Source of the DNA: Vitrella brassicaformis CCMP3155 | Taxonomy: Eukaryota; Protista; Chromerida | NCBI GenBank assembly: GCA_001179505.1 | Contig: CDMY01000759.1 | Span: 1-64,000 of the forward strand | DNA length: 64,000 bases | Direction: 5' to 3' | Shown: piece after piece, positions 1 to 64,000 of the stretch | Position numbering within the stretch: the first letter of the stretch is position 1 | Layout: each line of letters begins with the position of its first letter | Made by a program: the position numbers and the translations under genes | The notes under the pieces: generated by a model | What the model saw: only the letters and a program-made list of their open reading frames with translations | The model's database searches: none | What the model was told of the DNA's origin: nothing

Positions 1-800
1 ACCATACATCAAGAAGATGCTCGAGAAGTACCGAATGCTACTAGCCAAGCCCGTCAGTCAACCATGCCCGCAGACGCACCGACTGAGCAAGGACCAGTCT
101 CCTCAGACACAAGAAGAGCGAGAGCGCATGAATCGACTGCCCTACAGAGAAGGCGTCGGTTCAGTGACGTACGAGGCGTGCGCATTGAGGCCAGACTGTG
201 CATTCGCCGTCAAGGAGTGCGCCATGCACAACAATGACCCAGGCGAATGGCACTGGAAGGCGCTTATGCACCTCATGCGCTACCTGAAGGACACAATGGA
301 TGCTCGCCTTGTGTACAAGCGGTCTGGCACAGATGAGATCAGGCTGACGTGCTACGCCGACTCAAGTCTCGGCGACAATGAGGACGGAACGAGCACAGGT
401 GGATACCTGACGTTCCTCAATGACTGTCTGGTTTCGTGGTCGTGTAAGAAGCAGACCTACATAACGGGGAGCACGATGGTGGCCGAGTATGTCGCGCTGT
501 AGAATGCATCGCAACACCTGCTGGCACTCAAGGAGTTCCTGGGAGAACTCGGGAGGAAGGTCAGTTCGGTGGAGTTGTACACGGACAATGATGCAGCGAG
601 GACGCTGACGGCCCATCCCCAAGAGAAGAAGACGAAAGGGAAGAACTACATTCCTCTTGACTATCTGGCGCTGAGACAGACAGTCGAAGTGGAGGGGTTC
701 AAGATTTGTCGCGTGGACGGGAAGGAAAACCCAGCCGACATCTTGACCAAACCCCTGCCAGCAGCGAGACACAACTATTTGTGCTCGAAGTTCATTGACC
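1..800 (+). mobile_element. Ty1/copia LTR retrotransposon, 3' part of pol (RT C-terminus plus RNase H); degenerate, with an in-frame TAG at 500-502
   Basis: ORFs 17..502 and 569..997 are in the same frame. Copia motifs: RPDCAFAV, HWKALMHLMRYLKDT, YADSS...STGGY, VSWSCKKQ...STMVAEYVAL, YTDNDAA, ENPADILTKPL. A TAG interrupts AEYVAL*NASQHL. The element runs off the left edge of the window. Confidence 0.93.
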
Positions 801-823
801 TACGGCCAAATGGGTCTGAACTT

Positions 824-1277
824 GAGAGGGGGAGCATTGCCCTGCGAGCCGAAGTCGGCCGAAAGGTCCAATTTGGTGATGGACCGAGACGCGAGAGGCC
901 ATGTTTACGCAGGCCGCGTGGCGGCAGACGCAGGAGGCGTCTCATCTCGCGTGGGGGCAACAGCGACGGGCTCCCGCCCTCTGCTGCACAGGAGTGAATG
1001 GGTTACTCTGTGCACACAACGTTCCACAACGTTCCTGTGGTGGTCTGGCATGTGGAGAGTCCCACGCACTCTCGTACGATGCACGAGCGCTCTCACTCCC
1101 AGTATGGTTGGTCATTGGTGGGTTGGGCCAACCAGGAGCAACGACCGGCTGACGCCCGCAAGGAGCCATCCGCGACATGTGTGTCTTTGCAGTGAGCACA
1201 CGCGCCGAGGCGCGAGAGGGGGTGTGTTGATATGTGTGGCGCGAACTCATCGCGTGGCTGGTCGATGGGCCATTGCA
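824..1277 (+). repeat. Polypurine tract (824-834) and candidate 3' LTR of the copia element
   Basis: GAGAGGGGGAG lies right after the RNase H end. It is followed by TGCCC at 838 and a possible ...TTGCA end at 1277. A second PPT-like GAGAGGGGGTG|TGTTGA at 1214-1230 gives an alternative LTR start. There is no 5' LTR in the window to confirm either. Confidence 0.35.
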
Positions 1278-1279
1278 AC

Positions 1280-1925
1280 TCAGGAAAGGGCTTTGGACTG
1301 ATACACTGCACAGTCCACTGTGAGCTCTGCATTAGCTTCAGCCAGTGAACGGATAATGTTCCGTAAAACATTGGCGCTCCGGCGCTTCCAGAATTCAGCA
1401 AGAGCCTGTTCAGCCTTTGACAGATCCAGTCCTTGAACCATGCACAGACGCGACACACTCATGCAGCCACTGCTCAAATTATCACACACACACACACACA
1501 CGCACACACACGAGTGCCACCATACACACATCCAACCACACACCCATCCAGAGGCCCACGCGAGAGCAGCCAACGTGCTGTGCCGGGTCTCCCCCTGGCC
1601 GACCCGGATGCTCGCGCCCACGTCCCTGTCCCCGGCCTCGCACCAGCCATATCACTTGCTGCCCCAATGCTCATCGATGACCCACCAGACACAGGCAAAG
1701 AACGACTCGCATCCGAGTTGTACCCAGGTGACAAGGACCCCCTACGGGACTGCTGAAGTGAGGGTCATCCGTGCATGTATGCGATGTGTTTGATGGATGG
1801 GATGGATGGATGTCAGCTGCTGTCCATAAGTGTGTGTGCGTGTGTGTTTGTGAGTGATTGAGACCCTGGGTGCTGGGTGGATGGACAGATTTGTGTCATC
1901 AACCATGACATTCGCTGCCTGGCTG
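1280..1925 (-). CDS. Hypothetical protein, 3' exons only (5' end not resolved)
   Basis: GT-AG-bounded segments join in frame (AANVMVDDTNLSIHPAPR|QSRRGSLSPGYNSDASRS...). A helical-looking terminal segment QGLDLSKAEQALAEFWKRRSANVLRNIIRSLAEANAELTVDCAVYQSKALS* ends at 1280. Confidence 0.4.
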
Positions 1926-2325
1926 TGGCGTGTGAGAGTGAGACACACACACCTCGTTGAAGCAATCGATCAAAACCATCTTTCGTCCATCCACTCATCC
2001 ACTCCTTGATTGAGTCATTTCATCGACACGTCTGTCCTGGTAACACAGTCGGTTATAAATTGAACGATTCGGCCATCTCTCTGTATCTGTGACCGTGTCA
2101 AAAAACATCAGCGGGGTCCAAGGGTACACACGCACAGACACCAGCATCACAAGGCTCAAACGATGGCCGAGGCCAAGATCTTATACACAGACGCACCACC
2201 AACACCAACAGCAGCAGAGACATATTCACATACACGAATGAGTGGTTCGGGGGGCACCAACACACGCAGACAGACAGGCACTCACCAACACACGCAGACA
2301 GGCACTCGGTAGCCGACTCCCACCC

Positions 2326-3030
2326 TCAAACCATCTCCAGGTGAACCGCCCGCGGCTTCCCAATGATCTGCCGAGGCGGTGCCGTCCTGTGTTCAACGCT
2401 CCTTCTCGCCCTCCTGGCCCTCGCTGGCTCCCTCTCCTCTGGCAGGTCCTGATAGCCCCTCAGCAGACTCCGGCCAAACACGCGCCTCTGGCATAACCGA
2501 TAAGCCTTCATGCATGCGCCCGTGTAGGCGCAATAGTACCCGCACATGGCCACGAGCAACACCCCCACCACAGCCAGCACAGCAGCGCCTCTGTTGCGGA
2601 ACTGGTCCTGGTCCGTGTCTTCCTCTTTGCCGCCCTGACCGCCACCGCCTCCCTCCGTCGCATTTGGGGGTGTGGTTGATGATGGGATGGGAGTCATGGG
2701 TAGGCCTTCTTCCGTCATGGGCGTGCTCTCAGCCCCTGATGTGACATTCTCTGATGGTGCTGCCGGCGTCGCCGTCTCGTTTGCACTGGTCGGTTCCGGC
2801 GATGGGGAGGAGAGGCCCTCATCTGCCATTGTGGGGGTTGCTGTCGAGTTGGACTCATCCAAGGGGAACTGAGAAGGAGAGGCTGTGGTGGATGCTGGCG
2901 AGTCTGTTGTTAATTGGAGCCGCCGAAGGACATCATCGTGGTAGTCTTGAAAAGCCCCACGCCTCACGGCCCCTCGGGCAAGAAGAGGAAAGGCGCCACT
3001 GCAGAATAAGATGAATACAAGAATCCTCAT
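2326..3030 (-). CDS. Single-exon mucin-like type I membrane protein (signal peptide, S/T/P/E-rich stalk, one TM helix, basic tail)
   Basis: MRILVFILFCSGAFPLLARG signal peptide, RRLQ motif, TTDSPASTTASPS/EPTSANETATP stalk, TM GAAVLAVVGVLLVAMCGYYCAYTGAC. Confidence 0.75.
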   Translation of the reverse strand: MRILVFILFCSGAFPLLARGAVRRGAFQDYHDDVLRRLQLTTDSPASTTASPSQFPLDESNSTATPTMADEGLSSPSPEPTSANETATPAAPSENVTSGAESTPMTEEGLPMTPIPSSTTPPNATEGGGGGQGGKEEDTDQDQFRNRGAAVLAVVGVLLVAMCGYYCAYTGACMKAYRLCQRRVFGRSLLRGYQDLPEEREPARARRARRSVEHRTAPPRQIIGKPRAVHLEMV

Positions 3031-3421
3031 GTTAGAAGGCACCCCTAGCTCATGCCAGACACCCCAGAGCGCGAAATCCGTTCTCCAGCAGCTCAGCTCG
3101 CAAAAAAGCTCGCTTTTCAGGAGGATTAAAAAGGAAATCGGCTCTCCGGCGGCTTCTGGCTAGTTTTGGCTCTGAGTAGCTGCGGCCGCTTCATTTTTCG
3201 CTGCGGTGGCTTCTCCCCAACTCCTCGCCGGGCTGCAGGCGCGGCTGCTGTTCTCCCCGTTTGGAGCCAACGTGTCGCCTGACGGCAGCCGGCAAGCGAG
3301 GAGAACCCCCTTCTCGCCTGCCCACCACAACAATGGCGCCACCGCCGCCCACCCACCCCGGCTGACCGAGGACGACGGCAGCCCTGGCAAAAGCCAGCGG
3401 CACCACTCCCCTCACACCTTG

Positions 3422-4912
3422 ATGATGCGGGCGGCTCCCCCCATCATGCGCCCCAGCCTCCGCTACGTCCCCGCCCTCCTGCTGGTCATCCTCTGCATGG
3501 TGCCGCTTTACCTCCTGTGGCAGTTCTCACGGGTCAAGGACGAACCCCGCCCCACCGACCCGGTCATCATGACGCAGCTGGCCAACCTGCGGGTAATGCT
3601 CGAGGGCACCAAGTACGCCAACAGCGGGCAGAGCCAGCGGCTGCTGCAGCTCGAGCACCTCATGGCGCAGCTGGGCGACACCGTGAGCACCAAGGAGACT
3701 GCCGTGGCCACGAGACTGTCCCATCTTGAGGAGCTCTACAGACTCCTGGCGGACTCGACGACCACCCCAGCAATGCGCAGGAGGGCAGATCGCAACCCGC
3801 ATTTGGCCGCCCATCACACATTCCGCGAGTCCAGGTCGCCGTCGCTGTCCCCCAGCACCCAGTGGGTGCCCGGCCTGCGGTGGGTGTTCACTGTGACGCC
3901 CACCTACCGGCGCGTGACGCAGAAGCTGGACCTGACGCGGCTGTTCAACACATTCGCTTTATCTGCCAATGTGCACATGATTGTCGTCGAGGACAGCATG
4001 AACAACACCGCCAAGGTTGAGAGGGTGCTGAATGAGAGCACGCTGCTGCACTGGTCGCACCGGCACGTCAGGACCACCGCTGGCCTCAAAGTCAAGGGCA
4101 GCGAGCAGAGGAACGAGGGCATACGCACCATCCGCGAGATCGTCTTCAACGAGACCGATTCAGAACTCAGGAAGGCTTATGAGGTGCGTGCACTCTGTGC
4201 TGGACAGACACGTGGGTGGGATGCCTGTGTGTACCTCTCTCTGTGTGTGGATGTGCAATCAGGATGCGGTGGTGTACTTCGCTGACGACGACAATGCGTA
4301 TGACGTGCGCATCCTGGACGAGCTGCGGAAGGTGCGCAACATCGGCACCTGGCCCGTGGCTCTCTCTGGGCAGCGGATTACCGAGCGGTGCGAAGTCGAC
4401 CCCACCACCGGCAAAATCAAGGGATACAAGGCATGGGCGGTGAGCGACCACACAAACACAGACACACGGCGACAAACATCCATGCTCATCTCTCGCCGTC
4501 CGTGTGTGGGTGTGGTCGTTGTGTTGTGTGCAGTCTCAGCGGCCGTATCCGATTGACACGGCTGGGTTCGGTATGCACGTGCGCTTCCTGCTGCACGAGC
4601 CGCCTGTGATGTTCAACCCCCACAGCAAAATGTGCCACCTCGAGACCGACTTCCTCAAACAGACCAACGTCAGCAGATACGACGTGGAACCTCTCGCGGA
4701 CAACTGCACAAAGGTACGTGTGCGTGCAGTGTGATGGGTGGGTGGATGGACAGGCAGCAGGGCAGCTTGTCATTTCTCTACACATGAATGGATCTTTCCC
4801 TCTGTGTGTGTGTGTGTGTGTGTGTCAGGTATACACGTGGCACGTGTCGACGTCGATCAAGTGGGGCGGCAAGAAGGCCCCGCCCAACTTCGATGAGGAG
4901 TTTGACGTGTAG
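3422..4912 (+). CDS. Glycosyltransferase family 43 (beta-1,3-glucuronosyltransferase/B3GAT-like), type II membrane protein
   Basis: Exons about 3422-4183, 4263-4439, 4534-4713 and 4829-4912 with GT-AG introns. Motifs VTPTYRR...DLTRL, IVVED, QRNEGI, VYFADDDNAYD (DxD), PIDTAGF, LETDFL, EPLADNCTKVYTWH. N-terminal TM LLLVILCMVPLYLLW. Confidence 0.92.
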
Positions 4913-6353
4913 CCCCGCCCACCCGTGCCCACACTATCGCACTCATTCACGCCTCCGTGTGTGTACGGGCGCCGCTTTGTTTTTGTGCGCCTGGCTGTGC
5001 ATTGGCTGTGCACTTGTTTCGAAAAGGGATGGGGGCAGGTAGAGGAGGGCAGGGCTGGCAGCTGCGTTGCGCGTGTAGGCAGTGATATTTTGGTAGGGCC
5101 TAATCAGCACAGCGCGACAGTGCGAGGCTTTATTCATCATTCTGTATAGAGTTCCTGTCTGCCTGCCATATTGTATGTAGAGCGAGGCCAAGGTAGGTGG
5201 CAGACCACTCGATCATCATGTAGAGGGAGACAGGGAGGGGGGAGGGTCTTTTGATGGATGGAGTGCTGACATGCCTGCTGGTCTCCGCGTGACCCCCTAC
5301 ACACACCCGGCTGTCAGCGGCCGCGGCTCGAGCAGGAAGACCTCATCGAGGCCTCACTCTGTGTGTGTATGTCTCTCTGTGTGTGTGCGCGCGTCTGTAT
5401 AGGTAGGGCTGGTGTGGTATTGTTTATGCAGACCTGCATATGCATGAATGTGTGTATGTGTGTGTGTACGTGTGCGTGGCGTGCATCGCGGACACGACTG
5501 ATTGTCCTGTGTGGTGCGCGTGCGTATACATTTATCACGTGTTTATGACACCGTCTGTCTCTCTCACACAGATACGCAACGCCGTCACTCGTAGATGATA
5601 CAAAGGGTCTGTCTCCCGGCGAGTGACAATTGAAGAAATAGGCACACGGCACATGGTGCGGGCATCCATCCACTCAGCCACTCACCCATGCGAGGCAACC
5701 AATACCTCAGAGAGACCACCGCTGTTTGTCGTCACCGCGGGCCCTCGCACCCGACCGACCTCTAGCTCTCTCCTGTCCACCCACTCAACCAACCGCCCAG
5801 TGCGCAAAGCATCGGTGTCAAAGTCGTGTCAGCGTCGCTTGACTGACGGACAGCCCTGCAGGAGCAGTGCGAGGGGCTGACTAACCACAACACACCATAC
5901 AGTACCATCACCGACAGACCACAGACCCCATCAGCCACACCCTATCTACGTGAGCTATGCAGCAGTCACAAAACAGACGTACAGACAGGCAGGGAGTGAG
6001 GGAAATAAACTGCACACCAGACAGACAGACAGACGGACAGACGCACAATGAAGCCAACCAATGCACACAAGTGGGCTGCCTGTGGCGGCTTGGTGACGGT
6101 CGTCACTGGGTGGACCGGCCCCCACCCCACCCCCCCCGCCCTCCCCCCTTGTTTGTCCGCTTCGAAAAAGGGAAAAAGGCCATCCATCCATCTAGACATC
6201 TAGGCATCTAGACAGACATCTCAAGTGCTCGCGTGTTCAAAGAGAGGAAGGAGAGAAGGAAGGAGCTGGGGCATCGTCAACGCCCCATTGCGTACGAAGA
6301 TCGACAGTGTGTGTGGAATGTCAGCCAGCGTCATCTATGCTATGCACAAACAC

Positions 6354-6653
6354 NNNNNNNNNNNNNNNNNNNNNNNNNNNNNNNNNNNNNNNNNNNNNNN
6401 NNNNNNNNNNNNNNNNNNNNNNNNNNNNNNNNNNNNNNNNNNNNNNNNNNNNNNNNNNNNNNNNNNNNNNNNNNNNNNNNNNNNNNNNNNNNNNNNNNNN
6501 NNNNNNNNNNNNNNNNNNNNNNNNNNNNNNNNNNNNNNNNNNNNNNNNNNNNNNNNNNNNNNNNNNNNNNNNNNNNNNNNNNNNNNNNNNNNNNNNNNNN
6601 NNNNNNNNNNNNNNNNNNNNNNNNNNNNNNNNNNNNNNNNNNNNNNNNNNNNN
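6354..6653. other. Assembly gap (300 N)
   Basis: Run of 300 N characters. Confidence 1.
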
Positions 6654-6795
6654 CTCCCGCCCTCATTGTACGTGTCGCTCCCCTACACACGTCCCTCCGT
6701 CTGCTGTCTATCCATGCGTCGCCCCTATCGCTCTCCATCCATCCCTCTCTGCGATGGGTGAGTGTGTCTAGCTGGGTGGGCAGCTAGCTAGCTGG

Positions 6796-8614
6796 CTACA
6801 CGCCGTTGGTGAGGCCCTTGTTGAGCTTCTGGTACATCAGGTACCAATGAACCGTCTGACGGATGCCCTGATGGACCAGTGGATTGATGGGAGGGGCACA
6901 GGTATGCGTCTGGCGGCTGTTGCTGTTAGTGTCTGTGCGTCTATATCGAAACTTACGTCGTCGAGTGAGACCTTCGGGTGGAAGTTCAGGATTGCCTGGG
7001 CGCGCTTCTGGTCGGCACTGATACACACGAAGATGGAGAGACATACATGGAGATATGAATGTACCTCTGTCTGCATGTGTGTGTAAGCAGCCAGCTGGTC
7101 CACCTGGTGAGCGGCACATCGCCGGGTTGGTCAGGCATTTGGTTGATGAGTGCCTTCTTGCCGCAGTGCTTCTCGATCGTCGATATCAACTCGTTCAACG
7201 TGTGCGTCGCACCACCACCTACACACACACTGATCCATGTAAGCAGCCATGCCAAATGATAAGTGTTTGCATGTTTGCGTACCGAGGTTGACGATTTCGT
7301 ATGGTCTTGGGTTGTCGATGGCTGCGATGACGCCATCCACTATGTCAGATATGTAAGTGAACTCCCTGTTGAGCAACCGATTGGTGGGAGGGGCCATTGC
7401 AAGGGCCGCACGAGTGTGTGGGGTGTGTGTGTGTGTGAGTACCTGATGGCAGATCCGTCTCCATATTTGTCGATGGCTCTGTCGTGGTAGATGCGATCGA
7501 TGAACTTGTACGCAGCCATGTCAGGCCGACCTCTGAAACACACACATCCATCACTCGTACTCGTGCACACAGGTCAATGTCTCTCTGTGTGTGTGTGTGT
7601 GTGTCGATCTGTGTGTGTGTGTCGGTGTTTGACCTGGGTCCGTATACGGTGAAGAATCTGAGGCAGGTGACATTCTGGTTGTACAGGTGGTGGTACGTGT
7701 GCGCAAACAACTCGCAGCTCCGCTTCGTCGCAGCGTAAGGGCTGATCTGCACACACGCACACACACACACACACGCAAAAACACCGACGACGGCAAACAT
7801 GCAATGCCGCATCTGTGTGTCCTTTTCTGCCCGCTTGGCTGCATACGGGTTTGTTGCAGAGTTGGTCTTCGCTGAATGGGGGTGTGGAGCTCTTGCCGTA
7901 GACGCTCGACGACGAGGCCATGACGAAGTTGGGCACGTTGTGCTTCCTGGACAACTCCAACAGGTGAACGGTCGCCAAGATGTTCGTCTGCACATTCGCT
8001 GAACAACACACACATGCAAGCAGGCGCCGTGCGTGTGGCGATAACCGATCCATGTGTCCATCCATCTCTCTCTCTGTCGGTTTTGATGACGGCCTACAGA
8101 TGGCGTGTTGGATGGAGTGTCTGACGCCAGCCTGAGCCGCCAGGTGACAGATGACGTCGAACTTGTGCTCCTCGAACACCTGACACACACCCACGGGCAC
8201 ATGGCCATGCAGATACTCACACGCGCCCGCCCGTCCCGTTGTCGCGCCACTCACCTTAGTGACCGCGTCGAGGTCCCTGAGGTCGATGAGGTATTCGGTG
8301 AGTTTGCCGGTGGGGACGCTCCTGAGTATGTCGAGGGTGTGCTCCTTCAGGCGCTGGTCGTAGTAGTCATTCACATTGTCCAGCAGCACCACCTGCACAC
8401 ACCACACCGCACACACAACAGACGCATCCACAACACATCCATCCAGCGAGATCTCGCGCAGACAAAGGTGACTCTGTCCGTCTGTCTGTCTTATGCCGTG
8501 CCGTGTGTGTGTTTGGCTTTGTATGTCTTGTCTGACCTCGTCTCCCCTCTTGAGCAGCACTTCGCATGTGTGGCCGCCCACGAAGCCGGCGCCGCCCGTC
8601 AACAGCACCTTCAT
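6796..8614 (-). CDS. NAD-dependent epimerase/dehydratase, UDP-glucuronate 4-epimerase (GAE/CapI)-like
   Basis: Multi-exon. [56 protein letters not shown] (YxxxK), [48 protein letters not shown]. Stop TAG at 6796-6798. Confidence 0.93.
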
Positions 8615-9035
8615 GCCGACGCACAACCACAGATGCCGCTGGTGGTGCAGCAACAGCAGCAGCAGCAGCAACAAGCACACCCACCAAGACCTCTGTATAC
8701 CGGGGAAGGGGAAAGGAGGAGCGGCGCGGATCTTCCTTCCCCAAGCTCGCCTTTCTCGGCTCGCATCGAAGAGGAGTGAGTTTGTGAAGTAGAGATCTGT
8801 GCTGACGGGTAGCTTGTGTATTGGACAGACGGAGCGCCAGCGATGTCAGTGATGCGCATCTCTCGCTCCGTCGTCTGACCGAGACGGACCAATGCCTACG
8901 ACAACCTTTCCAGCCAACAAGCCGCTCTCCCCGCCCTCTCGCTTATCTGGTGACCATCACACGCCCATCCCTCCTCCCTGCCACATCCTCAGCCCGACCG
9001 CCAGCAGCCGGCACATCTGCGTGTGAAGTGTGACG

Positions 9036-19106
<10,071 letters not shown>

Positions 19107-19122
19107 CGCATATACAGAGAGG

Positions 19123-19651
19123 CTGCGGGAACGGTGGCCGAGTGGGCGGCGGAGGGGTGGGAGGTGAGGTGGTTTGGCGTCTGTCTGTCTTGTCCTGTTT
19201 GTGTCTCATCCATGGAGAGATGGATGGATGGATGGATGGACAGAGGGCGGGGCGACTGACAAGTAGCCATAGTTACAATGAATGCAATGCAGCTGTTCGG
19301 GCGGAAGGGTGTGAATGTAGCCAGCCAGCAACAGTGATCGATAGAGGGAAGGACGGAGGGAGGCAGAGGGGCTGTGTTAGTCCGACTGTCTTCGCCATGC
19401 CTGCCTGCCTGCCTGTGTCCTTTTTCCTTTCAATGCCGGTAGGTAGATTCCCTCCTTCCCTCCGCCATTTGCGATACGTGTGCGTGTGAACGATGCCGTA
19501 TTTGCAGCGTACAGGCCAGTCGGAGAATTAGGACAGACAAGCAGACGGACGGACAGCCAGGGAGGGCAACACACGACACGCAACGACACTCGAATGGTTG
19601 CGTTGCTTCTTGTGTGTATGTGTGTATGTATGTGTATTTGTTGGAACTACC
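19123..19651 (+). repeat. Direct repeat copy A (~500 bp; partner 21652-22151)
   Basis: Starts CTGCGGGAACGGTGGCCGAGTGGGCGG in both copies. The core from about 19410 to 19642 is nearly identical to about 21900-22142. Confidence 0.95.
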
Positions 19652-20040
19652 CACCTGTCTATCACTGTTGCGCACAGACGTATTGATTGGATGGCCATCT
19701 GCCCAGCTCTCTCTGGTACTTAGTGTGCGCGTAGGTGTACGTGTGTGCCGACAGTGACATTTTCCATCTGTAGCTCCCCGGCCGCGTGCATGCCTGTTTT
19801 GGTCGTCCCTCAAAGCGCATGCCGATGAGGTACGGGAGCCTCCCGCCCACCACCAAACACATGGGGAGTTTCGCACATCCGCAGAAACCTGGCCGCCTGG
19901 CATGGCGAGGTTCCCATATCCACGGATCTCTCCGAGAGCAACGTGGGTCCCCTCAGCGCGGCAGACAGTCTTCATTCTTTACTGTGCTCATCTGTACCAT
20001 CAACTGCGTCGTCACCGCGTCGTCACCTCTCTGTTTCGAG

Positions 20041-21071
20041 ATGAAGCTTCAGATCTTGCTGTGCCTTGTCGGCCTCGCTGCTGTGTGCGGTGCTGCCCCC
20101 TCCAACACCAACACGACGGCCACTGTGGCCGACCCATCAGCTGCCGATGCCGCCACCAACGAGACGGTAGGGAGGGCGCCTGTCACTGTGTGTCGGTTCT
20201 CTTCCCATCTGGTTGTGCTGCTTTGCGTGTGTGCAGTCAGTGTCCACCACCGAGACAGATCTCGATACCGCTCCTCTCGATAACAACGTGGGCAATCATG
20301 GCTTTGCATAACACATTTTCTTATTGGTGACACTGTGTGTATGTGTGTGTGTATGTGAGTGTGTGCAGGTTGCTGATGGCGAGGACGGCGGGAGTCGCCG
20401 TCTGCAGGACGATGAGCAAGTCTTCAGAGAAGTCGTTTCACACGAGGGCGTCAGGAGGTGTGACCAGTCGGCCCTCATCGAGAAGGGCGAGGCGATAGGG
20501 CGTCAGCGTGCCGCGGAGTGGGGGGACGAATGGCGCCTCGAGTCTGTGGAGATTGTGGGGGACCCCGAGCCAACCACAACCAGGGGAACTGGCGACACAC
20601 CGAGTAGCTGCTCCATATCTGGCACCGTGGAGATCAGGCTTGTCACGGTATATGCATCCACGCGAATCTGTGAACACAGCCTGTGTGAATGCACCTATGT
20701 GGGGGGTGTGCGTGCAGTGGAGAAAAATCGGCGTCATCAACAAATGCCATGAGCCCATCAGGATTATCGTCCACTACAAGCCGAGATCCGGCGACTGGGT
20801 CTGCAGCGACTGGTATAGTGTCAGTCCCGACAACGACAAGGGGTACTTCCCCTTCCAAGTGGACGGCGAGTGGGAGATCTACTGGCACGCGCAGAGCACC
20901 GTCAGCGACGCCACTTGGCACGGCTACGGCGACGATATCAAGGAGTGCAAGGGAGAGGGTCTGGACATGGAGGTGGCAAAATTGGATGAGGACCTCGACT
21001 ATGACGGCAATTTCTTCCTGAGACTGACATGCGACCGGCGCCGCCTCCGAGGACGCCAACTCGATCGCTGA
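20041..21071 (+). CDS. Secreted protein with a C-terminal DUF1036-like domain
   Basis: Signal peptide MKLQILLCLVGLAAVCGA. Exons 20041-20166, ~20237-20287, 20369-20648 and 20718-21071, all phase 0. The last exon VINKCHEPIRIIVHYKPRSGDWVCSDWYSVSP...YWHAQS...WHG...LTC fits the recalled DUF1036 pattern (N-C...Y...W...W...Y.A...W.G...C). Confidence 0.7.
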
Positions 21072-21651
21072 AGCAAGCTGAGTCCAAATGGGAGGGAGGA
21101 AAGGCCGTGTGTGCTGCATGTGGAGTGGGTGACCGTCATGTGTGAGTGAGCACATCTTTTCGGTGTCATCGAATGTGGATGAGAGAAAGGATGGCAGTAG
21201 TGTACTTGTTGTGTACCTGCTGCTTTCTCACCCGCGCGAGTTGCGCTAGTTGCGTAGCTGGCCGCCGACACGCTCCCCCATCCCTCCCTCCCTCCCTCCC
21301 TCGTGCTTTTTCTGGCCTTCTGTGTTTTTTGGGCCAAATCCTGGCGGCTCTCTCGAGTGTGGCTATGGGTGTGGGTGTGGCTATGGGTGTGAGTGTGGGG
21401 TGGCAGTCATGTGTGCCACACATTGGCAACAGACTACATGGGTGACAGACCATAGTTGTGTGCGTGTGCGTCGTTGAGGGCCTGGAACTGTGGAGGTGGG
21501 ACTGCGTGCTGCTTTGGTGAACGGATCGATGGATTGAAGGATACACACGAGTTCAGGTGTCCATCACCCACCCAACAAGCGCCACACGTACACCCATTAG
21601 TGCATCCATCAACGCATCGACAAAACGGCCCACACGCATTCCCACTCTCAA

Positions 21652-22151
21652 CTGCGGGAACGGTGGCCGAGTGGGCGGGAGGGGTTTTGGTGTCTGACGT
21701 GTCTTGTTCGCATTCATCGTATGTATCCCTAATGGGTGGTGAGAGGGCGACTGACAGGTAGCCATAGTCACAATGCAGCTCTGGGTGGGTGAATGTGAAA
21801 GTGAATGTAGCCAGCCAGCAACAGTGATAGATGGAGGGAGAGGCGGGAGGGAGGGAGGGAGGCAGAAGGGCTGTGTTAGTACTCTTTCGACCCAGCCTGC
21901 CTGCCTGCCTGTGTCCTTTTTCCTTTCAATGCCGGTAGGTAGATTCCCTCCTTCCCTCCGCCATTTGCGATACGTGTGCGTGTGAACGATGCCGTATTTG
22001 CAGCGTACAGGCCAGTCGGAGAATTAGGACAGACAGGCAGACGGACGGACGGACAGCCAGGGAGGGCAGCACACGACACGCAACGACACTCGAATGGTTG
22101 CGTTGCTTCTTGTGTGTATGTGTGTATGTATGTGTATTTGTTCGACCTACC
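21652..22151 (+). repeat. Direct repeat copy B (partner 19123-19651)
   Basis: Alignable by eye with copy A along its whole length. Confidence 0.95.
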
Positions 22152-22680
22152 TATCTAGTACCTTCCTTCTCCCTAGCTAGCTCTCTGTGCGTGTCTGAAT
22201 GTTTTGTGCGCACAGTGACTGACAGATAGAAACAAACAAGACGTTTTCCCTGTGCTTGAGCCACACCTGCACACACACACACACACACACAAACAGGACA
22301 GACACTCGGACAGACAGACACGCGCAAGGCACACATGACGATGCCACTCGTACTGCCCACATTCTGGCCGCCGATGAGTAGGTGGGGATCGAGTGCAGCC
22401 TAGAGCTCACCCAACGTGTTGATGCCTGCAGGCATCCACCCAGCCACATGCGTCCGTGGCCTGGTCCCCTTTGCTAGTCCTTTCTTGAATCTTGGCCGTC
22501 AGGCCATCTAGGGTGCTGCCTGAACCCGCTGCTTTCGATGAATGGATAGCGTGCTGTACATGTACAGCGGATTCTCACTCACTGAGTCGGCGTGAGTGCC
22601 CGGGGAGGTCGGCCTCCTCGATAGTAATCCTCGGCCGACACAGGGGCCCTTAAGCTCGTCAGCCGTGTTCGAGTGGCGCC

Positions 22681-25077
22681 ATGGCAGCAGCGGCGCCTTC
22701 ATCTTCGTCGTCTGCCTTGCCTCACGGCGAGGTCAGTCAAAGCACAACAAACACACACACTCATCAATGTGTCAGAGCATCACTGACTCATCCCTTTGTT
22801 CGTTTGACTCTTCGGTTCGTCAGGCAATGGCATCCCCGACGCCGTACCGTTACAAACAGGGCAGTCGTGTGCTGATGGTGACCAACTGGCGGGAGAAGGG
22901 CAAGCAGAGGTGGGTCAAGGCCGACGTGTATCGCATCGAGGAGGGCAGTGGACGGACGGCGCTTCACTTGAGGGAGGTGGGCGGACACCGGGAGGAGTTC
23001 AAAGTGCTGGTGCCGCATAGCAAGACAAAGACATCACCGCATGGCCAACAGGTACACGCGACGTCCACACGTCCACTCAATCACCGCATGTGTGTGTGAT
23101 GGTGTACGCCCAGGCGCATGGCGGCTTCCGCCTCACTCACAAGAACTCTGCTGATCAGGAGGATAACACAATGGTACACACACACAGCCACACTCGTGAC
23201 GCGGCTCACTCTCATGCTGGCTGCTCTCCCTGACTCAGGCCCCTTGTGGTCTTGGCGACGACCACCTGTCGTTTGTCTTCAGCTTCATGACCCCTCGCGA
23301 GTTGTCAGCCCTCCCAACACTCCTCAAGCAGTGGCCGCAAGTCCGCAAGGGGGCCTTCCACCAGCAGACACACATCGCCATCGCCATCGACTCTTCTACC
23401 GAGGAGGACCGCCACTTCTGGGAGAGCATGACGCCTGAGGCGGCCTTCGAGCTTGGCAGACGGCTCGTCAACCTGACAGCAGTCAGCCTCGTGCAGCCAT
23501 TCTTCGACCAGTCTTGGCGTCTGGGCACCATGATAAGCGTCGTGGAGGGTCATGCGGCCGGGCGGCGGGAGGCGTGCAAGAAGGAGGGGCAGCAGCACAT
23601 GGCGAAGGGATCGCTGGAGACAATCGACTTCACCACCAGCACTACCACCACCAGCAGCACCACCAACCTGTCCTCCCTCCCTGCCCCCCTCACCGAACCC
23701 TCCACCCTCCATGCCCTCAGCGCCGTCACTGGTGCCTTCGGTGAGCACAGTGAGCTGGTCAACAGGGGCTGGAAGATGCCCGCACTCCAGTGTGTGGAGC
23801 TGTGGGGGTGGGGTGCCGACGTCCTGGGCCGATTCATCAGCTCCTCGTCATCGCTGAAACAAGTGCGGGGGTGTCGGCGGTCATGGGAATGGTGGGCGGC
23901 TGTGTTTGAACGCTTTCCCGTCGCATCCGCCGGGCAGCCAGGGCCGCTCAGACACCTGCAGACCATCGGAGGGATCGAGCATGACCGTCATGGGGACGTG
24001 ACACACGGGGGATCGACACGACTGCAGGTAAGCAATCAATCACCACACAGGGGAGGCCTCACCTGTGCACACACACACACGAATGGTCTTCTCCTCTCTG
24101 TGTTCTTTTTTTAGGATGTGCTCACGTCGCGTGGCTGCCGCAAGTCGTTGACGGGCCTCGACGTGAAGATCCCACAGTTCCAGTACATGTACCACACCAG
24201 CCTCTCTGCCCTGCTGGCCGTCGACGGCTTCATCAACACGTGCTGCATCTCGCCGGAGGTGCCGCTCAACGTGACGATCGAGGGGAACATCTTCAACTTG
24301 GCCGTCTTCTACGCCGACGCATTCCCCCCTTGCCCATCCCCCTTCATCAAGACGGCCATCAAGGAGGCGGCACGGCAGGCGGAGCATGTGGGATACGCCA
24401 TCAGCCAGCACGACCTCACCCACCCTATCGACACCCCCAGCCAGGCGGCCGTCGAGATCGCACAAAGCCTCTCGTTCGACAAGGTGCGAGTCGTGGAGGT
24501 TCACGATGACCATGGCTTCGTCCCCCCTCTCGGCACCATCCCACCCGCCCCCGACATCATCAACCACCTGCAGCCGTTCTCGAGGGCGGGACAGCTGTAT
24601 TTGAACAGCCGTCTGGGCGTTGCTGCCTTCCGCTTGCTGGCGCAGAAGATGCCTATGGAAGTGGAGAGCGTCCTGTTTGATGCAAGGGTCAGTGCACTCA
24701 GTGCACAGGACAGGAGTGGTGTGCTGGAGGGATTGGGGGAGAAGAGGGTGGATCTGAAGAAACCAATCAACCTTGACCGCAACCGGGACGGCACCATCGA
24801 CATCAGCGTCAATGACCGCGAGGGCTCGGATGCCCGCACATCCTGGCTTGCTGTACTGGACCGGCTTCGACGCACGGTACAGATCAGGACTGGGGCTTCG
24901 ACGCACAGCGCCAGCCCCCAGGAAAGGGACTGGGGTGGCGCTGTGCGAATGAGCGGGGAGAGCGACGCAGACAGACAATCGCAGCGCTCAGTGGTCGACA
25001 CAACGAGCGTAAGCACGACTTCGCTCCCACCGGCAGATAGCCGTTTCAGTGCTGTTCACTTTTGCTCGTTCAGATGA
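22681..25077 (+). CDS. Hypothetical protein, probably of a lineage-expanded family; 3' end uncertain
   Basis: Spliced exons 22681-22731, 22824-~23050, ~23240-24027 and 24116 onward with strong coding character (WESMTPEAAFELGRRLVNLT, VVEGHAAGRR, GSLETIDF, RRSWEWW). No recognised catalytic motif. Confidence 0.65.
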
Positions 25078-26507
25078 TGCAGTCAGTGAGCAGGCAGACC
25101 AACGAAAGAGGGCCGCAAACGAAGAAGCAGAGAACCAACGACCCCGATTATGGGGCAGCCCCACCATTCATGGTGAGCGGACTGAAAGGAGATGAGGAAT
25201 TAGACAGGGAAATCACTGCTGCCTCCACGCGATTGCAACTATTGTTTCGGCAGGATCCGGCCTCTGTGCAGGGAGGTGGGAAAGGTCCGAGTGGGTGGAT
25301 CCTTTTTGGCTTGTCTCAGCCTCACGCAGTGCGGCGCCTTCGACGGGTGGAGGTCGGATCGCTTTCCATCCTGTCGCGAAATACACATGGAACTAGCAGG
25401 TATGCCGGGAGGGCAGTGATTGTCATCATATGTGTGTGTCCATCCACTTTGCCTTTGTGTCGTCTGTGCTGACGTTCCCGAGCGCATTCAACGCGGCTTG
25501 TCGACTCTGTTCACCGCTGGCGTGCGCGGCCTGAGGCGTGTGGTGCTGTCGCTGGAGGGCGTGTATCGCGACCGACGGCGTGGCGATGCCATTCGTGAGG
25601 TGCTCCCTAACAGCATGCGAGGAGGCGGCTTCACCATCAACACATTGGATCACCCTCCGAGGGACCCTCGTGACATTGTAGTGGAGGCAACTTATGAGGT
25701 GACACATAGACAGGAACACTCACTCACTAAGACCAGTGAATGGCTCATTCACTCACCCTCACGTGTCGGCAGGACCAGTACAACGACCCTGCCGCACCGC
25801 AGAAGGTGGATACTGCAACAGTGTCTGCTGCTGCCCTGGAGCCGGTGCTGACCACGTGCAGGGCCATGAACCTGCCACACACTCAGTCACTCAAGCTGCA
25901 CAAATGAGTGAGTCGAAGGGGAGGGAAATGTGCAGCCACACATAAGAGGGGCACGTGCTCATCTGTGTGTGTTTTAACGCAGGGCGAGTGAATCGAACCA
26001 CACACTGAGTGACCTGTGCCACTCACTCTCGCACGCCATACGCCACGAGCTCCCCTCCGGCCCACTGTGTCTCATGATCCATCACTGCGACCGCGACCAG
26101 CCGCACAGCCACGTGACGATCATGCGCAGCACGACGGTCACCCTCAAACCACCCGACGTGCCGCCCACACACACCCTGACGTCTGCGACGGTCCACGCCG
26201 TGATGCTGCACATCAAGACCAACAACCCCTCGATGCAGCTGCCCGTGGCGTCCAAGATCGTCAAGCTCTGTGTGGCCATGGCCTCAGACGGGTTGGGCCG
26301 TGGATTCGTTTCGTTGCAGGTAGGTGTGCCAGTCAGTCACGTGGTGTGTATCTTGTGTGAGTGTATCTTCTGTGTGTGTGTGTCTCTTGTCAGCGAGGCG
26401 AGGACATGATGCTCAGGGTGGGTTGCGGCCCGACCGACTCACGCTGGTACTTGGCCGACATCGAGACGAAGGTGGCGGATGACATTGAGCTGTGGGCCAT
26501 CCGCTGA
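25074..26507 (+). CDS. Hypothetical protein; may be the 3' part of the preceding gene
   Basis: GT-AG-bounded coding segments (QTKKQRTNDPDYG, DVPERIQRGLSTLF, KIVKLCVAMASDG, WYLADIETKVADDIELWAIR*). The ATG at 25074 directly follows a pyrimidine tract plus CAG, which looks like a splice acceptor. Confidence 0.55.
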
Positions 26508-28748
26508 GCACAGCAAGACAGACAGACAGACATCGATCGCATGTGATGGGTGCGACACGACTTGTTCATGATGCGTGTCTGTTCATGGACTGAAAGTTTG
26601 GATGAAGGAGTTGATCGACCGGCATATGTCACGTCACCACACCAATATCAGCACATTGGCGAAAGGATAGCTTTGGTCCTGCGTCACATTTGGTCGTGAA
26701 ATGTGTCCCAGAGTAGCAGGACTTCCTCAGTGAAATAAGCACAGATAGGCCGACACGCACACAAACAAGCACATGCACTCCTCAGCTGCAGATGCTTACG
26801 TGTCCCTGTCGTCTTTGCCAGGTCTCTTCCTCGTCCACACATATGCAGCCATTCCATGTGCCAAGATGCCAAACACAGAACGACAATGACTGACCTCTCT
26901 CTGTTTCATGTGTGTCCTGCATGTCGTGCTGAGCATACGTGCGTGTCCGAAGACATTGCACATGTCTGCATGTCTGGATACATGCATGTCCGAGACACGT
27001 TTCCAAAACGGCATGTTCATCAAATGACGAAATATCTTCATCAAGCTTGACTAGTGGTGTGCCGCGCGTGTGCGAGGGGGGATGGGTTGAGGCAAATGAG
27101 TGCACGCAATGGCGGGCATTGGAGTTGTAGCCATGCACTGATGCATCATGCATCACCACACTTCCCGTCGTACTGACATCACTCACACCGCCCGCATATA
27201 TAGCCTAGCTATTGCGGCACTCTACCCGACCCCCATGAGGTACACTCACACACGCAGCACCCATCAGTCAGCGCTCTTTGTCTATACAGGAGTGGATCAT
27301 AGAGTGGGATAAATGCAAGCGCGCCCACCCAATTGCCCAATCAGCCAATTAGCCAGGAGAGACACTTGTACGTCTGCACGTCATATGTCGACCGGCATGA
27401 CAAGACAAGACAAGCGAAGCGGACCAAATCGTGCGCATGGTACCGATATATATATACTGAATCTCTCTCAGCACTATAGCTCTTTCATGAGTCATCAGTC
27501 ACAAGACATCAAAACAGCGGCTGGGAGAGGGAGTGAGCTTGAACGCCGCAGCAGCACGTCGAGGCAGCAACATGTAAGCCTAATGCACCCCTGATGCAGC
27601 CCCCACCACCCCACCTCCCACGCCCCACCCCACCGCGATGAGAAATACACTGGCACGTACTTTGCATACAATGCGATGCAATGAATGGGATATGAAAAGA
27701 GGACGACAGACAAGGCAGACAGTTTCCATGTATATCCAACACACACGACACATCAAATCAAGACATCCTATAGATCCATCCATCGTACATATGTCACCGG
27801 CCCACCGCACGGACCTGTCTGTCGGGGCCACACTGCCGGCCTGCCAGTAAGCCACAGCCGCGCCACACCCGCTGCCTGTCTGCCTGTCGGCTGAGACGGC
27901 CGGCCGGCAGACACATAACGCCAGCCAGCCATTCATCAAAATGACAAGGCGGACAAAGATGGAATCCCACAACAGCACTCTGGACGGGCCAAAGAATCCA
28001 AAACGGCCGGCTTGTCTGTGAGGGAACAAACGAGGGGAGGGAATGAGAGAGAGAGAGAGCCATCGTACAAGGGAGGAAAAACGGCAGGGCGTGGACGTGC
28101 CACGCCTGCCTGTCTGCATGGCTGCCTGTCTGCCTGTCTGTATGTGTACACGAAAGGTCCGGAAGAGAGATATTAATAAAAGCCACTTGGCCGCTCCACA
28201 TACATGTGCCCATCACACGCAGACATGCGCACGTACAATAATGAAAACGACTCTGTCCAATACACCGGTCCACCACACACACATACACGGAGAGAGGGAG
28301 AGAGAGAGAGATGGGCCTGTCTATGTGCCGCCGTGTGTTTGCGCCTCACCACACGGCGGCCGGCCATGAGAGGCCATCCGCACACGAGAGACAAAGGCGA
28401 GGCATAGAAGTCTTTGAACACGTCAAGGACACAGATAGACACAGGGAGACAAACCCACCATTACGCCAGCACACCCTACCAAAACCGCCCCCTGCCCTTG
28501 GCGCTCCCACTCTCCGTTGTCACGAGGAAAAACTTGCATACGCTCTTACGGCACGGCAGACCTGTCTGTCTGTGTGGAAAAAGAGAAGCCTTGTCCGAGT
28601 GGAAGTGTACGTGTGTGTGTGTGAGATCCACATATCTGTCACATCTGTCATGCCTGTCCGTCCGTCTGTCTGTCTGTCTGTCTCCCGGCCAGTAAGCCAT
28701 GAAAACGCGCAGCCGTGCTCCATTTCCGTGAGTTAGTGCTCCGGCGAG

Positions 28749-30252
28749 TCAGCCTCGCTCAAGTCGTCGCCATGTCATCACACACATGACGGACACCCAC
28801 CCACCCACCCACATCGCCCGCCTCGCCTCCCTTCGTGCACGTAAGTATGGTGTGTGCGTTTGTGTGTGTTTGTGTGTGTGTGTGTGTGCGCATCTGTATG
28901 GGTCAGTATCACCCACTATGCGCCGAGGGACGGGCCTTGTGCCGTGCGTTGAGGGGCTCGTCGGGTCGCTCGTCGGGGCCGATCTTGGCGACGCTCCTCC
29001 GGGGCGCAACGGAAGGGGCCGAGATGAGGCTGGTCACCGGGGTCCAGCTCATGATTGCGGAGGAGTACTCGTCGGGTGTCGGCGTGTAGGACCAGCTGGC
29101 CGTGTGAATGTTGTGATTGAGGTAGTCGGGCTCCGTCGTCACGCCGTCGACCTTCAGGTCCAGTGATGTCACGTACGCCACTAAAATGTCACCCTCTCGA
29201 CCGCCACCCCATTCTCGCTCAAGGCCTTGAGCGTGTAGCTGATGCTGAAGGGCAACATGGCCCCGCTGCTGTCGTGCTGCAGCACGTCTCCACCGTACCT
29301 GCACGCACATACGCCGGGCACACACGCAGAGAAATGAATGGCGTGCTTGACTTCGTGCCACGCCCTCCTCAGCTGCCATTCACACTGACCCGATGTCCCT
29401 CAATTTGACGTTGGGGAACAGGAGACTGACGCCAATCTCCGGCGCGTCGGTGGCAGTGAGCTGCTGCAGGTCCACGCAGTCACGCTCCGGCCGGGTCATG
29501 TACTCTGTCACACCCTCGATCAGGCACCCAGCCCTGCCCGATTTGGCGGCCTCGTGCAGGGCCTTGACCGGGAGGAAGAGCGCGCTCAGGTCGGCGCGGT
29601 AGGTGCTGCCGATGATGGGTGGGAGATCGACACAGCTGGTGCCGAAGTCATTGGTGCCGCGATATACGGCATGGGTGGGCTGGACGCCGAGCAGCTTCAT
29701 GCACAGCTTGTCCCACTCCATGAGGGGCAGCCGCTGCTCGTTGCCCCACCAGGTCGTCAGGTCCGGCTTGACGATGCATTCCATGAAGATGTCGGCCGTG
29801 AGTGTGGGCGCATCGATGGCGAATCTGAAAGCACGCACCCATTCATGCAGAATCAGGCAGCCATCCCATCCGCTCACCTGAGGTTTTTGACGGTGTAGTC
29901 GCACCGGGCCGTCTTGTCGTCGAAGCGCGCCGTGACGTCGACGATCTTGGGCCACAGAGGCTGCCCTATGAGGACGATACAGTTGGTCATCTCGGGCCCC
30001 AGGCTCGTGAGCGACGTCGGAACACGCTGCTTGAAGTCGGGGAACGAGATCGAGTTGGGGCGGCAGATGATGTTGGTGGCCTCGAGTGACACGATGCGAA
30101 TCTGGCCGACCTTGGACAGCGGGAGGTCGGGACTCACGCACGGCAGGTGATGCAGCTCGTTCGTTGTGTCACGCTCCATCTTGAACCTGATGGTGTCGAT
30201 ACGCTCGAGCATCTTCAACAGGCTGCACACACACACAGACACACAGACACAC

Positions 30253-30284
<32 letters not shown>

Positions 30285-30490
30285 CGTGCCGTCGGTCCGT
30301 CCTTCCCTCTCCCTCCCTCCCTGCCTTCCTTCCTTCCTTACCGGTCTCTGGGAACCGGGATGCAGATGGTCATGTTGAGCCGCTGCATCTCTATGACCAA
30401 GCCGCCAGGCACCCATACGACCAGCCGCTTGGTCCCGGCCCGCCACTCCCACTCCTCCTCAGCCTTCAGCTCCTTCACTCCTGCTAAGCC
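28749..30490 (-). CDS. Hypothetical multi-exon protein; 5' end abuts a dispersed repeat
   Basis: In-frame exons ...TICIPVPRDR|LLKMLERIDTIRF...YTVKNLR|FAIDAPTL...VKLRD|YGGDVLQHD...|VAYVTSLDLKVDG... with GT-AG borders. No family recognised. Confidence 0.6.
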
Positions 30491-30507
30491 TGACCCGCCC
30501 CCAATTT

Positions 30508-30853
30508 GGGTCAGACAGCGCCACCGTTCACCAAAAGGAAGGGTACCACGGGCGGTAGAGGAAGGAAGTGGCAGGCAAAACCCGGACGAGTTGGGAGGGG
30601 CGGGAGGGGATGCGGCGGACCACATAAGCCAAAAAGCGAGTGAAAAGAAAAAGAAACGGGGGATCTGTGGCCGAAAGAAGGCTGAGAAGTCGAGTGTGGA
30701 TGAAAATTGGGAAAAGTGGGTCGAATTTTCGAATTTCCCGTCCCGTCTCCAATTCTCGCCGAGGGAGATCATTGCTTGCATCATCTGTTCGTGGAGAAAA
30801 CAGCTGCTCTGCCGTGCCCCCCGTCTCCGATCTGCGAGCTCAATGGCGTCTCA
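30508..30853 (+). repeat. Dispersed ~345-bp repeat, copy 1 (inverted partner at 63233-63576); MITE/SINE-like
   Basis: The reverse complement of 63233-63576 aligns nearly base for base. The same spurious peptide (MMQAMISLGENWRRDGKFE...) appears in ORFs 30338..30784(-) and 63037..63573(+). Confidence 0.95.
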
Positions 30854-31180
30854 CGTTCGTGGATGCCCCCCCGCCTTTCCCTCACCACCCCACGCGCTAA
30901 AAGGCACAGACAGTCGCGCAATGCCATCCTCGCAGACGTACACGTCTGGGACGAAACAGTCTCTTCTTTAACTGCCGTGGCAAGCGCCATGTTTGTCCGA
31001 TGGGTCTGAATTGGGTAGATCCACGTTTCCACGCCATCCACACCCCCTGTCGGTGAGTTTGTAGTGTGCATGGAGCCCAAATCCATGATGTGGGTGAACA
31101 TTGTGGTGAACATTTGCAGGCTTGATGAAGGAAGAGATGCAGCAAACATTGACGTCAACTGCACGAATATAGCATGCACA

Positions 31181-33140
31181 TCAATTGAAGTCTTCCGTCT
31201 CGAGGACCTGCCAGGCACAACCAAGGCGGAGACACAGGATGCCTGCATGGGTTTATGTCTCGTCACCTTTTGCATCTTGTAATGGTTCCTTTCCGGCACG
31301 ACAGACTGCAGAAAGAAATCGGCAACCATTGTCGCCACACCTGCTCACATACACATCCATGTCATGACGGTGGCGTCTGCCTGCGTGCCTGTACGTTCCA
31401 CCGCCCTACCCAGCAGTGCGAGTGCCGACGATATTTGCAGTATGATTTGTCCGACTGACGTGATGGCCCCCAGGGCAGCCGCCTCCGTCACCACACGGAC
31501 ACCATACTGCAGACATTCATCCATCCATCGATCCGCCATCGGCCGGTGACAGACAGGCCGAGACATGTGTGTTTGTGTGGCTGACGGTACCATGCGATAT
31601 GCGTCCCTCTTCCTCGTGCCGTCCTCATAATAGTAATGGTTCTGCGCGCAAGAGGAGAACAAACTGAGGTCAGCCGCCCCCCCATTGCGCTTTTCCATGT
31701 TGTCTCTTTACAAATCGGTAGTTGAAGCCGGATGTTGCGTCCACGAGGGCTGTCTGGAGGCATCCATCCATTTAGACACACACCAATCAACCACATATTG
31801 GTGTGCGCAGCGCTGGTGCATTACGTTGAGTTCCGTCTGGCACTGTTCGTCTTCGTTCTTTTCGTCGAGGTCGCATGCGAATATCACATTGGCCTGCACC
31901 ACCGCCCCGTTCTCACGCACGTCATCCAGATGCAGGTTGGCAAATCGCAGCAAATCCTCCAGCTGCACCGCACCCATGACACACCAAAGAATGGCATTCA
32001 TCGATTTATGGGTGAGGAAGAGCTTTGCGTACGGTGTATGTGTTTGCAGATGCGTTTGGATAGTGCATCGGTCTGCCATTGCGGGTCGTGGAGATCTCCT
32101 GCAGGCAGACAAAGAACAGACACAGACACACAGGTGCGCTAGATGGCTGGTGCGTCCGCGTTTGTCCGTACCAGGCCGTCAGCTAGCTTGTGGAAGTAGG
32201 CCTTGGCCTTGAACCTGCACAATCATACGCACACAGACACCTGTGTGTGCCTGAGAGATGGCAATTCTCTGATTCCTTACCACAGCGAGTACTGGTTGGC
32301 ATCGATGAGATGCTGCTCTGTCGTTGCCGCCCCCTCCTGCTCAGCAGGACACCACCCAAGCTTCACACACATCTGCAAACAAACCACACCAGTGACGCCA
32401 CCTGCCGATGTCCCTTCTGCTCACCCCGTTGTCGCATGTGGGTGTGGCGACTTTGTCTTCGCCCATGGCCCCCATGGAGCAGTCCTCTGCCGTCTGGCAG
32501 GGCGACAGGGGGAATGCACACCGCTTGTTCGGCTCCTGGCCCCGAGTAACCAAGATGCGTGTCGGCAGAAACACCTAATGGATAGAAACAGGTGCTATGC
32601 ACGTTTGGTGGTTGCGTCGTACCGCCCCCAGTTCCCCCGGGTTGGTGACGGCGTCATAGACGTCAAATGGTATCTTTTTGTCGCTGAGCGGGTTGCCCAG
32701 GACGCTGGTGACAATCCATCCGGTGGTCTTCTCCTGCTCCAAATACTGCTTGTTGATCAGAAACACCTGCACACAACATTACAACACCCACACACATGGC
32801 GGTGGGTGCGTCCGTCTCTCTGTCCATCCATAGCATTGCACGGGCCTACAAAGAGGACGATGTAAGCGACGATGGCGAAGAATACTGTGTAGTAGATGAG
32901 CCCGAGTCTGCTGTCGAGGATGCGCACCTCCTTGACTGTGTCGTACGAAAACACCTGATCCGCGTCAGGCAGCGAATGCCACCATCGCTGATGCAGATCA
33001 CCGCACCAATCACCGCACCGACACGCGCACGAGCGCATACACATGTGCATGAGAAAGACAAAGATCTCCAGTGCAATGTGGCAGCATCTGCGTTTGCGCA
33101 CCTGGAACAATGATTGGTTTCGCCGTTCCTCCATCGCCAT
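31181..33140 (-). CDS. P2X-receptor-like trimeric cation channel
   Basis: N-terminal FSYDTVKEVRILDSRLG (YxTxK), TM1 LIYYTVFFAIVAYIVL, KQYLEQE, FDVYDAV, Cys-rich head, GAVVQANVIFACDLD, SGFNYRF, YGVRV, TM2 QIILQISSALALLGVATMVADFFL, end YKMQKVLETEDFN*. Confidence 0.88.
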
Positions 33141-33208
33141 AGCATTCCGTCTTCAGCGTTTACATCATCACTGCGAGCTTAAAAGAGAAGTTGAATGGCG
33201 CTGATAGC
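33141..33208. promoter_or_regulatory. Very short (68-bp) head-to-head spacer between the P2X-like and centlein-like start codons; candidate bidirectional promoter
   Basis: ATG on minus at 33140 and ATG on plus at 33209. Promoter function is inferred only from this geometry. Confidence 0.45.
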
Positions 33209-36200
33209 ATGGCTTCACAAGCCTCTCCGTTTCCTCCAACTCGAGCGCTCCAGATATCGCCATCGCAGGTGCTGTTCGATGGCGTCAAAGTGGGCACGGC
33301 GTACGAAAAAGAGGTGCACTTGACGAATCTTCTTGCCACGACTGTCCAAGTGGTCAGCATACAGAATGCACGAAGGAGTATCTTCGTTTCTTATCACGTG
33401 TTGTTGGCTGTGTGTGTTCCTTCTTGGTTGTTTAGGAGGTCCGGCATCCCCATGGCGATCGCTACAGCGTATCCCCCCGCACTCTGTCACTCGAGGCGGG
33501 GCAAACAGCACCGATACGGATCAAGCTCAAACTCAGCAGGTGAGAGATACACTTCTCAACCCACTCATCCGATTCATCGTCTGCCTTGTGTGTCATGCAG
33601 GCCTCCCACGCGCGCCTCTCTCCCCTCCGCCCCGCCACCTGGCGCCCGTCCGGCATCGCGGTCGCCAGGCACACTGAGGGATGTGTTCACCATCAAGAGC
33701 GACTTCTTCGACCAGAAGTTCACTGTCGTCATCCAGCCATCAGGTTGGGCGTGGGCATGCGAATATACGCACCTGTGGTCGTGTCCTCACCTCTGTGTCT
33801 GAGTGTGTGTAGGTGACATGTACATGAGTGGCGGCGGTGCTGCAGCGATGCGCACACGAGGCGGCAATAGCAGGAGCCCGCCCGCGAGAAGCAAAACGGA
33901 TAGCCATGCAGGTGCGCAAAGCACGGATACTCTCTTTATGACACAAATTACCCTCCTTTATCTATGTGCAGACGTGCGTATCGGCCCTGCCGGCAGGCCT
34001 GGGGACGAGTCAGAGCTGCCTGCGTATGTGAGGGAACTTGTCGACACCTGGAAGGCGAGGTACGCAGTTTCAACATGCACAAACGTCCTAGTGTTGTGCG
34101 TTCAGTCTATGCATCCACGAGTGCAGGGTACGTGCGTTAGAGACCGAGGCGAGCATGTTGCGGGGGCAGCTGGAGCCGCTGGCCTCGCTGCAGCGGGCCC
34201 ACGATGACGCTAAGGGGCAGATCGTGGACCTCACGACTCACAATCTCGCACTACAGGGAAAGGTAACGTTACACACACATGGGCGTACGTGTGTATACTC
34301 ACCCTTGTGCGTGTGCAGTTGGACGAGCAGGCGCAGCGTGAGGCCTTCTGCAAGGAGGTGGAGCAGCGCTTGCAAGGGGAGGCCCCCGACTTCCACCAGC
34401 TGCTGCACGACACCATGGCCGACGAGCGGCAGCAGACGGAGCACAAGAGCCAGAAGGTCCTCCAGATACTCGCCGTCAAGGACGATCGCATCGCTGAGCT
34501 GCAGAAGCAGCTCGTCGACACACAGGTCGGTGGGTTGGTGCAGGTGTCAAGGGCAGCCATATGCCGATGATGTGTGTGTGTGTGTGTGTGTCAGGGCGGC
34601 CGCGAAGCTGCTGAGGGTCGCTTGCGCGAAGTGCATCAGAATCTAGAGTGAGCAGGCGGGGAGGGAACATTGTGCGTTTACCCATGTGTGTGTGTGATGC
34701 ATGTACACAGTGAGGTGGAGAAGAAGCAGGAGCGGCTCATGCAGGCGCTGCAGCAGTGCAGGAAACAGGTGAAGCTGAAGACACACTCACACGCATCCAC
34801 GATATGCTTCATTCATGCAGTTCATGCAAGAGGGGCAGCTGGAGGACGCGCGCAAACAAATCGACGAGTAGCCAGACACAACCCACACAAACACAAACAC
34901 AGACACAGCACCAATCCAATCTTCCAACAAATGTATCCAGGTTAGAGAGTGACAACAAGGCCCTGCGTGAGCGTCAGTCGCAGCTGGAGCGCGAGAGCCG
35001 CACCAAGGGTGACCAGGTCGCCCAGCTCAAGGGTGAGGTGGCCCGCCAGACAGAGCAGCTCGATGCCGCCGCGGCCCAGCTGGAGGAGTGGCAGCAGAAG
35101 CTCACCAAACACGCACAGGTATGTTAGACAAAAGGCGGAAGCTCAGCTCATGTGGTGGATGGATGGATGGATGGATGTACGTTTGTGTCTGCAGTCGCAC
35201 GCGTCTGATCGCGCCAAGTGGCAGGACAGAATCGCTGAGGCAGAGGGGGCGCTGGAGGTCCGTCGCTGCATGCAGCAGACTTGGCCTGTGTCTTCACGTC
35301 CTTGTGTGTGTGTCAGCACCACCGTGTGGAGAAGGTCCGTGCCGAGAAGCAACTGCAGCAGTTGAGGAGCAAAGTGGAGGTCGACAAGGCGCGCATCGCC
35401 ACACAAACAGAACCCACAGCCGAAGGTCCGCTATCAGAGACAAAGACACAGACAGAGGCACCCCCAGACCTCGCTGTGTGTTTTGTGTGTTGCATTGCAG
35501 AGGAGGAGGCCGATCGGCTTCGCGAGGAGATCTCGTCCCTCACACTCAAGCTGCAACACGCACACGCACAGATCGACCAGGTGAGGGCCCTGGACACCCG
35601 CGGACACCCACCGAGTGCACATCCTTCTCTTCTGTTCTTCCCCAATTCAGCACAAGCTGCGGGCTTCTCAAGTGGAGCAGCATGCCACTCTTGACGACTC
35701 CCTGCAGCACATCGATAGTGGAGCGTTGGGCGGGGAGGAGGGCGGCCAGCAGCAGCTCGTTGCTGCCCTCAACTCCCGCCTGCAGGCCGCCAAGGTCAGG
35801 TGGCCACATACACGCACACACGTACGTCCATTGCGTATGCGCGTTTGTCAGATGCGTGAGCAGCGCCTGTTGAAAGAGTTGAAGAAGGCCGAGGCCAGGG
35901 CGGAGAAAACTGAGGTAAGCACGCAGCCGTTTCTGTATGTCCTTTCTCCGATTCATTGGCTGTGTGTGCGTGTGTGGATGTGTGCAGCGTGAGCTTGGCA
36001 CCCAGGTAGCCCATCTTGAGGCGCAAGTCAAGGTATAATGTCACACATCCACCGTCTAATCCACCGACCCCCCACATTTGTTTGTCCCCCCATCAGGTCC
36101 CCGCCATGCGCTCGGAGGCCACACAGACAACAGACGAGGTCTGCATGCACACATGCCACCGTAGCTACGTAGGCCGCCTCTGCATGCCCTTGTGTCGATG

Positions 36201-39200
36201 TCCAGGCGTCGAGTTGGCACCCCTTTGAGGAGTTCCTAAGCACCCGTTCGAGTGAGTTCCAGGCCCTCACACACGACCTCCAGACACAAGTGGCCGCACT
36301 GCAACACGACAAAGCTGACCTGCAGGTATATATCCACAGCCAGATAGATGGTTGCCATTACTCTCTCTCTACCTCTGTGTGTGTTGTGTTCAGCGTGCGT
36401 TGGAGCGTGACGTGAGTGAGCGTGAGAGGCAAGTCAGCGACCTGCAGACCAAACTCACACTCAACACACAGACGGTATGCGCAGATGGGACACGCCTGTG
36501 GATGGCCATCCATAGGAGTGTATCCCATGCATGGATGTGAGCAGCTCGAGCACGAGGTGGACGACCATCGGTCCCGCTGCGAGGGGCTGAAGAACCAGCT
36601 GGCCATCCGCGAGGACGAGGCACGCCACATGGCCGTCGACAGGGACCGGCACATCGACGAACTCACCTCGCACATCAAGGACTTAGAGCGCACCATACAA
36701 GACAGAAACAGGTGGGTGACGACTGATGGATGGTGCAGATAGGGAGGAGGGTGGACCAAGGAATGTGTGTATGTGCGGGGGTTGGCTTTAGGTCGATATT
36801 GTCATTGGAGAAGCAGAAGATAGCTCAGGAGAGCAAGACCAAGGAGCGCCACCTTCAGCTCTGCCAGGCCGTCCAGTCACTCGACACCATACAGAAGAGC
36901 ATACGGCAACAGCAGCAGCAGGATGGCGGCCAACAGAGCGGCGACGCCCCCGCCCCAGCAGCCCCCGCCCCTCCCTCGCCCGTGCTGGACGTGCCGTCAG
37001 ACATCAGCAGGCTCATCGACAACATGCAAGACGACAACACAGTACAGGTAAGACCCACACAGCCACACACAGAGACCCCTCCCAACTCATGTGTATTTCC
37101 CATCGCTCATTCCTTTCTCTATGGTGCAGCCTCTCCCCCTCTCACAGCCCCCCGATTCGTCCGGTGCCCACACGGACCTCCACGATCGTCTGTGCTCCCT
37201 GTCGGCGCAGCTGCTGACGCATATTCACGAGCAGGCAGTGATGGAGCGGCGTCTGGAGATGTGTCAGTGCGACCTCAGCTGGCAGCTGGCCAAGGAGAGG
37301 GAGGGGCAGGAGAGGACCGCACGGATGGACGAGAGACTTCGGGCGGGGGAGCGGACGGAGAGGTGGCTGAGGTCGCAGCTGGCGTCCACTGAGAAGGAGA
37401 ACGCCGCGTTGCGCGAGTGAGTGAGATGGACACGTATGGGTTGGTGTTTGGGTTGGGTGAGATGGTGGGGCACATGTGCACGAGTTGTGGCTGTGCGTGT
37501 TCAGGGAGGTGCAGATGGGTCGTCGTCGGCTGGCTGATGCGCAGAGGACAGAGGAGCGGCTCACACACGAGAACACCACACTCAACAAACAAATAGAAGT
37601 CAGCACCACACCAATCGGACACACACCTGTCTGCCCATCGGTCACGCGATTGCGCACGATCCCTGCTCGCCTGCCCTGTCTGGATGCAGGCCTGGAAGTC
37701 GGACCTCGATTCTCTGCACAGCACGCACCTGCAGTCCCTCCAGGAGGAGCGCGCCAGCCACCAGTCCATCCTCTCAGCCCTGCACAACCCACCGCCCTCT
37801 CTCCTACCGTCCCCACACACAGCACTCGTCCCCCTCACAGAGGAGCTGGTCTCCATCAGCAAGCAGCTCGATGCCGGTCAGCTGCAGCAGGGCATTGTGG
37901 ATCGGTGGGGCGAGTTGCTGGTGGAGTGCGGCCGGCGTCTGGCCGAGTGCGAGAAGCGGGGGGTGGTCAAACATGTGGTGGCACATCTCTATGAGGAGGA
38001 GCTCCGGGTCGCCAGGGAGAGGGAGGCGGAGGCCATACGCGCGCAGACGCTCCTCAAACAGCAGAACCAACAACTCGAGTAGGTCACAACAAACGAGGAA
38101 CTGGCGAAACAGATCACTGTCCCTCGTGTCTATCAGGCATCGGTTGACGGTGGAGTCGCCCATCCAGTCGTCTTTCCTGACCCGTCGGTGCGACATGGGC
38201 GAGCGGCGCATCGCCGACCTGGAAAAGGACCTCCTCACCGCCAACCGCAAGCTCACCGAGGCCACGTTCGAGGCACAGTGCCTGGGCATGGAGAACGACA
38301 CGCTGCGCGGGGAGGTAGAGGGGCTTAAACACCAGCTGACCAGAGCCGAACTCGACAAGAAAGAAACTGAGGTAAGAAGGAAACCCCGCGGGATGCCTGG
38401 TGGTTGTGCCTTTGACTTGGGTGTGGTTGTTCAGATGACGGCGCGTGGTGTGGCGGAGGAGTCGGTGAGGGCGCAGCACGACGAGTGGCGTAAGGAGGTC
38501 ATCGCCACGGCCGTGTCGACACTGCTGTCCAGGACAGAGGCACTGCTGCCCGCAGAGGCCGCCGATCTGCTCAGACAAAGCGAGGAGGGGCGCATCACTG
38601 CAGAGCTGGCACTTAAGGTACACACGCACATACCTGAGAGCCTGCCGACGCACGTGTGTTGATCGATGCATTCATCCATCAGGAGTTGACGGAGCGCAAC
38701 AGCCTCCTGTCGGCCCATCTCGACGCCAAGACCTACCAGATCGCCACACTGCAAGCCGCCACCCCAGCCACACACCCCCAACAACCACACCCCCTCCCTA
38801 CTCGGCCGTCCCATTCGCTGCGTCGTCTGTCGGTCCCCGCACTCCCCTCCCCACACACAGAGACGGAGGGAGGGGACTCGACCGCTCGATCGTGTCCCGT
38901 GACGCCACCCAAGAGCGGCGGTGGTGTGTTGGAGAGGCGGGCGGAGGCGGGGATGGAGGCTGGTGTGTTGAAGGGCCGGGTGTGGGAGGTGGAGTTGATG
39001 AACGAGAAGCTGCGGGGAATGCTGGCTGAGAGGGACATGCAGCTGGAGAGAGAGAAGGCCAAGACTGACGTCATGGGGTCAGTCAACGATTGCAACGGCA
39101 CACGCGCGTCTTTATCTGTCTGTGTGCAGCAATGAGCTGCGGATTTACCGCGACAAGGCCGAGAGAGCCGCCCAGGCCCAGACAGAGCTAGAGCGGACCA

Positions 39201-42200
39201 AGCAACAGCTCACCGAGACTCAACAATGGTCAGCCACACACCCAGGAGCGCTCTCACACACGCAGTATGTCTTCTCAGGACTGAGCGGACGTGTCAGTTG
39301 CACCAGGAGGAGCTGCAGTCCCTCCGCGCCGCCCACTCGCTCCGCATTCAGCAGCTCACCACACAGCAGGAGGCCGACCGCACCCAACACCACACACTCG
39401 CACGGCAGTCGGTGGCCGACCAGATCGCCCAGCTGCAGGCCACCATCGCCGAACGGGACAGTGCTCTCAAGAGCTCTCAGACGATGATCGACCGTCAGCA
39501 GAGGGCTCTGGTGGCGTGCCGGTCGTTTCTCGGCCAGAGAGGAGGCGGGCAGGAAGACGGCAGCACCAGCACCAGCCCTCTGCTGTTCGACGCTCTGATG
39601 GAGTCCATCCAGCGGCTGGCCATGGTGGAGATGGGCAGCACTGTCGTGACAGCGGTCAGCCACACCTCTCACTCGAGCACACCCATAGCCACGCCCCTCA
39701 CGTCACAAGCGGAGGATGACGACACAGCCAAGGCCGCTCCCAGGTTGCAGAGGAAGGGGCGAAGCGCATCCGTCACAGGGGGCAGGAGGGCGCGCACGCC
39801 GATGGCCCGGAGCAGGTCGACGACGGTCGTCGGTCAGGGGGAGAGGAGGCGTCTGGAGGAGATGGAGGGCGCTCTGCAGGGGCAGAGGCAGCTGATCCTT
39901 CACTTGCTTGGGCGAGGCCTGCGAGAGGGCGGCCGGGAGGTGACGATGGACATGCTGTTCGCGGCAATGGAGGGCATTGCGAGCGCCCTTGGCCGGCTGG
40001 AGACCCAGCTGCTGCAGCACCAAGTGGACACCCTGGTCACCAGCACCACTACCGCCGCCGCTGCAGTCCATCCACCCACCACCCTGTTGCAGCATGCCCT
40101 CGCCCTCACGCGGACCATTCAGATGGAGATCGAGCACCACCGTCAGACCCTCAAGAGCCATCCCATCCCTCCCCCTCCCCCGCCCCCACCCGCTCCGCAA
40201 GAGAGGCCCCTCATGGTGATGCGAGGCACATCGCCAATCAGGCGGACCTCTTCACAGCCGGTGGGTGTGTTGGATGACGGCAGCAGGGGGGTGCTGGCCA
40301 GACGGCGAGTGGAGGGGAGGGACGAGCCTGACCTGATGAGGAGAGAGGTACGCAGACACCTGCAAAGGGGAGAGAGTGGTAGCGGAACATGTGTGTGGTT
40401 TATGTCTTGTGTGTATGCAGGACCACGAGGCGCTGCTTGCGAGTCACCGTGAGGCGTGGCAGTCCCGGGAGAGGGAGCTGATGGCTCGGCTGCGGGAGCT
40501 ACTTGACACACAGAAACAGCTGCACGGAAGCTTCAAGGCCACCAAACAACAACTGGAAGAGGTATACACCCGCAATGCCCCACGGACCCACACACTCCTG
40601 CGCACATTTCCTGTCTGTCAACTCGACTTGTCCACCAGACGACGGCTGCTCTGCATGGGTCGAAGCGGCGCGAGTCGACCCTCGAGCAGGCCCTGCAGCA
40701 CTCAGTCCAGCAGCCCATCCAGGCACCATCACCGGCACTCCCACCACCCGCCAGCCCCACCAATCTCGCCACATCGTTCACACAGACGCCGCACCCGCCT
40801 GTGTCGCTATCCCGGGCAACACAGACCCATGCGGCTCCTCCCCCTGCACTGCTTGTCGACAGGAGTGTGGCTACTGTGCCACTACCTGTGGCTGCTGCGG
40901 ACCGCACTGTGATGACAGATGCGCCAAGCCCCCCGCCAATGCTCATCGAGAGAGCTGTGTCAACTGGCCGGCCCCCAGAGGCCATCTCGAGCCACGCCCA
41001 GACCGACCAGCCATCGCCAGCTTCAGCACGGCCGACAGATGTGTCGGAGGTGGCCCTGCAGACACAGCCATCTACTCAAGACGCATCGGTCAGCACCAGC
41101 GCCCTCCCAAGCCGGCCACCCCACCAGCCGCAGACAACACAGACGGACGCCCTCCCCTCCCCTGCGCCCCCTCCCCCCATCCGAGCACCATTGCCGTCGC
41201 CCGCATGCCCCCCGCCGTCAGACCGGCCAACGCGGTCACTGTCGCCCCACACACGAGGTGCCCCTCCCTCTTCGTCTCGCCAATACGACAGCAACAAAAC
41301 AACAGCAAGAGACGGCGAAGAGGTGCGCGAGCGCAGCCCCGGTCGCGAGAGAGAAGTAGTGAGAGAGGGGGGCGATGGTATGGAGGCACTGGAGGCGTCT
41401 TTGCGAGCTGAGCAGCAGAAGGCGGGTCGGCTGCAGGCCGAGGTGTTGCTGCTGCAGAGGCTGGTGGCTTCCACGGCCACCAGTGCTCGCGAGAAAGGCC
41501 TGGTGCAGAGGACACTGGCTGGCAGGGAGGGGGACGCCTCGGCCAGAGAAGAGGTCAGACACGCAACAAGGCAGCGTGTGTGCTCCCTGTGATCGATCAT
41601 GGGTGCCCTGTCCGCTTTGCGTGTTGTCAGATTTGCGCCCTTCAACGAGCTTTGGCAGCGATGGGCCAGCCTAGGAGCGATGTGTCCACCGACGCTGTGC
41701 AGCACCGGCAGCTCATTCACCTGCAGGTACATGGATACAAACCCAGCACCACCTGGCTGGCCCTTGTGTGATCGTGTCCCCTTCTGTCTGGCATGAATGC
41801 AGAATGAGAATGCCCACCTACTGGCCCGTGTGGATGCACTGCAGCGGTCCCTTCGCCATCTCACCAACCAGAACCAGCGGCTCACACAGCACTTCCGCAG
41901 ACGACACTCGCCCCCGCCACCCCTCCAGCGCGCACCGGCCGCAAACCGACCAAAGCAGCAGCAGAAGCAAACCAAGGCTGTCGCACCCAAGAAGCGACCT
42001 CAGTCGGCTCAGCGGGACAAACCCGCCAGCCATGCAGCCAGGAGGAATCGGTCGGCCTCGGCCGAGCCGCCCTCTTCGCCCGCTGCTGCTGCTGCTGCGA
42101 TGCCTCTCCCACCTGCCCAGGCAGCACCTCGGCAGGACCCCCAGCAGTCGATTGAGCTGGCGCATGCCGTGCATGAGGTGGTGCATTTGCGTCGTGAACT

Positions 42201-43832
42201 GGGGATGGCTCTGCACAGGGAGCGGGTGCTCGGGCAGCAGCTGGACGTGTGGCGACAACGCATGGAGGACTTGATGACGCGACCACCTCCACCGCCCCCA
42301 CCCACGACAGCGGCTCCTCCCGCCCTCCCGGCCGTCAGAAAGGTGTCGGATTGGTGCCAGACGGACAGCTGGGCGGAGAACGATACCCAAGAGAGGCTGG
42401 CTGGCCACAGGAAAGAGATCAAGAGGCTGAGGGGTGAGGTCGACACGTGGAAGTCGCGGGCAGACGCGGCCAAGCAGAAGAGCGCGTCAGATGACGGCGA
42501 GATCGCTGCATTGCGTCAGAAGGTCATGGAGCTCCAGGATCAGCTCAGGAGTGCCCGGTTCGACATCCAACGCAAGCGGCAGATGATCGACGGACTCAAG
42601 GAGAAGCTCGCCGCCATCCAGGCAGCCCCTCCCTCACCCCCACAGCAGCAGCAGCCGAGAGCGAGGCCGGCGAGGCGGTCGCCCAAGGGGGGAGATCACT
42701 TCGATGACGAACTGGACGGGCTGGTGGACCGTGAGCAGGAGGACATGGAGGGACTGTTCGGCGGCAGTGAGCGCAACAAGCTGGTGCGGGCACACAGGGA
42801 GCTGCAGAGGCGGGATAGCATGCTCGAGGCCGTCAAGGGGGAGCGCGACACACTGATGAAGGAGCTGGAAACGGCGACACACAAAGGTAGGTACATACGC
42901 GATACATGCCATCCATGTCTGTCTGTCTGTCTGTCGTCATTCTTGCTTGCCCTTGTGTGTGTATGTGGTGCGTGTGATCAGTTCGCGAGCTCGACGAGAA
43001 GCTCCGTGCGGTCCGTGGTGAGGTGGGCAGGAAGGATGGCTACCTGGCAGACGTCAAGAGGAAGGCGGGGCAGCTGGAGGCCGAGGTCTGCACCCGTCAG
43101 GAGGAGATACAGCGGCTGAGGGACAAGCTGCAAAGGTGCAAACACGAACTCGATCGCCGGTGAGCAGCCTAGCCGCACACAAGCGATGATTCCAAATCCG
43201 CCCTTTCATCTTTCGTCTCGCGTCTGTTGATCAGGGAATCGCAGGTTGAAGCTCTTCAAGCCAAGCTCGACTCGCTGTCCCGCTCTCCTTCCCAGCCCGC
43301 AGGCTTCGCGCGTCGCAAGAAGGCCCCCTCACCCCCATCGGCCGCCAAGGACGCGCCAAAGCCGAACAAACACAGCTACCACCGGCGGAGGGCCCACTCC
43401 CGCCCACGCGTGTCAGGTGTCCAGAGCGACATCGAACCCGACGATCCCCCGGCAGCCCCCGCCCCTGCCCCACCCCTCTCTGCCCGTGAGGCCGGTGCAG
43501 CCTCATCCTCATCGACCGAGCCACACTTCGACTATCGTCGCTGCCTGCGTGAGATCGTCACTCGGTTGTCAGAGGACAGAGGGCGCGATGCGGCGTCGGG
43601 GGACGGCGGGGGGGCCATCGTGGCGCGGAGGGGGGAGCATGACGAGAGTGTGGCGGAGTCTCTGCGGATACTGAGGTTGGCACCTCACGAGTTGGATGAA
43701 TTTCTGGATGGTGGAGGGGAGTGGGAGGATGGGGGACGTCGCAGACCCCCGTGTGTAGAGCTGGAGGCCCTTATGGATGGTGGAGAGGTGGCGCCTGTTG
43801 TGCAGCTCATCACTGGGTTGGCCAACAACTGA
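33209..43832 (+). CDS. CNTLN: Centlein-like centrosomal coiled-coil protein with an N-terminal Ig-like (ASH/PapD-type) domain
   Basis: RLQGEAPDFHQLLHDTMADERQQTEHKSQKVLQILAVKDDRIAEL matches the recalled centlein N-terminal block, and ESLRILRLAPHELDEFL matches the recalled C-terminal block. Long heptad regions lie between them. The N-terminus LQISPSQVLFDGVKVGTAYEKEVHLTN...FTIKSDFFDQKFTV is ASH-like. Confidence 0.7.
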
Positions 43833-44187
43833 ATGAGGGGGATGGGTGGGGAGTGGGGACATTTGTCCAGTCAGTTTGTGTGCATATCGATGGTTGAACC
43901 GTGTACATGAGAGACGCTGGCTGGTCGGTACGGTCAATGCCCGTCGGTGCATATTACTTGCTGCGGAGTTTGATGTAAGTGTGTCTGTCTCCTCCGATGT
44001 AATATGATCCATCCCTCTTGTGTCGCTGTCTGTACGCACATTCACTCATGTCACCGTTCGCATCGGCTCGTCATTCAATCGTCACGTACGATGCAACGAG
44101 CGGTCCATGCAGCTAGGTTGGGTCCGCATAACTCAGACATGTCTGCACCATTGCATTCACCACCCCCTGGCGGCCCGTTGCTCCTCG

Positions 44188-46462
44188 TCATAGAGCTGCG
44201 CCACTCTCCCGCTGGGCAGCCCGGATGGGAAATTGCGGGGGCAGATAGTCGATATTCGGGAGCCCCAGTGACTCACCCGGCAGTCGGTCTTCCAGCGCCT
44301 CGAGATGCATCGGCTCGAACACCTGACGGCCGCCACACACCATCACGTAGCCGACGTCATCCCACTTGAACGGCGCCGAATTCGGCGGGCCCGCTACGCG
44401 CTGCTCCTCGTCCGCTATCGCCTGCACCACTAGATCCTTCACGCTCAGCTTCCGCCCTTCCACTCGCCCCATCACCAAGCACTTGAGCGACGACGCGGCA
44501 TCGCTCCGCAGTGCGTTGATGCCGCCGACCGCGAAGAGAGGGGCAGCTGCGCGGATGAATCGGCCGATGCCAGCATTGACACGCCGGCCCAGCTGTGTCT
44601 GGTCCTCGATGGCGTCCTTGGAAATGGGGGCAAGGAAGGCGGCAATGCGTTGGGCGAAGGGCTGCATGTCCTCGTTGGCCGCGATCAGCGTCTCTGCCAG
44701 CTGCTCCATAGCGTCGAGCGCCCCGTTGATGGCCGCCTCAGCGTGGCCCCACAGGTCCGCCAGATGCTCACGGTGTGCGTCACGGCACAGCCGGTCACGG
44801 GCTGCCGTATGTATATACGGACGAGCCCTGATCCGATAGGATGCACCGAGCGTCAGCATCTCGCGAATGAGCCGTGAAGCCTCAGCCTCGTCTCGCAGAG
44901 ACCCTGAGCTGTTGGCAAATTTGCCCAGGGGGGTAAGTGCATGGTTGTAGCCGAATGATGCATCAGGTGTATTGATGAATGCCATGGTGGCAGCCCGGTT
45001 CTTTCGACACAGCCACCGGAAGGCCGCGAGGGACTCATGTTGAGGGGCCGCGTGGACGAGAGATGGAAAGGCAGTGGGCGGCAGTGGGTGGGGCTTGTCG
45101 AAGAGCATATCGCAGAAGGCCTCATCCACACTCCCGCGTGGCGACCAGGAGCTCTTGATAGCGGCCACTCGAGTGTCGTCCGTCACCAGTGTCGGGCTGA
45201 GCTTCACCAGCTTGAGGAAGATGGGCGCGCAGGAGCGGTTCCTCAGCAGGCAATCGAGTGCGTAAGGCCAGCGGCGGCCTGGGCCTGCCTTGAGGACACG
45301 CAGGTCTGCGTTGTGCTTGATGGCCATATCCACCAGCGCCTCGTTGACCCGTGCCACAGCAAGGGGTAGCACAGCGTTGACGTCGGCGCCGCCCTCGAGC
45401 ATCGCGCTCACCACCGCCACACCCACGGCCTCGTCCGGCCAGAAGACACCCAGGATAGCTTCCGGATCCCACGATGTCTTGTCAATGGCTGGGGTGTCGA
45501 GGGCCAGCTCGATGAGGAGGTGTTGCTGCATCCCCGAATCGCCGTCTTGACGACGATAGACGCGCACCGTGACGGACGGGTCAGCTCCCTCGGCAATGAG
45601 CTGCTGGGCTCGGGTGGGGGTCATGGTGCGGTTGATGATGCCTTCCGCCAGCTGGTAAGTCTTCACATTGGCACCCGGAGGTAGCAGGACGTCGTAGTAG
45701 CGCTTGCGCTCCGCCCGCAAGGTTCTCTCGATGGGGATGTACATGGGCGGCGGATTGCTGCGCTGTCGAGAGGCGGAGCTGTGGCTGCCGCCCTCCCCTT
45801 GTGCAGCACTGCTGCCATCCGCCGCCCACGGCCACATCACTCCCCCTGTCCGCCCAGCCGTGTTGGCCGTGTTGGCGTGGTGCATGTGATACTGCTGCAG
45901 TGGCGGTGGCGGCTGGTTCACATGTGCTGGGGCTGGTGCGGGGCGGTGTGGCGACGACAGCACTAAGGGCGGGCTGGCCGATGCACTGCCAAACCGCATG
46001 GCAGCAGGGTGAGGGAGTGCAATGAGGTGGGGCGGGGCAGCGGGCGGAGATGGCCGGGGGGCAAACAAAGACGGGTGGGGGGGTAAGATGGGAGGGGGCT
46101 GTGGGTAGAAGTGGCTGGGTGTGTTGGGCGTCAGGTAGTTGTGTGCCGGGCCGGGCGTCGCGGCACTCACCTGAGGCACAGGCCGACACGGATAGACGCA
46201 GTGAGCGCAGTCAGTGGACAGACAGATCGGTGGCTCATGTGTTTGTGTACAGACAGACGTCCTCGCTCACTTACAGGCAGGTTGACGACGCGAGAAGTCG
46301 TCGAGGGGCCGCCAGCAGCGGGTGCAGACACGGCTGCACTGCCGACAGGCGCCTGTGCATAACATTAAGGGAGAGACCATCTGGGCTGGTACATGTACCT
46401 GCCTGTGTCGGTGGCTGCTTGTGTACTGTAAGTACCTGCTGTTGGTTGTCCTGATGTGTCAT
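44188..46462 (-). CDS. Ankyrin-repeat-like hypothetical protein with a Pro-rich N-terminus
   Basis: Two short 5' exons (MTHQDNQQQ|APVGS...VNLP) splice in frame to the 663-aa ORF. Ankyrin-like units QLIAEGADP, MLEGGADVNAVLPLAV...MAIKHNADL, LTPLG...MLTLGAS. Confidence 0.7.
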
Positions 46463-46863
46463 CTGCTGGAGTCGATCGCGCAAGGGCAGCACACAGCAAG
46501 GCAAGATGATGCATGCAGACAAGGGAGTGCTCATGTTGCCCATCTTGTCTTGTGTCTGTCTGTCTGAGCCTTGCATGCGCACCTAAGCTACGTGAGGAGA
46601 TGATAGGAGGCTGTCAATGCGAGGCCAAGGAGACGAAGATCTCAATGGGCTGCAGGGAAAGAGAGAAAGGAAAGGCATGGGGAAGGGCATGGGGATGCGC
46701 ATCATCATCTTCATTACCTGATGAATTGTGCATTCTGCAGTCACTAGTCTGCTGCTGCCGTAACTCCCTCTCCGACGGGAGGAAGCTCTTCTGGTGACGC
46801 AACGTAATTGGTGATGCGAGCTCAAAGGAGAGGACGGGGGGGCGGGCGGGGGGGCGAGCTCGA

Positions 46864-48512
46864 ATGGCGTCTCAGCATTTTGGCCCGTCCGATGGCTGCA
46901 GAAGAGCCTCCCGTGTACCATCCAAGAGAAGCGATGAAGCCCCATGTGTGCACGCCGCTTCCCAGCCTTCCCCCTCAGCTGCCCTCCTCCATCACAGCCG
47001 ACGACAGTCACGCGCCGACAGACGGCGATTCCGCAGCCCAGTCAACTTCACCCTGCCCGTCTTCTTCCTTGCCTTGCTGTCGGTCAACGCCAGCATTCCC
47101 TACACACAGAGCAACGGGACGCACGTATGCATGTGGGATCAGACGGTGCGGGCCGCATTCAACGCCGCGTTGGCGGAGCTCAAGCAGCACGCCACCAAGA
47201 GCCTGATGGACTACTGGAGAGAGGACGGCAACGCCCCGCACTATGAGTTCCCTCTTGATTGTGTGCCAGATCCATCGGCATTCCCCTACCCGTGCGTGTG
47301 CAAGACAAGAACTATACGGCGATGCGCTTAATGAAGGTATGGGTGCTTGTTGTTTGTGCAGGAGTCTGATCCCGGGCAGCAAGATAGCCCGGGCTGTGGA
47401 GAGGAGGAAGCTCCGCATGTGCGATGTGGCTCCCCCGCCGGGCATCACCCCGCCGCTGGAGGCGCAGGCGGCTGCCCTGGTGGGCCGTGCTCTGGTTGAG
47501 CTCATGAGCGAGCACTATCTCGGGGACCCACATGAGATGGAAATTGAGATCATCGCCTTCTCGGGAGGCAGCACGGGGACACTCAAGGTGAGTGCGATTG
47601 GTGCAGAGACATTGATGTCTATCCGCGAATCAAGAGCCCGGTATGTCATTGGCCCTTCTATTGGTGCAGTCGTTGTATGACGACGAGAGTGACTTTACTC
47701 TGCCCTGGTTTGCTCGTGGATCTCCCATGACCGTCAACGAAGAGACCATATCACGAACCATGGTAAACTCCAGCCCCGGAAGACCCCTCTTGTCTTTCAT
47801 GTGCTGTTGTACATTCAGGCGTTCGACACCAGCTGCAACGCGGCTACATGGCGCTACATCGTCTCGGTCTCGGCGCTCTCACGTAAGCCGAACAGGGGCC
47901 GGAGAGTCATGTCTCGTATTTCCGATTTCGTCATGATATTCTGATGTCTGCCCCAGCATGGCGAGACTTCAATGACTTGCTGGAGGCAAAGGGCGACCTC
48001 CGAATGGCCACGTCGGTGCTGGGTGAGAGATAGCAGACAAAGCGGGATGGATGGATGGATGGCTCTCTGATCTGCGTCCCTGTTTCTAAGGTCGAGCGGG
48101 TGTCATGGAGACGGCATTTCCCGACGCCCAGATCATCTTCGAACGCACGTTGGGGCTCGACGCCATCTTTGTCCAATGGCTGGCAGGCAACTTCACAGGC
48201 ATACTAGGTGAATGAGCATATTCTCCACTGTCGCCTAATGAATGAGCATATTCTCCACTTGTGTGGTGTACTGTGTTGCAGCTGACAAGTCGCAGCTGAA
48301 TGCGGGGACGGGGATTCCTCGGTGAGGGAAGGAGGGACATAAGAAGCACACACCAATGCCAGTGGGCTTTCTTATGTTCGTGCAGGGGCTTTTTGGATTT
48401 GTTGTTTGTTGAGGTGGAGACGGGTGTGGCCGAGCAGCTGTGTGCCTACTTCCCCCCGCCCGCCTGGCTGTGCTTCGACCAGTCGCTCAACACGACGGTG
48501 TTTGAACAGTAG
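46864..48512 (+). CDS. Secreted or anchored type-2 periplasmic-binding-fold protein (SBP family 3 / iGluR ligand-binding-domain-like)
   Basis: Hydrophobic FTLPVFFLALLSVNA, then spliced exons giving ALVELMSEHYLG...EIEII, TLKSLYDDESDFTL, AFDTSC, DLRMATS, METAFPDAQII, WLAGNFTGILAD, FLDLLFVEVETGVAEQLCAYF*. This follows the recalled SBP_bac_3 pattern. No channel TMs. Confidence 0.55.
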
Positions 48513-48740
48513 AGCCGAAGGGCAAGCGCTTGATCGATGGACAACACTGTTGTACACGTACCCACGGTTTATAAATGCATGAACGTGGAACGATGCACGA
48601 ATACGTGGATGGATCAGTCAATGAGACATGAACACATGGCCTACATCCATCATGGAGTGTGTGAATACGGCCTTGGACGCTCACAAAACACCAGCACAAT
48701 GCCTCACTTCACAGATGAAAGCCCCACAAACCAACACGTC

Positions 48741-51700
48741 TCATCTCTTGCGACTGACGCTCTTAAAGCCGCCCAGCTCGCCCAGCGACCTAATCGCCGT
48801 GGGGCTCATGTCCTCGTCATTCTCCGCCTCATCGATCTCGCCAGTGAGCAGCAGCCTCGGCGGGGCGGCATTTTCGGCCTGTGTCCACTCAGAGGGGACG
48901 GGCAGCATGCCAGTGAGGGCTGTCCGGCCGGGGCTGTATCGGCTTGTGTATAGCGCCACATGCACTGAGAGGGCACCCTGCACGTAAGATGGCTGCCGAT
49001 TTGCCGTCGGTGGAAGCAGCTTACGAACCAGCCCGTCAAGAGCACCTGTCGAGACATCACCAACAGGTTCCCGTGTCCACTGTGCGTATGTTCCCGTGTC
49101 CTTTGCCCGTCCGCCTACCATTGTCGTGCATTTGTCGGAGCTGCCGTGCCGTCTCGGGTGGGAATGTGTCGATGAGAGTCACAACGATGTCCGTCGCCTC
49201 AGCAATCGTCATGAACGACGGGCTCGCGTCGGTGGGCGGAGGCGGCAGCGGTAGCGTGATCATGTGATATGGCACGAGGGTGGCCTGGATGGAATGGGGC
49301 GGCGTCGATGACGAGGGAGCGATGGGTAGGTTGAGCGATCCCCGGAGCGCCTCGAGGCGTCTGACGAGGGCGTTGATGGAGTCCTGAAGGCTGAGCACCA
49401 GCTGGTAGTTGTGGCCGATCATCACAAGCGCCTCTGCTATGGTGAGGGTCGTCTGGCTGTCGACGTGATGCGTCCACTAATCAGCAAGAGCACAAAAGAC
49501 CCACATCGATTTCTCGGCAAAGACTGTGTGTCTTTTTTCTATTCTCACCTTGACGCAGCCATCGAGTATCTCCAGAGCCTGCTCAGCTGGTACAGCCACA
49601 GCCAGCCTCAGCTCACTTTTCTCGCCCTCTGGTTGTTGGTCCTGCTGCCCGGCCATGAGGTTCTTCTGCTGCCAGTATGACATACGCCTGGCGGCCTCGT
49701 AATCCTTGGCACGATCAGCCGTGCCCTTGGCATGCTTGCTGTGGCCTGGACTGACGCTGCTCGCGTGGGGACTCACCAACGGCTCCGGGCCTTTCTTCTG
49801 CAGCAAGGAGGGATGATCCGGGCAGGGGCGTGCGGCTATATGTGTGTTCTCGTCAATGCATACATACCTCTGCAATGTGGTAGAAATTGACTTCATCCGG
49901 AAGGTTGTCGTCATGGGTGAAGAGCATCTGCTCAATCCTGTAGTGCGGCAGGTGGTGTCGCCACACATTTCTGACAGATGCATACAAGCACACACATGTA
50001 TCTGCCCTTCTCCGTGTGTCTTGTGCGTGCGCGTGCACACCTGATGAATCGCTTTCCGGACATCCACACAGTGTCTTCGTTCGCCACGCCAGCGCGGATG
50101 CGCAGATATGCCTCGATAACAATGGCTGCAGCCACAGAGGGGTGCGTTCTTCATGTCTCGCTGGATGGCCGGGCGAGTGGGTGCTGTCTGTATCGCTCAC
50201 TCAATCACTCACCGAGCAATAGGTTGAGCATGATGAGTGCCACCAAGGTCCCGAACAGCCACATGAATATCATGGTGTTGGTCTTGGTCCCCTCATCGCC
50301 CAGCCAGCTCCAGTGGAACCAACCCATCACCAACTGACAACATGCACACACGAGGCAGACAGGCAGAGACACCATCTATGGCACCATGTCCGTCTCCTAA
50401 GTGCTGGTCTCACCAGCAGGCAGGACGAGAGACTGGCGTTGATGTCGCGGAAGTAGGAGATCTTGTAGCCGAAGAGCACCATGCCAGAAAAGCAAAATCT
50501 GCACAAACAGCACGAGAAGGCTCGGTTGAGCGCGTAGAGACAGCGTAGTCACGTACGCGAAGAAGATGCAGAAAAAGACGATGGCCGGGTGAAAGGCGTC
50601 CCTGATGGATGCAGCCAGAGTACGCGTCACCACCGACAACATCGGCTGCTTCCGAAAGGCGTTAAAGAACCTGACAAATGAAGAGAGAAAAGTATCGAGA
50701 CAAAGAGCCGCACCCGTCTCCATGAGTATGTGAGAAAGACTGACCGCATTCCCATCAAGACGGCAGCAACGGAGACCAGCGTGCGGTGCTCAGTCACATG
50801 GAGTATCAGGTCCTGCAGGCATCCGTATCAGTAATGCAGGCCAGCAACACCCAGGTGTCCGCCTATGTTACCTCTAGTGCGTCCATCGACACTTCGAGCT
50901 TGTCGTACATCTTTGGGGAGTTGGGCTCACTCTCGGCCAGCTTTGTGAAGTCGATGAGGTGCTTGATGGCACCGTGGTCTATCATCACCACCACTGCCCA
51001 GTCGTATATCGCATACGCACTGATGCCAACCACCAGCCAATCCAAAAAATTCCTGCAATGGACACACACCCAGTGTGCACATGTGTCTGCCAGTGAGGTC
51101 CTGGTGTCCTGCGCACCAGAAGTCTCCGGCGTATAGCTTGAAGCCGGTCCAGTAGCCGTAGCTCCACATGTTACTCGACAGCTCCATCCCCTTCGAGTAG
51201 GCGAAGAACAGGAAACACGCCGCGAACAGCGCATCCAGGAAATAGGCCCACTCGCGGCCACGATAAGGGTCAGACTGACGCACACAAGTCCACATATGAA
51301 GGGAACAAGACGGACTGTGGCGCCAGTGCTCTTGGCAGTTACCTGCACCGTGTCGAGCTTGAGAGTTGGCTTCACGCTGCCGCCGCGGAAGAAATCGAAG
51401 GTGACACTCAGCTTCGCAAAGAGACCCAGCTCACCTGCGCGATTGACACAATCGTGACTGCTGCGATTTGTCCCTTTCTTCTTTCTTGTTTACCGTTGTA
51501 CATGAAGACAGCAACGTCTACGCTTTTGGTTGAGAGGTCGACCCACCTGGCCTGCACCAGATAGTCGATGCGCCGCCTGAGCAGCGACACCGGCATGTAT
51601 GTCGGCATGAAGAACCTGTACTCGCCGTTGGTCCTGGCCTGCGCCCAGACGCACACGGATACGAACATGAAAAAAACGAATGCAGGTAAGCTGAAGCCGC

Positions 51701-53180
51701 CCATGTCTTTGAGTGCGTGCTGACTTTGAACCCCTCTCCCTCCTCGCCAACGCCGAATGGGCCCAACTCGCCCACTGGGCCAAACGAGATGGCCGTGGAG
51801 TTGTCGAAGTAGTACGCCTTGCTGGTCGTCATGGGGTCGTGGCAACAAGTCTTCGAATTGGAACAGCGGAAGATCCTGACAGTGAGCAGCAGAACCTGCG
51901 TCGCTCCGTCCTTGTGCTGGTGTCATTGATTTACTCACTCGTCGAGGTCTGGGTTGATGCACTGGTTGTCCTTGCTCCTTCTGAGAATGAGATTGACGCC
52001 GCCGACGATCTGGTTGTATCGCTCGTACCGCCCCCACTGTGACTGAGGCAGCTCGTTGCCAAAGGCATCTGTCTGGCGGAACAGCGTGTTGATCATTCCC
52101 ACCCTCAACCACTGCCAAAACTACACACACGTGAGAGACACACAGACAGACAGACAGACAGACACGTGGGCAAGTGTTGTCTCCATGTATGGTTGCTTAC
52201 TTCGTCTTCTGTGTGGATGTTCAAAAGCGTCTTTCCCTCGTCGAACTCCGACTCGCGAACACCACCCGCGATGCTGCAGCCAACCATCCATCCATTTAAA
52301 TCCAAGCAACAGGGCGCAAGTATGTATTGGGGATGGTTACGTCTGCTCGACTGAGAATATCTGTGATATGTTCTCATGGCCCCACACCACCAGCACGAAG
52401 GCGATGAAGAACAGCAACTGAGACACAGACCCACCCACACACAGACTCATCGACCGTTTGATCCTCTGTGTCTCGTGCTGTACCGCGAAGGGCAAAAATC
52501 GCACTGCTTGCTCCTCATTCTTGTGATGGTGGATGTATCATGGGAGACAGGCAATTAATCGCGCATACCAATCAGCCTATGTCACAATGGACTCCTACAC
52601 GTCCACAGCTCTTACCGCACGGATCTGGACGAACCTGCACGACGGACAACAGACCAACAAAATTGCTTACTCCTCCGTGTCTGCACATCGATCCGTGAGT
52701 CTGCTTCTGACTTGAAAAGGTCTTCCTTTGGCACCGTCCCCGTGTATGCGTCAAGGGGTGGCAGCTTCTGCCTGCCCCGACGCCCCACACTCGAACCAAC
52801 GCTCCCCCGCCGATGCTCGTGAGCACCCACAGGCTGACCAGTGACCTGCATGTGCAGAGATAAGGATGAACAGGCACGTGTGTGCAGACTGATGCACGAT
52901 GTCATAATGATTGCGCACCGGGTGTGAGACGACGGAACATGCATCACCGAGATCACTGAGCGGTGCGGTGCCAACGGTGCCCTTCTTCTGGGCGAAGGAC
53001 CTCGACAAGTTGTCCCTCGTCTTTCGGCACTCCACGTACTCGGCAAACTGCTCCTGCGTGAGCAAAGGGAGGAATGAAGTCAGTAGCGGAGGGCACGACC
53101 TGAGTCGGGGTACTTACCTCAGCCGAATGGAGCGAGCGGTGGTGGGGCACGATGAAGCTTGCTGCAGCGAACTCCGTCAT
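48741..53180 (-). CDS. Polycystin-2 (PKD2/TRPP)-like cation channel
   Basis: S1 LLFFIAFVLVVWGH; TOP domain FWQWL...YNQIVGGVNLILRR...C and LVQARWVDLSTKSVDVAVFMYNG; TMs including FWNFLDW, FFNAFRKQPMLSVVTRTL, pore FGYKISYFRDI, IMLNLL/AIVIEAY; C-terminal coiled coil. One 5' junction is problematic (see findings). Confidence 0.85.
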
Positions 53181-53317
53181 CCTGCGAGACTGCCAGTGGG
53201 GGCTGTGGGGGCTCGCAGCGTTTTGTCGCAGCGACGTGTCTGGAACAACAAAGAAGCGTCTCAGCGCCTCTACCGCTGGCAGGTTCCTTCCCCCACCCCT
53301 CTGGCCTTCCCCATCCG

Positions 53318-54476
53318 ATGGCTACTCCAGAGCCCCAGACAGCAAACGCTCCTCAGATTCCAGAAATCAGCAAAGAGCCAGCCGAACACCATGGCTCGTT
53401 CCTCTCCACGCCGTCCACAGCCCCTTCGTCCACCAAGCACCGTGGGTCCACGCCCATCAATAAGCTGGCTCAGCCCGCCGAGGCCTACAAGGCCATTGCG
53501 AGCGCCAAGACGATAGAGAACATCGGCACGATGGAGACCAAGGGAGGCAGGGTCAACATGGAACTGATGGACTTTGACCACATCGTTGTTGAGGAGGTGG
53601 ATCAGATGGGGACCCTCTGGCGAACCATTCTGTACGAGGAGTTTGGCATCCCCAAGGACGATGACCTCGACAAGGACTTCAGGACGCCAGACGTCTACTT
53701 CCACAAAAGTGTAAGCCTTACCCATCCCTTTGTGTCTGTCTATCTTGTCTTGTCTGTCTGTGGGTGTGCAGGCTCGTGGTGCTCTGATATGTGTGCGCGA
53801 CGTGGCGACCGACAGCATTGTGGGGACGAGCGGCATCAAGCATGGCGGCAACCCCAGCGACCCCAACGAGGCAGAGCTCACGCGGGTGTATCTGTACGAG
53901 GCCTACCGCGGCTCAGGTGTGGGCAAGAGGATGGTCATCCTCTGCCTCGACCACGCCTGGGCCCTGGGGTACCGCATCGTCACCCTCACCACATCGTCGT
54001 GCCACGTCCCGGCATTCAACCTCTACAGAAAACTGGGCTTCGAGCAGGTGACCTTCGAAGACAGAAAAGTCTTTCAATGGATCATACAATGTCTCCTTCG
54101 TCTGTGTACTTGATGGCCGATCAATCAGATGCCGCCTGACCGTCGTCGGCGAGGGTCTCAGTTCATGGCGCTGGACTTGCAGCAGTTCGAGGCGCACCAC
54201 CCCAATGAGGACAATGTGGAGGAGACAGGCACCAACGAAGAGTGGGTTGACACCGAGGCCGGCAAGACGTCATTCCTCGACCTCGCTGAAGTCATGGCCA
54301 AACTCAGGCTGCAGGAACAGGTCGGTAGAGCGTCAGAACATGGATGTACGTCAAGGACGACGTGGTAGATTCACGTGTCATTCATTTTTCAGGAAGAGAG
54401 AGGGAAAGAGGAAGCGGCAGAGGACAACGAGGAGAACGAGGAAGAGGACCTGGTGGGAGGGGAGGCTAGTGGATGA
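53318..54476 (+). CDS. GNAT-family N-acetyltransferase with an acidic C-terminal tail
   Basis: IVGTSGI, EAELTRVYLYEAYRGSGVGKRMV (motif A, R-x-x-G-x-G), ALGYRIVTL, AFNLYRKLGF. Four exons with GT-AG introns. Confidence 0.9.
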
Positions 54477-54845
54477 GCGGCCCATACTCGTGGGGCGAAG
54501 CTTGTTGCATCTATGGTTGCGTGTCCGTACCGTCCCCGACACAGATGTTGATTGCGACGACGTGAGCGAATCTATTTATAAGTAAAGTGTGACAGGGCGA
54601 CAAAGGGATGGGTGTGAGTCGGGGAAATGTGTGAATGGATGTATGAGAAAGAGGGAGGGAGAGAGGAGGCAGGGTGGTGAGGAAGAACACAGCCAATAGG
54701 GCCGCGAAGCGCTGACTGCTTCTGACACCGTAATTTCTATTGCTCATCGATGGATAAGGGACCGATGAAGAGCCAGTAAAAAGGACCACACGATTAGGAT
54801 TGTACTCAATTTTGCCCCATGAATGTCCCAATCGCACATACGCAT

Positions 54846-56640
54846 TCACACGCGAATCTTCACCAGCCCACCAAGTACTGCTTTTGCACACTCGTCTTGA
54901 CCACTTCCTTGTTGTGGGCAGCGGTTGGGCTGGTAAAGCCCTCGCAAAATCTGCGATAGGCCAGCACACGATTGGACAGCTCCAACGGACACCGCATAGA
55001 GGCGTTGGGTGGACTGCCAACCTACATGCATATACAAGAAAGAGACCCCATATCTCTATGTCTCTCTCACTGTGCTCACAACAAGTTGGGTGTTCTGCAG
55101 GGCCGATGGATCACGAGGCACCTCCTCTCCCTCCTGGTGCGCATGCGCATCGAAGAACACGTACATCTCCTCATCGCTCAGGTTGACGCCTGGAACAAAC
55201 AGAACACGCCACTCACCTTCTCAAGCCGTATTCCAATGGCCGTTTCTCCGCTCACCGAGGAGGCGGAAGGCGTCTTCGACAACTCGGTAATCGGCAACAC
55301 CAGTGCGCAGCAAATCCGCCTGCATGAATGGCATCAGGCACCTCACCTCACCGTGAGAGTGAGACACGATTTCTGTCTCGCTGAATGGGTTGAAATACCT
55401 TCTTGAACGCACCGAGGAGTATCTCAAACTCTGTGTGTGCATGGTGGCTCCGCTGGAAGAGCTGCAAAACAGCAGCAGAGCAGGACTATCAAGGCCAGCC
55501 TCTCATGCCGACATACATACCTTGATCCTGAGTTTCTTCTCGGCCTTGTCCAGGATGCCTTTCCGCCTCTAAATTCCATTCAGAAACATGAATCAATTCC
55601 TGATTGCCTGGCCATCTTCGCGTACCTGCCCTTCATTCATGGGAACCGGTATGTGCCAGCAGGCAGTGATGAGGTCCTCAAAAGCCTGGTCGTCACGGAA
55701 GGGGTAGCTGGCACTTATCTCCCTCCAGAAGAAACAGAATTCATCCCACTCTACGTCATGGATCTCTGGCCGCGCCTTGGGGCCGTCCCCCGGCTCATAC
55801 GGCTCGTCGCTCTTCCACTGTCCGAGCTTCGAGAATGCCATCTCAAACTCCTTCCTGCATGATCACGAGACAGACATGCACTCATGCAGCTGCTCATGTG
55901 GCCATGCAGAGCGTCTTACCTGACTTGGTCTGGATGTCGTCTCTGCGCAAAGACAAGGGGGTGGTTCGTGGGGTCGAGAGATAACAGGACGGCCGCGGGA
56001 GAGATCTTGCCCTTGCTGTCGACGTCCAAGAAGTGGAACAGACGCTCAACAGCCTCCTTCCGCCTGTCGGTGAAAAATTGACGCATGAGCTCATGCAAAA
56101 GCACCTGGGGCTTCCTGCAGTCAGTGCAAACAGCAAGGACACCACCAGCTGAACAAGAGACCTCCCTCATTTTAGGACGCTCTGTCTCCTACCCCCGACA
56201 CGCCTGATGGAGCCGCTGCAGGTGTTGCTGCGCGAGATGAATGCCTGCCTTGCCGAAGGCCATCTCAAAGTGCATGACGGTGAGCGGCGGCAGCGGGGCA
56301 TCCTTGTCGACTCCCTCTTCTTCAAGTCTGCGACGCAGCCCCTCGGAGATGGCGTCGAATATTTCCCGAAGTTGTCGAACTTTGTGGACTTGCTGCTTGG
56401 CGGCGAGCTGCACCTTGACCGCCTCGAATGCCTCTTGAGGCTCGACATTGCCTGAGGTCAGGCACGCCATCGTCGCCACTCGAAGTTTCTTCTTTGCCCC
56501 CAGAGCCCCCACCGTGGCCCGACCCGCCCGTAGTTGTCCATCTCCCGAGCCGCCCCGGGCAAATGCAACAGTTCTTCTCCTCCATTATAATGCTCATCGA
56601 GGGCTTGCTTGGACACCACGACTGCTGGCGCGGCTGGGAT
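54846..56640 (-). CDS. Calcyphosin-like EF-hand protein (5' end uncertain)
   Basis: RRKEAVERLFHFLDVDSKGKI...HPLV and VEWDEFCFFWREISASYPFRDDQAFEDLITACWHI match the recalled calcyphosin C-terminal module. Further GT-AG exons ILDKAEKKLRIK|LFQRSH...|ADLLRTG...|VNLSDEEMYVFFD...IRV*. Confidence 0.7.
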
Positions 56641-57551
56641 GTAAACACACACGTTTTGTCGCCAAGCCGCACAAAAAGCAGTGCAATGGATGGGTGGTGG
56701 TGGGTGGATAGCACACTCGGACTTTGATCAGCGGAGTTAGAGTCCTTTATCTCTGTTCGTTGTGCTGTACATGTGGTGCCGTGACACTCAACTCTCAAGG
56801 CACACATACAGGCATTCATGCTGTCGATGGCTATGATACGTCCTGTTGCTCTGAGTCTCATAAAAGCACTCGATTTAGCATTGAGTCCTGGGGCGCCTGC
56901 CTGCCTGCCTGTCTGCCTGTCTGTCGCCGCTTCATTCACTGCGCTTGCCGTGTCACACCCTCATCGCGCCTCGCAGGGCAACCAGCGTGCTAAGCAGAGA
57001 TCTGGCACACATTTCGATGCATTCATAAGATTCGCTGTACATTTCACGCGCTCGGTCGCATTGTTCGCAGGCAGGCTTCTGCAGAGCTACTGTATGCCAG
57101 TGAGTCATGCATCTGATCTACCTCAAGAACTGACGCCAGGACACGCTCCAAACACACACGAACTTAGTCATAGCATACCCCAAAAAATCTCTGTCACTTG
57201 CTTTCTCTCGCTATCCGCCCGTCGCCAAAAACTCAAGACGGCCAAAAAGACATTCATTGGACCTTCGCCAAGGCAACAGATGAATGGGGCATGCCTGTCC
57301 ATGCCTCTCCTCTCTCTCTCAGTCTGTCTCGGACGTTGAGAGACGTTGACTACATGAGCAGCGCTCTCTCACTCGGAAACGCCGCAAAATGCCTCTCTTG
57401 CTCACTCTCTGCCATGCAGTCAAGAAGCGATAACAGCACCCACCCCATCTCACATCAATCCACTGCTCATCCATCTGACTGTACACACATAACCGCAGCC
57501 ACCGGCCCAACTGCACTCCACTCCCATCCCCTCCCCTCTTCCTATTGAACA

Positions 57552-60500
57552 TCACGAAGAAGACACAGCAGCCCTCTTCCTCTCACGCTGCCCGGTCGTC
57601 TTGGCCCCATTGATCTTTACACGCCACCCGTTGACGGACATCGCTTCGCTCACGCCTCCACTCTCGTCGTCCTCCTTCATGGCTCCGGGCGCGCTGGGCG
57701 CCTCAGGCGGCGAAGGCAGGGTGAGAATGCGGCTGGGGAAGACGCCCTTCTTGGAGCACACCATCCGAAGACTCTGTTCCATCGTGGGGTGACACGCCAG
57801 CAGACACATGGTGGTCTGGGGACGCGGGATGCCGTCGGCCGCAAGGATGTTCTGCATGTACCCCTTGCGCACCTCCAGTGCGTCGAAGGAGTGGCTGACG
57901 GGGCCGCGCGACACGCACGGCACCACTTCTGTGCCCCGCTCCACCCACTGGGCGTAACGGCCGCGATAAGGCAGCGAGTCAATGCTGCGGGCGGCGCAGT
58001 AAATGACCACACGATGAGACCCACTCTGATGGATGAGGGAGCTCTCCAGCAAGGCGCGCAGGGGGCCGATGTTGGCCTCGGTTGCGAAGAGCAAGAGGGT
58101 CGTGACCGCGTATTTGCCGCTCGAAGTGAGGAAGTCGCCGATGGCAATGCCCTCGCCCTCAGGACGCGTCAGCTGACACACACAGACATGTACAGACCAG
58201 ACGAGAAGTAAGCGACGATAACGGACGACGATGCCATTCGTACGTACCTGAATCGGTGTGTCAGGGTCTGCCGTAGCGAGCCACTGCAGCTCTTTGCACT
58301 TGACTCGCCTCCCCGAATCCGACCTCGTGTACTCCTTGATGAGGAAGTCCAGCCGTCGTGATGCTCCCTCCCTCTCACCGCCACTCGACTTCACTGGAGC
58401 AAGCAGACCCGGCGGCGGGCTAGAAATCGGCAGCGTGACCACTGAGCCACCGCTTGCTGGCGCAAGGTGCGCATACATGCCCGGCGTGGTGTAGCTGTCG
58501 AGCATAGAGGGCGGCACCTCCACTGTCACGTGTCGGTACCCCTCTCCGGCGGGCACCGATACGACGACACGGCCAGTGTGCCAGTCAGCCGAAGATGGAC
58601 GCGGAGACTGTGCTGGGGGTGAAGAACTGGGGCCGGCCAGACGAGTGGACGGCTGGCTTTGCAAGGCATCATCAGAGGATCGCGAGAGGGCTGCCGGCGT
58701 CCAGCTGTTGTCATCCAGGTCCATGTCGTCCTCCTCGCTGCCCAGCATATCGGCCGCCTCGCCCACCCCTGTGTCGATGGTCTCATAGAGCTTGGAAAGC
58801 TGCTCCTCCCGCCACGTCTTGGCCAGCTCCCGGGCGTTCTGGATCCCATGCTGGCTCGCATAGAACCTCGCCGACTTGCGGGTGCTGCCGATGAACACCA
58901 CGGCCTCAAAAGCCTTGACCTCGGGCTCCCAGAACACACCGATCGGATCAGGATCCTCGCCGGACACATCCAGCGACAGCGTGTCGAGTGAGGGGACGGG
59001 TTGGGGGAAGGAGAGGGGCGCCTCACGGGTCATCTCCGATGGCAGAATGGGCTCGGAGGCATCGACCCGCTCGTCGAGTGACAGCCTCTGGCGCTTACCC
59101 GTCGCCTTGGCCTTGGCGGGGATGCGGATCTCTCGGGACCGCTTGGCCTTGGTGGACTTCTTGGCTTGGGGACGACCCAGCTTCACGCAGAGCAGGTCTC
59201 TGAGCTGCTGTCGCTTCTCCATTAGCAGCGGGCTGTTGCTGAAGTCAGTCGAAGCTGTTATGGGGTCGTCAGTCTCGAGTGGCCGTGGGTTGAGGTACGA
59301 GTCCATCTTGGTCAGCTGCTCTAGCCGCCTCTCCCGCACCTGCTCGGCCGCGTCGATCTGCCCCTCCAGCTGCACAATGCGGGTGACACAGTCCTCAAGC
59401 TCCCGCATCCTCGTCAAGCCGATCTTGAAGCGGCTCTCGATCTCTAACAGCGCTGCCTCGTCGACGCCTTCAAGCAGGGCGGTGTCGGTGGCATTGGCGA
59501 TGTCTGGTGGATCATCGGTGCCCAATAGGTGGGACAGGAAAACCCCAACTAGATCGGGAACCTTTAATCTGTAGGATGCAGTCACACCAGGACAGACAAT
59601 GGGGGTCTTCCTTCCTCTTTTCGAGAGTCTGGCTAAAGTGACCTGTTCCTCAGGTAGCCGCGTTCGTTCTTGGAGCGCCGGTCGTTAGTCACCGTGTCGA
59701 GGATCTGATCGTAGACGCCCATCAGCTCCTCCATCTGGCGGCTCGGCCGGGACTCTCGAAGACCCAGCGACACCGGCTGAGGTCCCACCAGCCCTCCCTC
59801 CTTTTCGACTGAAAAAAGGCATCAGCAAAGGACTCGTGTGTGAAGACGCATAAGAGGGGCCGGTGGTGGCTTTGCTCACCTGATGCGGCGTCAGTACTCG
59901 GCATGAGCACTTGTGGCCCCGATGCCAGCGCGAATTCGTCGGTCGACACGTATTTGACGTAAGGCGTCTTGCCGGTTGTCTCGACAATCTCGGCTACCCG
60001 CCTCTCCGTCTCCTGCTTGATCTCGTCGGCGGTGGGTTCACGACCGAGCTCCTGCGACGGACACATACAGTGGGTGAAGGGCTGATGGTATCCTGTGTGC
60101 CCCCGAGCTGTTGCCTACCGCTTTCAGGTCTCTGAAGATCTCGTTCCTCAGTCCGAGTGACCTCATGAGCAGGACGGTGATGGGCATGGCCCGCTCCTTG
60201 GCCATGCACACCTGGAGGGCCTGCTTCACCTTTGTTGTGATAACAGTCGCCAGCTTGAACCCACGGCGGTACTCGTACGCATCGACGGCCGATGACACGC
60301 CACGGATGGCAGCCTGAAGGGACACACGCACACGCAGAGAGAAGGCATCCATCGACACGGATGCAGGAAGGCGAGGGCATGCATCCTCACGTACCGCGAT
60401 CAGGTCGGAGACGTAGACCATTCTGGTGGTGAAGTAGGGCTCAGCGAGCCTGTAAGCCAGCCGCAGGTTGTGCCGTGTGAGCTGGCTCCTCGCGTAGCCT

Positions 60501-62712
60501 CCCTCCACCTCAAGGGCCAACAGATACCGACTCACACGCACACCGTGGGCATTCTACCGTGTCAACAAACCACAGAGACGAGAATGGGTCATGTGTGAGT
60601 GCATAGATTTGCCGGGAACAAGTGAAGCTCTCACCCTGAATCGGTAGAACCACGAGTCGAGCTCCTCGAGGTTGAAGACCCTCTCCTCGGTGCCCGCCGC
60701 ATCGATGCAGAGCTTCAGCAGCGGGGGGATGAGAGCGCGGGTGGCCAGCGACAGGTTGGTCAGGGCCTTCTTGACCTCCTGCTGAGAGATCGACGTCTCA
60801 CCCTGCGACTGAGACCGCTCCTCGATGTAAGACAGCAGCTCGTCGTTAAAGGGCTTGTCCAAGACGTCACGCACGCGCCTGCAGCGCAATGCACCCATCC
60901 CGCGCATGAGGTCCGTCCAGCTTTCCGTGAGTGCGTGCTTACTGGTCCATGATGTTGTGTTTGAAGCCGGCCTCTTTGTCCATGCCGAAGTAGTCAAGCA
61001 TGGCATTGTAGTAGGGCATTAGCGACACCAGCTCCCTAATGAGCTCAGGGAGGATGTCGACGGGCTGTACTTCCAGCAGCTCCTTCCACAACGACGCCCT
61101 GAACCGACCGCCCGTCGCCTTGCGCTGCTTCTCCCACTTGGTCTCGCGGGCACGGACCTCCAATCCACGCACAAACCTGCAAACGGAAGACGGCGCGACA
61201 CGTGCATCAGTGGAAGGTTGATGTGCTTCTTGACAAAAAACTCACCTGCCGATTTCCATCCGCAAAGCGAGCTTCTGCACTTCTTTCGGAGGCAGCGGCG
61301 GGAAGGCCCCCAAGACGGCACCGAACTGGGACAGGGACACCCTCTCAGCCTCGCTCTGGAAGTTGGCCCCCGGGGGGAACTGCCACTCCCTTCCAACCTC
61401 CTCCCTGACCGTCTCCCGCCGCCGCCTCTCCTCTGCCTTGGTCAGGCCTGACGCCTGCAGTACCAACACGCCGCCATTCTCCACAGAGAGACTCACTCCA
61501 GCAGATGACTCGAGGTCCGACGCCAGCTCGGCCACTCGTGCGGTGGGATAGGACGTGTCAGACGCCTGCGACTTGTCGCCGGACAGGGAGACGAACTTGT
61601 CGTAGGAAGAGCCGCTTGGTGACCCTTTCCCCTTGGGGCGAAAGACGGAAACAAACTGGTCTTCCTCGGGGCGGAAGACGGCGCTCATCTCGACCTGGAT
61701 GGGGCTCTCATCGTCTTCCCCACCGTCAGCCCAACGCGGCACCGTGGGGGTCGGCTCAAGCAGCCTGGCCGCCAGGTCCTGTGCCGACTCGCGCCGATAG
61801 GCCGGGAAGACCTCGAAAACCTCGTCATACCGCCCTCGAGGCTGAGGCGCACTGGCAACAGGGGATGTCACATTGCCGCCCATCAGCTGAGTGGAGAGCG
61901 CTGCGGTCTGTGTGCCGGCAGTGAGGGACGCAAGCTGCAGCTCGGGCAGGAAGGCGCTGGAGGGAAGAATGGGCGCTGCGGGGGAGGGGTCGGGCATGAT
62001 GCCAGCCGCGGACGCCGCGGATGGGCGATCACGGAACTGAGGGATCTCCTCTGTGGGAAAGGGGAAAGGCAACCAAGCAAGCCGGTGTGCGTGAAGGACA
62101 TGGGGTACGGCTCTTGACGTACCAGTGCTGATGTTGTATTTCTGCATGAGTGAAAGCGCCTCATCCTCGGTGATCTTCCCAGTCCGAATCTTCCTGCGCA
62201 CGCACAAATACGCAGCACAAAAGGCCGTGCCATGTCGGACACTCACTGGCTATCACCTCACCCCTCCCTCACCTTTCGAAATGAATGAGGACCATCTTTC
62301 GCTGCTCGGCGGTCAAAAAATCCTCCCGGGCAAATCTGGCCTGACCGCTGGCTGACCTCCTCATACCCCCCCTCCTCTCCTGGTCCTCGTCTGTGTCTTG
62401 CTTCTCCTCAGAGAAGAAATTATCCCACACCCAGCCGAGAAAACCGTCAAACTTGCGGCTCCTGGCGGACTGGAAGGTCACAGGGGCCCGCTTGCGACTC
62501 GTGTCAGTCTTGGACAGGCCGCGGCGTGGGTCCGGGGGGATGAGGGAGGGCAGGAAGGCTGTCTCCATTCGCTGATGTGGCCGCACACAGACAGATGAGG
62601 CGAACAGAAGGACGAGCAAGAGACCAAAGAGGACGCGGCGCGCTGCTGACGACTGCCGAGAGTGTCTGTTCGACCGCTGATAGTGGCCGAAGCGCCGCAG
62701 GCTGATGCCCAT
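57552..62712 (-). CDS. Plastid-targeted sigma-70-like factor fused to an AP2 DNA-binding domain and an FNR-like (pKIWI502-type) oxidoreductase domain (~1,500 aa, ~11 exons)
   Basis: Leader ...VLFGLLLVLLFASS...TAFLP plus a basic S/T-rich transit peptide; sigma region 1.2 PPLPPKEVQKLALRMEIG; region 2 ARSQLTRHNLRL...DLI...AVDAYEYRRGFKLAT; region 3 ELGREPTADEI; region-4-like GVDEAALLEIESR; AP2 IGVFWEPEVKAFEA...ARFYASQHGIQNARELAKTWR; FNR-like YTTPGMY...ISSPP...DFLIK, LLLFATEANIGPLR, GYMQ. Every GT-AG junction I checked keeps the frame. Confidence 0.8.
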
Positions 62713-62854
62713 ATCAGATCAGCACAGCTGCTGCCATGCAGGGACTGGCAGTCGAGGAGCCAGATGAGGGTCAACGCGAGGGGCGCAGCACCATCCTGGA
62801 CAGCCTCTTCCTCTTCATCAGCTCCTTGGTGTCTGACCTCTCCAGCAGCTGATC

Positions 62855-62992
62855 TTTAGGGCTGATGCGCAGCACTTGAAGGCAGCTGCGTTCTCATACT
62901 ACAGCACACAAAGGCACTGGCACTTCTACGCTGCGGGGACGCGAGCTCGAATCCGTCGAGAAAGGCACAAACCCTAACCCCGCAAACCCTAA
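62855..62992. promoter_or_regulatory. Cluster of three telo-box/telomere-type heptamers upstream of the sigma-AP2-FNR gene
   Basis: TTTAGGG at 62855-62861 and AAACCCTAA at 62969-62977 and 62984-62992. Confidence 0.35.
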
Positions 62993-63232
62993 CAAAAAAA
63001 GACTGCGAATAAAACATTCAAGAATTCCATTCTCCTGTGCTTCCGCCGCCCTCCCTTCCCATCCCGGGCCGCTCTTCTTCCCAAGGCTCTCGCACCACCA
63101 CACTTTCTGAAATCGTCAGCCCTGCTCGACGTCTGGTGGATGGGTGGGCTGTCCGTCAGCACATCGCCCGCTATCGCCGCCGAGGACGACACACACATGG
63201 GTGGCACGGGTGGCTCGAACGCGCCAAAATGC

Positions 63233-63576
63233 TGAGACGCCATTCGAGCTCGCAGATCGGAGACGGGGCGCGGCAGAGCAGCTGTTTTCTCCACGAACAG
63301 ATGATGCAAGCAATGATCTCCCTCGGCGAGAATTGGAGACGGGACGGGAAATTCGAAATTCGACCCACTTTTCCCAATTTTCATCCACACTCGACTTCTC
63401 AGCCTTCTTTCGGCCACAGATCCCCCGTTTCTTTTTCTTTTCACTCGCTTTTTGGCTTATGTGGTCCGCCCCATCCCCTCCCGCCCCTCCCAACTCGTCC
63501 GGCTTTTGCCTGCCATTTCCTTCCTCTACCGCCGTGGCACCCTTCCTTTTTGCTGAACGGTGGCGCTGTCTGACCC
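63233..63576 (-). repeat. Dispersed ~345-bp repeat, copy 2 (inverted relative to 30508-30853)
   Basis: Direct visual alignment to the reverse complement of copy 1, with only scattered substitutions and indels. Confidence 0.95.
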
Positions 63577-64000
63577 TGTCTGGCGTCAACTGAGTGCGCC
63601 GACGCCGCCGTTCAGGAAGTACACGTGTCATGTACTTGGCTTGGCTGCGGTGACGGTACGATGTATGGATGATGGTACGATGCAGCGATGGTCCGTTTCA
63701 TCGCTGCAGTGATCTCATCTGTTGTAATGCCTGTGTGCAGATGAAATTTTGAGCTCAAGAGGTCAATTCACGTATGTCCTTGGTCATTGTTGTGTGTACA
63801 GCTGCAGATGGAATCTTTTTCTTTTTTTTTCCTGGTGGCCGTCTCCTCTTCTCGACGAAGTCCTAAACAGGTGAATGAAGTATTCAATGAATCAAGTGTT
63901 CAGAGTGCACTAGCTTTGCCTTTGCTGCTTTACAGGCGACTCGTTTTCATTCCAAGAAAGCAAAAGAAACCCGGTGAGCGGAAACAACCGAGGAAAGTTG

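What the first reader, a model, noticed from the sequence alone, without database searches (positions are those of the whole stretch)
57552..62712. Sigma-70 + AP2 + ferredoxin-reductase-like fusion with a plastid-targeting leader: candidate redox-coupled organellar transcription regulator
Seen in sequence: the ORF track splits this locus into many pieces, but canonical GT-AG introns join them in one frame from ATG 62712 to the stop at 57552. Domain order is signal peptide and 'AF' transit peptide, sigma regions 1.2, 2, 3 and 4-like, an AP2 domain (~58800-58945), then an FNR-like FAD/NAD module (~57715-58585). The key junction is AAC AG|GT at 59643/59642 and CAG|A TTA at 59569/59568, a 74-nt intron that preserves frame. 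The 677-aa downstream ORF has no ATG of its own near its 5' end. Established: plastid-encoded RNA polymerase needs nucleus-encoded sigma-70 factors; complex plastids import via signal plus transit peptides; AP2 is the main DNA-binding family of apicomplexans and chromerids; plastid transcription is redox-regulated in other algae and plants. Inference: one polypeptide combines a polymerase-docking module, an independent DNA-binding module and a flavin/NAD(P)H-type sensor. I know of no described protein with this architecture.
Basis: partly seen in the sequence, partly recalled or inferred. Interest (0 to 1): 0.95.

Follow-up and report, generated by a model that had tools for sequence, protein, structure and literature searches.

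The report
Sigma-like, AP2, dead-reductase fusion gene
One spliced Vitrella gene really does encode a single 1475-residue protein that joins a divergent bacterial-type sigma-70 core, a probable AP2 nucleic-acid-binding domain and a degenerate ferredoxin-reductase-like domain, a combination found nowhere else, but where it goes in the cell and whether it senses redox state are unproven.

Summary
Spliced RNA contigs from four public runs lie on the minus strand as one transcript with ten GT-AG introns, including the predicted 74-nt intron 59569-59642. The joined CDS, 62712 to 57552, is open for 1475 aa. The organism is Vitrella brassicaformis CCMP3155. The public model CEM32640.1 is identical from Met49, so it lacks the 48-aa hydrophobic leader.

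- **Sigma:** regions 2.1-3.1 are truly sigma-70 (E=6e-14 to RpoD structures). Y430, W433, W434 and four region-2.2 residues are replaced. Region 4.2 is only weakly recognisable and region 1.2 is not.
- **AP2:** probable (Pfam E=1e-4, below the cutoff).
- **FNR-like module:** real (E=8e-17; confident model; best named match plant pKIWI502). It has lost the family's invariant NAD(P)H-loop glycines and terminal aromatic, so it is likely a pseudoenzyme, not a redox sensor.

No other protein among 1.84 billion representatives shares the architecture.

My best reading is a plastid-imported sigma-derived polymerase partner with an added AP2 module. Targeting and function are inferred. The scan's other notes cover this same stretch and flag further divergent sigma genes elsewhere in this genome; I did not check those.

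The parts
57552..62712 (-). Complete CDS of 11 exons, 1475 aa. Exons: 62273-62712, 62123-62193, 61246-62050, 60943-61176, 60635-60878, 60395-60553, 60119-60313, 59880-60051, 59643-59808, 58248-59568, 57552-58172.
   Evidence: Ten spliced joints in RNA contigs. The joined frame is open. It is identical to public protein CEM32640.1 from Met49 onward.
62713..62930 (-). 5' UTR of at least 218 nt, with four short upstream ORFs of 7-15 codons.
   Evidence: Contigs of X6 and X7 end at 62930 inside the laid stretch.
62548..62712 (-). N-terminal leader, aa 1-55. It has a basic, acid-free 26-aa start, a hydrophobic core at aa 27-43 (62584-62634), then 'RPHQRMETAF'. The public annotation starts at Met49.
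   Evidence: Hydropathy and charge. Met1 has G at -3 and G at +4, while Met49 has C at -3. GC3 of codons 1-48 is 0.71 in frame, against 0.66 and 0.51 out of frame.
60007..60535 (-). Sigma-70 regions 2.1 to 3.1 (model aa 605-731), spread over exons 6-8.
   Evidence: phmmer against PDB RpoD/SigA chains, E=6e-14. NCBIfam sigma models reach E=4e-16 but align only their region 2-3.1 positions. My own RpoD HMM gives E=4e-14. Residue map.
59569..59642 (-). The key 74-nt GT-AG intron. It joins exon 9 to exon 10, which carries the region-4.2-like helices, the AP2 domain and the first half of the FNR-like module.
   Evidence: The joint 59568/59643 is seen in contigs of all four runs. The frame is preserved.
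59370..59459 (-). Candidate sigma region 4.2 helix-turn-helix (model aa 866-895). Its second helix runs on into a long helix.
   Evidence: This is the best ungapped match of E. coli sigma-70 residues 570-599 anywhere in the protein; 32 of 1000 shuffles reach it. MAFFT places it at the same spot. The AF2 helices there have pLDDT 60-71. No HMM hit.
59085..59174 (-). Lys/Arg-rich cluster (model aa 961-990) upstream of AP2. It could be a nuclear-localisation-like signal or a nucleic-acid-binding patch.
   Evidence: Read directly from the translation.
58803..58949 (-). Probable AP2 (ApiAP2-type) domain, model aa 1036-1084.
   Evidence: Pfam PF00847 at E=1e-4 covers 49 of 54 profile positions but is below the gathering score. 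The best PDB sequence hit is Toxoplasma AP2VIIb-2, E=0.043. Atlas features point to AP2 clusters at 0.87. AF2 without an alignment did not fold it.
57684..58586 (-). Two-lobed FNR-superfamily module of the pKIWI502 type (model aa 1157-1432), interrupted by intron 58173-58247. Its NAD(P)H-loop motifs are degenerate.
   Evidence: 105 relatives with E down to 8e-17. AF2 pLDDT above 90. Foldseek against PDB gives E=2.6e-16 and TM up to 0.78. Best Swiss-Prot model is pKIWI502, E=4.9e-21. Substitutions G1301E, G1303N, G1329A, CG to AC, N1421L.
   Evidence: The X6 contig has 404 nt beyond position 57300 (record position 4898 of 5302).

Best explanation
This is one nuclear gene of Vitrella brassicaformis. 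Its single mRNA encodes a 1475-aa chimeric protein with these parts in order:
1. An N-terminal leader with a signal-peptide-like hydrophobic core.
2. A long, low-complexity extension.
3. A divergent sigma-70 core (regions 2.1-3.1, plus a weak region-4.2-like helix-turn-helix).
4. A long helix and a basic patch.
5. An ApiAP2-type domain.
6. A pKIWI502-type ferredoxin-reductase-like domain that has lost its NAD(P)H-loop motifs.

Shown: the transcript, the reading frame, the sigma 2-3 homology, the FNR fold with its motif losses, and the lack of any similar architecture elsewhere.

Inferred: the protein enters the complex plastid through the ER. It docks on the plastid-encoded bacterial-type RNA polymerase through what remains of sigma domain 2. 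The aromatic residues that open the -10 element and several -35-reading residues are gone, so it relies on the added AP2 domain and basic patch for nucleic-acid contact. The reductase-like domain acts as a non-catalytic interaction or regulatory module, not as an NAD(P)H-dependent enzyme. I put the architecture at about 0.95 and the plastid-polymerase role at about 0.5.
For: - Single spliced transcript with ten introns in four runs and an open 4428-nt frame.
- The public protein is identical from Met49.
- Sigma homology: E=6e-14, 4e-16, 4e-14. NLRL, D403, EYRRG, T429 and Q437 are kept.
- A region 4.2-like match lies at the expected place after region 3. If real, the 74-nt intron falls inside region 4 and ties exon 10 to the sigma module.
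- AP2 is supported by three weak, independent signals.
- FNR module.
- The stand-alone relatives of the FNR module are ~300-aa algal proteins. Their N-termini look like signal peptides followed by AAF or ARF, typical of complex-plastid import. Both bacterial-type modules therefore have plastid ancestry.
- Met1 has the better start context and lies in the transcript.
- Plastid polymerases in this lineage use nucleus-encoded sigma factors (PMC10334805).
- Organellar ApiAP2 domains exist (PMC11742926).
Against: - No localisation predictor or experiment was available, and the public model starts at Met49 without the hydrophobic core.
- The basic, acid-free first 26 residues also resemble a mitochondrial presequence.
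- The Lys/Arg cluster at aa 961-990 resembles a nuclear localisation signal, and AP2 proteins are typically nuclear.
- E. coli residues implicated in core binding (Q406, E407, N409, M413; recalled from the literature) are all substituted, so polymerase docking is not assured.
- Every Pfam and NCBIfam hit is below its curated cutoff.
- Region 4 is unsupported by any HMM, and the AF2 model of the sigma part is poor (mean pLDDT 52).
- No orthologue was found, so conservation cannot be used as evidence of function.
- A different Vitrella protein (CEL93836) was taken as the ApSigma homologue in PMC10334805.
Confidence: 0.5

Rival explanations
1. It is a nuclear ApiAP2 transcription factor. Translation starts at Met49 as in the public annotation. 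The basic cluster at aa 961-990 acts as a nuclear localisation signal. The sigma and FNR parts are domesticated remnants of endosymbiont-derived genes that now serve as protein-interaction or structural modules in the nucleus.
For: - The public model starts at Met49.
- There are four upstream ORFs in the 5' UTR.
- Chromerids have a large, rapidly duplicating ApiAP2 family (PMC4501334).
- The promoter-melting and several core-binding residues of sigma, and the NAD(P)H loop of FNR, are lost, as expected for exapted domains.
Against: - Met1 is the first in-frame ATG after a stop, lies in the transcript, and has the better context.
- Codons 1-48 show coding-like GC3.
- The sigma 2-3 core is still recognisable at E=6e-14, with NLRL and EYRRG intact.
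- Both non-AP2 modules come from plastid-type families.
Confidence: 0.2
2. It is a plastid protein that does not initiate transcription. One option is a sigma-derived polymerase-binding competitor or tether. Another is a scaffold in which AP2 is used structurally or for RNA contact, as in the Toxoplasma mitoribosome, with the FNR-like domain anchoring it to a redox partner or membrane.
For: - Y430, W433 and W434 equivalents are lost and the -35-reading residues are changed.
- The mitoribosomal ApiAP2 domains act as scaffolds rather than DNA readers (PMC11742926).
- Another, more canonical Vitrella sigma exists (CEL93836 in PMC10334805).
- The scan's unverified notes list further sigma-like genes in this genome.
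Against: Nothing here separates initiating from non-initiating roles. R586 and R588 equivalents and Q437 are kept, so some promoter contact remains possible.
Confidence: 0.2
3. It is a mitochondrial protein. The Arg-rich, acid-free first 26 residues act as a presequence and the hydrophobic stretch acts as a stop-transfer anchor.
For: N-terminal composition. The best PDB sequence hit of the AP2 part is a Toxoplasma AP2 protein (AP2VIIb-2) that occurs in entries 9g6k and 9i05; from their chain names I take these to be large organellar-ribosome assemblies, which I did not confirm. ApiAP2 domains do occur in the Toxoplasma mitoribosome (PMC11742926).
Against: Mitochondria use a phage-type polymerase with no sigma (established knowledge). 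The FNR relatives carry plastid-type leaders. The PDB hit is weak (E=0.043).
Confidence: 0.06
4. It is an artefact: two neighbouring genes joined by mis-assembly, read-through or a chimeric contig.
For: Assembled contigs, not single reads, were laid. The tool warns that a contig across two genes shows no single transcript.
Against: - The join is a canonical, frame-preserving 74-nt intron inside coding sequence, seen in four runs from at least three samples.
- There is no stop codon and no start codon near the junction.
- GC3 is uniform along the CDS.
- The independent public annotation makes the same join.
Confidence: 0.02

Closest known systems
Nucleus-encoded plastid sigma-70 factors (plant SIG1-6; Plasmodium ApSigma, PF3D7_0621000; Vitrella CEL93836)
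   Same: [quoted passage not shown] ApSigma likewise has a long N-terminal targeting extension (PMC10334805).
   Different: ApSigma is reported to keep regions 1.2-4.2, with regions 2 and 4 highly conserved (PMC10334805). Here regions 1.2 and 4.1 are undetectable, and Y430, W433 and W434 are replaced. About 580 residues follow region 4.2, carrying AP2 and an FNR-like domain. This is not the Vitrella protein used in the ApSigma phylogeny.
ApiAP2 proteins, including the four ApiAP2-domain proteins of the Toxoplasma mitoribosome (mL161, mS130, mL143, mL153)
   Same: A single ~50-aa AP2-type domain sits in a long, largely disordered myzozoan protein. There is precedent for AP2 domains working inside an organelle (PMC11742926). 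The best PDB sequence hit is Toxoplasma AP2VIIb-2.
   Different: No known ApiAP2 protein carries sigma-70 or FNR modules. The match is below Pfam's gathering score, and the fold was not confirmed here.
pKIWI502-type FNR-like proteins (Actinidia P43394 and ~300-aa algal relatives)
   Same: It has the same two-lobed fold and clear sequence homology. It keeps 41 of 73 family-conserved positions, including PGxY, IxSPP, FLIK and GxG.
   Different: The relatives are stand-alone proteins, end in ...LNF and keep GSGIAP. The Vitrella module is fused, has E and N in place of the two loop glycines, AC in place of CG, and LP plus a 53-aa tail in place of NF. It sits on a long branch. Its Pfam NAD_binding_1 score is E=0.02-0.17, against 1e-10 to 1e-19 for most relatives tested.
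Bacterial sigma factors with C-terminal regulatory extensions (for example ECF41/ECF42-type; recalled from the literature, not tested)
   Same: The concept of a sigma core with a fused C-terminal domain that modulates its activity.
   Different: Those are ECF (group 4) sigmas with SnoaL-like or TPR extensions and intact sigma-4 domains. None carries AP2 or FNR domains.

Membership tests
Sigma-70 family | Homologous sigma domain 2 (regions 2.1-2.4) | tested here: met
   E=6e-14 to RpoD/SigA chains; E=4e-16 to NCBIfam sigma models; 34% identity to E. coli residues 361-485.
Sigma-70 family | Sigma domain 3 (regions 3.0-3.1) | tested here: met
   Alignments run through region 3.0/3.1 (RpoD_Cterm positions 1-121 of 238). 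Pfam Sigma70_r3 gives E=0.002-0.01, below the cutoff.
Sigma-70 family | Sigma domain 4 (regions 4.1-4.2 helix-turn-helix) | tested here: inconclusive
   No HMM hit. The region 4.2 30-mer finds its best ungapped match at aa 866-895, and 32 of 1000 shuffles reach it. Region 4.1 is not supported. AF2 pLDDT there is 60-71.
Sigma-70 family | Region 1.2 | tested here: inconclusive
   No HMM hit. The ungapped scan does not place it upstream of region 2.
Sigma-70 family | Conserved aromatic residues of region 2.3 that open the -10 element (Y430, W433, W434) | tested here: not met
   Y430V, W433T, W434K. Also F427L, T440Q and R441V.
Sigma-70 family | Curated family score thresholds (Pfam, NCBIfam) | tested here: not met
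   All sigma hits are below their cutoffs.
Sigma-70 family | Binds RNA polymerase core and directs initiation | not testable with these tools
   Needs co-purification and in vitro transcription.
AP2 / ApiAP2 (PF00847) | Profile match over the whole domain | tested here: inconclusive
   E=1e-4, 22-23 bits against a cutoff of 33.3, covering 49 of 54 positions. PDB top hit is AP2VIIb-2 at E=0.043. Atlas score 0.87.
AP2 / ApiAP2 (PF00847) | Three-stranded sheet packed on a helix | tested here: inconclusive
   AF2 had no aligned sequences for this part. pLDDT is below 50 for the strands and only the helix was predicted.
AP2 / ApiAP2 (PF00847) | Sequence-specific DNA binding | not testable with these tools
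   Needs a protein-binding microarray, DAP-seq or ChIP.
FNR superfamily, pKIWI502 type | Beta-barrel plus Rossmann-like two-domain fold | tested here: met
   pLDDT above 90. Foldseek against PDB gives E=2.6e-16 and TM up to 0.78. pKIWI502 is the best Swiss-Prot model, E=4.9e-21.
FNR superfamily, pKIWI502 type | Sequence homology to family members | tested here: met
   105 relatives, E down to 8e-17. 41 of 73 conserved columns kept.
FNR superfamily, pKIWI502 type | GxGxxP nucleotide-binding loop and CG motif | tested here: not met
   G1301E (100% G in relatives), G1303N (98%), G1329A (99%), G1396C (98%).
FNR superfamily, pKIWI502 type | C-terminal aromatic residue at the protein's end | tested here: not met
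   The family ends in ...LNF. Vitrella has LP there, followed by a 53-aa tail.
FNR superfamily, pKIWI502 type | Binds flavin and NAD(P)H | not testable with these tools
   Needs recombinant protein, spectra and binding assays.
Complex-plastid bipartite targeting signal | N-terminal signal peptide followed by a transit peptide | tested here: inconclusive
   Hydrophobic core at aa 27-43 after a 26-aa basic start; the next 75 aa are net positive. No SignalP, ASAFind or HECTAR was available. The n-region is unusually long.
Complex-plastid bipartite targeting signal | Phe at +1 of the cleavage site | tested here: inconclusive
   'AF' lies about 10 residues after the hydrophobic core. Phe is weakly conserved in Vitrella (PMC6668581).

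The most novel reading that the evidence does not exclude
A plastid RNA polymerase specificity subunit in which a eukaryote-expanded AP2 DNA-binding domain has been grafted onto a bacterial-type sigma core. The AP2 domain has taken over promoter selection from the decayed -10 and -35 reading surfaces. A dead reductase domain, derived from a plastid redox protein, couples the subunit to a partner such as ferredoxin. This would be a hybrid promoter-recognition device not seen in any organelle or bacterium.
Probability: 0.25. Interest if true: 0.85.

Novelty: new variant of a known kind. Interest (0 to 1): 0.62.

Why it matters
How chromerid and apicomplexan plastids select promoters is poorly understood. 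Only one sigma factor, ApSigma, has been studied. A transcribed gene that welds a sigma core to the lineage's main transcription-factor domain suggests a concrete, testable way in which nuclear-type DNA recognition could have been recruited to an organelle polymerase. It also adds to recent evidence that ApiAP2 domains work outside the nucleus.

If the protein is instead nuclear, it would be a clear case of endosymbiont-derived sigma and reductase domains being reused in a nuclear factor.

In practical terms, the public gene model lacks its probable first 48 residues. It is named only after its reductase-like domain, so neither its sigma part nor its AP2 part is visible to database users.

Tried and rejected
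- **Pfam on raw ORF pieces and single exons** gave only sub-threshold hits, because introns split the domains.
- **Word-indexed homologue searches.** Three searches, on the sigma part, on the region 2-3 core and on the AP2 region, returned only the protein itself plus one bacterial DnaG-RpoD fusion. No orthologue or paralogue was retrieved. The other Vitrella sigma genes therefore could not be compared.
- **Metagenome scan with exon 10**: no relative found.
- **PDB sequence search with the FNR module**: nothing meaningful. The family was recognised only by the exhaustive representative search, by language-model features and by fold.
- **NCBIfam on the C-terminal half**: no hit.
- **AF2 of the sigma part.** With 26 bacterial sigma rows (25 proteobacterial RpoD and P0107) the model was poor (mean pLDDT 52). 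Foldseek on it returned only sigma-70 chains, but with TM below 0.25, so it says nothing about region 4.
- **AF2 of the AP2 part** without aligned sequences failed.
- **Ungapped scans** for regions 1.2, 4.1 and 3.1 were not significant or were misplaced.
- **Supplement of the ApSigma paper** is not held.
- **Cluster look-ups** gave almost no taxon names for the FNR relatives.
- **Artefact or two-gene reading:** rejected on the splice evidence.
- **Functional NAD(P)H-dependent reductase:** rejected as the default reading on the motif losses.

Full report

The finding claims that many ORF pieces on the minus strand between 62712 and 57552 are joined by GT-AG introns into one frame, with a critical 74-nt intron at 59569-59642.

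I looked for public runs holding this stretch and laid four of them on 57300-63000. Runs X6 and X7 each give one contig (5302 and 5301 nt) that covers the whole locus with ten internal skips. Run X1 gives a 2885-nt contig covering 57300-60001 with three of these skips. Run X2 supports four of them. Every skip has CT..AC ends on the + strand, which is GT..AG on the minus strand.

X6 and X7 are not labelled as RNA, but their contigs lack all ten introns, so they derive from spliced RNA.

After placing each intron on its GT..AG register, the exons are:
- 62273-62712
- 62123-62193
- 61246-62050
- 60943-61176
- 60635-60878
- 60395-60553
- 60119-60313
- 59880-60051
- 59643-59808
- 58248-59568
- 57552-58172

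They join into a 4428-nt CDS with one terminal stop, giving 1475 aa. The contigs end at 62930, inside the laid stretch, so the 5' UTR is at least 218 nt. They run about 404 nt past 57300, so the 3' UTR is about 650 nt.

Two introns are in frame and stop-free: 58173-58247 (75 nt) and 62051-62122 (72 nt). The raw '677-aa ORF' therefore contains 25 residues of translated intron.

**2. Identity of the gene**

An exhaustive search of 1.84 billion representative proteins with the C-terminal 671 residues found one protein at 100% identity. This is P0001, 1427 aa. It is CEM32640.1 / UniProt A0A0G4GQB6 of Vitrella brassicaformis CCMP3155, named only 'FAD-binding FR-type domain-containing protein'.

P0001 equals my spliced model from Met49 to the end. 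An independent annotation therefore makes the same ten joins but starts 48 codons later.

Met1 (62712) is the first in-frame ATG after a stop and lies in the transcript. It has G at -3 and G at +4, while Met49 has C at -3. Codons 1-48 have GC3 of 0.71 in frame, against 0.66 and 0.51 out of frame. The whole CDS has 0.78, 0.62 and 0.47. I therefore take Met1 as the probable start. Four short upstream ORFs precede it, so this is not certain.

**3. The sigma part**

Pfam on pieces or on the whole protein gives only sub-threshold hits: Sigma70_r3 at E=0.002-0.01 and Sigma70_r2 at E=0.02-0.45. Three other comparisons are unambiguous for regions 2.1 to 3.1:
- phmmer against PDB sequences gives E=6e-14 to RpoD/SigA chains, and the 60 listed matches are all sigma factors.
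- NCBIfam gives 33 family hits, and the 25 shown are all sigma models, down to E=4e-16.
- An HMM I built from 81 proteobacterial RpoD genes gives E=4e-14.

All these alignments stop near RpoD_Cterm position 121 of 238, which is within region 3.

A pairwise map to E. coli sigma-70 covers residues 361-485 against model 605-729 at 34% identity:
- Kept: N383-L386 (NLRL), D403, E420-G424 (EYRRG), T429, Q437.
- Replaced in region 2.2: Q406A, E407A, N409I, M413S.
- Replaced in regions 2.3 and 2.4: Y425F, F427L, Y430V, W433T, W434K, T440Q, R441V.

That Y430, W433 and W434 act in -10 melting, and that the region-2.2 residues act in core binding, is recalled from the sigma-70 literature. I did not test it here.

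Region 4 is not found by any HMM. A global MAFFT alignment with RpoD places the region 4.2 helix-turn-helix on model 866-895. An ungapped scan with E. coli residues 570-599 finds its best score in the whole protein at exactly that place, and 32 of 1000 shuffles reach it. In that register R586 and R588 are kept, while R584, E585 and Q589 are changed. The match is weak but lies in the right order.

If it is real, the 74-nt intron falls between a region 4.1-like and a region 4.2-like segment. Exon 10 would then belong to the sigma module itself. Regions 1.2 and 4.1 have no statistical support.

AF2 of aa 400-953 with 26 bacterial sigma rows was poor (mean pLDDT 52). Foldseek on it returned only sigma-70 chains, but at TM below 0.25. 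I draw nothing about region 4 from it beyond a helix pattern compatible with a helix-turn-helix that runs on into a 42-residue helix.

**4. The AP2 part**

Pfam PF00847 matches model aa 1036-1084 (58803-58949) over 49 of 54 profile positions. The score is E=1e-4 to 2e-4 and 22-23 bits, and the gathering score is 33.3.

The best PDB sequence hit of this segment is a Toxoplasma 'AP2 domain transcription factor AP2VIIb-2', in entries 9g6k and 9i05 (E=0.043). Language-model features place the segment nearest to clusters carrying AP2 (0.87).

AF2 had no aligned sequences for this part and did not fold the strands. A last word-indexed search on this region found only the protein itself.

Three weak, independent signals agree. 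I rate the AP2 assignment as probable, about 0.85, but not proven.

**5. The reductase-like part**

The exhaustive search found 105 relatives with E down to 8e-17. All match only model aa ~1150-1430, and almost all are 200-420 aa long. Those tested carry NAD_binding_1, most of them at E=1e-10 to 1e-19. The Vitrella module reaches only E=0.02-0.17.

With these relatives as the alignment, AF2 gives pLDDT above 90 across the module. Foldseek finds ferredoxin/flavodoxin-NADP reductases, flavohaemoglobin reductase domains and cytochrome b5 reductases at E=2.6e-16 and TM up to 0.78. The best Swiss-Prot model is plant 'Fruit protein pKIWI502' at E=4.9e-21. Language-model features agree.

Full-length relatives begin with signal-peptide-like stretches followed by AAF or ARF, and they end in ...LNF. 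That is the pattern of proteins imported into complex plastids.

Column by column, the Vitrella module keeps 41 of 73 family-conserved positions. The losses are concentrated in the nucleotide-binding half:
- G1301E (G in 100% of relatives) and G1303N (98%), the two glycines of the GxGxxP loop.
- G1329A (99%).
- CG to AC at 1395-1396.
- N1421L (94%).
- Phe to Pro at 1422, the family's terminal Phe (68% of relatives), after which the chain continues for 53 more residues.

In a tree of the family it sits on the fifth-longest of 96 terminal branches, 1.52 against a median of 0.61.

So the fold is real, but the features expected for NAD(P)H binding and hydride transfer are gone. A non-catalytic interaction module is the more economical reading. 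Flavin binding by the better-kept first half cannot be excluded.

**6. The leader and other features**

Residues 1-26 are basic and acid-free (net +7). Residues 27-43 are strongly hydrophobic. The next 75 residues are net positive. This fits a signal peptide or signal anchor followed by a transit-peptide-like region.

The n-region is unusually long, and the same composition could pass for a mitochondrial presequence with a stop-transfer anchor. In Vitrella the Phe at +1 is only weakly conserved (PMC6668581). No targeting predictor was available.

A Lys/Arg cluster at aa 961-990, just upstream of AP2, could be a nucleic-acid-binding patch or a nuclear localisation signal.

**7. Uniqueness**

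In the exhaustive search, no protein other than P0001 matched the region 4-like, linker or AP2 part at E<=0.001. None of the longer FNR-family hits carries sigma or AP2 domains.

Word-indexed searches with the sigma part found only a bacterial DnaG-RpoD fusion. A metagenome scan found nothing. Literature searches found no description of a sigma-AP2 or sigma-FNR fusion.

The ApSigma study used a different Vitrella protein, CEL93836, as the chromerid sigma homologue (PMC10334805). This gene is therefore an additional, divergent sigma-like paralogue. Unverified notes of this scan list further divergent sigma-like genes in the same genome.

**8. How it most likely works**

Shown: one mRNA, one frame, a sigma 2-3 core, a probable AP2 domain, and a degenerate pKIWI502-type domain.

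Inferred: both bacterial-type modules descend from plastid-targeted families, and the probable start adds a hydrophobic leader. The protein is therefore most likely imported into the plastid. There it would contact the plastid-encoded polymerase through sigma domain 2. Having lost the tryptophan pair and several -35-reading residues, it would depend on the AP2 domain and the basic patch for nucleic-acid recognition. The dead reductase domain would serve as a docking or regulatory surface.

The substitutions at four region-2.2 positions mean that even polymerase docking needs testing.

The rivals are a nuclear ApiAP2 factor with exapted organellar domains, a non-initiating plastid factor or scaffold, a mitochondrial location, and an artefact. 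They are weighed in the report sections. Only the artefact is effectively excluded.

**9. Comparison with known systems, and verdict**

It works most like a nucleus-encoded plastid sigma factor, but it fails several defining tests of a functional sigma-70. Its AP2 and FNR modules each fall short of their families' curated or catalytic criteria.

I file it as a new variant of a known kind: a sigma-70-derived protein with an undescribed domain fusion, known so far from one species. A fusion to a sigma core would still surprise specialists and can be tested directly.

Noticed in passing
window 62569-62712 (-): The public gene model (CEM32640.1 / A0A0G4GQB6) starts at Met49. It omits 48 upstream in-frame codons that lie in the transcript and encode a basic start plus a hydrophobic core. 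The annotated protein therefore looks leaderless.
   Followed up: partly
window 62713-62930 (-): The 5' UTR carries four short upstream ORFs (ATGs at 62897, 62818, 62794 and 62737; 7-15 codons, none in the main frame). They might modulate translation or start-site choice.
   Followed up: no
window 58173-58247 and 62051-62122 (-): Two introns have lengths divisible by three and no in-frame stop, so ORF finders read straight through them. Any ORF-based protein from this locus carries 25 or 24 spurious residues.
   Followed up: yes
P0003, P0005, P0108, P0111 (relatives of the FNR-like module): The stand-alone pKIWI502-like proteins of complex-plastid algae have signal-peptide-like starts followed by AAF or ARF, and they all end in ...GR(I/V)L(L/F)NF. 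This looks like a conserved, uncharacterised plastid FNR-like family.
   Followed up: partly
P0107 (JGI metagenome protein, 1100 aa): This bacterial protein combines DnaG primase domains with a full sigma-70 (Pfam regions 1.2, 2, 3 and 4) in one chain. It could be a fusion of the neighbouring dnaG and rpoD genes, or a missed stop codon.
   Followed up: no
same genome, other windows (scan notes s1-212000, s1-221642, s1-212280, s1-226920): First-stage notes list several more divergent sigma-70-like genes in Vitrella, one with a ~175-aa extension after region 4. If real, Vitrella has an expanded, fast-evolving sigma family that deserves a joint analysis.
   Followed up: no

Follow-up and report, generated by a model that had tools for sequence, protein, structure and literature searches.

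Can a sigma-70 module whose promoter-melting and promoter-reading residues have been replaced still serve as a sigma factor? The question is raised by CEM32640.1, a protein of Vitrella brassicaformis encoded on the minus strand of a 64,000-nt stretch of DNA (the window, meaning the whole stretch analyzed). Little is known about start-site choice in chromerid and apicomplexan plastids, and to our knowledge ApSigma is the only sigma factor that has been studied in them. Apicoplast genomes have yielded no clear promoters of the bacterial type (PMC5404108). A sequence-only reading of this locus had proposed that the sigma module keeps its core-binding motifs and has lost the residues that melt and read promoters, making it either a decoy that sequesters core polymerase or a sigma whose promoter choice has passed to a fused AP2 domain.

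Gene structure and N-terminal leader

57552..62712, minus strand: whole gene of CEM32640.1, 11 exons, from spliced transcript contigs of runs X6, X11 and X13
62584..62712, minus strand: unannotated N-terminal leader, starting at the first in-frame ATG after a stop, inside a transcript contig

CEM32640.1 is the product of an expressed, intron-rich nuclear gene. The transcript contigs define 10 introns of 67 to 81 nt with GT..AG ends, and spliced transcripts, full-length or partial, are present in runs from two studies. Built from the joints in these contigs, the open reading frame has 1,475 codons, with its ATG at 62712 and its stop ending at 57552. The 1,475-residue model equals CEM32640.1 plus 48 extra N-terminal residues and is identical to it from residue 49 on; the public annotation begins at M49, without the leader. 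Mis-splicing or a frame artifact was rejected, as all ten joints are found in transcript contigs and the spliced protein is that of CEM32640.1, and sequence error or RNA editing at the key sigma codons was rejected because the transcript contigs have no differing letters over the stretch. Along its length, the protein runs from a signal-peptide-like leader through about 550 residues without family matches to the sigma-70 module, of which regions 2 and 3.0 are certain and region 4 is probable; the AP2-type domain follows, and the ferredoxin-reductase-like domain comes last.

The leader comprises a basic n-region and then 17 hydrophobic residues (aa 27-43), where Kyte-Doolittle window means rise as high as 2.1; residues 44-95, directly after these, are basic and Ser/Thr-rich. 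This signal-peptide-like arrangement suggests a plastid location. A nuclear location is possible, given the M49 start in the public annotation and a basic NLS-like stretch before the AP2 domain. The model corrects the public record, in which the protein is named solely for its reductase-like part (UniRef, "FAD-binding FR-type domain-containing protein") and the probable targeting leader is missing.

Relationship of the module to bacterial sigma-70

60395..60553, minus strand: exon for sigma region 2.1 and the first part of region 2.2 (model aa 599-651), in which NLRL is kept and which ends in DLIA
60119..60313, minus strand: exon that completes region 2.2 and carries regions 2.3 and 2.4 and the first part of region 3.0 (model aa 652-716)
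60254..60289, minus strand: best-preserved block, AVDAYEYRRGFK, equivalent to Escherichia coli (Ec) residues 415-426

The motifs NLRL, DLIA-AAIRG, and AVDAYEYRRGFKLATVITTKVKQAL are all encoded at 60197-60535 on the minus strand, with DLIA and AAIRG joined across the intron at 60314-60394. Once spliced, CEM32640.1 aligns almost without gaps to residues 361-485 of E. coli sigma-70 at 34% identity, and phmmer of the sigma module against E. coli RpoD gives 53.7 bits (pairwise E of 5e-19) across Ec 364-486 with one 1-residue gap. Even the unspliced exon matches PDB sigma chains at an E of 3e-5. The NCBIfam SigB, RpoD, and RpoS models match the module at E values of 3e-16 to 1e-11, and an HMM of 64 bacterial sigmas reaches 60 bits, its match ending at region 3. 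All curated sigma models score the module far below their family cutoffs; for Pfam Sigma70_r2, the score is 15 bits against a cutoff of 24. Foldseek returned 85 matches at E <= 0.001, of which the 50 listed are all primary-type sigma chains of polymerase structures, for a query model that was poor and alignment-biased. Judged from these comparisons, the module is a true sigma-70 relative and descends from a primary-type (group 1/2) sigma. By the same scores it is not a member of group 3, because the RpoD, SigB, and RpoS models reach 42-59 bits on it versus 35 bits for the FliA_WhiG model. There is no second sigma motif in the 64,000-nt window.

Conservation within domain 2 is patterned and does not look like uniform decay. 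In the block equivalent to Ec 415-426, 11 of the 12 bacterially invariant positions are retained, which bears out the earlier remark that the flanks of the changed residues stay RpoD-like. In the adjoining helix (Ec 427-441), 4 of 15 residues are kept, with nonconservative changes on the DNA-facing side. The module retains its fold-determining residues and the loop AVDxYEYRRGFK. In sigma-70, the Ec 415-426 loop makes up the pocket that receives the flipped -11 base.

Loss of melting and promoter-reading residues

60230..60244, minus strand: codons V675, I676, T677, T678, and K679, equivalent to E. coli Y430, A431, T432, W433, and W434 by phmmer and residue mapping

The replacement of YATWW by VITTK described in the sequence-only reading is real: in the near-gapless alignment to E. 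coli RpoD, all three melting aromatics are substituted (Y430V, W433T, W434K). We compared these positions with 77 metagenomic bacterial sigma loci sharing the YEYRRGFK motif, in which Y430, W433, and W434 are 100% invariant. An alignment placing aromatics at 430/433/434 was sought and not found; F, Y, W, and H are all absent from model residues 671-700, so no alignment shift could restore them. The DNA-facing side of helix 2.3/2.4 is rewritten further by T440Q and R441V, and region 2 also carries R436K and a conservative Y425F. Two lysines that face the nontemplate strand are changed (K414S, K418A), as are the extended -10 readers (H455L, E458R), while Q437 is retained. The roles of Y425, Y430, W433, W434, and Q437/T440 in regions 2.3/2.4 are described in PMC4496690. 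From its residues, the module has neither the W433/W434 wedge nor the Y430 stacking residue, and most base readers of regions 2.4, 3.0, and 4.2 are gone; because these are missing, CEM32640.1 is predicted to be unable to act on -10/-35 promoters in the way that RpoD does.

A sigma is not inactivated simply by losing the tryptophan pair, since sigma-28 is functional with I79/R80 at W433/W434, a basic residue being conserved there in group 3 (PMC12784957). Both sigma-28/FliA and CEM32640.1 are without the pair and basic at the W434 position (R80 and K, respectively). Sigma-28, however, keeps the stacking tyrosine (Y76, equivalent to Y430), which is V in CEM32640.1, and unlike CEM32640.1 it binds core normally and has a clear region 4.

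Regions 3 and 4

59880..60051, minus strand: exon assigned to region 3.0/3.1, ELGREPTADEIKQ..., with ~20 extra residues relative to bacterial sigmas
59643..59808, minus strand: exon with a region 3.2-like linker, where MAFFT pairs SLGLRES with bacterial HLGDFIE, a weak assignment by alignment alone
59364..59567, minus strand: putative region 4, with a 4.1-like helix, an insertion of ~16-29 residues, and the helix-turn-helix EAALLEIESRF-KIG-LTRMRELEDCVTRIVQLE
59430..59468, minus strand: first helix of the helix-turn-helix, GVDEAALLEIESR, equivalent to Ec ~567-579
59373..59420, minus strand: recognition-helix equivalent, GLTRMRELEDCVTRIV, paired with Ec T583-L598 by MAFFT, hhalign, and the region-4 HMM

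The ELGREPT of CEM32640.1 aligns with region 3.0 both by phmmer and in the HMM of 64 bacterial sigmas, and Pfam Sigma70_r3 gives 16-17 bits against a cutoff of 25.3. Homology across region 4 is weak as judged from the alignments. MAFFT, hhalign, and the region-4 HMM all pair Ec EEVGKQFDVTRERIRQIE with LEIESRFKIGLTRMRELE, each weakly: hhalign gives an E of 0.086, and the HMM gives 3.3 bits, a score matched by 22 of 1,000 shuffles (p ~0.02). Neither Pfam nor phmmer against the PDB yields a match to region 4. Its language-model neighbors are all Sigma70_r4 clusters (score of 0.83), which serves as a lead only. An AF2 model from a 7-row alignment places helices at the helix-turn-helix positions at a pLDDT of 48, and a single-sequence AlphaFold run returns long helices only (pLDDT of 65).

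In the register shared by the three methods, TRERIRQIE corresponds to GLTRMRELE, so that R586 and R588 persist and three of the five -35 readers differ (R584L, E585T, Q589E). The earlier reading had taken GVDEAALLEIESR as the recognition helix and described that helix as acidic/aliphatic; its register was shifted, since GVDEAALLEIESR aligns with the preceding helix and not with TRERIRQIE, and the two arginines do not fit the description.

Contacts with core polymerase

60305..60313, minus strand: codons A652, A653, and I654, equivalent to Ec E407, G408, and N409 by residue mapping

The Q-E pair of region 2.2 is near-universal in sigma factors, and losing it in E. coli weakens binding to the beta-prime coiled-coil. 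In CEM32640.1, this pair is replaced, with A651 (60395-60397, across the intron from A652) standing for Ec Q406. Three of the four region-2.2 contacts to the coiled-coil are substituted in total (Q406A, E407A, N409I), D403 alone being retained, and L402S and M413S are further changes in the region. All four of D403, Q406, E407, and N409 are invariant in the 77 bacterial loci, and in E. coli these residues contact the beta-prime coiled-coil (PMC8321222). The claim that core-binding motifs persist therefore holds for NLRL and D403-L-I in regions 2.1/2.2 and not for the contacts of region 2.2 themselves. Any binding of CEM32640.1 to the polymerase is inferred.

Comparable erosion is known from reduced endosymbionts, where the sigma-70 homologue of Hodgkinia has lost all four beta-prime contact residues and, as in CEM32640.1, those of Hodgkinia and others have substitutions among 403/406/407/409, including E407A, with variation in region 2.3 (PMC8321222). 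The Hodgkinia-type protein is a small, endosymbiont-encoded homologue of the endosymbiont's own, whereas CEM32640.1 is a nuclear paralogue with eukaryotic-type fused domains.

Fused AP2-type and reductase-like domains

59082-59174, minus strand: strongly basic, NLS-like stretch just before the AP2 domain (aa 961-991)
58803..58949, minus strand: AP2-type domain (model aa 1036-1084; Pfam AP2 E of 1e-5)
57720..58592, minus strand: C-terminal ferredoxin-reductase-like domain (model aa ~1155-1420), split by an intron at 58173-58247

The AP2-type domain scores 26.2 bits with Pfam AP2, under the cutoff of 33.3, and its language-model (Atlas) neighbors are AP2 clusters (score of 0.88). By sequence, the closest solved AP2 domain, and the top real PDB match, is the Toxoplasma gondii mitoribosomal protein AP2VIIb-2 (E of 0.03). 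The reductase-like domain reaches 14.6 bits with Pfam NAD_binding_1 against a cutoff of 22, with no Pfam FAD_binding_6 match and no PDB sequence match; its language-model neighbors are NAD_binding_1/FAD_binding_6 clusters (score of 0.84). Since the AP2 domain lies ~140 residues C-terminal of region 4, its taking over promoter choice is geometrically plausible, and any role we ascribe to it here is inferred.

Two kinds of precedent bear on this arrangement. In ECF41 and Mycobacterium tuberculosis sigma-J, a domain fused to the C-terminal side of the sigma can modulate its promoter recognition or activity in cis (PMC3426412, PMC5766207); both share with CEM32640.1 an extra domain behind region 4. 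These are minimal group 4 sigmas with SnoaL-like domains, however, whereas CEM32640.1 is a primary-type sigma relic with AP2 and reductase-like domains, a combination for which we found no published description in the literature. T. gondii mtAP2s such as AP2VIIb-2 resemble CEM32640.1 in that the protein bearing the AP2 domain is apparently directed to an organelle. In Myzozoa, the AP2 proteins of organelles are known to bind RNA and not to serve as transcription factors, and the mtAP2s are small mitoribosomal proteins conserved across the group (PMC11652630), in contrast to CEM32640.1, which is large, without orthologues, and equipped with a sigma module.

Relatives and organellar counterparts

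No relatives of CEM32640.1 were detectable in ~1.8 and 5.8 billion proteins or in metagenome contigs. An exhaustive phmmer search of region 2 against 1.84 billion representatives of any length returned, apart from CEM32640.1, only three chimeric bacterial fragments and two long proteins whose similarity falls mostly within the intron-translated section of the query. Word searches with residues 372-840 and 555-700 of CEM32640.1 (P0001) found the protein itself and three bacterial RpoDs only, and one with the C-terminal ORF found no relatives; these word searches use length windows that shorter or longer kin could escape. Two metagenome scans gave bacterial sigmas only, at 35-47% identity. Because no orthologue was found, purifying selection on the gene is not demonstrable.

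Plant SIG1-6 and Plasmodium ApSigma are the natural counterparts. Like CEM32640.1, they are encoded in the nucleus, extended at the N terminus, and built on a sigma-70 module that derives from a primary sigma, in hosts whose plastid, as in Vitrella, has a bacterial-type polymerase. Neither has fused AP2 and reductase-like domains. For ApSigma (PF3D7_0621000), regions 2 and 4 are reported as highly conserved, and its region 2.3-2.4 can partly replace that of sigma-S (PMC10334805), unlike CEM32640.1, in which the melting aromatics, the -10/-35 readers, and the beta-prime contacts are replaced and region 4 is barely detectable. A different Vitrella protein, CEL93836, was retrieved by BLAST with E. 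coli sigma-70 and is also the Vitrella sigma in the tree of that study (PMC10334805), so CEM32640.1 need not be the housekeeping plastid sigma.

Interpretation of CEM32640.1

Two broad possibilities follow for CEM32640.1: a chloroplast sigma of a very unusual kind, or a protein that has ceased to be a sigma. The reading that we favor, tentatively and short of calling it probable, is that it is a lineage-specific, specialized sigma-like factor of the plastid, unable without help to read or melt standard -10/-35 promoters. It would join the plastid polymerase, if at all, via a weakened or coevolved interface; DNA anchoring and specificity would then come largely from elsewhere, the AP2 domain tethered behind region 4 being the obvious candidate. 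This reading draws support from the signal-peptide-like leader, the 1,475-codon frame that is intact across 10 introns, and the basic residue (K) at the W434 position, comparable to sigma-28. Counting against it, Y430, kept even by sigma-28 (Y76), and the Q-E pair are both missing.

Nearly as likely, and still somewhat doubtful when taken by itself, is a noninitiating pseudo-sigma, in which the sigma fold would survive only to provide structure or to bind nucleic acid or protein within a multidomain organellar protein, such as a nucleoid- or RNA-associated one. Such a protein would neither bind core nor initiate, and its AP2 domain would bind RNA or DNA like the mitochondrial AP2 proteins of Myzozoa. 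The loss of three of the four beta-prime contacts, of the whole Y430/W433/W434 set, and of most -10, extended -10, and -35 readers is consistent with this, as are the barely recognizable region 4 and the placement of the module far under the cutoff of every curated sigma model. The nearest solved AP2 domain is that of a mitoribosomal RNA binder, mtAP2s not being transcription factors (PMC11652630), and the sub-cutoff reductase-like domain looks degenerate, so CEM32640.1 may be a series of folds that have lost their functions, for which the enzyme-like PEP-associated proteins of plants offer a parallel (PMC11561172). However, Ec 415-426 and Q437 are selectively preserved, which would be unexpected had domain 2 abandoned the handling of nucleic acid, and eroded sigmas with the same losses persist as the sigma-70 homologue of reduced endosymbionts (PMC8321222).

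A stronger version of the AP2 proposal, that the sigma scaffold has yielded -10/-35 reading and melting and that plastid promoter choice has passed to the fused AP2 domain, with the reductase-like module as a possible redox input, is unlikely; if true, CEM32640.1 would represent a novel kind of hybrid initiation factor that directs an organellar polymerase of bacterial type. Of the original choice between a decoy and AP2-led recognition, what stands is a true sigma-70 relative without melting and reading residues, and what fails is the premise of intact core binding (Q406A, E407A, N409I).

We also consider it improbable that CEM32640.1 is a nuclear ApiAP2-type regulator, with the sigma- and reductase-like parts as accessories, made from M49 or with a leader that does not target. 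The M49 start of the public annotation and the basic stretch just before the AP2 domain point this way, and the four short upstream ORFs in the transcript leader could shift start-site use. We know of no nuclear role for a sigma-70-derived module, and the longer frame opens at the first in-frame ATG within the transcript and has a typical n-region and 17-residue hydrophobic stretch. ApiAP2 genes are abundant in chromerids (PMC4501334), but in plants and Plasmodium, the sigma homologues with nuclear genes that have been described to date act in the plastid (PMC10334805).

A decoy or repressor that binds core, cannot open promoters, and titrates core from productive sigmas would fit a module that has lost melting and promoter-reading residues and kept its domain-2 fold. 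This branch is weakened, to the point of being very unlikely, because the region-2.2 contacts that a decoy would need most are themselves replaced; the region 4/flap interface is also unrecognizable, and we know of no sigma homologue acting as a core-sequestering decoy. Least likely is a young, functionless fusion gene with drifting domains, transcribed without selected function, as the lack of an orthologue in protein and metagenome searches and the sub-threshold scores of all three recognizable domains might suggest, but the 1,475-codon frame is unbroken over 10 correctly spliced introns, spliced transcripts occur in runs from two studies, and domain-2 conservation is patterned.

Implications for plastid transcription

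With its melting, reading, and core-contact residues rewritten, its fold and putative -11-pocket loop kept, and an AP2 domain gained, CEM32640.1 is a natural experiment on the capacities of a sigma scaffold stripped of its canonical surfaces. If it does not work with the plastid polymerase, a sigma fold would have been put to another use in a eukaryote, of which we found no published description. If it still works with that polymerase, it would point to a noncanonical promoter code in this lineage.

Gene structure and a putative targeting leader

The sigma-like module is enclosed in an intron-rich gene on the minus strand. Its ten introns (67 to 81 nt, GT..AG on the gene strand) were read from public-run transcript contigs over positions 57500-62800, in which the skipped stretches show CT..AC ends on the plus strand. 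All ten joints are present in one contig of run X6, and several are common to runs X11 and X13 as well, which come from a different study. Joining the exons yields a single ORF of 1,475 codons, from an ATG at 62712 to a stop ending at 57552. From residue 49 onward, this ORF is identical to CEM32640.1 (UniRef A0A0G4GQB6) of the chromerid alga Vitrella brassicaformis CCMP3155, and the window is therefore nuclear DNA. Databases list the protein just as "unnamed protein product" or as "FAD-binding FR-type domain-containing protein." The first in-frame ATG, within the transcript, adds 48 residues ahead of the public start, M49:

62584-62712, minus strand: unannotated N-terminal leader, from the transcript and the first in-frame ATG

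The added residues comprise a basic stretch and a 17-residue hydrophobic segment resembling a signal peptide, and they are followed by a basic Ser/Thr-rich stretch; this putative leader resembles the beginning of a bipartite plastid leader. Because the transcript holds an earlier in-frame ATG and a signal-peptide-like stretch, the targeting leader is probably missing from the deposited model. Upstream of the main ATG, four out-of-frame ATGs (62737-62897, minus strand) open short ORFs of 7 to 15 codons; three or more fall within the transcribed leader, and these ATGs might affect the choice of start codon. Further upstream, at 62968-62993 (minus strand), GTTAGGGTTTG occurs twice in exact form; the copies are 15 nt apart and approximately 40 to 60 nt upstream of the estimated transcript-contig end. 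This sequence is similar to the plant-type telomere repeat, or telo-box; 0.42 matches are expected by chance in the window, and two or more occurred in 7 of 100 shuffles.

A sigma module with an apparently remodeled region 2

By homology, the module in CEM32640.1 is a sigma module across regions 2 to 3.0. The unspliced exon already matches PDB chains of Thermus SigA and Escherichia coli RpoD (E value of 3e-5), and the spliced protein aligns to E. coli RpoD residues 364-486 at 53.7 bits with a single one-residue gap (34% identity over 124 aligned positions). NCBIfam SigB/RpoD/RpoS models match at E values of 3e-16 to 1e-11 and FliA/WhiG models at 1e-8, and an HMM built from 64 metagenome-derived bacterial sigmas scores 60 bits. 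All sigma-model scores are far under the curated cutoffs, and the Pfam region 2 and region 3 models are subthreshold at 15 and 17 bits.

The sequence-only reading had described a sigma module that lost its promoter-melting residues, and for region 2 this description holds. Its region 2 strings are found in the protein, including the DLIA/AAIRG join that it read correctly across the intron at 60314-60394, and mapping to E. coli numbering gives Y430V, W433T, and W434K in the YATWW block (residues 430-434). No realignment can restore an aromatic at 430, 433, or 434, because the thirty residues following F670 contain none. Region 2 also carries Y425F, K414S, K418A, R436K, T440Q, and R441V, with Q437 kept, and region 3.0 carries H455L and E458R. 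In E. coli, K414 and K418 are nontemplate-strand lysines, T440 and R441 sit on the DNA-facing side of helix 2.3/2.4, and H455 and E458 read the extended −10 element. Y425, Y430, W433, and W434 act in strand opening, and Q437 acts at −12 (PMC4496690).

Y430, W433, W434, K418, R436, and R441 are present in 77 of 77 bacterial sigma loci from metagenomes, a set of primary-type sigmas picked through a shared YEYRRGFK motif that pictures the nearest sequence relatives, not every sigma class. Seventy-three positions within E. coli residues 375-486 are at least 95% conserved in this set, of which the Vitrella protein retains 31 in a patchy pattern. The 415-426 block (AVDAYEYRRGFK), which in sigma-70 structures is the loop forming the pocket for the flipped −11 adenine, keeps 11 of 12 residues; helix 427-441 keeps 4 of 15, and its nonconservative changes fall on the DNA-facing side. 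The pattern looks like a remodeled surface rather than uniform decay.

The core-binding motifs had been read as retained, which is true of NLRL and D403-L-I but not of Q406A, E407A, and N409I. These replace three of the four region 2.2 residues listed as beta-prime coiled-coil contacts (PMC8321222). L402 and M413 are also changed, both to S, and Q406, E407, N409, L402, and M413 do not vary across the 77 bacterial loci.

A probable region 4

The segment GVDEAALLEIESR (59430-59468), earlier taken as the counterpart of TRERIRQIE, is present in the protein but pairs with a different segment. E. coli EEVGKQFDVTRERIRQIE pairs instead with LEIESRFKIGLTRMRELE in MAFFT (four bacterial sigmas plus E. 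coli), in hhalign against a region 4 profile, and in a region 4 HMM alike, and an alignment-based AlphaFold model has helices at exactly both segments. In this register, R584L, E585T, and Q589E remove base-reading residues, as had been claimed for region 4.2, but the helix is not "acidic/aliphatic," with R586 and R588 kept; in E. coli, R584, E585, R586, R588, and Q589 are readers of the −35 element. Region 4 itself is weakly supported. It had no match in Pfam or PDB, the full sigma HMM alignment ends in region 3, hhalign gives an E value of 0.086, and the region 4 HMM score of 3.3 bits was equaled by 22 of 1,000 shuffles. For residues 765-860 taken alone, every language-model neighbor is a Sigma70_r4 cluster (0.83), rated as a lead only, and single-sequence AlphaFold of this part gave long helices that left the fold undecided.

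Flanking domains

Three features follow region 4:

59082-59174, minus strand: K/R-rich, strongly basic 31-residue stretch, following region 4 and preceding the AP2 domain
58803-58949, minus strand: AP2-type domain, approximately 140 residues past region 4
57720-58592, minus strand: ferredoxin-reductase-like C terminus, from subthreshold matches

The basic stretch is NLS-like or nucleic-acid-binding in character. The AP2 domain matches Pfam AP2 under the cutoff (E value of 1e-5), and its Atlas neighbors are AP2 clusters (0.88). Its nearest solved relative is the Toxoplasma mitoribosomal RNA-binding AP2VIIb-2 (PDB 9g6k and 9i05; E value of 0.03), not a DNA-bound AP2 structure. In the reductase-like domain, NAD_binding_1 falls under the cutoff and a profile search gave no FAD_binding_6 match. 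Inspection by eye shows ATEANIGP, which is noncanonical, where the glycine-rich nucleotide-binding motif is expected, and no recognizable arginine/tyrosine FAD motif of the usual kind. Because of the sub-cutoff profile and noncanonical motifs, the domain is possibly a degenerate pseudo-enzyme. No family reached or approached its cutoff with the approximately 550 residues from the leader to region 2 (61246-62712, minus strand); a segment at about 61158-61349, PPKEVQKLALRMEIGR, looks region-1.2-like by eye only.

Possible modes of action

Loss of the tryptophan pair alone is not fatal to a sigma, because sigma-28 (FliA) has I79/R80 there, with an arginine that contacts −12 and is conserved across group 3 (PMC12784957). 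CEM32640.1 has T/K at these positions and has lost Y430, whereas sigma-28 keeps the equivalent. A Hodgkinia sigma-70 homolog lacking all four beta-prime contacts (PMC8321222) is a precedent for the contact losses, and some sigmas are known to carry fused C-terminal domains that tune promoter recognition (PMC3426412, PMC5766207). Weighing these precedents against the loss of Y430 and a nearly unrecognizable region 4, with plastid location and polymerase binding both putative, we tentatively favor, at somewhat under an even chance, a specialized plastid sigma-like factor. Its sigma module would not use standard promoters on its own, and DNA anchoring would be supplied by other parts of the protein, most plausibly the AP2 domain.

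A pseudo-sigma scaffold that does not initiate transcription is only somewhat less probable, given that organellar AP2 proteins of Myzozoa bind RNA, not promoters (PMC11652630). That the protein is a nuclear AP2 factor seems improbable. The loss of core contacts counts against the decoy proposed in the sequence-only reading, which would sequester core polymerase and is highly improbable, and a drifting fusion without function is the least probable account.

Relatives and novelty

Protein and metagenome searches found no relatives of CEM32640.1. In an exhaustive phmmer search of 1.84 billion representatives with region 2 as query, the only hits were the protein itself, three chimeric bacterial fragments, and two long proteins whose alignments lie mainly in the intron-translated part of the query; word searches and metagenome scans returned only bacterial sigmas. 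As many as roughly half of the 31-mers sampled from 57500-62800 occur in marine sediment metagenome runs, and such samples therefore appear to contain near-identical Vitrella DNA. E. coli sigma-70 retrieves another Vitrella protein, CEL93836, in work on ApSigma, the Plasmodium plastid sigma (PMC10334805), and a canonical sigma paralog in the Vitrella genome is likely. We found no paper joining a sigma factor, the apicoplast, and an AP2 domain. CEM32640.1 is already public but is unrecognized there as a sigma relative; what is new, as judged from sequence, is a predicted plastid-type sigma paralog whose functional surfaces have been rewritten and whose combination of domains is undescribed.
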